DNA of 64,000 bases, taken from the NCBI GenBank assembly GCA_951406725.2, contig OX597816.1, positions 131,688,001-131,752,000 of the forward strand, written 5' to 3'. The notes beneath the pieces are model-generated. The model saw only the letters and a program-made list of their open reading frames with translations. It made no database searches and was not told the origin of the DNA. This DNA comes from Octopus vulgaris (lineage: Eukaryota). How positions within the stretch are numbered: position 1 is the stretch's first letter; every line of letters starts with the position of its first letter. Below, one piece after another: positions 1-64,000 of the stretch. The position numbers and the translations under genes were made by a program.

Positions 1-36
1 ACGGACGCTAAACGATGATGATGATGATGATGATGA

Positions 37-90
<54 letters not shown>

Positions 91-118
91 TATATATTAT
101 ATTATGTGTATATATATA
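1..118 (+). repeat. 3' end of a (GAT)n-tailed RTE-related repeat followed by (TA)n
   Basis: acggacgctaaac(gat)n matches the tails at 15901-15938 and 33860-33892. Confidence 0.75.
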
Positions 119-481
119 TTGGGCTGGCCAGAATGAAGTGCGTCTTTGAGGTCAAAATTTCCATATTTGAACTTGGCATACCAATCACAAGCAGTTCGTT
201 CAGTTATGGCACCCGTTCCATACACAGTACAAATGTTGCAAGCAACCTTGATTAAAAGCAAAAAGAAGGAGGTGTCGAAAATACTCGTTTTTCTTAACTT
301 GACATTCCATTTTAATGATCTGAAAGTAAACAAAAATTAACTAACATTAACTAGGAAAAAAAAATATAGATTCCAAAATGATTCAAAAACAGAATTCTGA
401 AAAAAAAAAAATAGATTCCAAAATTTAAAAACAATAAATTCCAAAATTTAAAAAACAGCAGGAACTTTATTGCCAACCCAA
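119..481 (-). mobile_element. mariner transposon 5' remnant (TIR plus N-terminal HTH fragment)
   Basis: Minus-strand TA|ttgggttggcaataaagtt TIR; peptide NICTVYGTGAITERTACDWYAKFKYGNFDLKDALHSGQP resembles the Mos1/SETMAR-type HTH. Confidence 0.85.
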
Positions 482-502
482 TATATATATATATTATATA
501 AC

Positions 503-583
503 TAACAGAGATACTTGGCTTTGCTCATGTCACATGGAATTTCAATTCCATGTGACATGGGCAAAAGTCGGGTATCTCTGTTA
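503..583. repeat. imperfect palindrome (~40-bp arms) beside (TA)n
   Basis: taacagagatac...catgtcacatggaatt-tc-aattccatgtgacatg...gtatctctgtta. Confidence 0.85.
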
Positions 584-1885
584 AACTTTTCTTTTATATT
601 TCTCTAATGAACTGGAATACCTATGATTCGAATTTCATCAAAATTGCAGATTAAGAATTTTAATGAGGGTTCTTTCCCCTCTTTACACACCCTAACAAAA
701 ATTCTAATCATGACATATATATCCCATACTAGTCATCTTTATGCCAAGATTCCAAAATCCAAATTTTATGAAGCCTGTTCAAACTTTTTCGCTCCTGAAA
801 AATGGAGCACATGGAGCTCTAAAATGTGGGAATTAAGGCTCCTATTAAAGTCAACCAGAGAAGTTGAATTGTTGGGAATCTTTTTTAACTTGGGTCTTAT
901 ATCTATATGAATGTTCACTGAGTTTGTAAAAGAGAGCAAAGCTACAGGAAACCAAAAGATGAATGATCACAATAAGCAGTCAGCTACCCTTCCCTAGTCA
1001 TTACCATTCCTCAATGTTGGATTCCTCACCATACAGGTGATGGGCACAGCCATAAGATGCATTACGGATCTATAGCAATTGGAAGGGCATGACCCAACTC
1101 AAATAAACATTAACATCTGTGTGACATGAGGGATAAGGGGAAATGAAAGTGTCACTTCTGGAGTTTGCCAATAATCACTATGCTGATAGGTAATGGACAG
1201 AACAAATTTGCTATCTATAAATCTCTTTGAATGACCAATCACTTATCTGAGAAGGCCTTGAAATCAATGTTACTATCTAGGAACTATCTCTGACCCAGTA
1301 ATAATAAAAAGACTCAAAGGTAGTCTGCAACCAAATAACTTTACTCAAAATAACACTTTGCAACTGAATCAGTGGATGCAAAGATGCCTCTCCTTTGCTT
1401 GACAATTTATGCACCACATGGCAGAAATCACAAACTAAGTATATCTCAAAGCAAACTCTTACACTGTTGTACCATTGAATTACAAATAATGCTCATCTTG
1501 TATGCTTGGGTGACTCTATAGCTTCCAAGATTACAATTGTATTCATCTTGGCTTAGGAAAAATGACTAAATTGTTGGGGCTAGGGACCAATTAAGGGGTC
1601 TTACTAACTCCTAAGAAGTTGAAATTTGAAATTTAAGGAATATTACTTCATTTTTGTCTAATATCTATGGTTAAAATTTTATCAACAGCAAAAATATAAG
1701 AATTTTTATGGGGGTTATGGCCTCATTTATACCCCCTCACTGTCAAACATATAAAGACATTGACTTTTATATAGTAGATATATATATGAATGCATGTATA
1801 TATGTGTTTATATATGTGTACATATTACATACACATTTATATATATACATATGTGCAGATGTATACATATATATATATATATATA

Positions 1886-2282
1886 CTAGCAGTATCAACC
1901 GGCGTTGCTCGGGTTTGTAAGGGAAATAACTATATAAGCATTTTTAGAGATGTAAAGTATAATAGCCATCTCAATATGGCTAACAACAAAGTGGTGGGTG
2001 TTACTGTAGCTTTTTACGTTCTGAGATAAAGTAATAAATTTTTAGAGAGTTACTTCCCTTATATATGCCAAAAATGCATTAAAAATGGGAAAAATTGATG
2101 GTAAATTATTTTTAAAATCGTAGACTCATCGTAGACGCGCGCTAATACCTAGAAGGGCTCGATATGAATCACGACTATAAGATATCCGGTTTTGGTTAAA
2201 CTGTACCGCAAAATGTGGGAGTAGTTAGGAATCTAAATCGTAGGAGACAGACAGCACACAACCTCACTTTTATATATAAAGA
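1886..2282 (-). mobile_element. non-autonomous Helitron
   Basis: Minus strand begins A|TCtttatatataaaa and ends with hairpin cccgagcaacgccgg then CTAG|T; no TSD; homologous to 3472-4344. Confidence 0.85.
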
Positions 2283-2286
2283 TATA

Positions 2287-2700
2287 TCTCTTATTATAAA
2301 AGGCAGATTTTATCTGCCTCCCTTTGGGAGTTATAGAAATCTACAATATAGGATTTCTTCAATTACAATTTACCTAGCAGTTTTAAGAGTACAATGCATC
2401 GCGTCATGCCAGGTCCAGTTTTTAAAATTTAAACTCCAATTAAGCAAAATTTACAGAAAACTCACATTCTGGTGTGTGTGTCAAATGCTTTTCTTAGTCT
2501 GGTTTACACCACACGCAAACGCACACACACAGTGGGCAACGAATAAAATGAAAGTAAATAGCGACAGAGTGATTTGAGGAAGACTAAAGTGAAAGTATTC
2601 TGTCTATGACGCTGATAGATACATGAGTAAAATGTATGGGAAGCTAAGAGCTAAGAGTGAGTGAAAATGTTCTTGGAAGAGAGTAATTAGTAATAAAGTA
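2287..2700 (+). mobile_element. Helitron-like 5' fragment (different family)
   Basis: A|TCtcttattataaaa start typical of Helitron 5' ends; no 3' CTAG hairpin before (CATA)n. Confidence 0.5.
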
Positions 2701-2745
2701 AACATACATACATACATACATACATACATACATACATACATACAT

Positions 2746-2776
<31 letters not shown>

Positions 2777-3033
2777 TACACACACACATACATACACACA
2801 CACATACATACATACACACATACACACATACATACATACATACATATACATACATACATACATATACATACATACATACACACACACACATACACACACA
2901 CACATTGAAGCTTGAGAACAATCAGATACATTTGCAACACATCTGTTGAAAATATTATTGTTCACACACATACATATACATATATACATACAGACAGACA
3001 GACAGATAGACACACACACACACACACACACAC
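2701..3033. repeat. compound (CATA)n/(CA)n/(CAGA)n microsatellite
   Basis: Directly visible. Confidence 0.95.
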
Positions 3034-3084
3034 ATGATCCAGCATGGCCACAACCTCAAGGCTGAAACATATAAAAGAATAACA

Positions 3085-3450
3085 GAATATAAATGTGTGC
3101 AAAGTACAAGAAATATTAATGCAGTATATGGGGATTGGACAATAAGCGTAAGGCAGTGTCAATGGTGGTTCCAGAAATCCCGAGCCATAAACTACAGCCT
3201 AGAAGACGAGCCTCATCCTGAAAGATCTGTAGAACTCGACAAGGACATCCTGAAAACCCTGGTGGAACAAAATATCATCGTAACTGTTGAGGAACTAGCA
3301 GAGAAGCTTGGATTTGGTCATTCAACCATTCATTGACACCTGTGTGCTATCGGAAAAGTCAGCAAATTGGGTCAATGGGTTCCTCACGAACTTTCCGAGT
3401 CTAATTGCATGCAGAGAGTGAATGTATGCTTTTCTTTGCTGTCATATCTC
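3085..3450 (+). pseudogene. mariner transposase N-terminal fragment, preceded by a SINE-A tail remnant (3034-3084)
   Basis: NINAVYG...QWWFQK...SLEDEP...TVEELAEKLG...stop...KLGQWVPHEL; WVPHEL is the mariner signature. Confidence 0.9.
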
Positions 3451-3471
3451 ACCACTACTGCGCTATGTATA

Positions 3472-4344
3472 TCTATATATATAAAACTGTAGTTGTGTGA
3501 GTGTCTGTCCCCTTCGATTTAGATTCCTAACTACTCCCACATTTTGCGGTACAGTTTAACCAAATTCGGGTAGCTTATAGTCGTGATTCATATCGAGCCC
3601 GTCTGAATATTAGCGCGCGTCTACGATGAGTCTACGATTTTAAAAATAATTTAACATCATTTTTTATTCCATTTTAATGCATAATTTTTCGTGTGTCGAT
3701 GGCGGCGGAGTTGGCGTCCACGCTCACACCTGCACCTGTGGGGAAGGGAGTGTAAGGAAATCAACGTCGTAATGCGTTGTCAAGGAGACCAGTGTTCTTT
3801 TAGAACAACGACTTCATGGCTTGAAGACACCAAAACAGAAATGGCTAAGAAAGCGTCTACGATGAGTCTACGATTTTAAAAATAATTTAACATCATTTTT
3901 TATTCCATTTTAATGCATAATTTTTCGTGTGTCGATGGCGGCGGAGTTGGCGTCCACGCTCACACCTGCACCTGTGGGGAAGGGAGTGTAAGGAAATCAA
4001 CGTCGTAATGCGTTGTCAAGGAGACCAGTGTTCTTTTAGAACAACGACTTCATGGCTTGAAGACACCAAAACAGAAATGGCTAAGAAAGCGTCTACATGA
4101 GTCTACGATTTAAAAAAAAATTTACCATCGTTTTTTTTCCATTTTAATGCATTTTTTCGCTATTATATAAGGGAAGTAACTCTCTAAAAATGTCTACGAT
4201 GAGTCAACGATTTTAAAAAAAATTTACCATCATATTTTTTCCATTTTTAATGCATTTTTTGCTATTTTTTGGCTATAACTCTCTAAAAATGCTTATATAG
4301 TTATTTCCCTTACAAACCCGAGCAACGCCGGGCGATACTGCTAG
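3472..4344 (+). mobile_element. non-autonomous Helitron with an internal 236-bp tandem duplication
   Basis: A|TCtatatatataaaa start; cccgagcaacgccggg hairpin and CTAG|T end; 3617-3852 repeated at 3853-4088. Confidence 0.88.
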
Positions 4345-4348
4345 TATA

Positions 4349-4384
<36 letters not shown>

Positions 4385-4552
4385 TGCATATATATATATA
4401 TGTGAGATGATAGTTTCACTTTAATAGTTTCAGTATTAATAGCAAAACTATTAAACTGAAAGTATCTCACTTTACAATAAAGAGATGTGGGGAGACAAAC
4501 ACAGACACAACGACACACACATAAACATATACATATATATATTAATATATAT

Positions 4553-4797
4553 ATCATCATCATCATCATCATCGTTTAACGTCCGTTTTCCGCGCTAGCA
4601 CGGGTTGGACGGTTTCGACCGGGGTCTGGGGAGCTCGGGACTGCCCCAGGCTCCAGTCTAGTCTGGCAGTGTTTCTACAGCTGGATGCCCTTCCTAACGC
4701 CAACCACTCCGCGAGTGTAGTGGGTGTTTTTTACGTGCCACCTGCACAGGTGCCAGAGGGGTCTGGCATCGGCCACGTTCCGATGGTGCTTTTTATG
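4553..4797 (-). mobile_element. (GAT)n-tailed RTE 3'-end repeat (CpG-rich, young)
   Basis: (cat)n-cgtttaacgtccgttttcc...ctggatgcccttcctaacgccaaccactc shared with many copies. Confidence 0.85.
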
Positions 4798-5488
4798 TGG
4801 GGGGGGTGCAGAAATATAGGGGAGCACCAGTGGGGAGGGGTGGTTCAGAGAAATGATGACAGGTTCTAGGCAAGTAGAACGTAGGATATCGAGAGAGGGG
4901 TAATGCATGGTGAAATAGCGTATTGAAGAGGGGGTTCGAAGAGTAGACACCTATAATGGTGGTGGGAGAAGCGACATCCGGTATAGATGGAGCAAAATAT
5001 AGAGATATCCGGTATTGGTGGTGGGGGTGGGCAGGGCGGGTGCACCGCGAAGATACGAAGTTTGATTTTTGACGAATGAAGATAGATAGATAGATAGAGA
5101 AATTTGATAAATAGTTAGACAGATAGAGAAACATAAGAGGGAGTATCCGGTGTAGATGGTGAGAACAGTGTTCACCGGCATTGGTGGTGGGGGCGGGAGG
5201 GCGGGCGCACCGCGCATTGGGAGAAGATGAGGTTTTAGGCGGCAGAAAGAAGACAGGATTGAGATGAAATGCTTTGCGGTGGTGTGAATAAGTTTTTGTG
5301 AGTGAAAGTTTTTATGCTTCAGCTAGCATTTGAGACGAGAGACAACGATAACGCTATTAGATGGGGATACAATAATAATAAGGCTTGCAAAAACAATGAA
5401 AAGAGGAAACAGGTCGGGAACTTAGCTTGATGTTTTTCATCCTGCGGTATTGGCTAAGCCTGTGGAAGCGAGTGAAGGTGAGATATAT

Positions 5489-5527
<39 letters not shown>

Positions 5528-5581
5528 GTGACACCGCGCATTGGGAGATGAGGTTTTAGGCGGCAGAAAGAAGACAGGATT

Positions 5582-5637
<56 letters not shown>

Positions 5638-5643
<6 letters not shown>

Positions 5644-5795
5644 GCTTCTTTTAGTTTCCATCTACCAAATTCACTCACAAGGCTTTGGTCAGTTTGAGGC
5701 TATAGTAGAAGACACTTGCCCAAGGTGTCACACAGTAGGACTGAACCCGGAACCATGTAGTTGAGAAGTAAGCTTCTTACCACACAGCTGCGCCT
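5638..5795 (-). mobile_element. tRNA-derived SINE family A, head
   Basis: Minus strand: tgtggtaagaagct (A-box-like), gggttcagtcc (B-box-like), ccttgggcaagtgtcttctactatagcc core, ending in a microsatellite. Confidence 0.85.
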
Positions 5796-5814
5796 TGATT
5801 CTAATGTACATGCA

Positions 5815-5847
<33 letters not shown>

Positions 5848-6097
5848 GGGTATGTTTATATATATGTATATACATATTTACATATATGTATACATACATA
5901 TGTATATTATAATGTATATATATATATATATATAAATATACTTCATATATATATATTATAATGTATATATATTTATATAATTTATATATATATATATATT
6001 ATTATAATGTATGTATATACATATATATAAACATACATATATATATATGTACATACACATACATATATGCAAACATACATACACACATAGATTCATA

Positions 6098-6950
6098 TGT
6101 TGTCTGATCAATAAGTATCCGGACTGTTGCCATAGCAACGAAGCTAAAGCACACAGAGTGAAGCTGCTCGGCAAAGATTAATCTTGAACTCTGTGGTGTC
6201 TTGCACGCTAAGTTTTAATGTTCTGGCTCACTTCCGTTGTTTACAGCAGTGCTTGGAGGGAAGCTGTGTAGTGTATGATTGTCACATTGACCATGACAAA
6301 GAAAGTTGAGCAGAGAGTCTTCATCAAATTTTGCCAATAGCTTGGCGATACCTGTTGAGAAGTCTATGCAAAGTTTTCAAAAAGTGTTCATCGTTATTGA
6401 CACAATCAAGATCTTGTGCAACTGGAAGCGGAGTGTCATTTTAGTCAGCTGAAAGCAGTTTTGGCATAAACTTGGCTGACACACATCTCATACCCAAATC
6501 TTCAATGGTAATTTACTGAACTGAACCATAACTGATCTGTATATCCTTTGATAACTCACAGATGGTGATTCGATGATTTCCCCTCACAGCTGCACATACA
6601 TCTGTGATGTTTTTCTCAGTTTTGCTGGTTGCAGGACTCACAGAATGTTCGTCAATATCGATATTTTTTGGGCCATCTTGGAAGCATCAGAACCATTTGT
6701 ACACTTGTGTGCAGCTCATACACTCCCATCCATGCACTTTCTGAGAAGTATCGCCATGACAATGCGATGATCACACACTGTATACCTTCTTTCCATGTAC
6801 TTCTGTAAACAGTGGAGGTGAGCTAGAATGTTAAAATTTGGTGCATATGCACAACAGAGTTCAAGGTCAATCTTTGCCAAGCAGTTTCACTCAGCATGCT
6901 TTAGCTTTGTTACTATAGCAACAGCCCAGATACTTTTTGATCAGATTTCA
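6098..6950. mobile_element. fold-back mariner derivative made of two 5' ends
   Basis: TA-flanked; ~200-bp diverged inverted arms; + strand MTKKVEQRVFIKFC; - strand QVYKWF..FQDG...RITICEL...LGMRCVSAKFMPKLL. Confidence 0.85.
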
Positions 6951-9035
6951 TATATGTATGTACATGCATATGTAGATTTGTTTATGTGCATGAAACAATT
7001 CTACCAGTTAAAAGCCAACATTGTATCAAAGAGTTACTCAGCCTCTTGTTAAAATATAGACTTAAATAATATGTATGAGACTGAAATGAAAACTGGGTGT
7101 CAATATCATGGACAAAAATCTTCTGGATAGTGCACCAGCATGGCCACAGTCTCTGTGACTAAAAATAGTAAAAAAAAAAACAGAAAGCAGTAAAAAGCAA
7201 AAGATTGTGTAAAGAAGAAGAACATGAGTATCAACTTATTTTTGTTAATACCACTGTAAAAAACCCCGATCGACTTTGAAGCTTGTTGCTATGACATCCA
7301 TCTTTCATTTCTAGTCACATTTGAGATAGCATCATGAATATAAGCTGTTGTGCTTAGTCAGTTGCACTCATTTGATGAAGTATATAGATTATGCGTTATT
7401 GGTTACCAAGTGCATTTGATCAAACTTCACACACCCTCCTATCTAAAAGCAACATTCAATACTGCCCTGGTCGGTCTCGCTCTGAGCATAAATTCTGATT
7501 ATGAATAATAAATGTTATTGATATTTTACTTAGTGATGACTAATAGTAATTTGTCTTGATTAACTTTACAATTAACAGTAAAAGCCATATTTTTGTTGCT
7601 GGCTTTGCTGAAATTTCTTTTTCATCTTTTTAATACTGCATGCTAAACAATATGTATAAAAAACAACAACAACAACAACAACAACAAAAACGAGCAAAAA
7701 TCTCCACAAAACAACTAGTTAAACTATTTGACCACTATTTAAAATGATATCACTGATTATCAAACTTTAGTTCACATGCATACACAATTACAAGCTAAAA
7801 TTCAAACACGCATACTCATACATACTCATACATAATCATACAAACATTGTAATATAAATTCTCTCTTTCTCTTATATATTTAGATAGGCAGGATATGTAA
7901 ATGGTTTAGGGAATGGAATATGTATTCAGCTATTATCAGTATTGTTACAGTCAATGACGTCTGTAAAGGAAACTCTTTAATATATAATGTATAATAACAT
8001 TGAGCTATTCTTGTTTATCATAATTTTTATTTTAATATATTTCCTTTTCTTTACTATAATAAAAGAGGGTATGTATGTTTTTTGTGAGTCTTTATGTCTG
8101 TGTGTTCATATATCTATGCATACATGCGTGTTCTTACAAATATTCAGCTTCTATGTTTGTCTGTCTGTCTGTATGTCTGTCTCGGTCTGTCTATATCTCT
8201 CTCTCTCTCACTGATTTAAGACTGTTTGGAGTGAAATTACATTAGATATCTTAAACATACCCTGATGAATAGGCAGAAACCATATGGAGTGTTCTGCTTA
8301 CTATAGAGACTGTTCTATTTATTACTTGGGAAGACAGAAAATTCAGCTTTCTGTTATATTTTAGTGAAGCATAAATCCACACAGACTGTGGTTAGTTTGG
8401 TAATGTCCTTACTAGCCTTGGTCTGGTCAGTTGATTTCATTTGGTGCAGATGGGAACATCTTAATAAGCTTTCTGTCCACAGTGAGAGGTAATTTAAAGG
8501 GTGAGAGCACAAAATATTTTATTTGAAATTCTGAAAAGAGTACTTGTTGAATCCAGATGTTTTACAATAAGACATTGTAAAACTGTAACAGGAAATTATA
8601 TATCTGAGAATGAGAGCAGAAAAACTTAATTTCCAGTAGACCAAATTTTAGTCATGAGATCAGTCTTTGGATTGTTGTTGTTTTGAGCAGTGTCTGTGTC
8701 ATGATATAAGTAGCAGTTGTGTATTTGTGCTGTTATGTCTCCTCCATTGAAGGATGATTTTGAAGTCTTTTCATGGCTTCAGTGCTTGTTTGATATGAGC
8801 TGTCTAGGTTATGTATGAATGACATTTGTATGTGCATCTAAAAATAGCTACAGAGGATGAAGTATGGTATTGTGAGCGAAGGAGCAAATGCTCTCAGAAG
8901 TGACAGACATTCATTTGGATGTACAGAATGAAGGTTATGAAAGGCATTAAGGGAACTTGGGTTAATTTAGAATTCATAGAACATGGGAAATGATGAAGGC
9001 AGTGCTTGTTTACAACTATTTCCATCACCTTTTAG

Positions 9036-9200
9036 AACTGGTGTAGCTAGAGGTGGGGGTGTGTGCAAAGGGGGGGGGGGGCAGTCCACCCCAGGCTGCA
9101 CTTTTGGGTCTGCTGTGGGCAAAATGAATTTTTTGTGGGTGCCCAGGGGTGGCAAACTGAAAGGCTGCCCTGGGTGGTGCACAGTCTAGTTATGCAAGTG
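9036..9200. mobile_element. hAT-type MITE
   Basis: Exact 8-bp TSD ccttttag (9028-9035, 9201-9208); TIRs aactggtgtagctag / ctagttatgcaagtg. Confidence 0.85.
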
Positions 9201-9785
9201 CCTTTTAGATATTAAAAGTGAGAGCAATGAGACAGTAGAAGGCAGGATCAAAGAGATTGCTTTTCTTTAGAATGAGAAAGACTGCATAGCGTTTCTGTAG
9301 AGAATTGAAGAATTTGATAGCACCTAAGTTTCCTATTTGAGAAAAACAAATACCTTTAGAACTGGCTGAAATGTTGAAATGGCGTGATTAGAAAAGTTGT
9401 TGTGGCTTAACTTCAGATGAGTTTCGTTGATGTTTGTTCCCTACATAAGACACCCATCAGTTGATGGGAAGGTATGACCCTTTTGGTAGTTTTTTTTTGG
9501 TTTTTCTGTTCTTTGCTTGTTTGTGACTGGTCACAAAAAGTGCTCCGCAATTGAATGGAAGAATTTAATTAGTGTAAAATGATAAATGTCCTTAAAGTTG
9601 GTAGATCTGACTTGCAGAAACAAAAATGCAATGCCTGAGGAAGCATCTATGTTGAAAGGAATTTGAAAAAAATTTCAAATTCATAAATAATAATAAGAGC
9701 AATCTTAAGTAATAGCTAATGACTATAGAAAATTGTTACTTAATGAATGTATTGGGTGCAGAAACATATGAATTACTATCCCAAG

Positions 9786-9810
9786 TTATTATAGTTATTT
9801 ATTATTATTA

Positions 9811-9858
<48 letters not shown>
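9786..9858. repeat. (TTA)n microsatellite
   Basis: Directly visible. Confidence 0.95.
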
Positions 9859-9861
<3 letters not shown>

Positions 9862-10304
9862 AAACAAGCAGGTTTGGGTCTGTTTGGAATTATAAGTAGA
9901 ACGTACTTAACTATACTGCTGCACAATGGAACAAAGTTCAAAAACCTGTGGTTGTGAAGTGAATTTTTTTAACTACACAGTCATGTCTGTTCTTTTCTTA
10001 ATGTATTTGATAATTAACAACATTTTTTTCTTGTTGTGATCTGGTTAGTTTATAAATGAAAAATACAAAAAGATATGTAATTTTTTTTATTTTCAATGTT
10101 TTGAATGTCATGCTCTCTTTCTGAATATGTGAATGAATGTTTAAAGTTTTCATATAAAATAGCATAAATATTTTGGGTTATACTGTAGTAAAGAATTCTG
10201 AATAATATTTGTTTCTATGTGTTATGGATGAAATTGAAACGAAAAAATACAGACCGAGACTTCTGGCAATTTGCTGTGTTTGGGAAGACACATCATGCTA
10301 AGTG

Positions 10305-10528
10305 AAATCATGGTCATGGCCAGTGCTGGTGATATGTAAAAGACACTCAGTACACTCTGTTGAGTGGTTGGCATTAGGAAGGGCACCCAACCATAGAAAC
10401 CAAGCCAAAACAGTCTGGAGCCTGGTGCAGCTCTCTGGTTTACCAGTTCCAGTCAAATTCCAGTCAACATATGCCAACATGGAAAATGGACATTAAATGA
10501 TGATGATGACGACGACGACGACGACGAC

Positions 10529-10563
<35 letters not shown>

Positions 10564-10600
10564 CGATGATGACGACGACGACGACGATGATGATGGTGGT
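10305..10600 (+). mobile_element. (GAT)n-tailed RTE 3'-end repeat
   Basis: gagtggttggcattaggaagggca...catggaaaatggacattaaa(tga/cga)n. Confidence 0.85.
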
Positions 10601-10916
10601 GAATACGTTTAATATGGTAATTAACTGAATATACAGTGGATGAAATAATTGTAAAAAATTTTTTTCTGTTGGGAAGGTTTTTGTAAGAGGAAAAATATGA
10701 TGATGTTGATGTGCATAAGTACGATAGGTAAAAAGATCCTAGTAAAGAATTCAGTATTTGGTCAAGACATAAATTAAGAAATTCAAAATGGAGTAAGGCT
10801 AATGTGCTAAAGTTATTATTATAAGAAAAGAAAAGAAAAATTAACTAAAACTGACTACATTAAATTAGATATAAAAACTGAAATTAGAAAATTAAACTAG
10901 AACAACCCATATAAAT

Positions 10917-11195
10917 CCATCACAAGGTTTCTTGTGGTGTGAGGGCTTGCATGCCTTGATGACTCTCAGAGTTATAACTAGCAAAGTGCAGATTCTTAGT
11001 AGGGTGTCCCCATGCAGGACAGGTCAAATGAGAGAAGCCAGAAAAATATGGACCATCACAGGTTTGCATTGGGTAAACATCTTTACCTAGAAAAGAGTAA
11101 AGTTAAGAAACATTGATGACAATTCAAAACCAACAAGACCTGGAACACTGGAGAGAGGTCATTGATGGTCTATTTTCCATAGGAACCAAAGGGGT
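10917..11195 (+). mobile_element. short RTE/Bov-B-like non-autonomous element (5' UTR joined to a 3' end)
   Basis: ttgtggtgtgagggcttgcatg...agggt..cccatgcaggacaggtca...ccagaaaaatatggacc resembles the Bov-B/RTE 5' UTR as recalled; ends ctggagagaggtcattgatggtctattttccatagg like RTE 3' ends. Confidence 0.55.
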
Positions 11196-11330
11196 ACCTA
11201 TGGCTCCCTATTTGGTTCCCTTTTTGGTTCCTACAAATACTTTGTAGTAGATGAAAATGATGAAAATACAACGCACTGATATGAAGGAGAAAATTAAGAA
11301 AAGGGCATTACAAAAGATTCAGTCTAATAT

Positions 11331-11527
11331 TAGTTTCAAATTTTGACACAGGGCCAGCAATTTTGGGGGAGGGGATAAGTTGATTACATTGACCCCAATG
11401 TCCAACTGGTACTATTTTATCAACCCTAAAAGGATAGAAGGCAAAGTTGGCCTCAGCACAATTTCAACTCAGAATGTGAAGACAGATGATCTGCCACTGA
11501 ACATATTGCCTGGTGTGCTCATGATCA
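11331..11527 (-). mobile_element. SINE family B
   Basis: actggtact..ttatcaacc..aaaggat.gaaggcaaagtt..cctc..aatt.aactcagaa core shared with 57655-57868. Confidence 0.8.
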
Positions 11528-12260
11528 TTAATGTCTCCTCCCTTGACTATAATGAGATCTTGCTTAGCCTGTTGGCCTACTGTAGGTTGCTATATCCTCT
11601 CTCAAAGACAGAGTGAACTCAGCCTCTGCTAGTCAATGAATTGCATAGAACTAACTACCTAACAGTGAGGGATGAGTTAACTGTTTTCTCCATGGACATA
11701 GCATGCATTTGGGAATCCACGTTTCAAGAAAGAATTTTTAAAAACAGTATCTTGCAAGTTACTGGTATATCAGAAATATTTAAAACAATTTATTCAGTAT
11801 CACTGCATTTATGCATGAATGCACAGCCCTCACTTGCATGCAAATATGACTTGGTTGTAAACACCATTCTTTCACAAATTTCTTTAAGTGTCTAGGTAGT
11901 CTCATATAGATAGAGATACCTTCATGGCCATCCCACTCTTGACCCAGGAGAGCATCAAGAATGTGACAAATGGAGGAAGAAAAAACTGCACCAGTTTTTG
12001 GCTGATACTGATTTATTATCTGAGAAGACAGGAGCAATTATGAAATGAAGTGCAAAAACTGAAGGACATGGCACACTGGTCAGCCCAGGAATTGAATGCA
12101 TGATTTTATGATTGTAAAGTCAAAATTTCCTACTAATAGGCCACACATTTTTACATGAGATTTATACTTGTAAAAGTAAAAAAAAAAAAACAGTTGTAAA
12201 AAACAAAGAGGGGATAAATAGAAAAATAAAAAATATTGAAAATAAAGTAAGAAGTGTAAG

Positions 12261-12264
<4 letters not shown>

Positions 12265-12330
<66 letters not shown>
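12265..12330. repeat. (AG)n microsatellite
   Basis: Directly visible. Confidence 0.95.
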
Positions 12331-12333
<3 letters not shown>

Positions 12334-12872
12334 AAGATGGAAGGTAATTTATTTTGAAAGCATTAGTTACAATAAAACATCTTCACAAGGTAGAACACTC
12401 TCAGAACAGATACCCTATAAGTAGACACAACAGACTTTCTCTTTGTTGTTTGTCAAACTACTAATACTCTATTAAGTAAAAGAGCAAGGAAAAACACACA
12501 CTCCATGGAATTTCTTCCATACTGTAATTATTTTCCATTTTTAAGAAATATCTTGCTTCATAAAATGTGTAATTAATACACTTCAGGTTATGTCATATTG
12601 AAGATTATTAGAAAGAGTGAAATAGTGCTATACATTACCACTGACACGGAATTTTAGGAATGTCATAATAAGTAAACAACAAAAACAAAAACAAAAGAAA
12701 ATTAAATGAGTATATTCTGCATATCTGTTTCCTTATTCCAAAATTCCAAATTCAAATTTCTAATTCAATCAATATTTTGAGGAAATGATTATTTCCCTTG
12801 TAATAACTGTCCACTAGGGGACACCACTAATTGAATAGTTATGTATTAATCTAAGACTTATGACCACAGTTA

Positions 12873-13446
12873 TGAGGGTGGGCTGAAAAGTTCATAGACT
12901 AACTATGAAAGAATGATGCTAGAGCAGTAAAATCATGCATGCATAATTTCAACTGTTCTTATTAATAATAGCATTGTTTCTTCCATTGTAGTGATGATGA
13001 TGTCATATCTGCTGTTGATGACACTTTAGAGCCATAAGATAAAATCTTCTTCACCAATGGAATTCAAGCACTGCAATACTGATGGAGTGGAGGTGTGTGG
13101 CTAAGTGGTTAGGGTGTCAGCATCATGATCGTAAGATTGTGGTTTCGATTCCTGGACCGAGTGATATGTTGTGTTCTTGAGCAAAACACTTCATTTCACA
13201 TTGCTCCAGTCTACTCAGCTGGCAAAAATGAGTAATCCTGTGATGGACTGGCGTTCCGTCCAGCTGGGGAATACATACACTACGGAAACCAGGAAACCAG
13301 GCCCATGAGCCTGGGCAGGCTTTAAAAAAGGCACATTTAAGAAGTGTGTGGGCCACAAGGGCGAACTATGTTGAAAAATAAACCTCATTTGGTCACATTT
13401 CATTAAGTTATCTTAATCAGCCTATGAACTTTTCAGCCAACTCTCA
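12873..13446 (+). mobile_element. internally deleted mariner (MITE) interrupted by a SINE
   Basis: TA TSD; TIRs tgagggtgggctgaaaagttcatag / ctatgaacttttcagccaactctca; C-terminal remnant FFTNGIQALQY.W..KCV...GxYVEK*. Confidence 0.85.
13089..13340 (+). mobile_element. tRNA-derived SINE family C
   Basis: A box tggctaagtggttagg, B box ggtttcgattcc, core gtgttcttgagcaaaacactt...ttgctccagt..actcagctg. Confidence 0.85.
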
Positions 13447-13549
13447 TACAATATACTAGTTGAGATCACGACTGAAAAAAAACATTCAAACATTTCTGTA
13501 TGTCATATGAGAGTTAGTATCTCCCAACAATAACTATTGTATGTCTTCA

Positions 13550-13962
13550 GTATCAGCTATATTTAATGTAAGAATCTCATTTGGGTTTTATGGTTTTACC
13601 ATCCACAAAGATTTCATACAAAAAGAAGATTTCTCTACCTCTCAATCACCAGTCAAGAAACAGAAACACTCTTATACTGACATCAAAACACCTGCCCCCT
13701 CCTCCCTTCTTAACCCCCACTAAACACTCATAAAACAGCTTTTCCACTTGGTTTCTAATCCTTCACTCATATTTTTTTCTTTTCTTCTCACTGACAATTC
13801 CTCTTTTTCATTCCCTCTGTGTTTCTCTCTTACTTTTGATGAAGGTCTAGTGTCCAAAACATTAAGACAGTTACTCTTTTCCTTAAAGCATTAAGCTTGT
13901 ACCTTATTTGTCAAACTTTGTTCATCCTGTGGTGTCCTTTTTTTTGTTCACTGTATTTATAC
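13550..13962 (+). mobile_element. decayed Penelope-like 3'/pLTR fragment with hammerhead-like motif
   Basis: Pyrimidine tract, then ttgatga-a-ggtc-tagt-gtcc-aaaac; tail resembles 59430-59645 and 19842-19915. Confidence 0.45.
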
Positions 13963-14004
13963 TGTGTGTGTGTTTGTGTATATATGTATGCATGTAGGTA
14001 TGTA

Positions 14005-14150
<146 letters not shown>

Positions 14151-14986
14151 ATACATCAATCATACTTGACAAAAATATAAAGTCCAGTATATGCAACTGA
14201 GATAGTACTAAATTAAAATAGCCATCTATGTATCATGCTCAATGTGTACACAATATTGATTGGCCAGTTTACTGTAGTATTTGTCCTGAGATAACATTGC
14301 TTATATGCTAAAAACACAATAAATTAAACATCAGAGTGAGATAAAAATTCATACCAGCAATGAAATCACCAAGTGCATTTTGGGATTTTTCAATGGTGTG
14401 TACCTGCAGCCAGCAACATGCTTGGATGAGAACTCATCAACTCTGATATTAGACAAAGTGAATAACACATCATGTAGAAGGCACTTGCTCAAGATGCCAT
14501 GTCGTGGAACTGAGCCCAAGTCCACATGGTTGGCAAGCAAGCTTCTCAACCACAAAGATAACAAAACATGTATAATATTGTTGAAGTTATTATTCTAAAT
14601 AGTGCTTCCTAGTTTAAACTGAAAAACTAATACTAAGATCAAACTGAAGTACTAAATCTAAGTTTACATAATTACAAAATTTTATTACCACTGGTTGTTA
14701 TTTTTGTTAATTAAATTAACTCAAAAAACAGTTGTATTGAAAGCATACTTACTATGGTAAATCTATGGATTAATATTTCTTTGCGAATTTGCAAAGTTGA
14801 TTGAGATTGTAATTAAATTAACACAAATATACTTGGTTAATTACACTTCAAATCAAACTAAATCAAAAGAGCAGGTGCAGTGTAGGTATACTTACCCTTT
14901 ATGGGTCACTCTACACTTCAGACGAAAGGGAAGAGAAGTTGAGAAAAGGGAATATAAATAACTGTTCTTAAAAGTCTTGCACAGAT

Positions 14987-15087
14987 TTCATCATCCTCAT
15001 CCTCATCATCATCATCATTGTTGTTGTCATTCTTGTCATCATTGCTATCCTTGTCATTGCTGTCATCATCACCATCATCACCATCAC

Positions 15088-15134
<47 letters not shown>

Positions 15135-15330
15135 ACTAAAGTCTGTTTTCCATGCTGGTATGGGTTGAATGGTTTGACAACATCCAGTGAGCTGCATCAT
15201 GCTCCAGCGTCAGCCTTGGCATTGTTTCTATAGCTGGATGCCTTTCCTAATGCCAACCACTTTACAGTGTAGTCTCAGTGCTTTTTTCATTTTTTTGTGT
15301 CACAGGCACTTGTGAAGTCACCATACAGAA
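14987..15330 (-). mobile_element. (GAT)n-tailed RTE 3'-end repeat with long decayed (CAT)n tail
   Basis: (cat)n then gtctgttttccatgctggtatgggttg...gctggatgcctttcctaatgccaaccact. Confidence 0.8.
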
Positions 15331-15477
15331 CTGGCAGAAAGGTGGCTTCTGAGGGTGCACCATAAAGGCCTCAACTTTGAAATCTAGGCTGCTTTTGTTG
15401 TAACTTGACAAATAAAGCAAATAATTTGGCAAAATATTGCAAAACTTTTGACTCAACAAAATATTATCTTCAGCATC

Positions 15478-15938
15478 CATGCTAGTGAGTTGCAAAGAGC
15501 ACCATTCGAGTGTGATTGTTACCAGCATCGTCTTACTGGCACTTGTGCCCCATGCCAGTAGGGTGCTAAGAGCACCATCCGAGCGTGATCATTGCCAGAG
15601 TGGCTAACTGGCTTCCGTGCTGGTGGCACGTAAAAGGCACCATTTGAGCGTGATTATTACCAGCATCACCTTACTGGCACCTGTGCTGGTGGCATGTGTA
15701 AAAAGATTCGAGTGAGGTCATTGCCAGTACTGCCTGACTGGCCCCCGTGCCAGTGGCACGTAAAAGCACCGACTACACTCTTGGAGTGGTTGGCGTTAGG
15801 AAGAGATCCAGCTGTAGAAACTCTGCCAGATCAAGATTGGAGCCTGGTGCAGCCATCTGGTTCATCAGCCCTCAGTTGATCGTCCAACCCATGCTAGCAT
15901 GGAAAGCGGACATTAAACGATGATGATGATGATGATGA
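15478..15938 (+). mobile_element. (GAT)n-tailed RTE 3' UTR copy with ~4 internal 65-72-bp tandem units
   Basis: Repeated agcaccattcgagcgtgat..ttgccag...ctggc...gtgc.gtggcacgtaaaa, then the standard tail. Confidence 0.85.
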
Positions 15939-16019
15939 TTTGATCTACTCAATATTTCATTGTTCTACTGATATTAGATTGCTAGTTATCAAGTTGCATC
16001 CAGTAACCTTAGTTTTCTA

Positions 16020-17300
16020 GCAATTTTTTTTTCCATAGTTCTTGTTGTGCTGAGTAAACAAGCTTTTTATTGAGTCAAGAAATTTATCTCAATAGCCAAC
16101 ATCCTCAACCAACCATTCAAACTTCTTGTAACTGTTCTTAGACTCCTATAACAATATGGATGACGATAGCTTTATGGCAGTTCCAGATTCTTTGAAACTC
16201 ATATTTTAGGTCCTGGTATTTTTATTTTCTTGTGTTCTTTATCTACCACTCTTATATGATGAATAGATAAGCAGCCTCAATTAAGCAATGCACTGTTTCC
16301 TCAATGTCAAATACAATTTCTTTTTTATTTGTCTATCTATTTGAAGTTTCACATCCCATGATACCTTCACCTGGTTATTTTCAAGGATGTATTCTGTTGT
16401 GGCCAAATCCATATTTTTTAAAGATTTGCATGTGTATATTTGTAGCAACCATGTCATATCTCCATTTCTGTGATCCCCAATGTGGGGCATATTCCCCACA
16501 AGTGGAGCCTAGGAAAATTGGAGTGGGGCAAGGGGACCAAAATTGTTTTTCTCGTTTTCTTAGTGGGACATGGAATTGTGAAAATCTTTTTGTCACAGCA
16601 AACATACTACACCTATACACCTATACTCAGTCTTGACAAACCAATCCTTCCTGCAAATCATACTGTGTGAAGACTGTTACAGTATAGTGCTATTCTAATA
16701 CTATGGCTGAAGCTAACAAAATTGACTTCTCAAATCAAGGAAATCTGCCATAGTGGCCAGGCTCAAGGTTCTCATTAAAAAGATTCACTTTTTTTCTTAG
16801 TCAATAATGTCCTTTTTTTTTGTACTCAGTACTTAAAAGCGTTATTAGTAAATTCTTTGTATTAAATAATTGTGATAAAATATTAAAAATAAAGTTGTTT
16901 TTTTCCAACCACCAGTGGGGTATATATTTTTTGGGAAAGTTATAGAGGGACCTGAGTGAAAATAGGTTGGGAAGTACTGTTATAGATCCTCTATGCAAAC
17001 ATGCACAACCTCTATGCACAGTCATCCCTTCTTTTTCACCATACTATGTTCTTGCTGCATCTTGTTTTGATTGTTTGATCTTGCACAGCATAATACTTCA
17101 CAATTTAGTTAGCATTTTTCTGGGTGTATAAATGTTTTCTAACCAGAAACCATTTGGTTGAATGCTTTCCAATTAGGTACTTTGAAACTTGTCTTGAAAT
17201 GATGACAGAGTTTTTCAGTAAGCAGTATAATCATTGGTTAGTGTACCTTCTGTCCAACTCACAACTCCAGTCTTATAACATAACCCATCATTCCTACAAC
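16020..17300 (-). pseudogene. decayed R4/Dong-type non-LTR retrotransposon C-terminus (RLE endonuclease region), interrupted by a MITE
   Basis: Frame-shifted motifs GVVSWT, AVQDQTIKTR, KWRYDMVATNIH (RHD-like), ILENNQVKVSWDVKLQID, KYQDLKYEFQRIWN, IVIG. Confidence 0.75.
16468..16979. mobile_element. decayed hAT/Charlie-like MITE
   Basis: Ends ctgtgatccccaa / ttgggaagtactg; splits the LINE reading frame; TSD not recognisable. Confidence 0.5.
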
Positions 17301-18262
17301 TGGCTTCTTAATAACACAACTCTCTGCCTGTGATATCCTAACTTCTCTATCACCACCAACAACTTTTACATATCTCCACTGACTGAATTGATTTTCAGAA
17401 TTGACTTCAACGTCTTGTCAACTGGAATGGAAGTATCTCCTAATAAGTAGGTTCAGTTCTCATCCACCTCTCATTTCAAGCTATATAGTGAAAGAATATG
17501 AAAGCATGATTGTAGCCTTCACAATCTGTATTTCAGGCTACCATCTCAAGGACAATAACTATTATTAAGAACTGATACAAAGAAAAGTGAACGTTTTGAT
17601 CTTCCTACATGGTACAACTTCCCTTGTGTCATGACCACACTCTCTGCTGTAATTTCTTTTGTATCTCTCTTGTGTGATAAGATATCCACCTTAACATAGC
17701 TGGCTGATTTTTTTTTCTATGTTACATATGTCAGAAAGCAAATAACTATGGCATGTGATGTTGCAAGATAAAGGAAAGATGAAGGGCCATACAAAATAGT
17801 ATGGCATGAGATGTTGAAAGAATGTGAAGAATGGTACTGGATAGTCATCTAGAAATATTAATGACTTGTAGACATAAGGTATTTCATTATGCAACCATAG
17901 TATGCTACAAAGTATATTAAACGTTTTTATAAGTTAATACTATATACTACTGTGTTAGCAGTGCACTTAAATTATGTGTTAATGTTATTTTTACAGATTT
18001 TCTATATAAATTATAGCCAGCACTGATTCTTTTACTACGTTTCATATCCGAGATGTCAGATGTAAACAAGGAAGGTGATACCTCCAAATAAAATCTGATA
18101 TGCAGTAGAAGGAACATTTTAACCCTTCCATACACAAAACTGTTCCTAATGCTAGTGGACATTTTGTAAAGTGAAGGTGATAGGACAGGTATCCATTTGT
18201 AGAAATCATGCTGTAAAATGAAATTTTTGAGCAAAATGTAGATTCCACAAGATGCTTACATG

Positions 18263-18271
18263 ACACACACA

Positions 18272-18332
<61 letters not shown>

Positions 18333-18510
18333 ACATACACCTATGTATATATATATATGATGGGCTTTTTTCAGTTTGTGTCTACCAAATCCACTCACAA
18401 GGCTTTGGTTAGCCTGAGGCTATAGTAGAAGACACTTGCCCAAAGTGCCACACAGTGGGACTGAACTCAGAACCATGTGATTAGGAAGCAAGCTTCTCAC
18501 CACACAGCCA
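18263..18510 (-). mobile_element. SINE family A head plus internal microsatellite
   Basis: Near-identical to 5638-5795. Confidence 0.85.
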
Positions 18511-19076
18511 CATATATATAAGTAATAATTTTAAATTTGGCAAGTCACCTAATGAGACACATCTGCACCAGTGTTGCACCACAACTGTTTGAATGAAACA
18601 CCGGTGCACGATGGGTCAAAACGATTGTGGCAATTAATAAAGAATCTTGTGAATTCCATTTTCTTTCTCTCTCTCTCATATTACACACACGCACGTGTGC
18701 ACACACACACACACAAACAGACAGACACACACACACAAACACACAGACACATACACACACACATGTATATCTATAGGCCATCATTTAGTTTTGATTGTCC
18801 TGGGTATAAGTTTAAACATACAAATCTTCATTGATTCACAATAGAGATTTGAGGTCCTTACTTCTCTATATATGATTGCACCTCCACTCATTCATTGCAC
18901 TCCTCTTCACCCATTACATCCCTCATTCCCCACTATCCAAAAGACTCTTTTCCTATGATGGGTGCAATGATATCATGCTGTGCAACAAGAATGTTGCAAG
19001 AAGTTTGAATTACATTTTTTATATGTATCATATCTATTCATCCAACCATACATGCAAACATACATACATACATACA

Positions 19077-19140
<64 letters not shown>

Positions 19141-19143
<3 letters not shown>

Positions 19144-19279
19144 AGTTGCAGCATGGAAGGTGTTTATAAGCCATTTAAAAACACACAAAAACCGTTAGAT
19201 TCACTTCAACATTTAAATTTAATTTGTCAAGGTATTTTTGTCGCTTTGAAATCGCAACCTCTTCAATGACAAAATTCCA
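19141..19279 (-). mobile_element. single arm of the Penelope-like family that forms the 22794-23060 palindrome
   Basis: cagttgcagcatggaaggtgtttataagccatttaa... aligns with 22794-22930; abuts (TA)n. Confidence 0.75.
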
Positions 19280-19283
19280 TATA

Positions 19284-19822
19284 CGAGGGTGAGTCAAAAA
19301 GTAATGCCATTTTGTTTAGGACAGATATAATTACCAACACAGGAACATATATCATACATCAAAATGAAGCTGGTCCCCTGTGGATCACATCCCTACTCCT
19401 CAACATAGTAATGGTTTCTCTCAATAGCAATGTTCCACCTTCGATTGAGAACATGTATCCCTGCCCCATAAAATTCTGTTCATTGTTCTATGAGCCACTT
19501 CTTCACTACAGTTTTCCCTTCCTCATCACTGGAATAATATTTGCCTCTCAAACCCTCTTTCATGGGGCCAAAGATGATAGTTTGAAGGTGAAAACTGTAG
19601 TGAAGAAATGGCTCAAATAACAGTCAACAGAATTTTACGGAGCAGGGATACATGCTCTCATTCGAAGGTGGAACATTGCTATTGAGAGAAATCGTGACTA
19701 TGTTGAGAAGTAGGGATGTGATCCACAGGGGACCAGCTTCATTTTGATGCATGATACATGTTCCCGTGTTGGTAATTATACCTGTCCTAAACAAAATGGC
19801 ATCACTTTTTGACCCACCCTTG
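19284..19822. mobile_element. fold-back mariner MITE made of two 3' ends
   Basis: TA TSD; ~240-bp inverted arms; each arm encodes VKTVVKKWL..STEFY.AGIHALIRRWNIAIERN.DYVEK*. Confidence 0.92.
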
Positions 19823-19940
19823 TATATATATATATATATATACACACTAATACATCTGTTTGTTGTCTACACCACCTGTCTTCGTCTTTTGTTGTTTTTT
19901 TTTGTGAATTCTCCATATATATATATATATATATATATAT

Positions 19941-20828
19941 TGATAAAACGGTAAGATAACAAAAGAAAGAAAGAGACCTCAATATTATGTAAATAGAGGA
20001 AATTTATCTATACAATATGTTACATTACTCGGTAGTCAAGATAAAACTCTGAGTTTCAGATGCCGAAGTGGAAATCCACAACACCATCTCTTCGGTTATC
20101 TGGCTATTTGAAAACGTTATGAAAAAATACCGTTAAAAATGAAGGGAAATTACTCTGTTATAACTCTGCTTTGCCTGCGTACTTATACATCGCTCGCATT
20201 TTTCGTCATAAAAATTATATAAAATACATAAAAATATATAAAAATATATAAAAAATATATAAAATCTTCTTGGGACATAACACAGAAAGCATGTTCTATC
20301 CGTTTTCTTTAGGGGACCAAAAACGTAACAGAAATTTAGTCACATGTGGGCATGATCCGAAAAGCTCTGTCCTTGTATTTAGACATGTGGTAGGGTCTAA
20401 GCTGCTTTTCCAGATAAGCCATCTCTGGAAAAGCAGCTTAGACCCTACCACATGTCTAAATACAAGGACAGAGCTTTTCGGATCATGCCCACATGTGACT
20501 AAATTTCTGTTACGTTTTTGGTCCCCTAAAGAAAACGGATAGAACATGCTTTCTGTGTTATGTCCCAAGAAGATTTTATATATTTTTTATATATTTTTAT
20601 ATATTTTTATGTATTTTATATAATTTTTATGACGAAAAATGCGGGCGATGTATAAGTACGCAGGCAAAGCAGAGTTATAACAGAGTAATTTCCCTTCATT
20701 TTTAACGGTATTTTTTCATAACGTTTTCAAATAGCCAGATAACCGAAGAGATGGTGTTGTGGATTTCCACTTCGGCATCTGAAACTCAGAGTTTTATCTT
20801 GACTACCGAGTAATGTAACATATTGTAT

Positions 20829-20833
<5 letters not shown>
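19941..20833. mobile_element. 5'-truncated Penelope-like element with inverted duplication (410-bp-arm palindrome) in (TA)n
   Basis: Arms 20005-20414 and 20424-20833, 9-nt loop, one mismatch seen (T20194/G20644); each arm encodes CLNTRTELFGSCPHVTKFLL...*, resembling the LNxRxELxxxCxHxxKF C-terminus of PLE GIY-YIG proteins. Confidence 0.8.
20732..20805 (+). ncRNA. type I hammerhead-ribozyme-like motif (variant core); mirrored on - strand at 20033-20106
   Basis: Stem I AGAUAA/UUAUCU, CCGAAGA, stem II GAUG..CAUC, U, GAAAC, near-palindromic stem III AAACUC-A-GAGUUU. Confidence 0.45.
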
Positions 20834-20873
<40 letters not shown>

Positions 20874-21621
20874 AATATATATGTTATGTATGTGTGTTAT
20901 ACATATATATATACATACTTATATACATACACACGCACACACAAGCACACACATACTCACACATATACACACATACATATATATATATATACACACACAC
21001 ATACATACACGTGTTCACATGCACACACACACACACACACTCACACATGTATAATGTTTTATTTGCTGAAACTAAATTCTATATCTTATTTTAAGCAAGG
21101 AAATTTATAGTACATTGTTCAAAGATAATTAAAATAAAAATTTCTATATAGGATATTTAAATTTTTTTCCTTTTCAACTACCCCCTGTTGACTTCTTCAA
21201 ATGTCATTACAGGTTTATTTAAACAGATACCATGTATTTTGTTACCGAAACTGTTGTTTTGAAAAGATAGAATATTCTTGAGAGCTTTTGCTTGGTGTTT
21301 ATTGTCCATTGTCATTGCCAAAGGAGCAGAAAGATTAAACAAATATCTCACAGCAACACAAGTTAAGCATTTATGCTATAGAAAGACTATGTCTTTATCT
21401 TCTTCATACAATAGTGTTCTTTATATATATACATGCATATAAACATACATGCTCAAACATATTTATATATGCATACACATCTTATATATATATGTTTTCA
21501 TATATATATATATATATATATACACATAATACATACGTATGAACATATGAATATTTGGGTAAGTATATATATACACACACATATATATACATATATACAT
21601 ATATATATACACACACACATA

Positions 21622-21656
<35 letters not shown>

Positions 21657-21682
21657 TATATATATATATATACACACACATA

Positions 21683-21717
<35 letters not shown>

Positions 21718-21721
21718 GTAA

Positions 21722-22020
21722 GGGTGTGTGTGGCCTAGTGGTTAAGGTACTACACTTATGAGCATGAGATTATGGGTTCAATTCCTTGACTGGGCAACTT
21801 GTTTTATTTTTAAGCAAAAATATTTCATCCCATGTTGCTCTGCAATCACTTCAACATCTGACATACTATGCACCTGTAAAGGAATGTGTCAATTTGTTAG
21901 AGGGAGCGAGCTTATGCACAGCACAAACATATGATTACTATAAACAACTGCCAAGGAGGTTATTTAGCTCGAAATTGCAGAATGGTCCTTCTTGGATTCA
22001 AGAAACTACCATTGGTACAT
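21722..22020 (+). mobile_element. SINE family C-type head with a different tail
   Basis: tggcctagtggttaagg A box, gggttcaattcc B box. Confidence 0.7.
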
Positions 22021-22036
22021 ATATATACATTGCATT

Positions 22037-22333
22037 AAGGATCGTGGGTAAGGCCAGAACAATGTGAAATAAATGCAAGGCAAAGCACAAGAAAACAAAT
22101 ATATGAATTAATGTAGACTTACCTTGCATTCAATATTTTGAGATTATAACCTTATTTTCCATAAATTAATGACTGTTGCTGCATGTCGGCAACATTCATT
22201 AATTTCTTGAAAATGGGATCATAACCCTGAAATATTGAATGCAATGTAAGTCTATATTAATTCATATATTTGTTTTTTTGTGATTTTCCTTGCATTTATT
22301 TTGCATTGTTCTGGCCTTACCCACAATTCTTTA
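22037..22333. repeat. diverged long palindrome (~145-bp arms), probably an older PLE fold-back
   Basis: gtgggtaaggccagaacaatg...caaatatatgaattaat...gttgc-loop-gcaac...attaattcatatatttg...cattgttctggccttacccac. Confidence 0.85.
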
Positions 22334-22399
22334 TATAATATAGTTTACACAGTGCTTAATGGTAATTACTCTATTATAATATAAATGTGTATATATATT

Positions 22400-22752
22400 G
22401 TTAGCATGCCAGACAAAATGCTTAGTCATAATTCATCTGTTTTCACATCTTCTGAATTCAAATTCCACCAAGGTTGACTGTGTCTTTCATCCTTTCAGAT
22501 TGTTAAAATAAGTATCAACCATGCACTGGGATCAATGTAGTTCAACTAGCATCCTCTCAAAAAATTTCAGGCCTTGTGCCTATAGTAGAAAGAATGAAGT
22601 GGTTGGAATCAGGCAGGACATCCAGCTGTAGAAACCATGCCAAATCAGATTGGAACCTGGTGCAGCTCCACAGCTTACCAGTTTTTAATCAAACTGTCTA
22701 ATCCATGGAAAATAGACATTAAATGATGATGATGATGATGATGATGATGATA
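22400..22752 (+). mobile_element. SINE family B (22400-22595) followed by a (GAT)n-tailed repeat
   Basis: gttagcatgccagacaaaatgcttag...ccttgtgcctatagtagaaag; then catccagctgtagaaacc...(gat)n. Confidence 0.8.
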
Positions 22753-22790
22753 ATCATGTGTGTGTATATGTATATATATATATATATATA

Positions 22791-23119
22791 AACCAATTGC
22801 AGCGTGGAAGGTGTTTATAAGCCATTTAAGAAACACACAAAAGCCGTTCGATTCACTCCAACATTTAAGTTTAATTTGTCAAAATATTTTCGTCGCTAAA
22901 ATCCGCGACCTGTTCACTGACAAAGTCCGTGCTGCAGTGAACAGGTCGCGGATTTTAGCGACGAAAATATTTTGACAAATTAAACTTAAATGTTGGAGTG
23001 AATCGAACGGCTTTTGTGTGTTTCTTAAATGGCTTATAAACACCTTCCATGCTGCAATTGTTTTCGTTTCAGCACACGATCTCAGATCAAATTACTTGCT
23101 ATGCGAGTACATCTCCGTA

Positions 23120-23120
<1 letters not shown>
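22791..23120. mobile_element. Penelope-like fold-back insertion (126-bp arms plus 60-bp extension) between (TA)n tracts
   Basis: Arms 22794-22919 and 22935-23060, 15-nt loop, one mismatch seen; hammerhead-like gtcgc..gcgac-gaaa-atatttt. Confidence 0.75.
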
Positions 23121-23157
<37 letters not shown>

Positions 23158-24012
23158 GTATGTATATATATAGTATGTTGGGCAGAGTTTTCTATGATCA
23201 GAAGCCCTTTCTGTTACAAATCCCCACATGTTTCCATGACAAAAATAGAGTCAATCCACACTAAACAATTGAGAAAAGAGTAATGTTGACTTAGTTTTCT
23301 CTGTTGCTCTCTGTCTGTGTGTGTCTGTATGTACAAGATGATATTGACTATAATGACCCATCTAACCCATGCCAGCATGAATAAAAGGAATGAGAAATGC
23401 TAGTGATGGTAGTAGTGGCAGTTAGGAGGAGGAGGAAGCAGAACAGAGGAGGGGTAGAAGAGGGAGACAGAAGGAGGAATAATGTGGATGAGGAGTAGGA
23501 GGAGAAGGATTGTGTGTGTAAACTAACTTAACAGAAATATATATGGACGCATATACAGTGAACCCTACTGAAAACATACCCCATTAAGCTGGATATTGGA
23601 TAAACTAGATGAAATATGAGTTAGGAGTGACTGTCAATGTTTATTTCTGCTTACATATGTGAATTGCAGTCTTGTAGAGACATATGTATTCTAGATGTGC
23701 TATTTGAGCATGGCACACCCACCAAAGATGGTTAATTCATCAGAAATATTCAGGTCACATACTAATATAATCACAGATCATAACGAGAGACTAATTTCTT
23801 CCCCACTGTTATGAAATAGTGCAGCAGTTATTCTGATGTTGTGCTGCACGTCCCACAGGCAATTGTATCAAGATATGTAAGGGGAAAATAGCAGAACAAT
23901 GGATGAGTGACAAAAGCCAAACACTGAAGGTGAGCAAATATTTCACCAGAGGACACCCTACTTATTTAATTTTATGCCCCCATCACTGATTTGTCTTTCA
24001 TTCTCATCTGTT

Positions 24013-24567
<555 letters not shown>

Positions 24568-24699
24568 TCTCTTTATAATAATCCTATTTTTGCTACATCT
24601 TGATAAACTTGGTTGCAATTTGTTTTCAAATCTAAAAATATATCCAGAAATAAAGATTAAATTAAGTCAAAGTTCCTATGCTTATTCATCTTTTATGTT

Positions 24700-25088
24700 T
24701 TGTCTTTTACTTATTTCAGTCATTAGACTGCAGCCATGCTGGGGCACTGCCTTGAAGAATTTTTAGTGGAATGAACCAACCCAGCACTTAATTTTGTTAA
24801 GCCTGATATGTATTCTATTGGTTTCTTTAGGTGAGCTACTAAGCTATGGAAACATAAACACACCAACACTGGTTGTCAAGTGGTGGTGGAAGAACAGACA
24901 CAGACACAAAGACACACACACACACACACACCTGACAGGCTTCTTTTAGTTTCCGTCTACCAAATCCATTCACAAGGCTACAGTAGAGGACACTTGCCCA
25001 GCCTGAGGCTACAATAGGAAACACTTGCCCAAGGTACCACACAGTAGGACAGAACCAAGAACCCCGAGGTTGGAAAGCAAACTTGCCA
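24700..25088 (-). mobile_element. SINE family A with tail type 1
   Basis: Tail cagcatggctgcagtctaatgactgaaataagtaaaaga; head with duplicated acacttgccc. Confidence 0.85.
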
Positions 25089-25199
25089 AGCTGTAGATCC
25101 AGAATGATATCACAATGCATGGTATAACAATCACCACCAAATTCAAACATGCACCGCATCACAAAATAAGTGTGTCGCTCCATAATTTTTGTAGATATG

Positions 25200-25665
25200 T
25201 CAGTGGTTTTGCATCATTCAGGCTTGTGTCTTATACACCCATGGGTGCAAGGAGAGAATAATCTAAAGAAGTATGCAGCCCTTATCCACCATCTTTCCAA
25301 AAACAGCCTTGGGTACCTTTTTGAATTCCATATATCTAACACTTGTCGACATACTTCTAAAATAAAAAAAATAAAAAAAAACACAACCCCCATGACTTTT
25401 GGAAAGATTTTTTCACACTCAGAATTGCTAAAGCTGTCAAGATACTACATCCATCAAAACTTTCATGCTTCCTGAAATTTGCCAACAGTACACCTGATGC
25501 TTCCACCCTTGTTTTTTTTTTTTTAACAACTTATTCACTGATCACTTCCTGTGCATATTCTATGAACTGTTCATGCAATTTTGGTTACTTTTTCTGATGA
25601 GTTTTAATGCACCTGAGCACCATATTATTATATTATTATATGTGAATCAGAAGCTAAACGGAAGT
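25200..25665 (+). mobile_element. possible decayed PLE 3' fragment
   Basis: HSELLKLSRYYIHQNF weakly resembles the PLE C-terminal motif; followed by ctgatgag. Confidence 0.3.
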
Positions 25666-25679
25666 GATAAGAAAATTAT

Positions 25680-26070
25680 ATTCTTTTATTCTTTTACTTG
25701 TTTCAGTCATTTGACTATGACTATGCTTGAAGGGATTTAGTCAAACAGATTGATCCCAGTACTATTTTTTCTAAGCTTCGCACTTATTCTATTGGTCTCT
25801 TTTGCCAAACTGCTAAGTTACAGGGATGTAAACACACCAACATCATTTGTCAAGTGGTGATCGGGGGGCAAACACATACACAACGACACACACACAGATA
25901 TATACATATATATATGATGAGCTTCTTTCAGTTTCTGTCAGCCAAATCCACTCACAAGGCTTTGGTCAGCCTGAAGCTATAGTATGGAACACTTGCCCAG
26001 GGTACCATGCAGTGGGACTGAACTGGGAACCATGTAGTAGGGAAGCAAATTTCTTTCCACACAACCACAG
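25680..26070 (-). mobile_element. SINE family A with tail type 1
   Basis: Collinear with 59755-60137. Confidence 0.85.
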
Positions 26071-26079
26071 CTGTTGATT

Positions 26080-26420
26080 CAATGGCAAAAGTTTGTGAAA
26101 AGTAGAATGAAGTTTCAAAGCAAACAGCTTGAGACATGTACAAAAGGAAAGACAAACTCACTGCATTTTCTTTGAAACATAATGTTAATGAAAGGAAATG
26201 AACAAAAGTTTGAGAAGATACAAATCTTGAGGAGGCACTGATGAAGTGGTTTATTTGTCAATGATACTGTGTTATCAACATACAGTGTAGAAATTCAAAG
26301 CATTGCTGCCAACCTAGCTAGGCTTGTGGGCATCAACAATTTTGGAGTTAATTGACAAGTGGTAATGATGATTTAGAAATGACCAAGGAATTACCAGTAG
26401 TTAAAGTGGGAGTACATTAT
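26080..26420 (+). pseudogene. possible pogo/Tigger transposase HTH remnant
   Basis: NLEEALMKWFI followed by a KA..LA..G...F-like stretch; heavily decayed. Confidence 0.35.
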
Positions 26421-26974
26421 TCAGGAAGGAGTTAAATGACTTAAGTGTGAAGGGTATCTAATCACACTTGGCATGTCTAAAGAGCCCTCACAACCCTGCT
26501 CAGTTTGCCAAGCACTTTACAAAGTGTAAATTTTATCTTGATACCAGCACTTTTGAGATTAGCTTAAAACTCACAAAACCAAAAGGCTTTCATGACTGAG
26601 AGTCAGAATAGGAAAGAGTATGGTAGCTTTAGGTGAGATATTGAGAGGAGTTAAAAATACGAGAGAAGGAACAAGTTGATTGTTGTAAGAGGGTGTTAGT
26701 GGAGAAAGTAATAGATAAGACAGTATTGAGGAGAGGAATAACAAGGGGAAGAAAAAGAAGTGTCAGGAGTTAATGAGAGAGGGAGAAATAGAGAGTAATA
26801 AAGATGGTGTGGTGTGGGTAAAGTAGGTAATTCAGTGCTATCTAAAATTATCAGATGATAAAAGACTGCAAAAAATATCAAGACACTGTTCTGAAACATT
26901 CCTATCTAACATATGACAGCAAGGGTTCGATGGGAATGTTTATGAGAAAAACGTCTGTAAAATAATGTGTCACT

Positions 26975-27400
26975 AAGTTGATCTTTAGGCTGCCTATTCC
27001 ACCAGACTACTACATAGGAAACTTTTCCTCTAATTCTTTGATTTGGTTATGAGAACTTGATTGTTGGCATACAAGAGTTCCAGTAGATAGCAATTCTTGA
27101 ACTCAATTTTGTGGCTTTGAGAATTTTTGATAAACAGAAGAGGGCTGAGAACTGAGCCATAATAACCACCTATTGCATACTAAAATTCCGCACTGAAATC
27201 ATTACTCACTCCTGCTTTGTTGACAGTAAGCCTGTATATGTATGACTTGTATGGCTTTCACAAACCACACATTTGCATCTAATCTTTTTATTAACTAACA
27301 GTCTACAAAGTGTGGTACTCTTTGGTCAATGAATGATGAATATAATTGCTTGCTCTTTGCTTAGAAGGTATAGCTGATGTTAAGATGATATGAGCTCCAA
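26975..27400 (-). pseudogene. RTE-clade reverse transcriptase core fragment
   Basis: GGYYGSVLSPLLFI...EFKNCYLLELLYANN (decayed QGSVLSPLLF...WELLYADD). Confidence 0.75.
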
Positions 27401-27569
27401 TTTATGTTAAAGTTACAGCTGCTAAAATCTATACACACATGTACACAAATAAAGAAAGAGAGAAGAAACACATATATACATATAAATATATATATAAGTA
27501 ACTAAATATATATATATAACTAAATAAACACACACACACATATATATATAAAGAAATATAGATTGACAG

Positions 27570-27604
<35 letters not shown>

Positions 27605-28477
27605 CATACATATATGCAGTTAGACCTAGATTAACTGAATGAAATGGGTGGGAAGTATTTTGTCCAGATGACTGATTGTAAACAAAGAAATCTACACAGA
27701 ACATAATTACATAAAAAGAGCATGTTTACAGTATTTCTATGTCATCCAATTTATATAATTTTGTACTCTTGATGCCTTTCACCACGATTTATTGCTCTAA
27801 TAGTGAGGGTAAATAAGAGTTTTAAGAATTAAAACTGACTGTGACAAATGTACATTTGTTTCACTCTTAACCAGAGCTTCTCTTAGCATAAAACAATGAA
27901 CTAAAAGTTATGCTTATATAATTATATTTTGAAAGAGAGAAAGAAAGAAAATAAGGGTAGCATTAGTAATTGGGTAGCAGTATAAGGTGTGCAGGGGTGT
28001 TATACAATCACGTTGTCTTAATCTGCATAATCTAAAGAAACAAAAGTAGTTTAGTGGAAGATATGGGGTAGTATGATTGTACAAGAGTTTTATTATAAAA
28101 AGGCAATAGGCTGTACAATTGCAAAATTTTTTTTAAAAAACGACAAAAAACTCGATGGTTAAATTGTGGGAGATCTGAGTTGCTGAAGTTATAAGAAAGA
28201 ATAGAAAGGTTTGTTGATAAATTTAGGAGATTTTATGAGCCATTTTAATTATCCAAGAGATATGTAATCCATTTTGCATGTACACTGTTTGTGGCTTGGC
28301 AAGCAGACAATGTATAAAATGAACCAGCATAAACAGAACTTATATTTTCATTATATACATTTATTTCCTTTATATTTTTATAAGGTGTTGTGGTTATTTG
28401 ATTATATGAAGAAAGGGAAGATGAGAAGTTTGTTAGCAGGAGGGTTGTTGAAGGTGTATATAAAAGGATTACATATA

Positions 28478-28543
<66 letters not shown>
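28478..28543. repeat. (TAT)n microsatellite
   Basis: Directly visible. Confidence 0.95.
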
Positions 28544-29494
28544 CATTTTCTGATATTGTATGACTTTAACAGAAATCTGAGAAACTCATTTGTTTATTAA
28601 GTGAAGAGGAGGAGAAGGGTACTTAACCAACTGCTAATTTATTAATATTCATTAGAGAAGTGAGTGAGTTCCTAGTGGTAAAACTTTAAGTAAACAATAT
28701 CGTGGTTTATGTGCAGAAATGAATGTGCTGAGTTCAAGGGAGTTGTAAGGAATACCGGTCAGGTTTGTTTATGTAATTGAGGTGTTATCTGATACAAGCA
28801 GTGAATAGGTGATTCATTGTGTTTTATGAGTAACTTAAATAGTGAACATTAAAGTATATTAGTAATTTGTAAGCATCCCTTACACTTATTTGTTGTTCTT
28901 TTAAACATTATTCTGTTGGGACTGAATATTTCTGTGTTAATTCTGTTGCATTAGTTGATGGATGTAAGATTAATGTTTCTCTGTGTATATATTTTCTCCA
29001 CAAGTATTTAGACTTAATATTTTAAGCCTTTTGAGAGAGAATGATTTTATACTCACATGCACACACATAAACATATATATATATTATGATTTTGTTTAGA
29101 TATGGAAGATTCTAATAACCAGTAGTTAGAACTCGATATACATATGCTTTAGAGTAAAGTGTTAAGTAAGTGCAGAGTATAATATTAATTAATAATAATA
29201 AGAGAATATGACTCATGTTATCAACTTCATTAGCTTACAACTGTTTCTATTATAAGAAGCAGTACTCTCAGAACTGAGTTCTTGCACAGCATTCTATAAA
29301 ATGGAAATGTATGTTTATATCAGAAAGCATTTAAATACATGTTCCTTTGTCACATGCGCGCGTGTGTTTGAATATGCATGGCCATTGACACAGGCTATGT
29401 GGTTAAGAAGTTCACACTTCCCACCCATGTAGTTTTGGGTTCACTCTCTCTTTGTGATATTTTGAGCAAGTGTCTTCAACTTGTCCAGTTATCT

Positions 29495-30250
29495 TTGAAA
29501 AAGTTCAAGAGTGTACCTACTTCTTCACAACCATTTTCACTTTATCTGTGTCAGGAAATAATTGTCCCTGAAGACGGTTCTTCATTGGGCCAAAAAGGTG
29601 TGAGTCCAAGGCCACCAAATCCTGGCTGCACAGTGAATGGTGGACTACTGACCAGCTCATTTTTCTAATTCTCTAATTTGTAGCCAAAGATGTGCACAGT
29701 CATGGTGAATAAAGTCATTTTCAGACTCTAGTTTGGTCTCTTCCTCCTAATCACTTCTCTAAGCTTTTTGAGTGTCTCAATGTCTCTCTTGCTGTTCACA
29801 GGACAGCTATATTTCAGAACATTGAGGAGAATTATGCCCTTCTCATCCAAAAGACAGTCACCATTATGAAGCCTTCAAGAATAGATGTAACACCATTCAG
29901 TGAATTGAACTTTCATTTCTAGGTCTTAAAGATACATCCACATTTCATCCCTTGTTGCCAGATTCGAGAAAAATGTGCCTCCATTGGTTTCAAATTCTTC
30001 CAGTAAATCAGAGTAAATTTCCACCATTCTGTCTTTTAAGTTGGATGCCAATAATTGAGGTATCCACTTTGCACCCACTTGTCAATATCAAATGTTTCCC
30101 ACCATTTTCTGTAATGGAATGTGGTCACTGTCTTATGCATAACATATAGGAATATATTTTTTCTTGAATTTCTGAGTTGGGAAATTATCATTATTATTAC
30201 ATTGAGACATCTGAATTATTGTCTTCATCATGGTTCTTGTTAGTCACAAT
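29495..30250 (-). pseudogene. decayed mariner transposase
   Basis: KWIPQLL, TRDEMW (TGDETW-like), HSLCSQDLVALDSHLFGPMKNRLQG (YSPDLAPSD-like); SINE-A head remnant at 29385-29490. Confidence 0.85.
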
Positions 30251-30429
30251 GGTTTGGATGCTATACCCTCTGGCTTTATTCAGAAACCAATCATATTCAA
30301 TAACATGCTTGAATTTCAAACTAACCTGTTTAATCTATGCTCTCATTCCCTTGTCCATACTAGAATTATTCTCTTTCTCATGATACTATGGTTTTTTTTC
30401 TGCCTGAACCCAAGTATATATATATATAG

Positions 30430-30844
30430 GTTAGTACGGTTAAAGGTTGGAATAACCTATGTTAATCCTGGACATACATATGCAAGCATATTATGCTCAT
30501 AGATTACAAGTAATGACGAAAATGAACAAATTTATCAAGAATCAAATTTAAAGTAAATAGAAAATGGAGAACTATTGATCAACAACAATTGACTTACATA
30601 ATTATTAATTTTTAATTCAATACAAATAGACTGTATCCCATCTAACAGCTGTTTCTGCTTCCAATGTTATATGGTATTGCCATTGATATTCTAAAAATAA
30701 TATTCATCATATTTGGTAATAAATCCAATCTGGATCATGGTGTTTCATCAGAGTGAAGAAAAATACATAAATAAAAGAAAAGAAAAGAAGAGTTTCGAGG
30801 GGAAAAGAAAAGGCTTAATATGTTTAAATCATATATAATTAATA
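30430..30844 (-). mobile_element. PLE-like pLTR remnant with expanded hammerhead-like motif
   Basis: Minus strand ctgatga...~90 nt...gaaacagctgtta (palindromic stem III). Confidence 0.45.
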
Positions 30845-31431
30845 TTTGTTGACATAAACCCTCTCTTTCAGGTATCCCACAAGAAAAAAATCCAGGGTAA
30901 TCAAGCCTGGCGAATGGGAAGGCCGTTCAAAGTAAACCTCACACATGGTTCCAGCAAGATGGGGCAATTGCTCATACTGCAAGAGAGACAAATGCAGTTG
31001 CTACGGCAGTGCTTTAGAGAGAGAATAATCTCCTGCTACAACAATGTCAATTGACCTTCATGTTCCCAGATTTCACTAGCCCAGATTTAAACTTGTGGGG
31101 TTACCTGAAAGAGAGGGTTTACATCAACAAATCAGAGCCCCTGGTGCAACTGAAGAAGAACATCAATAGAGAAAACAGAGAAGTGGAGTCTGAAACACTT
31201 GAGGGTGTTACGGTGCAAGTTTTGGTAAGAGCACAGGTATGCGAAGCTGAAAATGGCTGCTATTTTAGCGATGTCCTTTTTCATATGTGATGTAGAGGTG
31301 TTGCAAAATTTGACTTGTGAATATTAATTTCCATTATGCCCTTTATATTGTATCAAAATTTCATGCATTTATTTGTAAAGTTAAGTAGTTATTAAAAATT
31401 AAAACCCAACAGTGACTTTTGGGACACCCTG
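30845..31431 (+). mobile_element. Tc1/Tc3-like transposon 3' part with a short inverted copy
   Basis: WFQQDGAIAHTAR, SPDLNLWGYLKERVY; TIR ...ttttgggacaccctg|TA; 30845-30932 is an inverted, frame-shifted copy of the same ..YLKERVYVNK segment. Confidence 0.85.
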
Positions 31432-31561
31432 TATATTTAAATATATATGCATATATCCATACATATACGCAGATGTATATGCACGTATACATATATATGT
31501 GTATATATACATGTATATATATGTATATATGTATATATATATGTATATATATATGTATATA

Positions 31562-31611
<50 letters not shown>

Positions 31612-32344
31612 TATGTGATGCACACACAGAATATTTATATTTATGTTACATTTATACACACACAACACTCATAATTTATATGTATTCATGTGCTTGTATG
31701 TGCATGTTTTTGCATTAAGTATTGTACATACCAATTATATTAAACTTCTATATTTTGTGTGTGTATGAATGCATATATATATGTATATAGAGAGACTGAT
31801 AGATAGACACATGCATGATATATATGCATGCGTATGTAATGTGTTTGTGTGTGTGTGTGTGTGTGTTAAAAGATACTGTGTGTGTACATTTACTTTACTG
31901 GTAGTTTCTTTGTGACATCTACCACCTGCATATAAATCTATCTAATAGAAGGCTTTAACAAGTTTCTGCACATGAGCAGCTGTCACTGAGGTCAAACAGC
32001 ACAGGTGTCTTTTTGCCTTTGATACAGGGAATTTTTGCAATCATTTAAATTGAACAAAACTTTCATTGTTCTTATTATGTGCAACCACTTGATCCCCATG
32101 ACAAAACCACCGTTTTGATATAGTTTAAATATATTTAAAAAATCATATTAATTTATTTCAAAGACATGAAAGATAAAGTTTTCTGAGTCAGGCAAATAGA
32201 TCTTTCAACAATCAACACCACTCCTTTTGTCATGTCTTAATCATAGCTTTCAAATAATAACATGAACAGTATTGGTATCATGTTTCAGCAATTTACTTCT
32301 CTAACATGTGGTCTCAGCTCAGCTCCTGAACTGCACACGTGTAC

Positions 32345-32586
32345 TTTAACTTGGCCTTCAGTTAGCCAAGGCATAAAAAGGTACTCGTATTGCTGACTTG
32401 TAAAAGGCACCTGTGCCAGTGACATGTAAAAGACACCCAGTACATTCTGTGGAGGGGTTGGCATTAGGAAGGGCATCCAGCTGTAGAAACCAAGCCAAAA
32501 CAGACTGGAGCCTGGTGAAGCACTCTGGTTTAACAGCTCCAGTCAAACTGGCTAAACCATGGAAAACAGATTGTTAATGATGATGC
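32345..32586 (+). mobile_element. (GAT)n-tailed RTE 3'-end repeat
   Basis: Shared core ggttggcattaggaagggcatccagctgtagaaacc. Confidence 0.8.
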
Positions 32587-32649
32587 TTTGATAGGTGGAA
32601 AATGGAGAGAAACTGTTCAGATGGACCATATCAGTTCATGGACAGTAGA

Positions 32650-32708
<59 letters not shown>

Positions 32709-32984
32709 CTTTGGATGTTTTTAATGGAATCATCTTTTTTACAATAATTCAAAGACAAGTTGCTGGACTGAAAAAAAATCATGAATCTTAGTTTCTTTCT
32801 CTCTTTCCGACATCAAACTGGCTGGCTGTGCAAAAAAGGAAGGTTGTGTCCACTACCGCTTAATAAAAAAAGTCCCTTTCTTGGTACCATCAAGTCTCCT
32901 TGTCCTACACATATATTTTTTACTTTTTATAAAAATAAGCTATTTTTTTTGTGTTTGGTAAATGTGCAGGTACAATAAGCACTA

Positions 32985-33892
32985 AAAATACACAGACACT
33001 AAGTTTCCTCAAATGATTGGGTGAATCATTAGAAGTAGTAGATAGCTTCTGTTACCTAGGAAACCAAGTTAGCAGTAGTGGAGGGAGTTCTGAAAGTGTA
33101 GTTGCTAGGATAAGAAAGGGCTAGGTGAAGTTCAGAAAGCTTCTACCTTTGTTGGTAAGTAAAAGGCCTCCCCATCAGAGTGAAAGGCAGATTGCATGAT
33201 GCCTGTGTATGTAAAGCTATGTTACATGGCAATGAAACATGTGCCTTGACTACAGAGGACTTGCAAAGGCTAGAAAGAAATTAAGCTAGCATGCTCTGCT
33301 AGATGGGTAATGTCAGTGTGATTACATGACAGTGTAAATGATTTAGGAAGAAAATTGGATATAAGAGGCGTCAGTTGTGTGCAAGAGAGAAGACTGTGCT
33401 GGTTTGGTCATGTGATGCATATGGAGAGAACAGCTGCATAAAGAACTATTGAAATCTAATTGTAGAGGGTATTTGTGGAAAGGATAGACCCAAGAAAATG
33501 TGGGATGAATGGGTGGGAAAGGATCTTCAGAAGCTGGGACTCACTGAGGAAATGACAACGGACTGGGATGTGGCGATTTTCTGTACTTGATAAGATACAT
33601 CAAACTAAGTAGAATCGCTGTCTTCCACACATACAGGCTTGTTATTTCAGGTGTCTGTGCCACTTAACCAGCACCCTTGCTGGCTGGTGCTGTGTCAATG
33701 TACCCATGCCAGTGGCATGTAAAAAGCACTCAGCACCCTCTGTGGTTGGTGTTAGGAAGAGCATCCAACTGTAGTAACCCTGTCACAACAGACAACTGGA
33801 GTCTGGACAGCTTCCTGCTAGCCAGCTTCATGTCAAACCGTCCAACCCATGCCAGCATGGAAAGCAGATGTTAAACGATGATGATGACGATG
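32985..33892 (+). mobile_element. 5'-truncated RTE-clade LINE (ORF C-terminus, 3' UTR, (GAT)n tail)
   Basis: LEVVDSFCYLG...ARIRKG...RVKGRL.DACV..AMLHGNET...RLCWFGHV...RPKKMWDE..KDL with stops and frameshifts; ends catggaaagcagatgttaaac(gat)n. Confidence 0.92.
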
Positions 33893-34157
33893 AGTCTTGA
33901 TGTTGCTTGAATGATAATGAGGAACAAGATGGCTGCCTAAAATCTAATGGTAGATAGAAGCTGAAAGAAACCCAGTGTATATATGCATACACTAAAGAGG
34001 CTAAGTGCTTTTGGTGAGCATGTCTGATTAGTTTTCTGTATTGCTATGTGCAATAGTAGATAGTAATAGATGTGCAATAGTAGATATGAAACTAATGGAG
34101 ACTTTCTGATCATTTATATGTCATAACTAGGAATATACTATTTGACTTTATAAAAAT

Positions 34158-34610
34158 AGGAGCGGCGGTGTGGTAAGTAGCTTGCTTAGATATACATACA
34201 TGTATGTGTGTGTGTGTCCATGTGTGAATAAGAAGCTTGTAAGTAGCTTGCTAACCAACCACATGGTTCTGGGTTCAGTCCTACTGCGTGGCACCTTGGG
34301 CGTTTTCTGCTATAGCCTTGGGGCGACCAAAGCCTTGTGAGTAGATTTGGTAGACGGAAACTGAAAGAAGCCTGTCGTATATATGTATATGTATATATAT
34401 GTGTGTGTGTGTGTGTGTGTTTGTATGTCTTTGTTTGTCCCCCCAACATCGCTTGACAACCGATGCTGGTGTGTTTACGTCCCCGTAACTTAGCGGTTCG
34501 GCAAAAAAGTCCGATAGAATAAGTACTAGGCTTACAAAGAATAAGTCCTGGGGTCGATTCGCTTGACTAAAGGCGGTGCTCCAGCATTGCCGCAGCCAAA
34601 TGACTGAAAC
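34158..34610 (+). mobile_element. full SINE family A, tail type 1 (CpG-rich, young)
   Basis: A/B boxes, core, internal (TA)(TG)n and tail; gtaagtagcttgct duplicated (34173-34186, 34239-34252) around a small insert. Confidence 0.9.
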
Positions 34611-34755
34611 ACACACACACACACATACACATGAGTGCGTGCACACACACACACATGAGTGCGCATGCACACACACATGAGTGTGCACACACACACACAT
34701 GAGTGTGCACACACACATACACACACACACACATACACACACACACACATACACA
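34611..34755. repeat. (CA)n-derived minisatellite (catgagtgtgcacacacaca)x4
   Basis: Directly visible. Confidence 0.85.
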
Positions 34756-35144
34756 ATAAGAAGTAAAAGAGATTAATAAATCCACACAGCTATCTGGAAA
34801 TCACTCAGCGGTCAAGTGAACTGGGTCAGCCAAATCAAACAATAATCAGATACCAATAAATTCAAGTAGAATTAACAATCAAGTTAATTCCTCATATATA
34901 CGTAAATCCAAATACCACTTAAAAGAATTTCAAGAAATCTAGAGTATATAATAGCATAAGCTAGAATGGAGAAAACCACATCTTTAATTGATGATACACT
35001 ATACATTACAGATGACTGTTTCAATTGTGCCAGCGTATTTAGATATAGAGAAATGATAGAAAATACTAATCAAACCAATTTATCCCAAAATTTATGCTAA
35101 CGCAATGTTATCACAGTAACCTAATATAGATTAATTTCAAAATG

Positions 35145-35147
<3 letters not shown>

Positions 35148-35222
<75 letters not shown>

Positions 35223-35228
35223 TGTATG

Positions 35229-35298
<70 letters not shown>

Positions 35299-35507
35299 TA
35301 AATATACATAGGTATGAATGTATGAATGTTTGTTATTATTCAGTTTTATTTCAAGATTTCTAGCCAATAGAGAAAGAGGCACTCTCTAACCTAGATCCAA
35401 GGCTTCTTCATTAGAATTTCAACATTTTTGTATGTATGTATGTTTGTTTGTATGTATGTATGTATGTATGTATGTATGTATGTATGTATGTATGTATGTA
35501 TGTATGC

Positions 35508-35540
<33 letters not shown>

Positions 35541-35700
35541 TGTATGTATGTATGTATGTATGTATGTATGTATATATGTATGTATGTATGTATGCAAGCA
35601 TGTATGTATGTATGTATGTATGCAAGCATGTATGTATGTATGTATGTTTGTATGCATGCATGTTATGTATGCATATACATGTATGTGTGTGTGAGTGTGT
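35148..35700. repeat. (TA)n/(TATG)n microsatellite block
   Basis: Directly visible; a short unique spacer lies at 35325-35425. Confidence 0.9.
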
Positions 35701-35925
35701 GTAAACGAGTGTTATTCATTTTTAATATTCTGTGAAGACATGCCTGGCTATGAGGAAATATTAACTTGCTGGGAACAAATAAGGGTTGACAACAAGAAAG
35801 GCACCCAGCTATAGGAATTCTACCTCAAATAAACTCCATCTAACCATGCAAGCATGGAAAAATGAATGTCAAAATAATGATCATCATCATGCCGATGACA
35901 ATGATGACAATACTGATGATGATGC
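35700..35925 (+). mobile_element. SINE A tail type 2 fragment
   Basis: cttgctgggaacaaataagggttgacaacaagaaaggcacccagct...catgcaagcatggaaaa; similar copies at 37080-37290 and 50225-50505. Confidence 0.7.
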
Positions 35926-36049
35926 AGTATTCTATAAACCTTATAAATGACAAATGATTTATACGGTCAGTTTGTTTAAGTAACCAGCCACATCACTTCC
36001 ATTCTTTTCAGTCTGGTGAAATTAAAGATTATGTCAGTAAATCAATATA

Positions 36050-36380
36050 ACAACCCCCTTCAGTAATGTATAACCATAGGATTGCACCTAGAATGTTCCT
36101 CTCCAAAGCACAAGTCTGGGCAAGGTTGTTTTTATGGCAGACCAACAGTCACTCATGCATGTCAGCCTCCCCTCTCCATGCCACTGATGTTATGCAAGGT
36201 AAAGAAAAGGCCAATACAACTTGGTACCAGTGATGTCGCAACTCATTTCTACAGCTGAGTGAATTGGAACAACATGAAATAAAGTGTCTTGTTCAAGAAT
36301 ACAATTTATAGCTCAGTTTGGGACTCAAACTCACTACCTCATGACTGTGAGCCTGATGTTCTAATCACTGAGCCATGCAC
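36050..36380 (-). mobile_element. SINE family C (tail shared with 45938-46200)
   Basis: gatgtcgcaactcatttctacagctgagtgaa..ggaacaacatgaaataaagtgtcttg. Confidence 0.85.
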
Positions 36381-36960
36381 CAAAAGGAATTGTAATTCTA
36401 TTGGCAAAATCCTACAGCACTTGTCAACTCCCCACACTTGTTCCGATTCCTTATGATGAGCTATTGTATTCGCTAGTGTGAATTTTATTATTAAGTTGGC
36501 TAACTGTGACCACCACAACCTGATCAAGCAGATCTATGACCAAAGATATTTCAATTATTTATCATGCCGTCCTTTTTTTTTTCAGACATAGGTGTGGCTC
36601 TGTGGTAAGAAGTTTTGACATTCCAGTGACACCCAATGCATTAAAAAGTAAAATTTCTTGGACTGCATGGCTGGAAAGGAAGCTGGTGGTGCCTTGCTGT
36701 CTGACTGCACTTTGAAAAAGCTCGCAGGACATCAGATACATGGCTGACAAGGGTAAGTATCTGACGTTGGTGTGAAAGTGACTTTAATAACACCATAGGA
36801 TTTGCTTTGACCAATAGCAGTCCAGTTTCCAGTAGCCATCTTGGACTTCCTGCATCTTTCCGTTTAGTTAAATGAGCCTGATGAGCTAGGTTTCTGTAAG
36901 AAGCCTACAAATCTTTAAGTCCCACAGGACCAAATCATGCTGTTTTAAATAATAATAATA

Positions 36961-37026
<66 letters not shown>

Positions 37027-37884
37027 TGTGCGTGCATGCATGTGTGTGCATATGTGCATGTGTGTGTGTGTATGTACATATGTATGTTACTGTCTCCTTG
37101 CTTTGACATCACATCATATTAGTAAATCAATGTTACCATTGTGCAAGGAGTATTTTTCATTTGCAATCTTCTATGAAAAAATGTTTGCTAATAGGGTAAT
37201 ATTACCTTACTTGGAAAGAGGTGAGTATTTGTAACAAGAAGGGCATCAAACTGTAGAAAATCCATTGAAAAGTGGGTGTTAAAACAATTATTGTCCAATG
37301 ATTATTGACGATACAAAGTATATATAAATACATACATACTTACATAAATACTTACACACATACACACATACACACACACACACACACATACACACACACA
37401 CATACACACGCACACACAATATTAGGGAAATTTATCTGCTATTTCCAGCAGGTTGAATGACTATGTAGTTGTTTCCTAATATTTGAGTTAAATTTATAGT
37501 TTTGCCTTCAAATTAAAAAATTACAAAAAATTATAATGTTCATCCGATTTGGTTGAGGTATGTGATGTTGATAAGCCACAAAAATAGCAAAACAATGATT
37601 TCCATCACCCCTGAATGGCATTTGAGGTGAGTTGTCCCACCTGTCCATGACTTTCAGGAGCTTCAACACCCAATGCTCTGAGGGAGTAACTTCACCACTC
37701 CAAATTGCAGCCTACCAGCAAACACACATGGCATGTATGTTAAGTATGTGTGGTCGATAATGTTTATTACACTAGTGCTGCTTCTATTTCATATCTAAAT
37801 TAAAAATTTATAATGCTTTCAAAACCTGTGAGTGTAAAAATTTATTACATTTAAAAGTCAGAAAATGAGTGCTAGAATTTGTCA

Positions 37885-38375
37885 TTCATCATCATCATCG
37901 TCGTCGTTTAACGTCTGCTTTCCATGCTAGCATGGGTTGGACGATTTGACTGAGGTCTGCTGAACCAGATGGCTGCACCAGACTCCAATCTGATCTGGCA
38001 GAGTTTCTACAGCTGGATGCCCTTCCTAACGCCAACCACTCCGAGAGTGTAGCGGGTGTTTTTACATGCCACTGGCATGAGGGCCAGTCAGGCAGTACTG
38101 GCAACAGCCATGCTCTGATGGTGCTTTTTATGTGCCACATGCACAGGAGCCAGTCCAGTGGTACAGGCAACGACCTCACTCGAATATTTTTTCACATGCC
38201 ACCAGCACAAGTGCTAGTAAGGTGACGCAGGTAACAATCACACTCAAATGGTGTTTTTAACATGCCATCGGCTCGTAGGCCAGCTTGTTGCTCTGGCCCC
38301 AATCTCACTCATATGGTTCTTATAGTGCTCCACTAGCATGGATGCCAGGCATCGAATTTGATTTCGATTTCGTTT
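37885..38375 (-). mobile_element. (GAT)n-tailed RTE 3' UTR copy with internal tandem units
   Basis: Reverse complement of the 15478-15938 family. Confidence 0.88.
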
Positions 38376-39876
38376 GTTGAATATTTTTAGTCAGTTCTTT
38401 CTGAAATAACTTCATAGTTCTAAGGCAGCAAATTAAACTCATTTCAGTAACCCAAAGATCTAGCAAACCTAGTCTAGAACCAGAATGTACTCTCAAATAT
38501 AGGCTTGTTAATGGTATTGGTAAAATGTGGAAATTAAGATAAGTTATATCCAGTTTTTCTGTCATACCTGTCTTTGTATGTCAAGATGTCTGAGTTGCTT
38601 AGCCCCAATCAGTTTTGATGGAGTATGTCAGTGATCAAAGATATTCCAACTAAGACCATCTTGTCTTTTCAAGAGCATCTTGGAGCACATTGGTCAATGC
38701 ATCCTTTTCTTTTTCAAGACGATAGCATGTGATTTAAAGGTGATTTGGCTGCTACTTCTTGCAATTGGAGCATCCACTTAGAGATACTATTGTTGGTTTC
38801 AGTAAAAGTGTAAAAGCACAGTAGAAGGATGTCAGTCATACAATACAGAACTTTAAGTAGAGAAGCTAAAATAAACAAGATGGACTGGATTGGATTACAA
38901 GAGCTACAAGACTTGTATACATACCTGTAAACATAGGGCAAAACAGATTTAGAGAAGAAATCTTTTATTCATTTCAATGAGAGGAAGAGAGAGAAAAAGA
39001 GAGAAAGAGAGAGAAGGAGGGAGAGAGAGAGGGGAAGAGCAAGAGAGTGAATATGTCAATTTGTGTGTGTGATGTATAGTTTGTGTTAGTAAGAAATAAT
39101 TGTTTGACACAGTGAATCTAGAATAGTGTTTCTCTTTAGTACTCCAGTTTGTTTTAGCCATCACAACCAGTTAAATACCTCAAGTGGTGAGTTACAATTT
39201 GGTGATATCATTAATGATTTATTTACAATTTACTTATTTACTAATGGTTTAATTAGAGAAAGAGAAGTAAGACTTTGAGAAAATAATTAGAGTGGTTATT
39301 TCAGTGTTATGTGTATATGCATCAACAATCTGAATGATATCAGAATAAATTGATTCTAAGCAGGAGTAGAGTTATCATATGTCAAGTATTGCATCAATGT
39401 TTTCTGTTGTGGTGTGATCTCTGCAAAATCTTTAAATTCAGAAGCAAAGTCTGTTAAGTATTTTCTTCAACTTTTTCCTGAAGAGTCTTTTTGAGTCAGG
39501 GTGAGCCATGAAACTAGAAGATATGTACCTCTATCTTCATTGCATCAATGAAGGAGATGAATGCATTTCTTGGAATACTTTTTCTATGTTTGTTGTACAG
39601 CTTCCAAGTTACAGAGACTGCTGGAACACTAAGTAAGTTCTGAGACAGGAAATTGACACCCAGGAATCAGTATTTTGTAAATATATGTGAAAACACCCAT
39701 GTATAATCAACTTAACTGTATTTATCCTCTGTGGGCAGTTGAAAATGATATGACAAGTAAAAATCTACAACAACCAATGAAAACCACAGTCACAATGTAC
39801 ATCACTCCTTATGTCATATCTGCAAGTTTCAGCCAAATTATGCAATAATTAAATTTTTCTGATTTTTATAGTAGAC

Positions 39877-40391
39877 CAAGGGTCACCAAAGGGGGTCTGA
39901 GGGACCCCCTCGAGGTCGGCAGCACATTACTGAGGATCGATGATAGCCAAGGGGTCAAATAGGTCAGCATGCGAAAGACCAGCTCACCCGGTTGAACTGC
40001 TTGAAATACTTAGTCTCTGTGCTATGCTCATCCCTCACATTGATGTCAGTTCCAATAAAAGACATTCCAGCAATGATGCATTTTTTCACATTTTCTAACC
40101 GTGAAAACAATTTCATAAAAATTGAGAGGTTAATATGGTATACTTGTACATGTAGTTTTAAATGTAAAATGAGTGTCATCTTCAATAGAATTTTCTTGGT
40201 TTGTCGTACATGTATATTTTAGTTAACATTTTAATTGCCAGCATTTAAGATATGGTACAGTAGGGTAGGGCATTAAGATATTTTAAGTGAGGAAGGTGGT
40301 TGATGTGGAAGGAGAAATGGCTAAAGGGGGTTGATGTGGAAGGAGAAGTAGCTAAAGGAGGTCGATGGTCGAAAAAGTTTGGTGACACCTG
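39877..40391. mobile_element. hAT/Charlie-type MITE
   Basis: TIRs caagggtcaccaaa / tttggtgacacctg; 8-bp TSD tagtagac / tactagac. Confidence 0.88.
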
Positions 40392-40679
40392 TACTAGACT
40401 AACTGTATTTCATCAGAATCCCTCACTTCTAACATGTTTGAGAGACTTATACAGAGAAAATATGACAGAACTTCAAAGTTAGGAAAAGTGATAAAACAGA
40501 AGAGTAAAAGTTTTAGTGACACAATCAATGTTGTGTAGGGATTAGTATACTTGCCCGGGGAACAAAAACTACATTGTTAAGTTTCTATTAACGAAAGAAA
40601 TTAATTTTTGAATGGAAAAGTACAATGTCTGTGAGGCTGAGGTATTGTCTTGTTTTCTATTCACATCTGAGAACACATT

Positions 40680-40850
40680 ACAAGATTATTAAATCAACAT
40701 CAGTACTTGATTGGTACTAATTTTATTGACCCTGGAAGGATAAAAGTTAAAGTCAACCCCAACAGGATTTGAACTTAAAATGTAAAGAGCCATAATTAAA
40801 TATCAGAGAAGCGTTTACTCTGATGCTTGGATGACTGTCAATTCACAACT
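40680..40850 (-). mobile_element. SINE family B, decayed
   Basis: tggtactaattttattgaccctggaaggataaaag...gatttgaact core. Confidence 0.7.
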
Positions 40851-41619
40851 CTGCTGGCCATTTTGTAAGGAAGACAAGCTTCTGCTATTTGTGAGAACCC
40901 TGAGTAAGGCTCATAACTGCTTGCCATGATTTGCCTAAACACTCCTATTTCACAGTCGAGAGATTAGCTGTAGGAAAAGCATCCAGCTATAAAAATATTT
41001 GTTTTAGCAAAAAGACCATCCTACATATTGTTAGCATGAAATATTGGATGCAAAAAATAAATAAATAAAAATAAAAATAACAATGAGATTTTATTTCACA
41101 CTAGCATCAGTCATTTATTTCTGAAAAACAAAAAAAAAACAACACATTTTTGAATATTTGCATGTAATGCTAGAGCAGATGTTTTCACAGCTCAATGCCC
41201 TTTTTAATGTTAATCACTCAGCTGTGAACTATTTTTCAGACAGACAGACTAAAGAAATTACAGTAGTCTACCACTTAGCCACCATGAAGATTATTGCCTT
41301 TATTTCATTTATTTAATAGTATTGACTCATAGATCATGTGTTCCTATGTCACTGGAGTAGGTTGGTTTAATTTACCTTTGTTTATCTACCGTGAGAATAA
41401 ACACCTGTTGATATCAGAGATCAAATGTATTTTATATAAAGAACTATTTACTCCTCATCCACTTAACCTTTTGCTAATTAAAGATAAGTACAGTTCCTCC
41501 CTTGGAGCAGTGGTACATTGCTAAATGATTTACATATTTTTACATTATTTATTATTCCCCACCCCTGTTTAGAAGAAGAGAGATGGAATACGTTTAAGGA
41601 ATATATTTAAGGCTCTCTA

Positions 41620-42520
41620 CATCTGTTGTTAACATAGTAACTGGATAGATCTTTTGCAATCTAACCTCGCAGATGTTTTATTAATAACAGAATTTGGTAG
41701 TTGTGTTCTAAACAAAATAAGCAGTGTTGCTAACAATATTATCTATTGTTTGTATAATCTGGTAGAAATGTTGTTAGCAGTATAGTTCAGTTAACCTGAT
41801 GTTGATAACATGGTCTGATAGATAAGTTGTAAGCAATATAATTTGGTACATCTGCTGTTGACAATTTGACAATATAATTTATTGAATGTGTTGTTTGTAA
41901 CATAGACCATGTATTAGCCATATACTCTGTTAGGTCAGTTTGTTAGTAGCATGATCAAGGAGGTCTAAAAAATACTGGCACTCTGTCAGTTATGATGAGG
42001 ATTCCGGCCGATCCAATCAAAAGAAAAGTCTGTTCATGAAATTAACTTGCAAATGGCTGAGCATTCCACCCTTAATGTTGTTTGCAGGGTGATTCAGCAT
42101 GACACAGAATGTGGTCCTTTGAATTACAAGTACAGCTGAGTGGACTGGAACAATATGAAATACAGTGTCTTGCTCAAGGACACAACATACTGTCGGTAAT
42201 TGAACTCACAACCTTACGATCTTGAGCTGAATACTTTAACCACTTAGCCACAAGTCTATGTTTAGTAATATAATTAGGTTGATTTGCTATTAGCAACATG
42301 ATCTGATAGATCTGCTGTTAACATTATAGTCTTATATATTTATTGTTAGCTATATAATCTTGTTTTGTTGTTAACTGTATAATATAGACGATCTATTTTT
42401 GATAATAGAATAATATTGATCTTTTGCTATTATTTTGACAGACAAGTTATTATCTATTCAATATTTTTGAAATATAATTCAGCTGTATTACTAATAATAT
42501 ATATTAGAGATCTGGTCAGA
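41620..42520. repeat. ancient ~30-bp degenerate minisatellite split by a SINE C
   Basis: Recurring approximate unit atctgctgttagcaatataatctggtag on both sides of 41965-42253. Confidence 0.6.
41965..42253 (-). mobile_element. SINE family C with a third tail type
   Basis: Minus strand tggctaagtggttaaag A box, gagttcaattacc B box, gtgtccttgagcaagacact core. Confidence 0.85.
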
Positions 42521-42579
42521 TTTCAGGAAAGTCAGAAAGGTTATCCCTGGTGCACATTAAAATAAGCATGTGAAGTGTT

Positions 42580-42661
<82 letters not shown>

Positions 42662-42677
42662 CATACATATATATATA

Positions 42678-42903
42678 CACATATAAAGCTGAAGTTGTCT
42701 GTGTGTGTGTGGCAGGTTTGGTAGCCTTCAACTAACACTATCTCCTCCGAGACCCTGCAGTACAAGTTGACCAAAATTGAGAGTATGAGAGAAGAAGGCT
42801 TACTCTTCATTCTGTAGAAGAAAATATTCAAATCGGACCATGTTAAGACCAAAAATTATTTACATCAAAAAGGTGCTTTTTTTTTTCTATGAAAATCCCT
42901 ATT
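42678..42903 (+). mobile_element. Helitron-like 5' fragment
   Basis: atataaagctgaagttgtctgtgtgtg...gttgaccaaaattg resembles the 5' ends at 3472 and 2282. Confidence 0.5.
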
Positions 42904-42922
42904 GATGATGATATATATAAAT

Positions 42923-42953
<31 letters not shown>

Positions 42954-42964
42954 TATATGAATGT

Positions 42965-43980
42965 GTGGGGAGGGTTTAATCAATTGCATCATCCTCAGTG
43001 CTCAACTGGTACTTATTTTATCAGTCCAAAAGTATGAAAGGCAAATTCGACCCAGGAAGAATTTGAACTCAAAATGTAGAGAGACGCAAGAAATGCTGAT
43101 AAGCATTTAGGTTGATGTGCTAACAATTCTGCCAGCTTGCTACCTTAATTGTGACAATAATATTAATGATGATGATGATGATGATGATGATTTAATAATC
43201 CTTTCTACAATAAGCACAAGGTCTGAAATACTTTGTGGGAGGGACTAGTTGATTACATCGAACCCTCTCCTCCAGTATTCAACTGGTACTGAAAGGACCA
43301 ACATCAGCAGAATTTGAATGTGGAGCGCAAAACCAGAAGAAATACCACTAAACAGTTTGCCTGGGGTGCTAACAATTCTACCAGCTCAACAGCTTAAATC
43401 AGGGGTCTGTGTACCTGGGTAAATTACCCCAAGTGGGGTAAAAATGAAATTCTTGTGGGTAATGAAGACTCATTAGACATAAGTAAAACTATATACAAAA
43501 TGTGTTCTTTCAATAAACTTTTTGAATTCAAAGTATCTGATTTTCTTCCTTTCAAATCAAGGGGGTAACATCAGCGTAAATAAATGCATTTTGGGTAATT
43601 GGTTAAAGAAGTTCTCTGGCCCCTGCCTTAAATAACGGTTTCAAATTTTAGTACAAAGTCACCAGTTTTTGAAAGGAAACTGTTTACATCAACCCTGGTA
43701 CTTGACTTGTTCTTATTTTATCAACCCCTGAAAAGACGAAAGGGAAAGCCAACTTCAGTAGAATTTGAACTCAGAATGTAAAACTATGAAATGCCGCTAA
43801 ACATTTTGTCTGGCATGCTAACAATTGTGTCAGCTTACTGCCTTAATGAGATGATTTAATAATATTAGTAATGATTTCTAAGAAAGGAGACAGAGGTCCA
43901 CACATATTAGGAGTGGTAAGGAGAGAGTCTATTAATTGAACTTCGGCACTTCACTGGTAATTAATTTATGAACTTAACAG
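42965..43980 (-). mobile_element. head-to-tail run of 3-4 SINE family B copies
   Basis: Copies at ~42965-43145, 43190-43395, 43634-43845 and partial 43870-43980. Confidence 0.8.
43400..43625. mobile_element. hAT-type MITE
   Basis: cagggg...cccctg ends; TSD gcttaaat / ccttaaat. Confidence 0.8.
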
Positions 43981-43981
43981 A

Positions 43982-44505
43982 TGTTAGGGGTGATGTGGTT
44001 GCAGAAATTGTCTGACAGCTGACTGGGTTATCCTGCTTGTGTGGCATGATGCAGAGTTGTGTTGCCAGACATAGGGTCTTCCAGCAACCATCCTCTTGAC
44101 CCAGGTCAGCACTACCTCCTCCAGGCACTTGATGTATGCCTCTGTGTTAAGTGTGAAGCCGTGTGGGAAGATGAATGGAGGCATAACATCATCATCAATA
44201 GTGATCATTCCAAACACTGTGATGTTGACTGGATGTTTGATTTTTTATCACTCTTGGTATGTGTCCCTGGGTTGACACCCAAGCACTCTGAAATGTTCGT
44301 ATTGGAGCTTCCAGTATGAATTCCAAGCAGTGCAGCATGTCATTTTGAAATTTCTGGCACAGTGAATTGTGTCATGATGCTGTTTTCTCATTGACAGTAC
44401 CCAACTGACCCTGCTATACAGTGTAGTCAACAAAATCAAAAATAAACACTGTGCATGGGCGAAATTCAAAATGTATAATAGTGACAATTTACCTATTGCA
44501 CCCTA
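43982..44505 (-). mobile_element. deleted maT (DD37D) transposon copy
   Basis: VMPPFIFPHG..LNTEAYIKCLEEVVL.W...GRPYVWQ; 5' end collinear with 63350-63589; internal deletion near 44260. Confidence 0.85.
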
Positions 44506-45937
44506 TATATGTCTACAAAATCATCTTTGTTATAAGATATTTCCAAGCAATTTTACAAATGAGATTTGGCTGAAATAAACTGAAATTTGTTGTGAGATAG
44601 GGCTTATTAATGTTCTTGAATAAAGCACTTTATTTCATGTTGCTCCAGTTTTCTCAGTTAATAATGAATACCAACCAAATACTGATGCAGTCCATTTCTG
44701 CTGTCATATCCTTGATGTTGCACAGGGGGACAAAGAGGGGAGGGGTCCTAGAGGCTCTCTATATCTGTTTATGATGACAGAGGCACTGAACACAATTAGC
44801 AGAAGCATAGTCCATGCAACCAGATGATACTCATTTGCATGTGACAGTTAAGGGTAGAGAGCAGTGTGAATTTGAAGAAACATCATGAGCAGAACAGAAC
44901 TGAAAAGGATGTTCTGAAATGAAGTTGATATTGCAACTAATTTCTTTTTCTTCTCATTTTATATTGTAGATAACCTGCTTATTAACATAGTTTTGTCATA
45001 CACTTCTTTTGTTGTTCTTCATTGGAAGTAATATTAAGTATTTCATTATTTTTCTTTAATGTTCATGATTAGTATTTCATAATCTCTCACTTATCTATGA
45101 CTCTTCAAAATGTTAATAATATATCAATAGGCACTTCAATCGTCATGGCATTATCTGAGGACATAAAAAAGTCTTTGATATTTTGTGAGCATCCTACCTT
45201 ACAGGATGTAATTTACTATGATATAATTTTCATTACACCACAATAAATGTCCATAATTTTTTTATTTCATAGCTTTTCTGTTGTATATGGCATTTGCTGA
45301 CCTTCTTTTATCTTTCTGAATCTGAAGACAATTGAAGGTTCAGTAGATGCCACTAGTTTAAAATGTATTCAAATACAGGAAGAAATATTAACAACTTATA
45401 TCATATTCAAAGAACACTAACTTTGCTGTTAAGTCTTAAGCTTTGGTTCATGATTAATCTTTAATGGTGGATCTGGTGGTGTAACTGTGTTTTAGTTTTT
45501 TTTCTTTGACAGCACAATTTATTGATGTTTGTTCAGTTCTCAAACTCTGAACTTCTATATTTTTCACTCTCAAATTAAATTAAATTAATTTCAAATTTAA
45601 TACAACTCTCATATCAAAACAACTGAGTTATGATTTAAATTATATAAAGTTAGATGAACTTTTATTTAAAACAAATGAAGGTCAATCTAAAATATATGTA
45701 ATTCATATTAAAATAATTAACGTGAAGGTGAAAAAATTTACCTTTGATTTATAATATTATATTTTGTTTAAAGTTATGAAATTTCTAGAATAAATTAATA
45801 TTTTTTTACAAGAGAAAATATATTATTGCTCATCATTTCTCGCATCATGATATATATAATTGTATAAATGAAACAACACAGGTTTAAAGGTTAAAGTAAC
45901 ATACAACTATTCCTTGTCTGTTAATATACATAGTTTA

Positions 45938-46200
45938 AAAGAGTAAAGACCCTTTTTGGTCATGAATGACCATGGGATTGCACCTAGAAAGTTACCCTCT
46001 GAGGCACAGGTCTGAGTAAGGTTGTTTATGGAAGACGAGCAGTCACCCATACATACCAGACTCCCCTCTCCACACCACTGATGTTATCCAAGGAAAGGCA
46101 AAGGCTGATACAACTTGGCACCAGTGATGTCGCAACTCATTTCTACAGCTGAGTGAACTGGAGCAACATGAAATAAAGTGTTTTGCTTAAGAACACAACG
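45938..46200 (-). mobile_element. SINE family C, 5'-truncated
   Basis: Collinear with 36050-36305. Confidence 0.85.
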
Positions 46201-47428
46201 TATATTACAACAACATTATAAGCACCAACTTGAGACAGAAACAAGAGTGATAGGTCTACTGACTGAACTAAACCCCTGTAACTATCACTTGCTGGGTTTA
46301 TTACACACAGAGAGTCTGCCAGTCCTTTTTTTTTTAATTAGCACTTAAGAATTTATTCTGTTATTCAAAACAAGGGAGAATGAGAAGAAAGAATGGTAGC
46401 CCCCCACCTCTAGTATAACTGGTAACATAACTGCCTGTTGGTTAGAGTCACAAATTAATGCTTATCATTTCTCATATCAGCTGACCTATCATTGATATTT
46501 TGTTATTAGAGCTTGCATAAACACCTGACTGTACATTTAAAGTTTTACTGAACAAGGTGTTGATGATGATGATGATGATGATACTCATTCAACTAAAAAG
46601 AAAAAAAAAGGTATTTCCAGTTATTTCTATATCACACCAACAGTGCCTTACATCTCTTGTCATCAAATCCATTTATCTGTCCATGATGGTTGCTTAGGCA
46701 CAAGTGAGGAATGACGCAATTTTACTTAACTATGAACTTGTGTGTCTGATCTCTTCTTTTAACTGACAAACATGGTCAATAACTTTGTTGTGAACCATTA
46801 CTTCATACCATCCAATGGCAGAGGCTGTAAATGCTACTTTAGCTTGAGTTTTAAAAAATCCTAATGCTTTTGTTTTTTTTTTCCTGTGTCTCATATAGAC
46901 TTTCCTAGCTTAAAATAATGGCTTTTTTTTTAGTTGTTTTATTATTGTAGAACAAAATAAAATAACTTCTACTATTTTATCTCTTCCTTTCTCTTTTTTA
47001 TTGATTTATTCCTGTTTGTTTAAATGCGTCTTTTCATGGCTGACTAAATATTTAATTTAACACTTGCAGATTATAAATATTCTGTTTGTTTCTTTTGCAG
47101 ATATTCCAGCACATGCTGTTTTCCTGATCACTTCATACTCAATCAACTCAAGTTATTTAATTTTTCCTTTCTAACATCCATGGGACCTACATGTGCTTAA
47201 ATATGCCTACATGTGCCTCCAACTCTTATCATCAACTCCATTTATCTGTACAACTCATCCCTCTCATATTTTGCCTATCATATCTAGTAACATTTCACCT
47301 TTATACCATGCTTAATCTCATATTGTCCAATCCTCTCCTCTACCTATTCCTCTTGTCATAGCTATTACTCTCTCTGTTGATCATTTTGTTGCAATGTCCA
47401 TGCATTTCAATTGGTCTCTCTCTGGCTC

Positions 47429-47481
<53 letters not shown>

Positions 47482-49529
47482 GATGTCTTTTCATAAACAG
47501 GAAGTATGTGGGTTGTTTTTCAAGCTGTAGAGAATCCTAACCAATAAAGAGAATGACCTCTCTGCAATAAAACAATTATACCTTACATAATGTTCAGCAC
47601 ATGACAAATATTGCTGTGCTGTTCTACTGCAGTGGTTGATGCTAAGAAAAACATGTAGTTTTTAATTCCTGTCAAACAAAATATTTATCAAACTGAGCCA
47701 GCAGTGTTAAAACTGATCCTGTTGATGAGCATGATCATTATTACATACTACCCGGCTGTAGTTGAATTAGGACTACAAGTGCACATTCCCTTTTCATATC
47801 GTGGTTTGCCAGAGTGAGAACTATCTATTTATTTTTCCACACACTTTATCACCAATCTTGAACAATTTAATTATAAATTAACATTAGCTTATGTTTCCTC
47901 AATTTCCTACCTCCAAATCAACCCTCCCAAGCCTCATTCTCCCTCATGTTTTACTGACATTGATCCTATTTGTTCTTAGATGCTAATAACATTTTGCGTC
48001 ACTCAAAAGTCTTGATGTATTTGTTCCATTGTGCATTGTTTTTTGTGTTTTCTTTGTCTGTTTTCTTTTGTGGAAAACATTAAGTCAGAATTACTGTACC
48101 ATGACTGCTTCAGTTGCAACACTGTGGTATGAGTAACCAAGTTCTTTTGTTATTTTAAATACTGTTAAAAAATACAGTTGGCAGACAAGACACATGTTAA
48201 ACAAGTATGATTTCATTAGACTACTTTCTTTTTGTTTTAATGTTTAATGGAAAGAAAGTTACCTGTTTGTGACAAAATCTTTCAACTGTTTTCAAACTGA
48301 CTCAGAGACATTTTGGTTATTTATGAATATAATACTTTGATATATCTTAAGTTTATTTATGAATATAATGCCTTGATATATCTCAGGTTTCAAATTCCTA
48401 TATTTAGTATTAATTTAATTGCTTAGAAAGAAATAGAAACAATTTTATGTTGTCTTGTTTATTTATATATATGCATGTATTTTTTACTGAAGTGTGCGTA
48501 TGTGTGGGTAGAAAAAGCAATGAAATGGAATGGAGTCAGCATATATTATACATGATATGGTCGAATGACCATAGGTTAAATATTCCAGTTTCATTTGACT
48601 GATCTGACTTGGAGATATTATTTATTGTCATCCAGCTGGTTTGTTAACTAGCTATCATTTAGATCATTGAGTACAATTTGTCCCCTGAAGAATATTATAG
48701 TGGTTAAACATTTACTTTATATCAGAATGTAAGCTGAATTATCACAACTGATGTTTTAAATAGATAGACTTCAAAGTTTAGAAAGACAAAAAAAGACTAG
48801 AATGATAAAGATTCTATGGTGAACATGGATAATAGGTGCTGTATGAACATAATAGCTGATGTGATTAAATCACTGAAGCAGAAGTAAACTAAAATAGTTA
48901 TTTTTATTGAAGTTCAGAGAAATGACAGGGAGGTATGTTACAAATTAACAAACTTGATAACACCGAAAAAAAATCATATTTTTACTGAATAAGTGAAAAT
49001 GATTCAGACATTTTTGTTTATTTGACAATGTCTCTAATGACAATAACTTCTCCTGTCAAGCTGTATTTGTGCTGATACAAAAAGCAGAATAAATCAAAAT
49101 CTATTTCCCTTGTCAGAAAAAAAAATGTAGCTAAATGGTGGAATTCCTTGAACTCACAAAATGTAGGCTTTTATTATTCTCAGTTGAATCTTAATATTTA
49201 TAGATAAGTTAATAAAACAATGAAAAAATTCTAAAACAAAATCAGATATTTTCTGACTTCCCCAGGTTATGACCTTATGGTTTTATGTCAGATTAAAAAA
49301 AAAAACTGCTGCATTTGAATCGCATTTACCATGTCATTGAGGGTTGGAAAATTCTAAAAGTTCTGACATTTGCATAAATTATTGGATCATTATTTTCCCA
49401 GCTGGATATTTTCCCAAATTCCAACAACTAATCTACACTGTGCTTACTGTTTGGTATCAGTGGTACCTAGTTATCTAAACTGGCAGAAGCCATAAGAGAC
49501 TCACATTTACAATTACAAAGAATATAATA

Positions 49530-49800
49530 ATAATGGCTTCAAATTTTGGCACAGGGCCAGCAGTTTTTGAGGGGAAAGGAAAGTTGATTACATTAACTCC
49601 AGTACTTGACTGGTACTTATTTTATCAACCTCGAAAGGATGAAGGACAAAGTTGACCTCAGTTGAAGTTGAGCTCAGAACATAAAGACAGACAAAATGCC
49701 ACTATGCTTTTAGTCTGGCGGAATTTGAGCTCAGAACTTGAAGACAGATGAAATACCACTAAGCATTTTGTCCAGTGTGCTAATGGTGCTGCCAGCACTG
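49530..49800 (-). mobile_element. SINE family B with partial internal duplication
   Basis: Core plus repeated ttgagctcagaac..aagacaga. Confidence 0.8.
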
Positions 49801-51130
49801 TCCTGAATAAGAAAATGATAATATTTAATAGTAAGTGAGGCTTTGTGTAAAATTATTCTAGCACTTTATGGTGTTAATAGGAAATAAACTGAAGTTCTCT
49901 ATTTTGACATCAAAGTATCACACACTCACACTAACACACAAACATACACACTCATGTACACACTCGCATAGACTCTCACACATGCAGCAACCAAATCACA
50001 TAATAATCTTCATCATCAGTATCATCAAATATTTGCTTTATTACCGTGCTGCTGTTAACAGTATGAAATATAATGAAGTGTCGTCCCTTCTGTGAAGCCA
50101 AGTATCTTATTATCGACATTCATTACATTCTCTCTTTCCTTTCATAATCACAACTTCTTCTGGTCAATAGATAATCCTTCTTCCTCTAGGAACTTACTGT
50201 CAATTCATATAAACATGCTATAAGTTTGTATGTACCCTTGCCTAGACATCATGCGATGGTTGTAAATGAATATATTATCATACAAGAGAGGTTTTTTTGT
50301 TTTCAGTCGTCTGGAGAAAACATGTCTAGCTTTATTATATTATATTACCTTGCTTGGAAAGAAGTGAGGGTTAATGACAGAAAGGGCATCCAGCTGTAAA
50401 AAATTTGCCTCAATAAATTTTGTCAGACCCATGCAAATATAGAAAAGTGAACGTTAAATAATGATGAAGATGAGGATGATGATAAGGAGGAAGATAATGA
50501 CGATGACAGAGTAAGCTTTATTATGGATTATATCTATTTGTTTTGAGCTGTCAATATTTCAGTAAGTAAATTAAATTAATTAAATAGATTCATATTCATT
50601 AGATATATAGAACAGTTGTAAAATATCTTTCATGTTTATTATACAACCTCACCATGGAAAGTAGTTTCTGGTTTATTAACCTTCATCAGTAATCAAATAC
50701 CCTTTATTTTATAACCACTGTGAAATTGTATTTAAAGTTACTGTTATTGAACTCATATCTAAATCAAGTAAACTGATTTGAATATTAGACATATTTTTGA
50801 CTTTTAGTTCTGTTACATAACATACAAACTACTCTATGTGGTGCAATTAAGCTCGACATATTCTGGGCCTGTATTGGCTAAAAAAACCTACCTACTTTAT
50901 ATCTAATTTATCTCTCTGTCTTTGTAAGTGATAGTATGGTGACATATGTGTTGTGTAAAGCAGTTTCACATTACTTTGTTACATTGTGAAAGTGAAGAAA
51001 CCAATTAATTTAAAATACTGAAAAATGCATTTGTTGATATAGCTGAGATATATTGGTATTCCTTTATACTCATTTTCCAAATTCCGTTTTCGTATGTTTA
51101 AATCTCCAGTTTGTTTAAAACATACTCATG

Positions 51131-51990
51131 GGCACAGGCGTGGCTGTGTGGTACAAAGCTTGCGACTCAACCACATGGTTTTGAGTTCAGTGTCACTGTG
51201 TGGTTCCATGGGTAAGTATCTTCAACTATAACCTTGTTGTGGGCTGGATGTGATGTGCCATATCAGGTCGTTATGATGTAGCCCACCACCAAATAAAGCA
51301 TGTAGATGTAACACTTGAAGGTTCTCGCATCAGAGTACCAGTAAACATTGAAAAATCAACACCAAGAAGAATGAAATATTATTTACATATGTTTATTCAT
51401 TTGCCTGACAGATAGTTAAAGAGACAGTAGCAATTCTGGTGATAGTGACAACAAGGATGGCTCACTAGTAAGTAGTTAATAGTGTAAAAAAAGGTTGTCT
51501 GTCAGTAGAGAGTGAAAGAGTAAGGAATGCACGGTGCTAACTAGAAAAAAAGAGAGGATAAAGGTGGCATCATCTTTCTTGTGGCCGAAAGGGAAGTGTT
51601 GCTCTTGATCATGGCTGATGCAAAAGAGTGTGTAGCTTGTTGGTCTGGCTAACACAAAAGAGAGGGTGTTGCTCCTTGGTCATAGCTGATACATAAGAGG
51701 AAGAGATAGGAAATTCTCCCTGTTAAATAGACTATGGTTGGTAATGTGGATCAAACCTTAAACAAAGGACTGACCTTTCCTTGACTTGCACAGGTCCTAG
51801 GGAGTTGAGTGTTTCCTCATTAATCATCTGGTGTGGAGAGGATTTCTCACTTGTTTTGACAAGCAACAAGCAGCTGGATTTGGTTTCAAATCTCAGGTAG
51901 GGTCAAGCTAGATCCCTACAACTTCATGCCAACCAAAGCCTTGTGAGTGGATTTGGAAGAGGAAAGCTGAAAGAAGCCCATCGTATATAT
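51131..51990 (+). mobile_element. SINE family A head split by a solo LTR
   Basis: 51131-51234 joins 51925-51990 to restore ctatagcctcgggccgaccaaagcc-like sequence. Confidence 0.8.
51235..51920. mobile_element. solo LTR (TG...CA, 686 bp)
   Basis: tgttgtggg...ccctaca; 4-bp TSD acct/actt; internal ~34-bp tandem repeats. Confidence 0.7.
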
Positions 51991-52010
51991 GTATTTATAA
52001 AATACATATA

Positions 52011-53228
52011 CAGGGTGTGTAAGGCATTTGCAGACATACCTTTCTTGAGACATTGCTGCATTTTTTGCTAATTCTGTATAAGCTTTGTTTCAAAAAATAA
52101 TAATGGCAGACCCTCAGCTTACTCAAGAAATGAAGAGGCATGCTGTTATTGTGGTTATAAAGGCTGTACATAGTGATTTAGAAATATCTTGATTTTTAGA
52201 AGTTGCCAGATCTTTCATCTACAAGGTTTGTAAGGAGCTAGCTACTGAAGATGGAAATGTATCACCAGTATCAAAGCATCAAAATGCTCTAAAATCATCA
52301 GAACACTTGAATTTATCCAGCAAGTTCAACAGACCATTGATTACAATCCCAGAAAGCCCATGAGGTTAATCGTAAAAGATCTCCATGTGTCAGAAGGAAA
52401 AGTCAGAAATGTCTATGAAGACATTAGATATAAGTCTTTTATGATGAGGGAAGGTCAATTTGTGAGAAAAAGCAAAAGAAAATCACTACATCAGATATAA
52501 AAGGCTCTTAAACATATTGAAAAATCCAACAGAAGATTTGATTTGGTTTTTCTCAAACAAGAAAAACTTCGACCTAGATCAAAAAACTTAATAGAAGAAA
52601 TGACAAATGGTTATGTGCAAACCCTTCTGAAGTTCCAAGTGATATGCATACAAAATTTCCTGCAACTGTCATGGTTTTAGGGGTTGTCAGCAAAGAAGGA
52701 CATGTGATGGCTCCTTACTTCTTTCCACCAGGCCTTACAGTTAACTCTGTTGCCTACATTGAGGTCCTGGAAATAATTGTTAAGCCCTAGATAGACAGTG
52801 TATGCAATAGAAGGCCATATGTGTTTCAGTAAGACACTGCACTATCACACATGGCTCTAGTAACACAAGAATGGATGGCTGAAAATTTTCATGATCACAT
52901 AACCCCTAACATTTGGCCTCCTAATTCTCCAGATCTCAATCTATTGGACTATTACATGTGGAGTGTTGTTGAGAGAGAGAGGTCAATGAACATGCCCATA
53001 ACACCAAAGATTCTTTGAAAGCTCCTATAGTCAGAGTAATGTCCAAAATGAACCAGGACCACTTGATTTGAGCATGTAGATGATTTAGATCTCATATAGA
53101 AGCAGAAGGTGGCTATATTGAATAACATTATAGAAGAGAAGGTTTATTTTTATCCTTATAGCATTTTTTGATAAATAAAGTTATTATCTGTTATCATATA
53201 TCTGTTCTCAAATATCTTACACACATTG
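52011..53228 (+). mobile_element. full-length decayed maT-family (DD37D) Tc1/mariner transposon
   Basis: TA TSD; TIRs cagggtgtgtaag.. / cttacacacattg; MADPQLTQEMKRHA..., WFFSNKKNF, VMVLGVVS, YVFQ*D-(37 aa)-D with WPPNSPDLNLLDY; many stops. Confidence 0.92.
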
Positions 53229-53251
53229 TATATATGTATGTATATATGTAT

Positions 53252-53283
<32 letters not shown>

Positions 53284-53299
53284 ATACGCACACACATGC

Positions 53300-53502
53300 A
53301 CACACATATATGTGCCATGTTAAAATCAACCAGCGCACTCTATGGAGTGACTGGCATTAGGAAGGGCATCCAGCTATAGAAACCATGTCAAAACAGACAG
53401 TTGAGCCTAGTGTAGCCCCTGGTCTTACCAGCTCCTCTCAAACTGTCCAACCCATGCCAGTATGGAAAACAGACATTAAATGATGATGATTATGATGATG
53501 AT
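53300..53502 (+). mobile_element. (GAT)n-tailed RTE 3'-end repeat
   Basis: Shared core and tail. Confidence 0.8.
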
Positions 53503-53974
53503 ATGCATAACATAAAGCATAGTGCGAAAGGATAGAAGATAGAAACAAATAAGGTAACAGAAAAGGAAAGAGAAAAGTATTAGACAAAGAAAACAAAGAA
53601 AAAAGAAAGGAAGAAAGGAAAGAAGAAAGGAAGGAGGGGATGAGAGAGGAGGGGATGAGGGAAAGAGAGAAATCTTCATACGAAATATGTAATCACACAT
53701 ATGATTCTCAACCTTAGCCTTGGGTCATTTTTACCCACGTTGGGAAGAGGTAAGTGAAAGGTGCAAGGGGAGAGAAAGGGGTGATGATTTTAGTTTATTT
53801 TTAATCTAAAAAGGGATTCCTTGTAAATAAAAACAGCCTTAGGAACGAGTGGGAAATAATGGTGTCTGTTAAATAAATAGTAAAATAATTTTATATTTTA
53901 TAATGTAATTGTCTTCAACAATGTATAATTTATTTAACTCGACCTAAATCTACATTTCCTGAGATCCTGACAGC

Positions 53975-54428
53975 AAACATACACACACACGTACATACAC
54001 AAATGACACATACACAAATGACACATACACACAAACACACATGCAGACACACATTCACACATTCACACACACACACAGATACAGACACACACACACAAAC
54101 ACAAATATACATAGTCACACACATACAAGCACAAATATACATCCACACACATACACGCACACACATACACATATACAAACACGCACACATACAAACATAC
54201 ACACAAGCACAAATATACATGCATACAATACACACACATATATATACACACACATACAAACATACACACACATACTTGCATGCACACACATGCACACACA
54301 CTTACAGAAAACAAATGTTACATACACACACATACAAACACAAATATACATACACACATACAAACATACACAAACATGCACACACACACACACACACACA
54401 CACTTGCACCTGCGCGCACACACACATT
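53975..54428. repeat. degenerate (CA)-rich low-complexity tract
   Basis: Directly visible. Confidence 0.9.
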
Positions 54429-54807
54429 GATCATGATTATTATATATAATTGAAAATCTGCAAGAATCACAGTAGAGAACATCTGTTGCAACCTCAATAA
54501 AAGATATCTCAACAATCTCAGAATAAAACCTTAATAAGAAATAATGATCTTCAACCAATCATATCAATACTACTTAATTCCCAGAATCTGGATACTGATG
54601 AAAATCATCACAGCTGTAAGGCCCACCAAAATCCCAACCAAAACAGTATTAAACAGACTCATTACTTTCCGTTATTTACTTTAAAAAAAAACCAAAAAAA
54701 CTCTACAATGACATTGCCAATTTACACGTTACTATTCCTAACTCACAACAAGGATTCGGGCCACTACTATCCCTCAATAAAAATTCATCAATTAAAAATT
54801 ATGCATG

Positions 54808-55005
54808 CAGGCAGTTTAGCTTAATTGTAAAGCACTTAGCTGGAGACTTCAAGGGATGTGAGTTCGAGTCTCATGGCTTATTCTGACCGATAGAATAAGT
54901 GCTAGGCTTACAAAGAATAAGCCCCGGGGTCAATTTGCTCGACTAAAGGCGGTGCTCCAGCATGGCCACAGTCAAACGACTGAAACAAGTAAAAGAGTAA
55001 AAGAG
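54808..55005 (+). mobile_element. tRNA-like head joined to SINE A tail type 1
   Basis: tagcttaattgtaaag / gagttcgagtctc boxes, then ccgatagaataagt...gactgaaacaagtaaaagag. Confidence 0.65.
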
Positions 55006-55879
55006 CATCATTCTAATTATCATCAATATCAACATCAACAAAGTTTTTCAATTCTGTTTTCTAACATTCAGCTTCTCCAGAGGCACTTTGGTGTGGTCAG
55101 CTATGACTCCTGGCTCCGCTGCTTGTCAGACTGTAAAAAGCAAACTGTCAAGGTATCAGTTGCTCTCTGTCAGGTTTGTGGTCGAAACTATAACTGTGGA
55201 AATCTACAGTGTTCTTGGTCTCCAAACCATATACCTGCTCACTACTATCAGGGCAGAGATGGCTATCGACAAGTGTGAGCCCCATGAGTCAGAGTGACTA
55301 TCCACAAATGCAAGCCCTGTGAGTCAGAATGGCTGTTCCAGCACATCTCACTCACTGTTTTCTGGGACAATGCCTTTCCCATTTCGTGTGCTGGGATCAT
55401 ACAGCTTACAAAAAATTGTACTTTCCACTCCTTAATGTAAAGTTATCTATATAAGTTGCAGTTACATATTAACTTATACACAAATATCTCAACACTTTCT
55501 TAAGAACCAACATAGCATAACATGGCTACTGACTATGTAGAATGCAGAGAGTCTGGTATGGGGCCAACAGCATTAGAGAGCACTGGTGGACCTGGACAAC
55601 TTCACACATAATGATGTTCCTGGGACTACTTACCTGGGACCACCCCAGCTCCATCAAGAGCATAGCAAGCAAGCAGCTATGTCCCAGGTTGACCAACATG
55701 AATAGTATACAATGATAAGAGAATGCATCAAGGTGATGTCTTTACCACCATCTTCTCTGTTTTCCAACTGAAGTAAACATGTATCTCACCTATAGCAAGA
55801 CACCTATTCCTCTCCCTCTACTATACTTTAGTCTCTCATCACCTAATAGAAAGCCACCTCTCTCAACATTACTGCTCCC

Positions 55880-56118
55880 TCAGTTGAAGGGTTTTGTCTG
55901 GCAATCCCACTGGTGCTGATGCCATATAAAAGACACCCACTACACTCTGTAAAATGGTTGGCATAAGAAAGGGCACCCAACCATCTGACTATACTAACCA
56001 TAAAGTAAGCACTGGAGTATAACACAAACCTCTGACTCACCAGATCCCATTGTATTGTCCAACCAATGACAGCATAGAGAACAGACATTAAATGATAATG
56101 ATGATGATGATGATGATG
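55880..56118 (+). mobile_element. (GAT)n-tailed RTE 3'-end repeat, decayed
   Basis: cccactacactct...ggttggcataagaaagggca...gacattaaa(tga)n. Confidence 0.75.
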
Positions 56119-56663
56119 AATAACAAACCTAGAATCTGCAGTTTCTCAAAATGGAATAGCACAAAAATCACTTTTCATCTAGTCTCTTTTCAAACCGTAC
56201 CTATACATCCTTTCCAAACCTCTCAAAACATACACACAGCTTCATGTATTGATGACAAGACAGTCATATCGTGTTACCACTTCCCATACATAGTCGTACA
56301 AAATCTCCGAAACTATGTCACCCTTCTAGAAACCTATTTCAAAAACAACTTACTTATAGTAGCATGTACCAAATCTACTATTTTCTTTTTTACTAGCAAC
56401 ACCAGAGAACATCACTCTCAAATAACATTTTCCCTCAAAATACTATTGGAAGTCATTTTATGGACCAATCTGATGATAGCAAGAATATGATAGTGACAAC
56501 TTGATTTAAGCTAAGTCAGATCTCTTCCTTCTAGCATGAAACTTAAGTAGCTTGTTGCAAATAATATTTTGTGTAATACATGCACACACACACCCACATG
56601 TTATTGCATAAACACATCATGCTTATCTAGGCTTAAACTCTCATCCTTAAAAATTTTCCTAAC

Positions 56664-56703
<40 letters not shown>

Positions 56704-56725
56704 AATTTATAACCCTTCATCATAT

Positions 56726-57130
56726 ATTTATTTCTTTATTGACCACAGGGGTCTAAACATAGAGGGAACAAGCAAGGACATACAAAGGGATTAAGTTGAT
56801 TACATCGACTCCAGTGCGTAACTGGTACTTATTTAATCAACCCTGAAAGGATGAAGAGCAGAGTTGCCCTTGGTGGAATTTGAACTCAGAATATAATGGC
56901 AGACGAAATACCTATTTCTTTACTACCCACAGAGAGGACAAACAAGGACAGACAAATGGATTAAGTCGAGTTTATCGACTCCAGTGCGTAACTGGTACTT
57001 ATTTAATCGACCCTGAAAGGATGAAAGGCAAAGTTGACCTCGGCGGAATTTGAACTCAGAATGTAATGGCAGACAAAATACTGCTAAGCATTTCGCCCAG
57101 CATGCTAACGATTCTGCCAGCTTGCTGCCC
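56726..57130 (-). mobile_element. dimeric SINE family B with 16-bp TSD
   Basis: TSD taacccttcatcatat (56710-56725, 57131-57146); body duplicated ~56728-56912 / 56913-57082. Confidence 0.92.
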
Positions 57131-57305
57131 TAACCCTTCATCATATATTGACTATAGAAAATAGTCTAATATTAGGGCATATAAACCACCATAATGATAA
57201 AGAAATGGACATGTATGCCTATTTTTTTCCTTTACAGGTTTTATATACCCAAATATTAGACTAATTTTTATAGTCAATATATAGTGAAGGTTTGTAATTC
57301 TATTT
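57131..57305. repeat. diverged palindrome (left tip at 56701-56725, displaced by the SINE)
   Basis: ccttca..atatattgactata.aaaatagtctaatatt.ggg..tataaacc / ggtttt.atatacccaaatattagactaattttt.atagtcaatatat..tgaagg. Confidence 0.8.
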
Positions 57306-57654
57306 ACGATGTGTGTGTGTGTGTGTGTGCATGTGCATATATATATATATCAGACAAGGCATAAATAAAGGTCATCACATATTTCTTTATTGCAGTAAAT
57401 TTGACTTACAGCTGACTCCAGTAGTCAATATATGTTTGTTATTGATAAGTTTACTCAATCAGCCAATTGACAGATTGAGGAAAATTGAATGATCTAGAAA
57501 ATTAATGCTACTTTTATCTCAGAGTCATTTCATTTGGATCTTGCCACAAGGAAACACATTCTTTATTAATCTAAACAATATTGCTAGCCAGGTAAACTAA
57601 CAGAGTGCTTATAAAGTATTTTGCCTGGATTGACAATCCTTCTCTAATAACATT

Positions 57655-57868
57655 GTTATGAGCTGGCAGAGTTGTTAGCACACTGGGTGAAATGCTTAGT
57701 GGTATTTCTCCCGTTGCTACGTTCTGAGTTCAAACTCCACTGGGGTTGACTTTGCCTTTTATCCTTTCGGGGTCGATAAATTAAGTACCAGTTGAGTACT
57801 AGGGTCGATGTAATCGACTAGTCACCCTCCCCCAAATTTCAGGTCTTATGCCTATAGTAGAAAGGATA
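57655..57868 (+). mobile_element. full SINE family B
   Basis: gagctggcaga.ttgttagc...ctgagttcaaa (B-box-like)...ctttgcctttt.atcctttcggggtcgataaattaagtaccagtt...gcctatagtagaaagg. Confidence 0.9.
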
Positions 57869-58356
57869 TATATATATAAGGTAATCAATAGTTTGACCCC
57901 AGTGAGTTCAAATCTACCCTTCATCCATTCAGTTTTGATCAAGAACAAATTCAGTGTTGATGCAGCCCACTGTCTGGCTATGAAATCCTGCTTATTTGGC
58001 AAGGTCAAGGGTAAGAGGACAGAGGGTGTCCATGTCTGCTTCTGACTACATAGATATCCTAAGCATGGTTCAAGCTCATACCATGCCATTCACACTTCTG
58101 AATGACAGCCCTAGCTTTTGTTCATTCATTTTTTTTTTACATTAATTTTTCCAGTATAAAAATGTTTAGAAGAATATATATTATTGACACACTGTTTTTG
58201 CAGCTGGATGCTTTTCCAGTCACAAAACCTTACTTGCTTTTAAAATATGGGAGTGTTCATTAGATTCATTCCTGAAAGTGCAATATTACCAGATTATTTT
58301 ATAGCTTTAGTATTATATATAACTTTATCTACTTTGAGTTCCACCATTAAAAACAA

Positions 58357-58406
<50 letters not shown>

Positions 58407-58751
58407 CATCATCATCGTCACCATCATCATCGTCATCGTTTAATGTCTGCTTTCCTTGCTGGCATGGGTTGGATGATTTAACTGAGGTCTGGCAAGCCAG
58501 AAGGCTGCACCAGGCTCCAATCTGATCTGGCAAAGTTTCTACAGCTGGATACCCTTCCTAACGCTAACCACTCTGAGAGTGTAGTGGGTGCTTTTATGTG
58601 CCACTAGCATGAGGGCCAGTCAGGTGGTACTAGTAACAACCATGCTCAAAAGGTGTTTGTTATGGGCCACCTGTATGGAAGCCAGTCCAGCAGCACTGGC
58701 AATGACCATGCTCAAAAGTGGTTTTTCACATGCCACTGGCACATGTGCCAA
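58357..58751 (-). mobile_element. (GAT)n-tailed RTE 3' UTR copy
   Basis: Same family as 37885-38375. Confidence 0.85.
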
Positions 58752-58829
<78 letters not shown>

Positions 58830-58830
<1 letters not shown>

Positions 58831-59745
58831 TTATAATAACTATATTTATATATAAATATATATGTTCCATTTAAAGCCACTAAACCTAAACAGTTGTTTA
58901 TAAAAAACTGAGTCAATTTTAATGAATAGATAATTTTAGTCAAGAAAATATATTTATAAATTTTTAAACAAACCTGAAGGTTGGAAATTACAGAGAAGAG
59001 CGACACAATATATTTATACAATGTATTTATTTACACATATAAATAAAAAGATCTATGTGTGTCGCTCTCCTCCGTAATGTTCAATTCCCAGTGGTTGGGC
59101 CCATCTTTTTTCTGTCAATTGTTTAGTTTTAGTCACTTTAAATAGGGCATATATTATAAATAATATATAATTATAGTTACCATTAAAAAGGACTTATGTG
59201 TGTAGCTCTTCTCTGTAATTTACAGCTTTCAGGTTTGTTTAGAAATTTAAAAAATATATATTCTTGACTAAAATTATCTATATATTAAAATTGGCTGAAA
59301 TTGATGGGCAAGCTATGTGGATGAAATGGGTGCATATGGAGCAATGGAAGCATTAACATCATGTTCAGTTCCCAGTGGTTAAGCCCATCTTTTTTCTGTC
59401 AGTTGTTTAGGTTTAGTTGCTTTAAACGAAGCATATAATGGCAATCAACATGATTGATTGCTAGCTACTAAAGCCTTCTTTTTTTATTCTCTCTCCGTTT
59501 ATTTTCTTGTGTTCCTTTCTGTTGAAGAGCGTAGGCTCAAAACGTAAAAGACTTTCTCACTTTCCCCGAGCATTAAACTAATGCACATGTTTGTTGCTTA
59601 CATGCCTGACTTTGTCTTTTGTTTTTTTTGGTACTATTCCAAACATATGTTATTATAAATAATATACAATTATAGTTATAATTTAAAAGGACCTATGTGT
59701 GTCACTCTTCTCATAATTTACAGCCTCAAGGTTTATTTATAAATA
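58830..59745. mobile_element. inverted plus tandem arrangement of one AT-rich repeat, PLE-like architecture
   Basis: 58835-59010 is inverted relative to 59105-59297; 59050-59180 recurs at 59360-59438 and 59645-59735. Confidence 0.6.
59438..59645 (+). mobile_element. PLE-like pLTR fragment with hammerhead-like motif
   Basis: ctgttga-a-gagc-gtag-gctc-aaaac-gta. Confidence 0.5.
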
Positions 59746-59754
59746 TATACATAT

Positions 59755-60137
59755 AGGCACAGGTCTGGCTAAGTGGTAAGAAGCTTGTTTCCCAACCACA
59801 TGGTTCCAGGTTCATTCCCACTGCATGGCACCTTGGGCAAGTGTCTTCCGGGCTAACCAAAGCCTTGTCAGTGGATTTTGTAGATGGAAATCGAAAGAAG
59901 CCTGTCGTATATACATGTATATGTTTGTGTGTCTGTGTTTGTCCCCACCACCATCGCTTGACAACCAATGCTGGTGTGTTTACATCTCCCATAACTTAGC
60001 GGTTCGGCAAAAGAGACCGATAGAATAAGTACTAGGCTTACAAAGAATAAGTCCTGGGATTGATTCATTTGACTAAAGGCAGTGCTCCAGCATGGCTGCA
60101 GTCAAATGACTGAAACAAATAAAGAAATAAAAGAATA
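59755..60137 (+). mobile_element. full SINE family A, tail type 1
   Basis: A box tggctaagtggtaag, B box ggttcattccc, core, internal microsatellite, tail ...gactgaaacaaataaagaaataaaaga. Confidence 0.92.
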
Positions 60138-60519
60138 GATACACGCACACACACACATATCTACACATATAAATTTGACATAGGCGATTCTTTTTTGTCT
60201 TGGGATTCAGTCAAACTGCTGGGTGGAATTGTATGAAAAATTACACAGATGTGTTGAATGATCTGGTAGTGATGCAGGGCTTTATATTTTTTCATAGCTT
60301 TCATGGTTACCGAGATAATCTACTATAATAATACTCTTGGGTTTATGAATGAGAAAGGAAGGGGTGATAGATGAATAAGGAAGGGGTGATGTCATAAGTG
60401 GTAGTAGGATGATGAAAATTGTATGCTGAAAAAATGAATCAAACTGCATTTTAACTCTGTGTGAATATACGTGTGTGTATGTAAAAGGGGGTATGTGAAT
60501 GTGTGTGTGTATGTGTGTG

Positions 60520-60783
60520 TACGTGTGCGCGCGCAATGGAAGTGGGATGGTTCATCTTTGTTCGCTTAGTATTTGGGTTTATTTTTTGATTTGGTTGAAT
60601 CTTGGTTGGTTTTTTTTTTTGTTGTTGTTGGTCAGTTATTTTTAGCGTTTTGACAGAAAAAAAAATCATTCTAAAATTGTTTTTTTAACGTAAGCATGCC
60701 CAAACAAGTCGAATGCTTACACAGCACAGGTTTTACAGTCACATCATCCAAACCAACCGGGTGAAACCGGGCTTAGCTGCTAG
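60520..60783 (+). mobile_element. Helitron 3' end
   Basis: ccgggtgaaaccggg hairpin then CTAG|T; 5' boundary uncertain. Confidence 0.7.
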
Positions 60784-61455
60784 TATATATATATATACAT
60801 TTTCACATTAAGTATATATATTTTACATCTCGTTCAGAGATTTATTATTGCTATATATATTTTGTTTATCATTTTATTCTGATTCTATTCTAAGAATATT
60901 GTCCTATTTACTTGTGAAACTTTAAGTGCTTGTACTAATTTATTATCAATAATAAAGGGAAAATTCAACTATCTATCTGTTGTCTGTCTGTCTGTCAATC
61001 TATCTGTCTATCTGTTGTCTGTCTATCAACCTATGTATAAATAAATTTATTAATCTATCTGTTTGTATGTCTATTTATCTGTCTCACTATCTGTGTCACT
61101 TATAAATAAAGAGAGCACATAACTGCTTCCTTATATTCAAAGAATTGCCTGCTCTTTAAAGAACTCCTCTATCTGTCTGTCCATCTATCTGTCTATGTAT
61201 GTATGTATGTATGTATGTATGTATGTATGTATGTATGTATATATCTATCTATCTATCCATCTAACCATCTATTTATCTATTTCTAAATCTATCTATCTAT
61301 CAGCAGTTGTCATCCATTCTGGAATGGAAAAAAATGTCCAGGAAAGAAAACATAACTCTACTATCATGCATCAGAGAATCTGTAACTTGATGATTGTCAA
61401 AATAGAAGCATGACATAAAATAAGTAGGTAGGTGAGTGTATAGATAACTGTCTCT

Positions 61456-61496
<41 letters not shown>

Positions 61497-61513
61497 AAAT
61501 AGATAGATAGATA

Positions 61514-61584
<71 letters not shown>

Positions 61585-61855
61585 TACATATATGTACATA
61601 CATAAATATAAATATACAGTGTATTTATTTACACATATAAGCTGTGATTTCAGTGTAAACATCTCAAAAGAGCACTGAGTGAAAATAGGAAGATGTTATC
61701 TTGATAGAGAGGAAGTTCCTATCTTGTTCATCAATGCAAAATAAGATTCCTGTCTACTACTACTAATTGAAGTATTCTCCAAAGTGCTATTATCCTTTGC
61801 CTCTACCAGCCAGCTATCCAGCCAGCAGGCCAACCAGCCAGCTAGCCAAACAGGG

Positions 61856-61900
<45 letters not shown>

Positions 61901-62059
61901 GGAAAGACTGACAGACAGATAAACTGACACACAGCTTAAACAGCCAACCATCATAAGTAACACACATACAATCCAGTGCTTATCCATATTTTGACACACC
62001 CACAAATTAACCTTTTTACCATATTTCCTCATTGACACACTCACTCACTCATGCATTCA

Positions 62060-62061
62060 CA

Positions 62062-62152
<91 letters not shown>
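62060..62152. repeat. long (CA)n microsatellite
   Basis: Directly visible. Confidence 0.95.
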
Positions 62153-62154
<2 letters not shown>

Positions 62155-62431
62155 CCCCTCCTTCTCACAAGCACACACACAATAATGCCATCAAGTTAAG
62201 GCAGTTTTATTTTCACAGAGGTTTCATACGTATATATATATTAAGAGATGCAATAAGACCAAAATCACTTGGTCAGGTGGTCTCGATGTTAGGGTGGCAG
62301 GAGTTATCTTCCACTTGCAATAGATATTCAGTGCAGAAAGCGCACTGAATAAACCAGCTGGAGGAGACGTCTTCCTGGGGTTAAAACAGCACTATCATCA
62401 TCTCTTAGAAAACAGAGTAAAGAAAAAGAGT

Positions 62432-63589
62432 AAATAAAATTGCCATTGGCTTCAAACACGCCCTCCAGACGACTTTGGAATCTCTTGCAATTCTTCTGGA
62501 TGATCTCCTTGTTTAAGTTGGTGAATGCTGCCACAATCCTTGCCTTCAGTTCATCTTTGGTGTTACTAAGAGTTGTTGGTCTCTTGTTCAACTATGCCCT
62601 ACACATAATAATCAAGGAGTTTGCAGTCTGGTGGCCAGATGTTAAGGGTGATGTGGTTGCAGAAATTGTCTGACAACCATGACTGGGTTCTCCTGCTTGT
62701 GTGGCATGGTGCAGAGTTGTGTTGCCAGACATAGGGTCTTCCGGCAGCCATCCGCTTGACCCAGGGCAGCACTATCTCCTCCAGACACTACCTCCATGTT
62801 GAATGTGAAGCTGTGTGGGAGGATGAATGGAGGTATAACATCACCATCACTAGTGATCACTCCAAACACCATGATGTTGACTGGATGTTTGATTTTTATC
62901 TCTCTTGGTACATATTTTGTGGACATAGCACAAACCAACAGTTATTCTGTATATTTACCATCAGATCCTGGCAGAAATGTTTTCTCATTTGAGAAAATCC
63001 AAAACCTGTTCAGTTGGAGAGGATGCTCAAGTTTGTTCAAAAGCTTCGTAGCACAGTCTTTCCTCTTGTCCTTGATGACTTGGGATAAAAATTCGCCCTT
63101 TCTCATCTTGCATGAGGAATACTGATTGTCTTCATGCACTACCTGCCTGATAAGAAACTCAGACCCTCTCATGTGCCTGATGATGGATCTAATTGACTAG
63201 GAGAGATTGTTGTCAGTCATGGCCTGGATCTAACCAACAAATTCAGGAGTTCTTTTCTTATCAGAACGATCAGAGTGAGTATTCTGAGCTGCTGTATCTT
63301 TGTAATCACTGTTAAACTCATCCAACTCTTTCTGAATCCTCTGCACTATCCTCAGATTGATACCCAAACACTCTGAAATGTTTGTATTGGAGGTTCCAGC
63401 ACAAATGTCAAGCAGTACAACATGTCATTTACAAATTTCTGGCAGAGTGAATTGTGTCATGGTGTTGTTTTTCTCACAGTCGGTGCCCAAATGACCCTAC
63501 TATACTGTGTCGTCAACAAAATCAAAAATAAACAATTAAAAATGTAAGTTGAAAATATAAAATGGCAACAATTTACTCATCACATCCTG
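62432..63589 (-). mobile_element. near-full-length decayed maT (DD37D) transposon lacking its 3' TIR
   Basis: TIR caggatgtgatgagtaaattg next to TA; WIFSNEK, KHPVNIMVFGVITSDGDVIPPFI, DELKARIVAAF...RFQSRLEGVFEANG. Confidence 0.9.
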
Positions 63590-63636
63590 TATATACATAT
63601 GTGTGTCTAAACAGACACACATACAGGTACATACAA

Positions 63637-63679
<43 letters not shown>

Positions 63680-64000
63680 TATCATCATCATCATTATCAT
63701 CATCCTTTTATACCCATTTTTCCATTTGCATGGGCTTGATGTGTCCTCTCCAGCACAGTTTCTTGCAACAAGTTGTAATGTTTTGTCAGCTTCTTCATGA
63801 GGTTAAACCTTCTTAAGATTTCACATTTTCTTTTCATATTTCCATTGTTCTTCCTCTTGCACCTGTTCCTTCCAACTTAGATTCTTTGGCAATTCTTTAC
63901 TCCTCCTTCCCCCATATACATCACATGTCCATACTAGCTCAGTCTCTTTTGTTGCATTCTGTATCTGATTCCTCTTATACCCTTTTTTTCCCTCTCTGCC
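63680..64000 (-). mobile_element. RTE-clade LINE 3' end running off the window
   Basis: GIRGIRYRMQQKRLS*YGHVMYM...LEGTGARGR and a (GAT)n tail. Confidence 0.8.

What the first reader, a model, noticed from the sequence alone, without database searches (positions are those of the whole stretch)
19141..23120. Hairpin hotspot: four long fold-backs of independent origin within 4 kb
Seen: 19284-19822, 20005-20833, 22037-22333 and 22794-23060, interleaved with (TA)n tracts. Established: long palindromes with short spacers are usually unstable, and their transcripts feed ADAR or Dicer. Inference: (TA)n-rich patches collect fold-back insertions and could form endo-siRNA or hyper-editing loci, a possible microsatellite-PLE-dsRNA system.
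Basis: partly seen in the sequence, partly recalled or inferred. Interest (0 to 1): 0.7.

Follow-up and report, generated by a model that had tools for sequence, protein, structure and literature searches.

The report
Transposon fold-backs nested in TA microsatellites
Four real DNA hairpins sit in or beside runs of TA repeats: one is the doubled tail end of a mariner transposon, two are likely the doubled, inverted ends of Penelope-type retrotransposons, and one is likely an old miniature transposon, so this is likely an ordinary pile-up of jumping genes at a shared landing pad rather than a dedicated double-stranded-RNA locus.

Summary
All four hairpins are real, at the stated coordinates. 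Arm mismatches: HP1 21/236, HP2 1/410, HP3 20/143, HP4 1/126.

HP1 is a mariner 3' end copied onto both sides, with TA duplications, as described for Rhodnius Rpmar17/49. HP2 is the 3' end of a Hydra-clade-like Penelope element (endonuclease C-terminus, hammerhead motif) set head-to-head in (TA)n, with a one-sided tail. HP4 has the same anatomy from a second, highly repeated family, without coding sequence. HP3 is an unassigned, old palindromic MITE-like element.

(TA)n targeting, inverted 5'-truncated copies and tails are published PLE traits. Public contigs show other fold-back joints in the HP1 and HP4 families. Local clustering is real (P 0.0005-0.016) but weakens once TA tracts are the units (0.009-0.18), and HP1 and HP2 share one nest.

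No evidence for a dsRNA function was obtained. The host is likely an octopus, and molluscs reportedly lack endo-siRNAs. Passive ADAR editing is plausible but untested.

One oddity: the HP4 family carries a hammerhead-like core with a G3:C8 swap, which my searches found in print only as an engineered mutant.

Verdict: new members of known kinds; interest 0.3.

The parts
19105..19140 (.). (TA)n tract, left edge of the nest
19140..19278 (-). solo 5'-truncated copy of the HP4 family, without tail; 87% to the HP4 arms; degenerate hammerhead-like motif with a U3.G8-type core
19284..19822 (.). HP1: mariner 3' end on both sides (3'-3' MITE-type fold-back); TA on each side; the left arm (minus strand) encodes the last ~60 residues of a mariner transposase, with one stop
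19823..19842 (.). (TA)10 remnant
19843..19915 (+). short fragment of a third repeat family ending in (TA)n; 80% to 59577-59629; likely another PLE-type 3' end (inferred, not tested)
19916..19940 (.). (TA)12 remnant
19941..20004 (-). HP2 one-sided tail (about 65 nt, on the left arm only)
20005..20833 (.). HP2: head-to-head inverted 3' end of a Hydra-clade-like Penelope element; arms 410 nt, 1 mismatch; 9-nt spacer 20415-20423
20299..20424 (-). last 42 codons of a GIY-YIG-type PLE endonuclease (LNxRxE, CPH, KFLL); mirrored on + in the right arm
20743..20798 (+). type I hammerhead-like motif (core with U4C; stem III of Hydra-clade layout); mirror copy at 20040-20095 on minus
20832..20871 (.). (TA)20 tract, right edge of the nest
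22037..22331 (.). HP3: old palindromic MITE-like element, arms 143 nt at 86%, 9-nt spacer; TTAA on the left, a one-off variant on the right; family unassigned
22771..22790 (.). (TA)10 tract left of HP4
22794..23060 (.). HP4: head-to-head inverted 3' end of a second, highly repeated PLE-type family; arms 126 nt, 1 mismatch; 15-nt spacer 22920-22934
22877..22917 (-). minimal type I hammerhead-like motif with G3:C8 core and palindromic helix III; in the right arm the 5' strand of stem I is lost at the joint
23061..23120 (+). HP4 one-sided tail (60 nt, on the right arm only)
23121..23157 (.). (TA)n tract right of HP4

Best explanation
The four hairpins are real and lie in or beside (TA)n tracts; HP1 is a doubled mariner 3' end, HP2 and HP4 are likely inverted 5'-truncated insertions of two Penelope-like retroelement families, and HP3 is likely an old palindromic MITE, all likely piled up over time because these elements favour TA targets. 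Proposed steps for HP2 and HP4: (1) the element's endonuclease nicks both strands of a (TA)n tract (shown in vitro for the anole PLE on AT-rich DNA; inferred here). (2) Each nicked strand primes reverse transcription on the same RNA, one at each of two start sites; this gives two cDNAs pointing towards each other and a tail on one arm only (two start sites shown for the anole PLE; the twin use is inferred, about 55% against about 35% for snap-back). (3) Both cDNAs stop early, near one place, and join through about 3 nt of self-complementary sequence, leaving a 9-15 nt spacer (the 3-bp closing stems are in the sequence; their role is inferred). (4) The product is flanked by (TA)n (shown). HP1 likely arose by a template switch in gap repair or a deletion between two inverted mariner copies, at a GAAG microhomology, and sits in a TA (shown). 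Arm mismatch (14%, 9%, 0.8%, 0.2%) suggests the order HP3, HP1, HP4, HP2. If transcribed, the young hairpins would be passive ADAR substrates; no selected function is needed.
For: HP2 protein: the 42-residue frame matched P0008 (E 9e-4 in 1.84 billion proteins; 19/41 identical). It ranked last of 7 hits; P0007 is a similar C-terminus, and five hits are repetitive proteins taken as chance. P0008 shows a weak GIY-YIG Pfam match (E 0.035, below cutoff). Its 3 longer relatives are 441-772 aa, with RT-like YRDD motifs visible in their sequences. Against the end of Hydra-1_Obim (supplement DNA, translated by eye) 19 of 36 residues are identical without gaps, including the CxH after the conserved E and N that defines Hydra ENs. 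Hammerheads: a descriptor found 3 hits in both strands of 64 kb, all in HP2 and HP4; the shuffle mean was 0.1 (30 shuffles), and 0 of 500 shuffles hit for each arm tested. HP2's helix III layout matches Hydra-clade hammerheads such as Penelope-3_HM. Published traits: 26 of 27 Hydra families are listed with (TA)n preference, and Penelope-13_HM carries an inverted 5'-truncated copy; inverted copy plus one-sided tail; both strands cut and extended, with two RT start sites framing the tail (PMC11167929, section 3). The solo copy at 19140 and HP4's left arm begin at the same place, while 185-228 contigs per DNA or unlabelled run (X1, X3, X4) carry tail-like letters there. HP1: the top 6 of 9 PDB hits are mariner transposases (SETMAR E 8e-4; Mos1), matched at their C-termini. 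Loose ends in runs X9 and X3 continue into the antisense of the mariner SPDLAPSDY motif (motif name recalled). The arms carry 12 and 9 private changes and 2 shared ones against the family majority. Other fold-backs: 6 of the 15 joints shown are opposite-strand joints, 3 in the HP4 family and 3 in the mariner, at points other than ours.
Against: No RT or full endonuclease lies in the window, so the PLE label for HP4 rests on structure and context only; five short motifs from HP2 and HP4 found no relevant match in the paper's Naiad/Chlamys/Hydra supplement. The tails (60-65 nt) are longer than the 30-40 bp described. Rfam gave no hit at gathering score, and no hammerhead family was among the 85 weak matches. 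HP2's core has U4C, and in minimum-energy folding its stem I does not form. HP3 has no second copy in the window and no assigned family. No contig listed spans the locus, so reads do not confirm the assembly of these hairpins. Clustering stays nominally significant on TA tracts when only the 4-5 longest hairpins are counted (P 0.009-0.037). Joints at 80% likeness with short sides can be repeat artefacts.
Confidence: 0.8

Rival explanations
1. Same elements, but HP2 and HP4 formed by snap-back: one cDNA stopped, folded on about 3 nt of self-complementarity and primed its own second strand; the endonuclease then trimmed the copy at the tail boundary.
For: Very short spacers (9 and 15 nt) closed by 3-bp stems, and near-identical arms. 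In HP2 a Q sits where homologues have E, exactly at the joint, which fits a 3-nt parental microhomology. The Penelope endonuclease recognises the tail region (PMC11167929).
Against: It needs a second step to explain why the untailed arm ends where ordinary solo copies start (19140 against 22790). The anole PLE extends both strands in vitro. Other family joints have offsets of 41-57 nt.
Confidence: 0.3
2. One reading: the patch is a selected dsRNA locus feeding Dicer (endo-siRNA) or ADAR (hyper-editing).
For: HP2 and HP4 would fold into 96-99% paired stems (-723 and -223 kcal/mol). Young repeats are the main ADAR targets in metazoans (PMC9989829). Local clustering P is 0.0005-0.016 under uniform placement.
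Against: No endo-siRNA pathway was found in 32 molluscs (PMC12479628; host inferred). The HP1 arms drift independently (12 and 9 private changes of 236), with no sign of kept pairing. The elements differ in kind and age. Fold-backs recur elsewhere in the two families tested.
Confidence: 0.07
3. HP2, and perhaps HP4, is an assembly or library fold-back artefact.
For: Arms 99.8% and 99.2% identical with tiny spacers. PLE inverted structures are known to trouble assemblies (PMC8557442). No read-level confirmation was obtained.
Against: The mirror symmetry stops at element boundaries: one arm has a tail, and the outer flanks are unrelated unique sequence. Each pair has a real mismatch. The spacer is in-frame parental coding sequence in HP2. 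The anatomy repeats in two families and matches the published one.
Confidence: 0.05
4. The hairpins formed after insertion, by replication template switching at the fragile (TA)n tracts, and not in the transposition reaction.
For: All four are in or beside TA runs, which can extrude cruciforms (established knowledge, recalled). Two unrelated classes of element show fold-backs here. HP1 has a microhomology joint.
Against: The duplicated segments are confined to element sequence, end at element-defined boundaries (TIRs; tail sites) and include no flank.
Confidence: 0.08

Closest known systems
Hydra clade of Penelope-like elements, e.g. Hydra-1_Obim (Octopus bimaculoides) and Penelope-13_HM (PMC8557442)
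   Same: C-terminal endonuclease ending with CxH after the conserved E and N; type I hammerhead just 3' of the ORF; (TA)n target; inverted 5'-truncated copy; one-sided tail. HP2's peptide is 19/36 identical to Hydra-1_Obim's end (by eye).
   Different: HP2 is another family (different 3' UTR and hammerhead stems). Only about 400 nt of the 3' end is present. The tail is about 65 nt, against 30-40. The core has U4C.
Minimal PLE hammerheads (PMC4209133) and the anole Poseidon element PAc (PMC11167929)
   Same: HP4 has a type I topology with a palindromic helix III (dimer-type), a bulged base before helix II and a tail framed by two fixed ends.
   Different: The core is G3:C8. The natural covariant reported in the passages I read is U3-A8 (PMC4209133, PMC3088659); G3:C8 appears as an engineered, partly active double mutant. 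The clade of the HP4 family is unknown.
Rearranged mariner lineages Rpmar49 and Rpmar17 of Rhodnius prolixus (PMC4678618); long-TIR Dromar MITEs (PMC4161770)
   Same: The 5' part is replaced by about 220-240 bp of the 3' part, giving long TIRs with transposase homology; breakpoints vary within one small region (joints).
   Different: HP1 is shorter (539 bp against about 950 for Rpmar17). Spread of this exact joint as a family is not shown. The Drosophila cases are 5'-5', not 3'-3'.
Hairpin-RNA endo-siRNA loci of Drosophila; inverted-Alu editing substrates (recalled)
   Same: A long, nearly perfect inverted repeat that would fold if transcribed.
   Different: No transcription is shown; the arms are transposon ends; molluscs reportedly lack the siRNA branch.

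Membership tests
Hydra-clade PLE (HP2) | C-terminal GIY-YIG endonuclease with CxxC / CxH around the conserved E and N | tested here: met
   The last 42 residues show LNxRxE and CPH and match P0008 and Hydra-1_Obim. The CxxC half lies beyond the truncation.
Hydra-clade PLE (HP2) | RT with RWK and DKT motifs, no CCHH, single ORF under 3 kb | not testable with these tools
   Not in the window; no genome held.
Hydra-clade PLE (HP2) | canonical hammerhead 3' of the ORF | tested here: inconclusive
   Topology and helix III match the Hydra-clade table, but the core has U4C, Rfam does not score it and stem I is absent from the minimum-energy fold.
Hydra-clade PLE (HP2) | insertion into (TA)n; 5' truncation with inverted copy; one-sided tail | tested here: met
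   the tail is longer than the published 30-40 bp
PLE of any clade (HP4) | RT and GIY-YIG ORF | not testable with these tools
   The arms hold no recognisable coding sequence; no match for short motifs in the Craig et al. supplement.
PLE of any clade (HP4) | hammerhead in the terminal repeat | tested here: inconclusive
   Topology met (fold z -3.7); the core is G3:C8, not C3:G8; activity untested.
PLE of any clade (HP4) | microsatellite target, dispersed truncated copies, optional tail, inverted copy | tested here: met
mariner-derived 3'-3' element (HP1) | TA on both sides and mariner transposase homology in the arms | tested here: met
mariner-derived 3'-3' element (HP1) | amplified as a MITE (two or more copies with the same breakpoint and different flanks) | tested here: inconclusive
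   Depth falls to about 540 at the joint in X1 and X3, from over 1e5 in the arms; the contigs there fit sense-strand parents aligned through the microhomology; nearby but different joints exist.
Kolobok-type MITE (HP3; label and features recalled) | TTAA duplication with purine-purine termini; multiple copies; autonomous partner | tested here: inconclusive
   TTAA on the left, a one-off variant on the right; no second copy in the window; not looked for elsewhere.
endo-siRNA / hairpin-RNA locus | locus transcribed and processed into phased 21-23 nt RNAs | not testable with these tools
   Only contigs are served; no small-RNA reads.
ADAR hyper-edited locus | RNA-specific A>G clusters against DNA of the same individual | not testable with these tools
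   The family-pooled contigs cannot resolve this locus.

The most novel reading that the evidence does not exclude
A highly repeated octopus Penelope-type family carries a naturally swapped, active G3:C8 hammerhead core, known in the papers I found only as an engineered rescue mutant. Such (TA)n-targeting elements routinely write near-perfect hairpins by priming both strands on one RNA. The genome would then hold thousands of dated fossils of the unsolved PLE insertion step, and a steady supply of ADAR substrates in a lineage known for RNA editing.
Probability: 0.25. Interest if true: 0.55.

Novelty: new member of a known kind. Interest (0 to 1): 0.3.

Why it matters
As it stands the locus is ordinary transposon debris, but unusually legible. 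Two young insertions show, side by side, the inverted copy, the 3-nt joint and the one-sided tail whose origin the PLE literature calls unresolved (PMC8557442, section 15; PMC11167929). A genome-wide census of such joints would test twin priming against snap-back without a bench assay. A natural G3:C8 hammerhead core would also mean that standard descriptors miss a large family. It would not make this patch a regulatory locus.

Tried and rejected
Whole-genome background: no genome is held.

Rfam: 0 hits at gathering score. The 85 sub-threshold matches are mostly miRNA models fitting any long stem or (TA)n, and were rejected.

Protein searches: word-index searches with the HP2 and HP1 peptides found nothing. 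Pfam did not score the HP1 or HP2 fragments or P0009/P0010. 5 of 7 phmmer hits (P0002-P0006) are repetitive proteins, dropped as chance. The single PDB hit is a designed repeat protein, rejected.

Host gene: 150 of 247 non-repetitive frames of 45 aa or more were scanned, with 0 Pfam hits at 1e-3. Short exons would be missed, so intron or intergenic status is open.

Expression: no RNA holder listed. In one search the run guessed to be RNA shows the same A>G count (10) as the DNA runs. This reflects the window copy differing from the family and says nothing on editing at this locus.

Assembly check: no listed contig spans the stretch laid.

Palindrome list: of the 12 inverted pairs used, 6058-6992 is a microsatellite pair and 44611-46195 an inverted pair of a dispersed repeat, so the '4 of 12' figure (P 0.16) is not relied on.

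Earlier scan findings: none returned.

Print searches: octopus + Penelope + palindrom + microsatellite, 0 papers. Natural G3:C8 core not found. The library holds open-licence papers only; subscription papers and bioRxiv supplements were not seen and may report it.
Full report
Observation. The four fold-backs exist at the stated coordinates. Arm comparisons give 21 mismatches of 236 for HP1, 1 of 410 for HP2, 20 of 143 for HP3 and 1 of 126 for HP4; the spacers are 73, 9, 9 and 15 nt. They are unrelated in sequence and are the only short-spacer palindromes with arms of 100 nt or more in the window. Three shorter ones lie elsewhere. The window is AT-rich, dense in microsatellites and dispersed repeats, and showed no host-gene Pfam hit in 150 of 247 frames scanned. 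The host is likely an octopus. This is inferred from the closeness of HP2's peptide to Hydra-1_Obim and from repeat sequences I recall; the run organisms are coded.

Is it a hotspot? With uniform placement, 4 of 4, 5 or 7 palindromes falling within this span has P 0.0005, 0.0025 or 0.016. TA tracts cluster here too (9 of 28, P 0.005), and 6 of 7 short-spacer palindromes in the window lie within 15 nt of a (TA)4+ run, against 10.9% of random intervals. Dropping palindromes on TA tracts gives P 0.009, 0.037 or 0.18 (all). HP1 and HP2 also share one nest: (TA)18, a solo element, TA, HP1, (TA)10, a fragment, (TA)12, HP2, (TA)20. Several of the tracts are therefore pieces of one array split by insertions. 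The figures are post hoc for one window, and no genome background was available. There is local enrichment, and TA targeting accounts for much of it.

HP1. The left arm read on the minus strand, with X at one stop, matches the C-termini of mariner transposases: the top 6 of 9 PDB hits are SETMAR (E 8e-4) and Mos1. All 4 hits for the 29-residue right-arm peptide are mariner too. The element has TA on both sides. Contig loose ends continue into the antisense of the SPDLAPSDY motif (name recalled), which places the joint at a GAAG microhomology. Against the family majority letters, the arms carry 12 and 9 private changes and 2 shared ones: one template, then independent drift. This is the 5'-replaced-by-3' rearrangement described for Rpmar49 and Rpmar17 (PMC4678618; passages and section 13 part 2). 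The Drosophila cases are the 5'-5' mirror (PMC4161770; passages). Three other opposite-strand joints lie in the same region of this mariner, as with Rpmar17's variable breakpoints. Whether our exact joint has spread is not shown.

HP2. The arms run head-to-head, with 3' ends outward. Next to the spacer are the last 42 codons of an ORF. Among 1.84 billion proteins it matched 7; five are repetitive chance hits, and two (P0007, P0008) are endonuclease-like C-termini. P0008 is 19/41 identical, and its three longer relatives show RT-like motifs, though Pfam does not name them. By eye, the peptide is 19 of 36 identical to the end of Hydra-1_Obim (supplement), including the CxH that marks Hydra endonucleases (PMC8557442, section 11). 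Downstream lies a type I hammerhead-like motif whose helix III layout matches the Hydra-clade table; its core has U4C, and Rfam does not score it. Only the left arm carries a tail of about 65 nt. 26 of 27 Hydra families are listed as inserting in (TA)n, and one Repbase consensus has an inverted 5'-truncated copy attached.

HP4. Same geometry, with a 60-nt tail on the right arm only. A solo copy at 19140-19278 (87%) begins at the same place as the untailed arm. The family is highly repeated: 8,856, 10,745, 5,791 and 968 contigs were laid on the 483-nt stretch, which includes HP1's arm, in four runs. Hundreds carry tail-like letters, and three opposite-strand joints occur at other points (6 of 15 joints shown are of that kind; 13 were not shown). 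The descriptor found a minimal hammerhead with palindromic helix III (fold z -3.7). Its 3 hits in 64 kb are all in HP2 and HP4, against 0.1 in shuffles. The core is GUGAACA, that is G3:C8. The loose-end consensus in X1, X3 and X4 (47, 42 and 37 contigs, agreement about 0.6) shows the same core, so it is not private to HP4. The solo copy has U3.G8 instead. In the passages I read, the natural covariant is U3-A8 (PMC4209133; PMC3088659), and G3:C8 is an engineered, partly active double mutant (PMC11167929; PMC3884650). Searches found no natural case; closed papers may hold one. No coding sequence is present, so membership in PLEs is inferred.

HP3. An 86% palindrome with a 9-nt spacer, TTAA on one side and a near match on the other; single in the window. 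It is likely an old palindromic MITE. A Kolobok-type label is recalled and unproven.

Mechanism. The anole PLE cuts and extends both target strands and starts reverse transcription at two sites that frame the tail (PMC11167929, section 3). The simplest reading of HP2 and HP4 is that both nicked strands of a (TA)n tract primed on one RNA, one at each site, and that the two short cDNAs joined through about 3 nt. Snap-back of a single cDNA predicts the same joint and is the main rival. The authors leave this step open (PMC8557442, section 15). Arm mismatch suggests a long series of arrivals: HP3, HP1, HP4, HP2. An artefact is unlikely, because the symmetry stops at element boundaries and HP2's spacer is in-frame coding sequence; reads did not confirm it, since only 19143-19625 was laid and no listed contig spans it.

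Function. Nothing obtained points to one. A survey of 32 molluscs reports no endo-siRNA pathway (PMC12479628; passages). Young repeats are the usual ADAR substrates (PMC9989829; passages), so editing would be expected if the locus is transcribed, as a by-product. The retrozyme preprint (10.64898/2026.07.22.740005; passages) added nothing specific.

Verdict. Observation confirmed; interpretation partly supported. These are new members of known kinds: a Hydra-like PLE end, a second PLE-type end, a mariner 3'-3' derivative and an old MITE, gathered at TA targets. Interest 0.3; the G3:C8 core and the readable insertion joints are what merit follow-up.

Noticed in passing
window 22877-22917 (-); family contigs: Hammerhead-like core with G3:C8 appears family-wide in three runs, while the solo copy at 19215-19278 (-) has U3.G8: two core types in one family.
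   Followed up: partly
window 59505-59640 and 19843-19915: A third repeat family ending in (TA)n; the 59.5-kb copy has a degenerate hammerhead-like stretch with a U3.G8-type core upstream (seen by eye; not hit by the descriptor).
   Followed up: no
window 2074-3682 and 3617-4291: Element with 213-bp inverted ends (90%) enclosing a mariner N-terminal fragment (3013-3333, Pfam HTH_48 E 4e-7); its end is reused in 236-bp and 102-bp tandem units.
   Followed up: no
window 503-583, 4409-4466, 57132-57293, 58911-59296, 30844-31132: Further short palindromic or TIR-bounded elements; the first two lie within 10 nt of (TA)n runs.
   Followed up: partly
window 23029-23120 (+): A 31-codon ATG-started frame runs through the end of HP4's right arm and its tail; it may be the start of the element's ORF repeated in the terminal repeat, as in the anole PLE. 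Too short to search.
   Followed up: no
window 19304-19551: 9 of 15 joints shown are internal skips of 66-233 nt in the mariner 3' end, so this family has many deletion derivatives.
   Followed up: no

Follow-up and report, generated by a model that had tools for sequence, protein, structure and literature searches.

Results

Architecture of the palindrome

The locus is a nearly perfect palindrome whose two 410-bp arms differ at a single pair (T20194/G20644, A/G in the sense orientation) and are separated by a 9-nt loop (20415-20423), which is coding sequence of the longer copy (Table 1). Pairing of the arms ends at 20004/20834 and leaves 64 nt unpaired, on the left side only; the last three nucleotides of the right arm (ATA) can be assigned either to the element or to the microsatellite, and the length of this tail is thus 64-67 nt. 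Both sides are bordered by (TA)n, as (AT)13 on the left and an (AT) run from position 20831 on the right. The arms, loop, mismatch, extension and flanks are as reported in the initial annotation, and the two microsatellite halves bear out its proposal that (TA)n was the insertion target.

In the window, that is the whole 64,000-nt stretch of DNA analysed, the palindrome is the longest and the most perfect of 3412 inverted pairs. The host DNA around it is AT-rich, microsatellite-rich and eukaryotic. A search of the window found no further copy of the arm, direct or inverted, and no partial tandem (direct pLTR) with a full-length copy, which is an optional trait in Penelope-like elements (PLEs). 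At the inversion junction, the match in register with the arms is AGA/TCT (20412-14 / 20424-26). The words agat (20412-15) and atct (20421-24), earlier proposed as junction microhomology, both exist, but they lie 2 nt off the register of the arms.

Table 1 Features of the palindromic locus (window coordinates).
Feature	Position	Strand	Basis
(AT)13, left half of the microsatellite target	19915..19940	.	sequence
One-sided 64-nt tail, 3' extension of the minus copy	19941..20004	-	arm pairing; related tails 62-67 nt
Bulged hairpin opening the tail (4 bp, 2-nt 3' bulge, 4 bp, 5-nt loop)	19974..19999	-	predicted, -3.7 kcal/mol
Left arm, 410 bp, belonging to the longer (tailed) copy	20005..20414	-	inverted-pair analysis
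Type I hammerhead motif, Hydra layout; U4C at 20094, predicted cleavage nucleotide 20045	20039..20101	-	
AT-rich 3' UTR, 194 nt, from stop codon to hammerhead	20102..20295	-	
RT-endonuclease ORF, final 42 codons and stop; carries the N and CxH conserved in Hydra GIY-YIG C-termini	20296..20424	-	translation, profile
Inversion junction, 9-nt loop closed by AGA/TCT	20412..20426	.	
Right arm, 410 bp, tail-less inverted copy; stops 31-34 nt past the hammerhead, at an internal TA-like site	20424..20833	+	
Mirror copy of the hammerhead motif	20737..20799	+	
(TA)n, right half of the microsatellite target (end approximate)	20834..20871	.	

The protein remnant belongs to a Hydra-clade PLE

The minus copy encodes a 42-aa peptide (20424-20299) followed by a stop codon, as had been read before, and these last 42 codons are all that remains of the ORF, in agreement with the 5' truncation proposed earlier. 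The peptide has the C-terminal endonuclease end of the Hydra clade, with a conserved N and a CxH followed 15 residues later by the stop. A word-indexed protein search with the 42-mer gave one candidate and none at E<=0.1, while an exhaustive search gave seven matches at E<=0.001. Five of them (P0002-P0006) were multi-stretch chance matches to repetitive proteins and were dropped; the other two, P0007 and P0008, are GIY-YIG C-termini with borderline E values of 8-9e-4, P0008 aligning over 40 residues (48%). A search with P0008 retrieved three of 149 candidates, two of which are full RT-endonuclease proteins of 719 and 772 aa. These full-length relatives carry RWR/RWK, DKT/DKS, YRDD, a CxC-x4-6-C linker, CxxC and CxH; CxxC and a CxCX5C-type linker are seen in P0008-P0011. 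Section 11 of PMC8557442 defines the Hydra clade by those motifs, with CxxC ahead of the conserved E, within a single ORF that has RWK and DKT and no CCHH. In Pfam, the 42-aa peptide matched no family, P0008 matched GIY-YIG only below the cut-off (E 0.035), and P0009-P0011 gave nothing relevant and no RT match.

The alignment of P0009-P0011 was used as a query and led to two metagenome loci and 11 loci from MAG contigs. A profile was built from 12 distinct C-termini of the fetched loci, with P0001, P0007 and P0008 left out. Against 2126 segments of the window, the two arms rank at the top (E 1.9e-8 and 2.1e-8), and the next segment is at 0.026. No ORF with RT or upstream endonuclease sequence was found within the window. 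Two of three peptide motifs were absent from the supplement of PMC8557442. In the part of its File S7 available to us, Hydra-1_Obim from Octopus bimaculoides shares 19 of 36 residues with the peptide in an ungapped comparison by eye, and by this comparison it is the closest named family, a relative that belongs to another family.

We conclude that the palindrome almost certainly contains the last 484 nt of a Hydra-clade PLE, likely from an unnamed family of that clade and, to judge by the nearest named family, probably from an octopod. The identification as a PLE 3' end with an endonuclease C-terminus, made from the sequence before any search, is therefore upheld by the profile (E ~2e-8) and by the Hydra-type hammerhead, and can now be narrowed to the Hydra clade.

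A hammerhead motif with an unusual core

The hammerhead-like motif noticed earlier in the UTR is recovered on both arms. It comprises a 6-bp stem I, the core, a 4-bp stem II base, an additional U ahead of GAA, and a 4-bp stem III that is palindromic and capped by a 1-nt loop, a layout that agrees with the Hydra rows in File S2 of PMC8557442. The descriptor, which was relaxed after inspection of the sequence to permit C at position 4, has two matches in the window, one per arm, and none in 100 dinucleotide shuffles. Both arms depart from the canonical CUGANGA core by U4C. Position 4 is U in all 44 distinct hammerhead contexts collected from 59 loci, and U4C is found in none of them; this change considerably lowers hammerhead activity in vitro, according to the available text of PMC3088659. 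The predicted active fold has an energy of -9.3 kcal/mol against -18.7 kcal/mol for the monomer minimum, and the folding energy of the region is no better than that of shuffles (z -1.05). Rfam gave no match at gathering score in the whole window; in 19000-21500 it gave 42 sub-threshold matches, nearly all of them miRNA models on hairpins or microsatellites, and no hammerhead family. An ORF start at the hammerhead ATG (stem II) was also considered and rejected, as it opens only 20 codons.

We read U4C as a single change, either private or a variant of the family, which would weaken the claim of an active ribozyme and leave the clade placement unaffected. As homology the hammerhead is real; its cleavage is doubtful.

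Ends of related copies and the origin of the tail

In related loci, tail-less copies meet (TA)n 26-57 nt past the hammerhead (11 copies) and tailed copies 110-113 nt past it (3 copies); the corresponding distances for the window arms are 31 nt (tail-less) and 98 nt (tailed). At locus L002, where a direct pLTR tandem is present, the sequence past the 5' pLTR runs on into the element body, which identifies the tail as the start of the next tandem unit. This is expected from work on PAc (PMC11167929, accessible part).

Four head-to-head units with a one-sided tail were found in G001 contigs. They stem from three family queries on five genomes, short of a full survey, and the count leaves out inverted pairs of the same loci that lack a tail or a hammerhead. 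Tails measured in three of the four are 67, 65 and 62 nt long, and the spacers are of 5-7, 60, 177 and 523 nt. In three of the units (60, 177 and 523 nt) the spacer is owned by the tail-less arm, and only one shares the polarity of the window palindrome. Short loops are seen here (9 nt), in L006 (5-7 nt) and at 22920-22934 of the window (15 nt). Furthermore, L037 has at its truncation point a 17-nt fold-back with an 11-nt loop, as seen by eye. PMC8557442, as far as accessible, describes 5'-truncated inverted copies with a one-sided tail in (TA)n as the norm. As the layout recurs in related units and is described there as common, it is routine for PLEs.

Hydra PLEs that look intact, and contigs rich in (TA)n, occur in several bacterial MAGs (L003-L013, G001), which suggests that animal host DNA was binned there. 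Nesting of several Hydra families in one another's TA runs is seen in L006 and L011. Hammerhead repeats with neither a tail hairpin nor a nearby Hydra C-terminus occur at L006 7705-9144 and L002 2628-2988, and are possibly other PLE clades or retrozymes. A pattern search of viral contigs gave 27 matches, none of which was a relative.

A predicted bulged hairpin opens the tail

By energy alone the tail hairpin is weak, being no better than shuffles (z -0.39). A structure-only descriptor was applied to the 13 regions extending at least 75 nt past a hammerhead, and matched nine of them, against a mean of 0.8 (maximum 5) in 200 shuffles; among the nine, one is a false match in a TA run, two are from one family, and the first window match is an alternative hairpin that overlaps the conserved one. 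A pattern anchored in sequence and built from these matches gave 12 matches in 13 loci and a single one in the window, at this tail, against 0.225 per shuffled window. In a hand-anchored table of 11 hairpins (MAFFT misaligned their 5' strands), the bulge is TT in 10 and the third inner pair, which lies outside the requirement of the pattern, is paired in 10, with three pair types; the other columns are partly circular, as the pattern required the first two inner pairs. The hairpin is also visible by eye in four of the six Hydra consensi in the accessible part of File S7 of PMC8557442. It was not found described in the literature searched, a set outside which most subscription papers lie, including the original PLE hammerhead paper. 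A conserved hairpin with a 2-nt bulge, opening the Hydra tail, may be a new detail.

With more doubt than belief, we suggest that the start of the tail could be an RNA signal common to the whole Hydra clade: a TA-like run and, no more than a few bases after it, the hairpin with its 2-nt bulge on the 3' side and an upper stem that changes in sequence but keeps its pairing. This signal is what the RT-endonuclease would bind to fix two start or resolution points about 65 nt apart. If this were true, the tail signal, together with the occurrence of the tail on either the longer or the shorter arm, would make the question of PLE inverted repeats and tails testable via one hairpin. Another hairpin of this shape, with two 4-bp stems on either side of a TT bulge and a 9-nt loop, lies at 19983-20012 on the minus strand. 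It overlaps the short end and is mutually exclusive with the conserved tail hairpin; a two-state switch is possible.

Neighbourhood of the palindrome

The left flank (19842-19914) is the 3' end of an older repeat, with an 80% match at 59577-59629, which indicates that the PLE inserted into the (TA)n tail of that repeat. A second unit with the same layout and from an unrelated family is found at 22790-23122, with (TA)n at both ends, 130-bp arms with two mismatches, a 15-nt loop and a 58-nt one-sided extension that contains a small hairpin. A partial, 87% copy of this family (19140-19278) extends from a (TA)n run to a MITE-like element of 549 bp (19279-19827) with 238-bp arms and TA ends, the terminus of which resembles mariner repeats. 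Five short motifs from neighbouring elements, including the 22790-23122 family, had no match in the supplement of PMC8557442. Decayed palindromes of 80-320 bp (78-85% identity) are located at 22026-22342, 57132-57293 and 503-583. A 236-bp tandem unit is present in 2.3 copies at 3617-4159 (97%), with an inverted, partial copy (90%) 1.2 kb upstream, at 2074-2286.

Age and copy number

The single difference in 410 bp amounts to an arm divergence of 0.24% (95% interval 0.006-1.4%). If the host is an octopod, the octopus rate given in PMC13282606 turns this into an age of about 0.3 My (0.01-1.9), a figure that arm-to-arm conversion would make too young. The insertion is probably young, and the recent event proposed in the initial annotation is supported to that extent. 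The same source counts 31 recently active Penelope-like families in O. vulgaris, so that a young PLE is not surprising in octopus.

In a search of sequencing runs, one arm was represented at 0.79-0.98 of 42 sampled words in 20 of the 24 runs listed; the sampled words cover one arm, and the junction is outside their reach. The 20 runs come from 14 studies (13 without a possible source) and carry 11 organism labels, and two of them are of only 5-6 million letters. These matches, including those in the two tiny runs, suggest a multi-copy family. None of the listed runs that contain the arm is an RNA run. With positions 19941-20424 as the query, eleven runs under eight organism labels (C-J) have an equal word share of 0.86, which may reflect close relatives with a common multi-copy family, horizontal transfer or mislabelling. 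Recent horizontal spread as the cause of the near-identity of the family across the 11 organism labels is improbable.

Discussion

Formation of the palindrome

The locus combines a 484-base end of a Hydra PLE with a 410-base inverted copy of itself, head-to-head in (TA)n, and we favour, with some reserve, a single insertion event in which the truncated cDNA folded back, paired with itself over about three bases and served as its own primer. The endonuclease of the element would nick (TA)n; the target is observed, and the nick would follow the behaviour of the clade. Reverse transcription would begin at the outer end of the tail and stall 42 codons into the ORF, at the truncation point that is observed. 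The 3' end of the cDNA, TCT, could then pair with the AGA located 9 nt back and extend along itself, provided that the Glu codon lost upstream was GAG (3-nt match); any other codon would call for a 2-nt slip from agat/atct. Finally, the second arm would be resolved at the TA-like site of the element, 31-34 nt past the hammerhead, where the arm is seen to end, and joined to the target, giving the one-sided tail.

Self-priming is the somewhat likelier route at this particular junction. The tailed copy includes the loop as coding sequence, in keeping with a tail-primed cDNA that was truncated at an Arg codon and folded back, and PMC3846280 reads such junction palindromes as self-priming. Moreover, the 17-nt fold-back at the truncation point in L037 indicates that self-priming does occur. 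Because the spacer lies on the tail-less arm in three of the four related units, however, the simple scheme of a tail-primed cDNA that folds back is not general: tail-primed self-copying cannot yield a spacer on the tail-less arm, which needs either twin priming or a longer hairpin that the endonuclease resolves. The self-priming proposed in the initial annotation is plausible, in that it fits the short loop here and agrees with that published reading, but those three units have the opposite polarity.

Twin priming, in which both target strands are nicked, one cDNA starts at the outer tail end and the other at the inner TA-like site, and the two are joined by a 1-3-nt match, is the less likely route at this locus but a serious rival. 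It is favoured by the longer tail-less arm in three of the four related units and by the purified PAc protein, which in PMC11167929 cuts both strands, extends them from two sites on either side of the tail and has a predicted dimeric form. The A/G difference between the arms could be a template difference, and the junction letters are identical to those under self-priming, the microhomology being of 1-3 nt depending on the lost upstream codon. Two independent truncations would rarely fall within 12 nt of each other, yet short loops are found here, in L006 and at 22790-23122; twin priming accounts for cDNA ends within about 12 nt if both were copied from one broken RNA and ran to its 5' end. 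The genuine micro fold-back in L037 also argues against it.

A single-arm PLE fragment might instead have inserted first and been duplicated in inverted orientation later, through a fold-back in replication or repair that had nothing to do with transposition. Microsatellite flanks are generally fragile and several unrelated palindromes lie within the window, but the second arm stops exactly at the short end typical of the family, no flanking DNA is duplicated and the layout recurs in unrelated Hydra families, which makes this course very improbable. That the inverted arm is a sequencing or assembly chimera of a single-arm copy is scarcely credible: inverted PLE structures are known to trouble assemblies (PMC8557442), but in a chimera the tail and left flank would be mirrored too, whereas here the mirrored sequence ends at a biologically typical point and the right flank differs. 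The TA context, and the MITE-like element with symmetrical 238-bp arms only 110 nt away, recall a DNA transposon of the MITE or foldback type, inserted at TA and bounded by long terminal inverted repeats; the 64-nt asymmetry of the ends, the remnant of a PLE endonuclease ORF, the hammerhead and the clade-typical tail leave that origin a negligible chance. The product has no transposase coding capacity and is a dead-end by-product.

Comparison with known systems

The palindrome shares with the Hydra clade of C-terminal EN+ PLEs (Craig et al. 2021, PMC8557442) the C-terminal endonuclease end with N and CxH, the short 3' UTR, the (TA)n target, a hammerhead in which GAA is preceded by an extra U and the 4-bp stem III is palindromic, and a short end about 30 nt past the hammerhead; that paper notes a 5'-truncated inverted copy for Penelope-13_HM. 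It differs from the clade in its U4C core and in retaining only the last 42 codons. Its tail of 64 nt is longer than the 30-40 nt usually quoted and compares with 62-67 nt in the other Hydra units.

Head-to-head inverted truncated copies are also common to D. virilis Penelope, A. vaga Pen2-Pen6 and anole PAc, according to the available portions of PMC3846280 and PMC11167929. With the Penelope/Poseidon pLTR units, as described in the text at hand, the locus has in common a junction palindrome, a tail at one end and an AT-rich target, but it lacks the full ORF that those units hold between the repeats. In PAc the ORF starts within the hammerhead, whereas Hydra ORFs, as in L002, begin past the tail and within the element body.

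Section 15 of PMC8557442 names the origin of inverted repeats and one-sided tails in PLEs as an open question, and this locus is useful for it as a clean junction. The tail hairpin and the two polarities of tail and spacer are concrete targets for an in vitro PLE assay. Furthermore, if such palindromes were read through in introns, they would supply 400-bp dsRNA for editing or silencing.

Animal non-LTR retrozymes, as far as the accessible text of 10.64898/2026.07.22.740005 describes them, are likewise short, non-coding, PLE-derived units with a type I hammerhead; they form tandem head-to-tail arrays, whereas the palindrome is inverted, single in the window and still holds an ORF remnant. The locus itself is ordinary, a by-product of insertion that is probably young, and it leaves the known picture of PLEs unchanged.

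Follow-up and report, generated by a model that had tools for sequence, protein, structure and literature searches.

What gave rise to a young, nearly perfect palindrome beside a hammerhead-like motif in the genome of Octopus vulgaris, and does this motif determine where the palindrome turns? The palindrome is located within a stretch of 64 kb, which was analysed as a whole and is referred to as the window. The best explanation, which we consider probable, is that it represents a dead-on-arrival, 5'-truncated insertion of a Penelope-like retroelement (PLE) in (TA)n, in which two cDNAs of uncut RNA were likely joined head-to-head via microhomology. The hairpin is most likely a real but ordinary, heavily shortened PLE stub.

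Architecture of the hairpin and its family

The 330-base hairpin is formed by arms at 22791-22919 and 22935-23063, which pair over 129 bp except at 22793 and 22804, or over 126 bp with one mismatch when the start is set at 22794. An inverted-repeat search returned arms of 130 nt (98%) and a 15-nt loop. An earlier sequence-only reading had listed 126-bp arms, a 15-nt loop, one mismatch, a one-sided extension and (TA)n on both sides, and the coordinates agree with all of these (Table 1). The extension had been given as 60 bp; it is indeed one-sided, but its length is 56-57 nt and reaches about 60 only if counting starts at 23061. This tail is restricted to the right arm, and the left arm and the sister copy end at the same point. 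The whole hammerhead motif is present in the left arm only, as the right arm begins within stem I. The loop at 22920-22934 is not a neutral spacer but the element's own upstream sequence, as indicated by the match to the sister copy and by the loose ends of the family. No target-site duplication was readable in the (TA)n flanks of the hairpin.

Table 1. Features of the hairpin, its sister copy and the neighbouring fold-back, with positions in the window.
Feature	Position	Strand	Basis
Left (TA)n target	22765..22790	.	sequence
Inverted, tail-less, 5'-truncated copy, including the 15-nt loop and 2-bp microhomology	22791..22936	-	arm alignment, loose ends
Complete type-I minimal hammerhead motif, G3-C8 core, predicted cut 22882/22881	22875..22924	-	sequence and fold
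Loop: 5' strand of stem I and 10 nt of upstream element sequence	22920..22934	-	sister match, loose ends
CA microhomology common to both arms	22935..22936	.	family consensus, 4/4 runs
Direct 5'-truncated copy, starting within stem I, incomplete hammerhead	22935..23063	+	arm alignment
Tail on one side only: element sequence bounded by two inferred RT start sites	23064..23119/20	+	loose ends
Right (TA)n target	23120..23172	.	sequence
Sister copy, single arm, tail-less, decayed core (U3-G8, A12, C16.1)	19140..19280	-	87-88% identity
Neighbouring fold-back, other family, same design	19941..20836	-	repeats and homology

The sister copy is the only other copy of the hairpin family within the 64-kb window, and no tandem array of the hairpin unit occurs there. 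As described before, its core reads UUGAAGA and its end lies close to that of the main copy, 7 nt upstream of stem I as compared with 12 nt for the left arm. Reading the hairpin as a MITE was rejected, since its terminal repeats are asymmetric, with the one-sided tail of 56-57 nt and a sister consisting of a single arm.

The family was further analysed by aligning one arm to four runs of Logan contigs, with a reference extending to 10 nt above stem I. In these runs, 12029, 7636, 6249 and 729 contig pieces matched the arm, and the hairpin family is dispersed and multi-copy. Tail letters recurred as loose ends before 22794 in all four runs, the sequence upstream of 22924 was recovered in loose ends of contigs, and in all four runs the family consensus continued with the letters 22935-22936. 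Both arms carry a minority base at 22858, where more than 90% of the contig depth has another letter, and this common rare base indicates that both arms point to one source. The drop in depth toward the 5' side of the motif was discarded as evidence for truncation, as edge effects and bases private to the reference explain it. Exact 18-mers hit 31 loci in metagenomes and 25 in prokaryotes; as none of these 56 matched beyond 25-27 nt, they were deemed chance. Scanning with a 26-mer yielded no loci in viral or prokaryote contigs, and a look-up by sequence returned nothing similar.

An assembly or library fold-back artefact is extremely improbable as the source of the palindrome, even though the junction of this hairpin (22934/22919) was missing among the joints listed from the four runs. 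There are two differences between the arms, the mirror symmetry breaks off exactly at the tail-less end of the family without reaching the flanks, and one side runs on into the tail of the element. In addition, other inverted joints of the hairpin family are contained in the contigs.

Further inverted repeats were observed in the window. At 19279-19827, a MITE-like element with inverted arms of 238 bp (92%) is inserted at a TA adjoining the sister copy; its ends are presumably Mariner-like. An older palindrome at 22026-22342 (arms of 154 bp, 84% complementary, 9-nt loop) shows no obvious tail and no hammerhead match and is probably a MITE, and the arms of the inverted-repeat elements at 6058-6992, 56964-57819, 58911-59296 and 57132-57293 are 76-89% identical. 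Between two TA runs, 72 nt at 19846-19917, with a single 14-mer match elsewhere in the window, possibly represent a retroelement 3' stub.

Proposed assignment to the PLEs

The arrangement of the hairpin corresponds to the standard PLE insertion, in which an inverted, 5'-truncated copy is described as combined with a tail on one side (PMC8557442; PMC3846280; PMC8969392). As in the canonical EN+ PLE unit depicted in two of these sources (PMC3846280; PMC8557442), the copies lie head-to-head, the tail is one-sided and the hammerhead is located near the 3' end; the tails of canonical units are given as usually 30-40 nt, whereas that of the hairpin measures 56-57 nt, with no ORF left. The (TA)n target is shared with Neptune, Naiad and Hydra according to the same two sources, and both insertions of the window, 22791-23120 and 19941-20836, occur in TA runs. 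Pairs of PLE hammerheads on opposite strands, 100-700 bp apart, were reported in 2014 (PMC4209133). For a purified PLE protein, nicking and extension of both strands have been described, with initiation at two internal sites that flank the tail (PMC11167929). This protein, from PAc, a Poseidon of the green anole, likewise gives two tail-bounding 3' ends and extension of both strands from an uncut template, as proposed here for the hairpin. The same source places the start of the PAc ORF in the hammerhead, while no ORF link was found for the hairpin and the neighbouring motif lies in the 3' UTR.

The adjacent fold-back had been noted as sharing this asymmetric design in unrelated sequence, and it does so as a member of another family, with arms of 413 bp, a loop of 9 nt and a tail of 61 nt on the left. 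Its frame at 20427-20305 (minus strand) encodes about 40 C-terminal codons, followed by about 200 nt of 3' UTR; a hammerhead-like core, CCGAAGA (U4C), is found after the stop, at 20095. The peptide is identical to P0007 at 19 of 40 residues (48% over 40 aa), and the best PLE-type match by phmmer had an E of 8-9e-4, while five of the seven phmmer matches were to repeat-rich unrelated proteins and were discarded. P0011-P0016, longer relatives of P0007 that combine RT, Cys-linker and GIY-YIG-type parts, possess an RT-type YRDD, a cysteine linker and a VxY/YIG-type nuclease core, and they also carry the C-terminal motif of the neighbour, which we take to be Neptune-type. RVT_1 was matched weakly, below the cut-off, in one of the four relatives tested. 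From the cysteine linker in these relatives and from this C-terminal motif, we would call the neighbour's protein C-terminus Neptune-type PLE. A word-based protein search with the neighbour peptide gave no match, an Atlas search gave scores below 0.8 only, and a PDB search returned nothing significant. As the neighbour still encodes a PLE C-terminus, the shared design is anchored to the PLEs in this genome.

For the hairpin family, no coding remnant was found in the stub. Two overlapping frames on the plus strand, 23029-23121 and 22994-23119, are both open through the tail, and one of them starts with ATG. The latter could represent an ORF start as in the pLTRs of Penelope and Poseidon. The search for homologues with one tail frame, the one other than the ATG frame, gave no match.

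A predicted hammerhead with an exchanged core pair

The minus-strand motif agrees with the sequence-only reading. Stem I comprises 7 bp (22924-22918 with 22881-22875) and is followed by the core GUGAACA (22917-22911) and one extra base. Stem II of 5 bp (22909-22905 with 22896-22892) leads to GAAA at 22891-22888, the palindromic loop AUAU with a 1-bp helix III, and U16.1-U17; the cut triplet ends at 22882. The site was the only match in the 64-kb window to a hammerhead descriptor that was composed after the motif had been seen and leaves the identity of the 3-8 pair free; among 20000 shuffles of the 146-nt strand that kept its dinucleotides, this descriptor also matched 8. No hammerhead family was among the 86 Rfam matches up to E=10, which were mostly hairpin-driven miRNA matches.

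The core departs from CUGANGA only at positions 3 and 8, where G3-C8 replaces C3-G8, and as these two positions pair with each other, the core represents a C3G/G8C swap. Engineered versions of this swap are described as having partly restored activity (PMC11167929; PMC8495972), and natural hammerheads with U3-A8 have been published (PMC4209133; PMC3088659). Natural G3-C8 was not found in a literature search that included a supplement; its coverage was incomplete, and such cases may be in print. One paper outside this search reportedly describes many PLE hammerhead variants. The G3-C8 motif may still cleave, probably with low efficiency and in dimeric form.

Compared with the metazoan PLE hammerheads of PMC4209133, the motif similarly has an extra base after A9, a G10.1-C11.1 pair and a palindromic helix III, and the U-rich upstream and AU-rich downstream flanks as well as the occurrence as opposite-strand pairs are also seen at the hairpin. 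It differs from the hammerheads described there in the core pair (C3-G8 and U3-A8 there, G3-C8 here), in the 7-bp stem I and in the U at position 17. In addition, the base after A9 is G, whereas the published PLE hammerhead consensus has H.

In three DNA runs, a subfamily whose stem II loop differs showed the same G3-C8 core in its loose-end consensus, based on 67, 57 and 52 contigs with a median loose length of 12-14, of which only some reach the core. Other pairs occur at these positions, G3-U8 in a group of five contigs and U3-G8 in the sister copy. Within the range that could be assessed from contig pieces (22830-22899), no variant of at least 2% was listed at 22880-22890, and G12 and C11.1 varied by at most about 6%, while three downstream positions varied by 31-48%. 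Taking G3-C8 as the family majority from the variant-free stretch 22900-22934 was rejected, as the variant table is blind near the ends: the difference at 22804 was missed, and only 22830-22899 was listed.

Origin of the turn

Measured from the predicted cut site 22882/22881, the arms reach 55 and 38 nt further upstream; as both extend past this site, the template RNA was uncut. In the proposed course of events, two cDNAs would likely have started at the two internal start sites of the element, each primed on a different target strand, both would have been copied from uncut RNA, and they would likely have been joined head-to-head at their 3' ends through the 2-bp microhomology. The polarity of the loops bears on this proposal. 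In the hairpin the loop is part of the tail-less arm, but in the neighbour it is part of the tail-bearing arm, with which it is in frame (W-L, matching the homologue). Both polarities are explained by a symmetric mechanism, which allows either, and the opposite polarity of adjacent insertions is in keeping with the priming of two cDNAs, one on each target strand. Two-strand priming also agrees with the purified anole PLE, for which both strands are extended and hammerhead cleavage is dispensable. We therefore slightly favour twin priming as the probable route.

Alternatively, a single cDNA may have snapped back, its 3' CA annealing to its own TG with a 15-nt loop, and copied itself, the tail then being trimmed off one arm by the endonuclease. 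The plus strand of the hairpin has exactly the geometry that this requires, the rare base 22858 common to both arms fits equally well, and self-priming with resolution by a nuclease has already been proposed (PMC3846280; PMC8557442). However, the tail is missing from the arm that would have been made first, so that an extra trimming step is required, and the neighbour shows the opposite loop polarity. Snap-back thus appears possible but rather unlikely.

The sequence-only reading had placed the turn at the motif and suggested that the RNA structure may set the RT stop and the fold-back point; here this was considered for both the hammerhead fold and its cleavage. That a young retro-insertion turns beside the motif is supported; the turn, however, lies just upstream of it and away from the cut site, which is excluded as the turn point by the coordinates. 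Support for a role of the motif comes from 17 distinct contig joints that were listed (more exist), 9 of which are deletions. In all 8 of the others the long end lies at or above 22897, and the six long ends that can be resolved fall -3 to about +12 nt from the 5' edge of stem I, compared with +12 for the main copy and +7 for the sister. If ends were uniform, a rough estimate for these eight joints would be about 0.5 raised to the power of 8. In one of these joints, whose orientation is not printed, the short end falls at 22880, 1 nt off the cut site. The longer arm may thus often end at the 5' edge of the motif. This clustering is a weak and biased hint, as longer arms were hidden by a reference reaching just 10 nt above stem I, five joints lack a printed orientation, the joints come from an unstated detection rule and the sample is tiny.

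Against control of the turn by the hammerhead, the passage of both arms beyond the cut site implies that RT crossed the entire fold; had the fold stalled it, the stop would be expected at the 3' foot. In the neighbour, the turn is found within the ORF, 329 nt upstream of the motif of that element. Short ends are scattered from 22919 to 22839, among them 22857 and 22839 for the two joints whose orientation is printed as opposite-strand. Finally, templates with mutant hammerheads are described as leaving the size of inserts in vitro unchanged (PMC11167929). We therefore consider it very doubtful that the RNA structure sets the RT stop. The edge-clustered ends more likely reflect the 5' end of the RNA than a stall: the longer cDNA would have ended at -55 as its template RNA began just upstream of the hammerhead. 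In the simplest view, the cDNAs reach the 5' terminus of a short RNA beginning just upstream of the motif and stop there. PLEs are described as having internal promoters (PMC2377424); in D. virilis, transcription is reported to start well upstream of the motif (46 nt and a 75-nt intron), and this position counts against an RNA beginning so close to it.

Such a short RNA would also suit a different view of the 145-200-nt unit, in which it is a complete, non-autonomous, retrozyme-like mini-element with a short, possibly circular RNA closed by a long-range helix. Besides the clustered 5' ends, the predicted helix is consistent with this: the 5'-most 11 nt, 22926-22936 on the minus strand, pair with 22798-22808, adjoining the tail-less 3' end, with pair probabilities of 0.8-1.0. 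The fold as a whole is just modestly better than shuffles (z = -1.82; 9 of 200 shuffles were as good). The joints from 22925 to 22798 and 22801 can be read as head-to-tail via a shared TGCA, and those from 22924 to 22805 (depth 1588 in run X4, as compared with about 37-60 for listed pieces) and to 22867 (depth 3227 in X4 and 431 in X1) point in the same direction; the orientation of these supporting joints, however, is not printed. Animal retrozymes are reported to derive from pLTRs (bioRxiv 10.64898/2026.07.22.740005). Like the hairpin, non-LTR retrozymes are described as short non-coding units with one type-I hammerhead and kinship to pLTRs (PMC7229834; bioRxiv 10.64898/2026.07.22.740005), but they are tandem, while the hairpin is inverted and tandem forms are merely hinted at by the contig joints. 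The lack of a tandem array in the window also speaks against the mini-element, and the loss of consensus upstream, after about 13 letters, is matched in the DNA runs on the tail side, where the element continues. It is, accordingly, improbable that the unit is complete. As an observation in its own right, the recurrence and high depth of the joints from 22924 to 22867 and 22805 suggest an amplified subfamily or a tandem hammerhead array elsewhere.

The reading preferred here, a truncated PLE insertion, follows an insertion pattern that is already known, and the hairpin provides material on inverted PLE junctions and the role of the hammerhead. The two young neighbours with opposite loop polarity bear on the choice between twin priming and snap-back. 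Beyond this pattern, the exchange in the core and a possible clustering of ends are modest additions. Rather speculatively, they might together describe a high-copy animal retroelement family built on a natural G3-C8 hammerhead, in which the first 11 bases of a short RNA would pair with the RT start, and this closed domain would fix the ends of the cDNAs, giving rise to fold-back stubs and retrozyme-like tandem circles; we give this picture little credence. If natural G3-C8 is the norm of the family and active, it would widen the hammerhead consensus, and standard descriptors would miss whole families.
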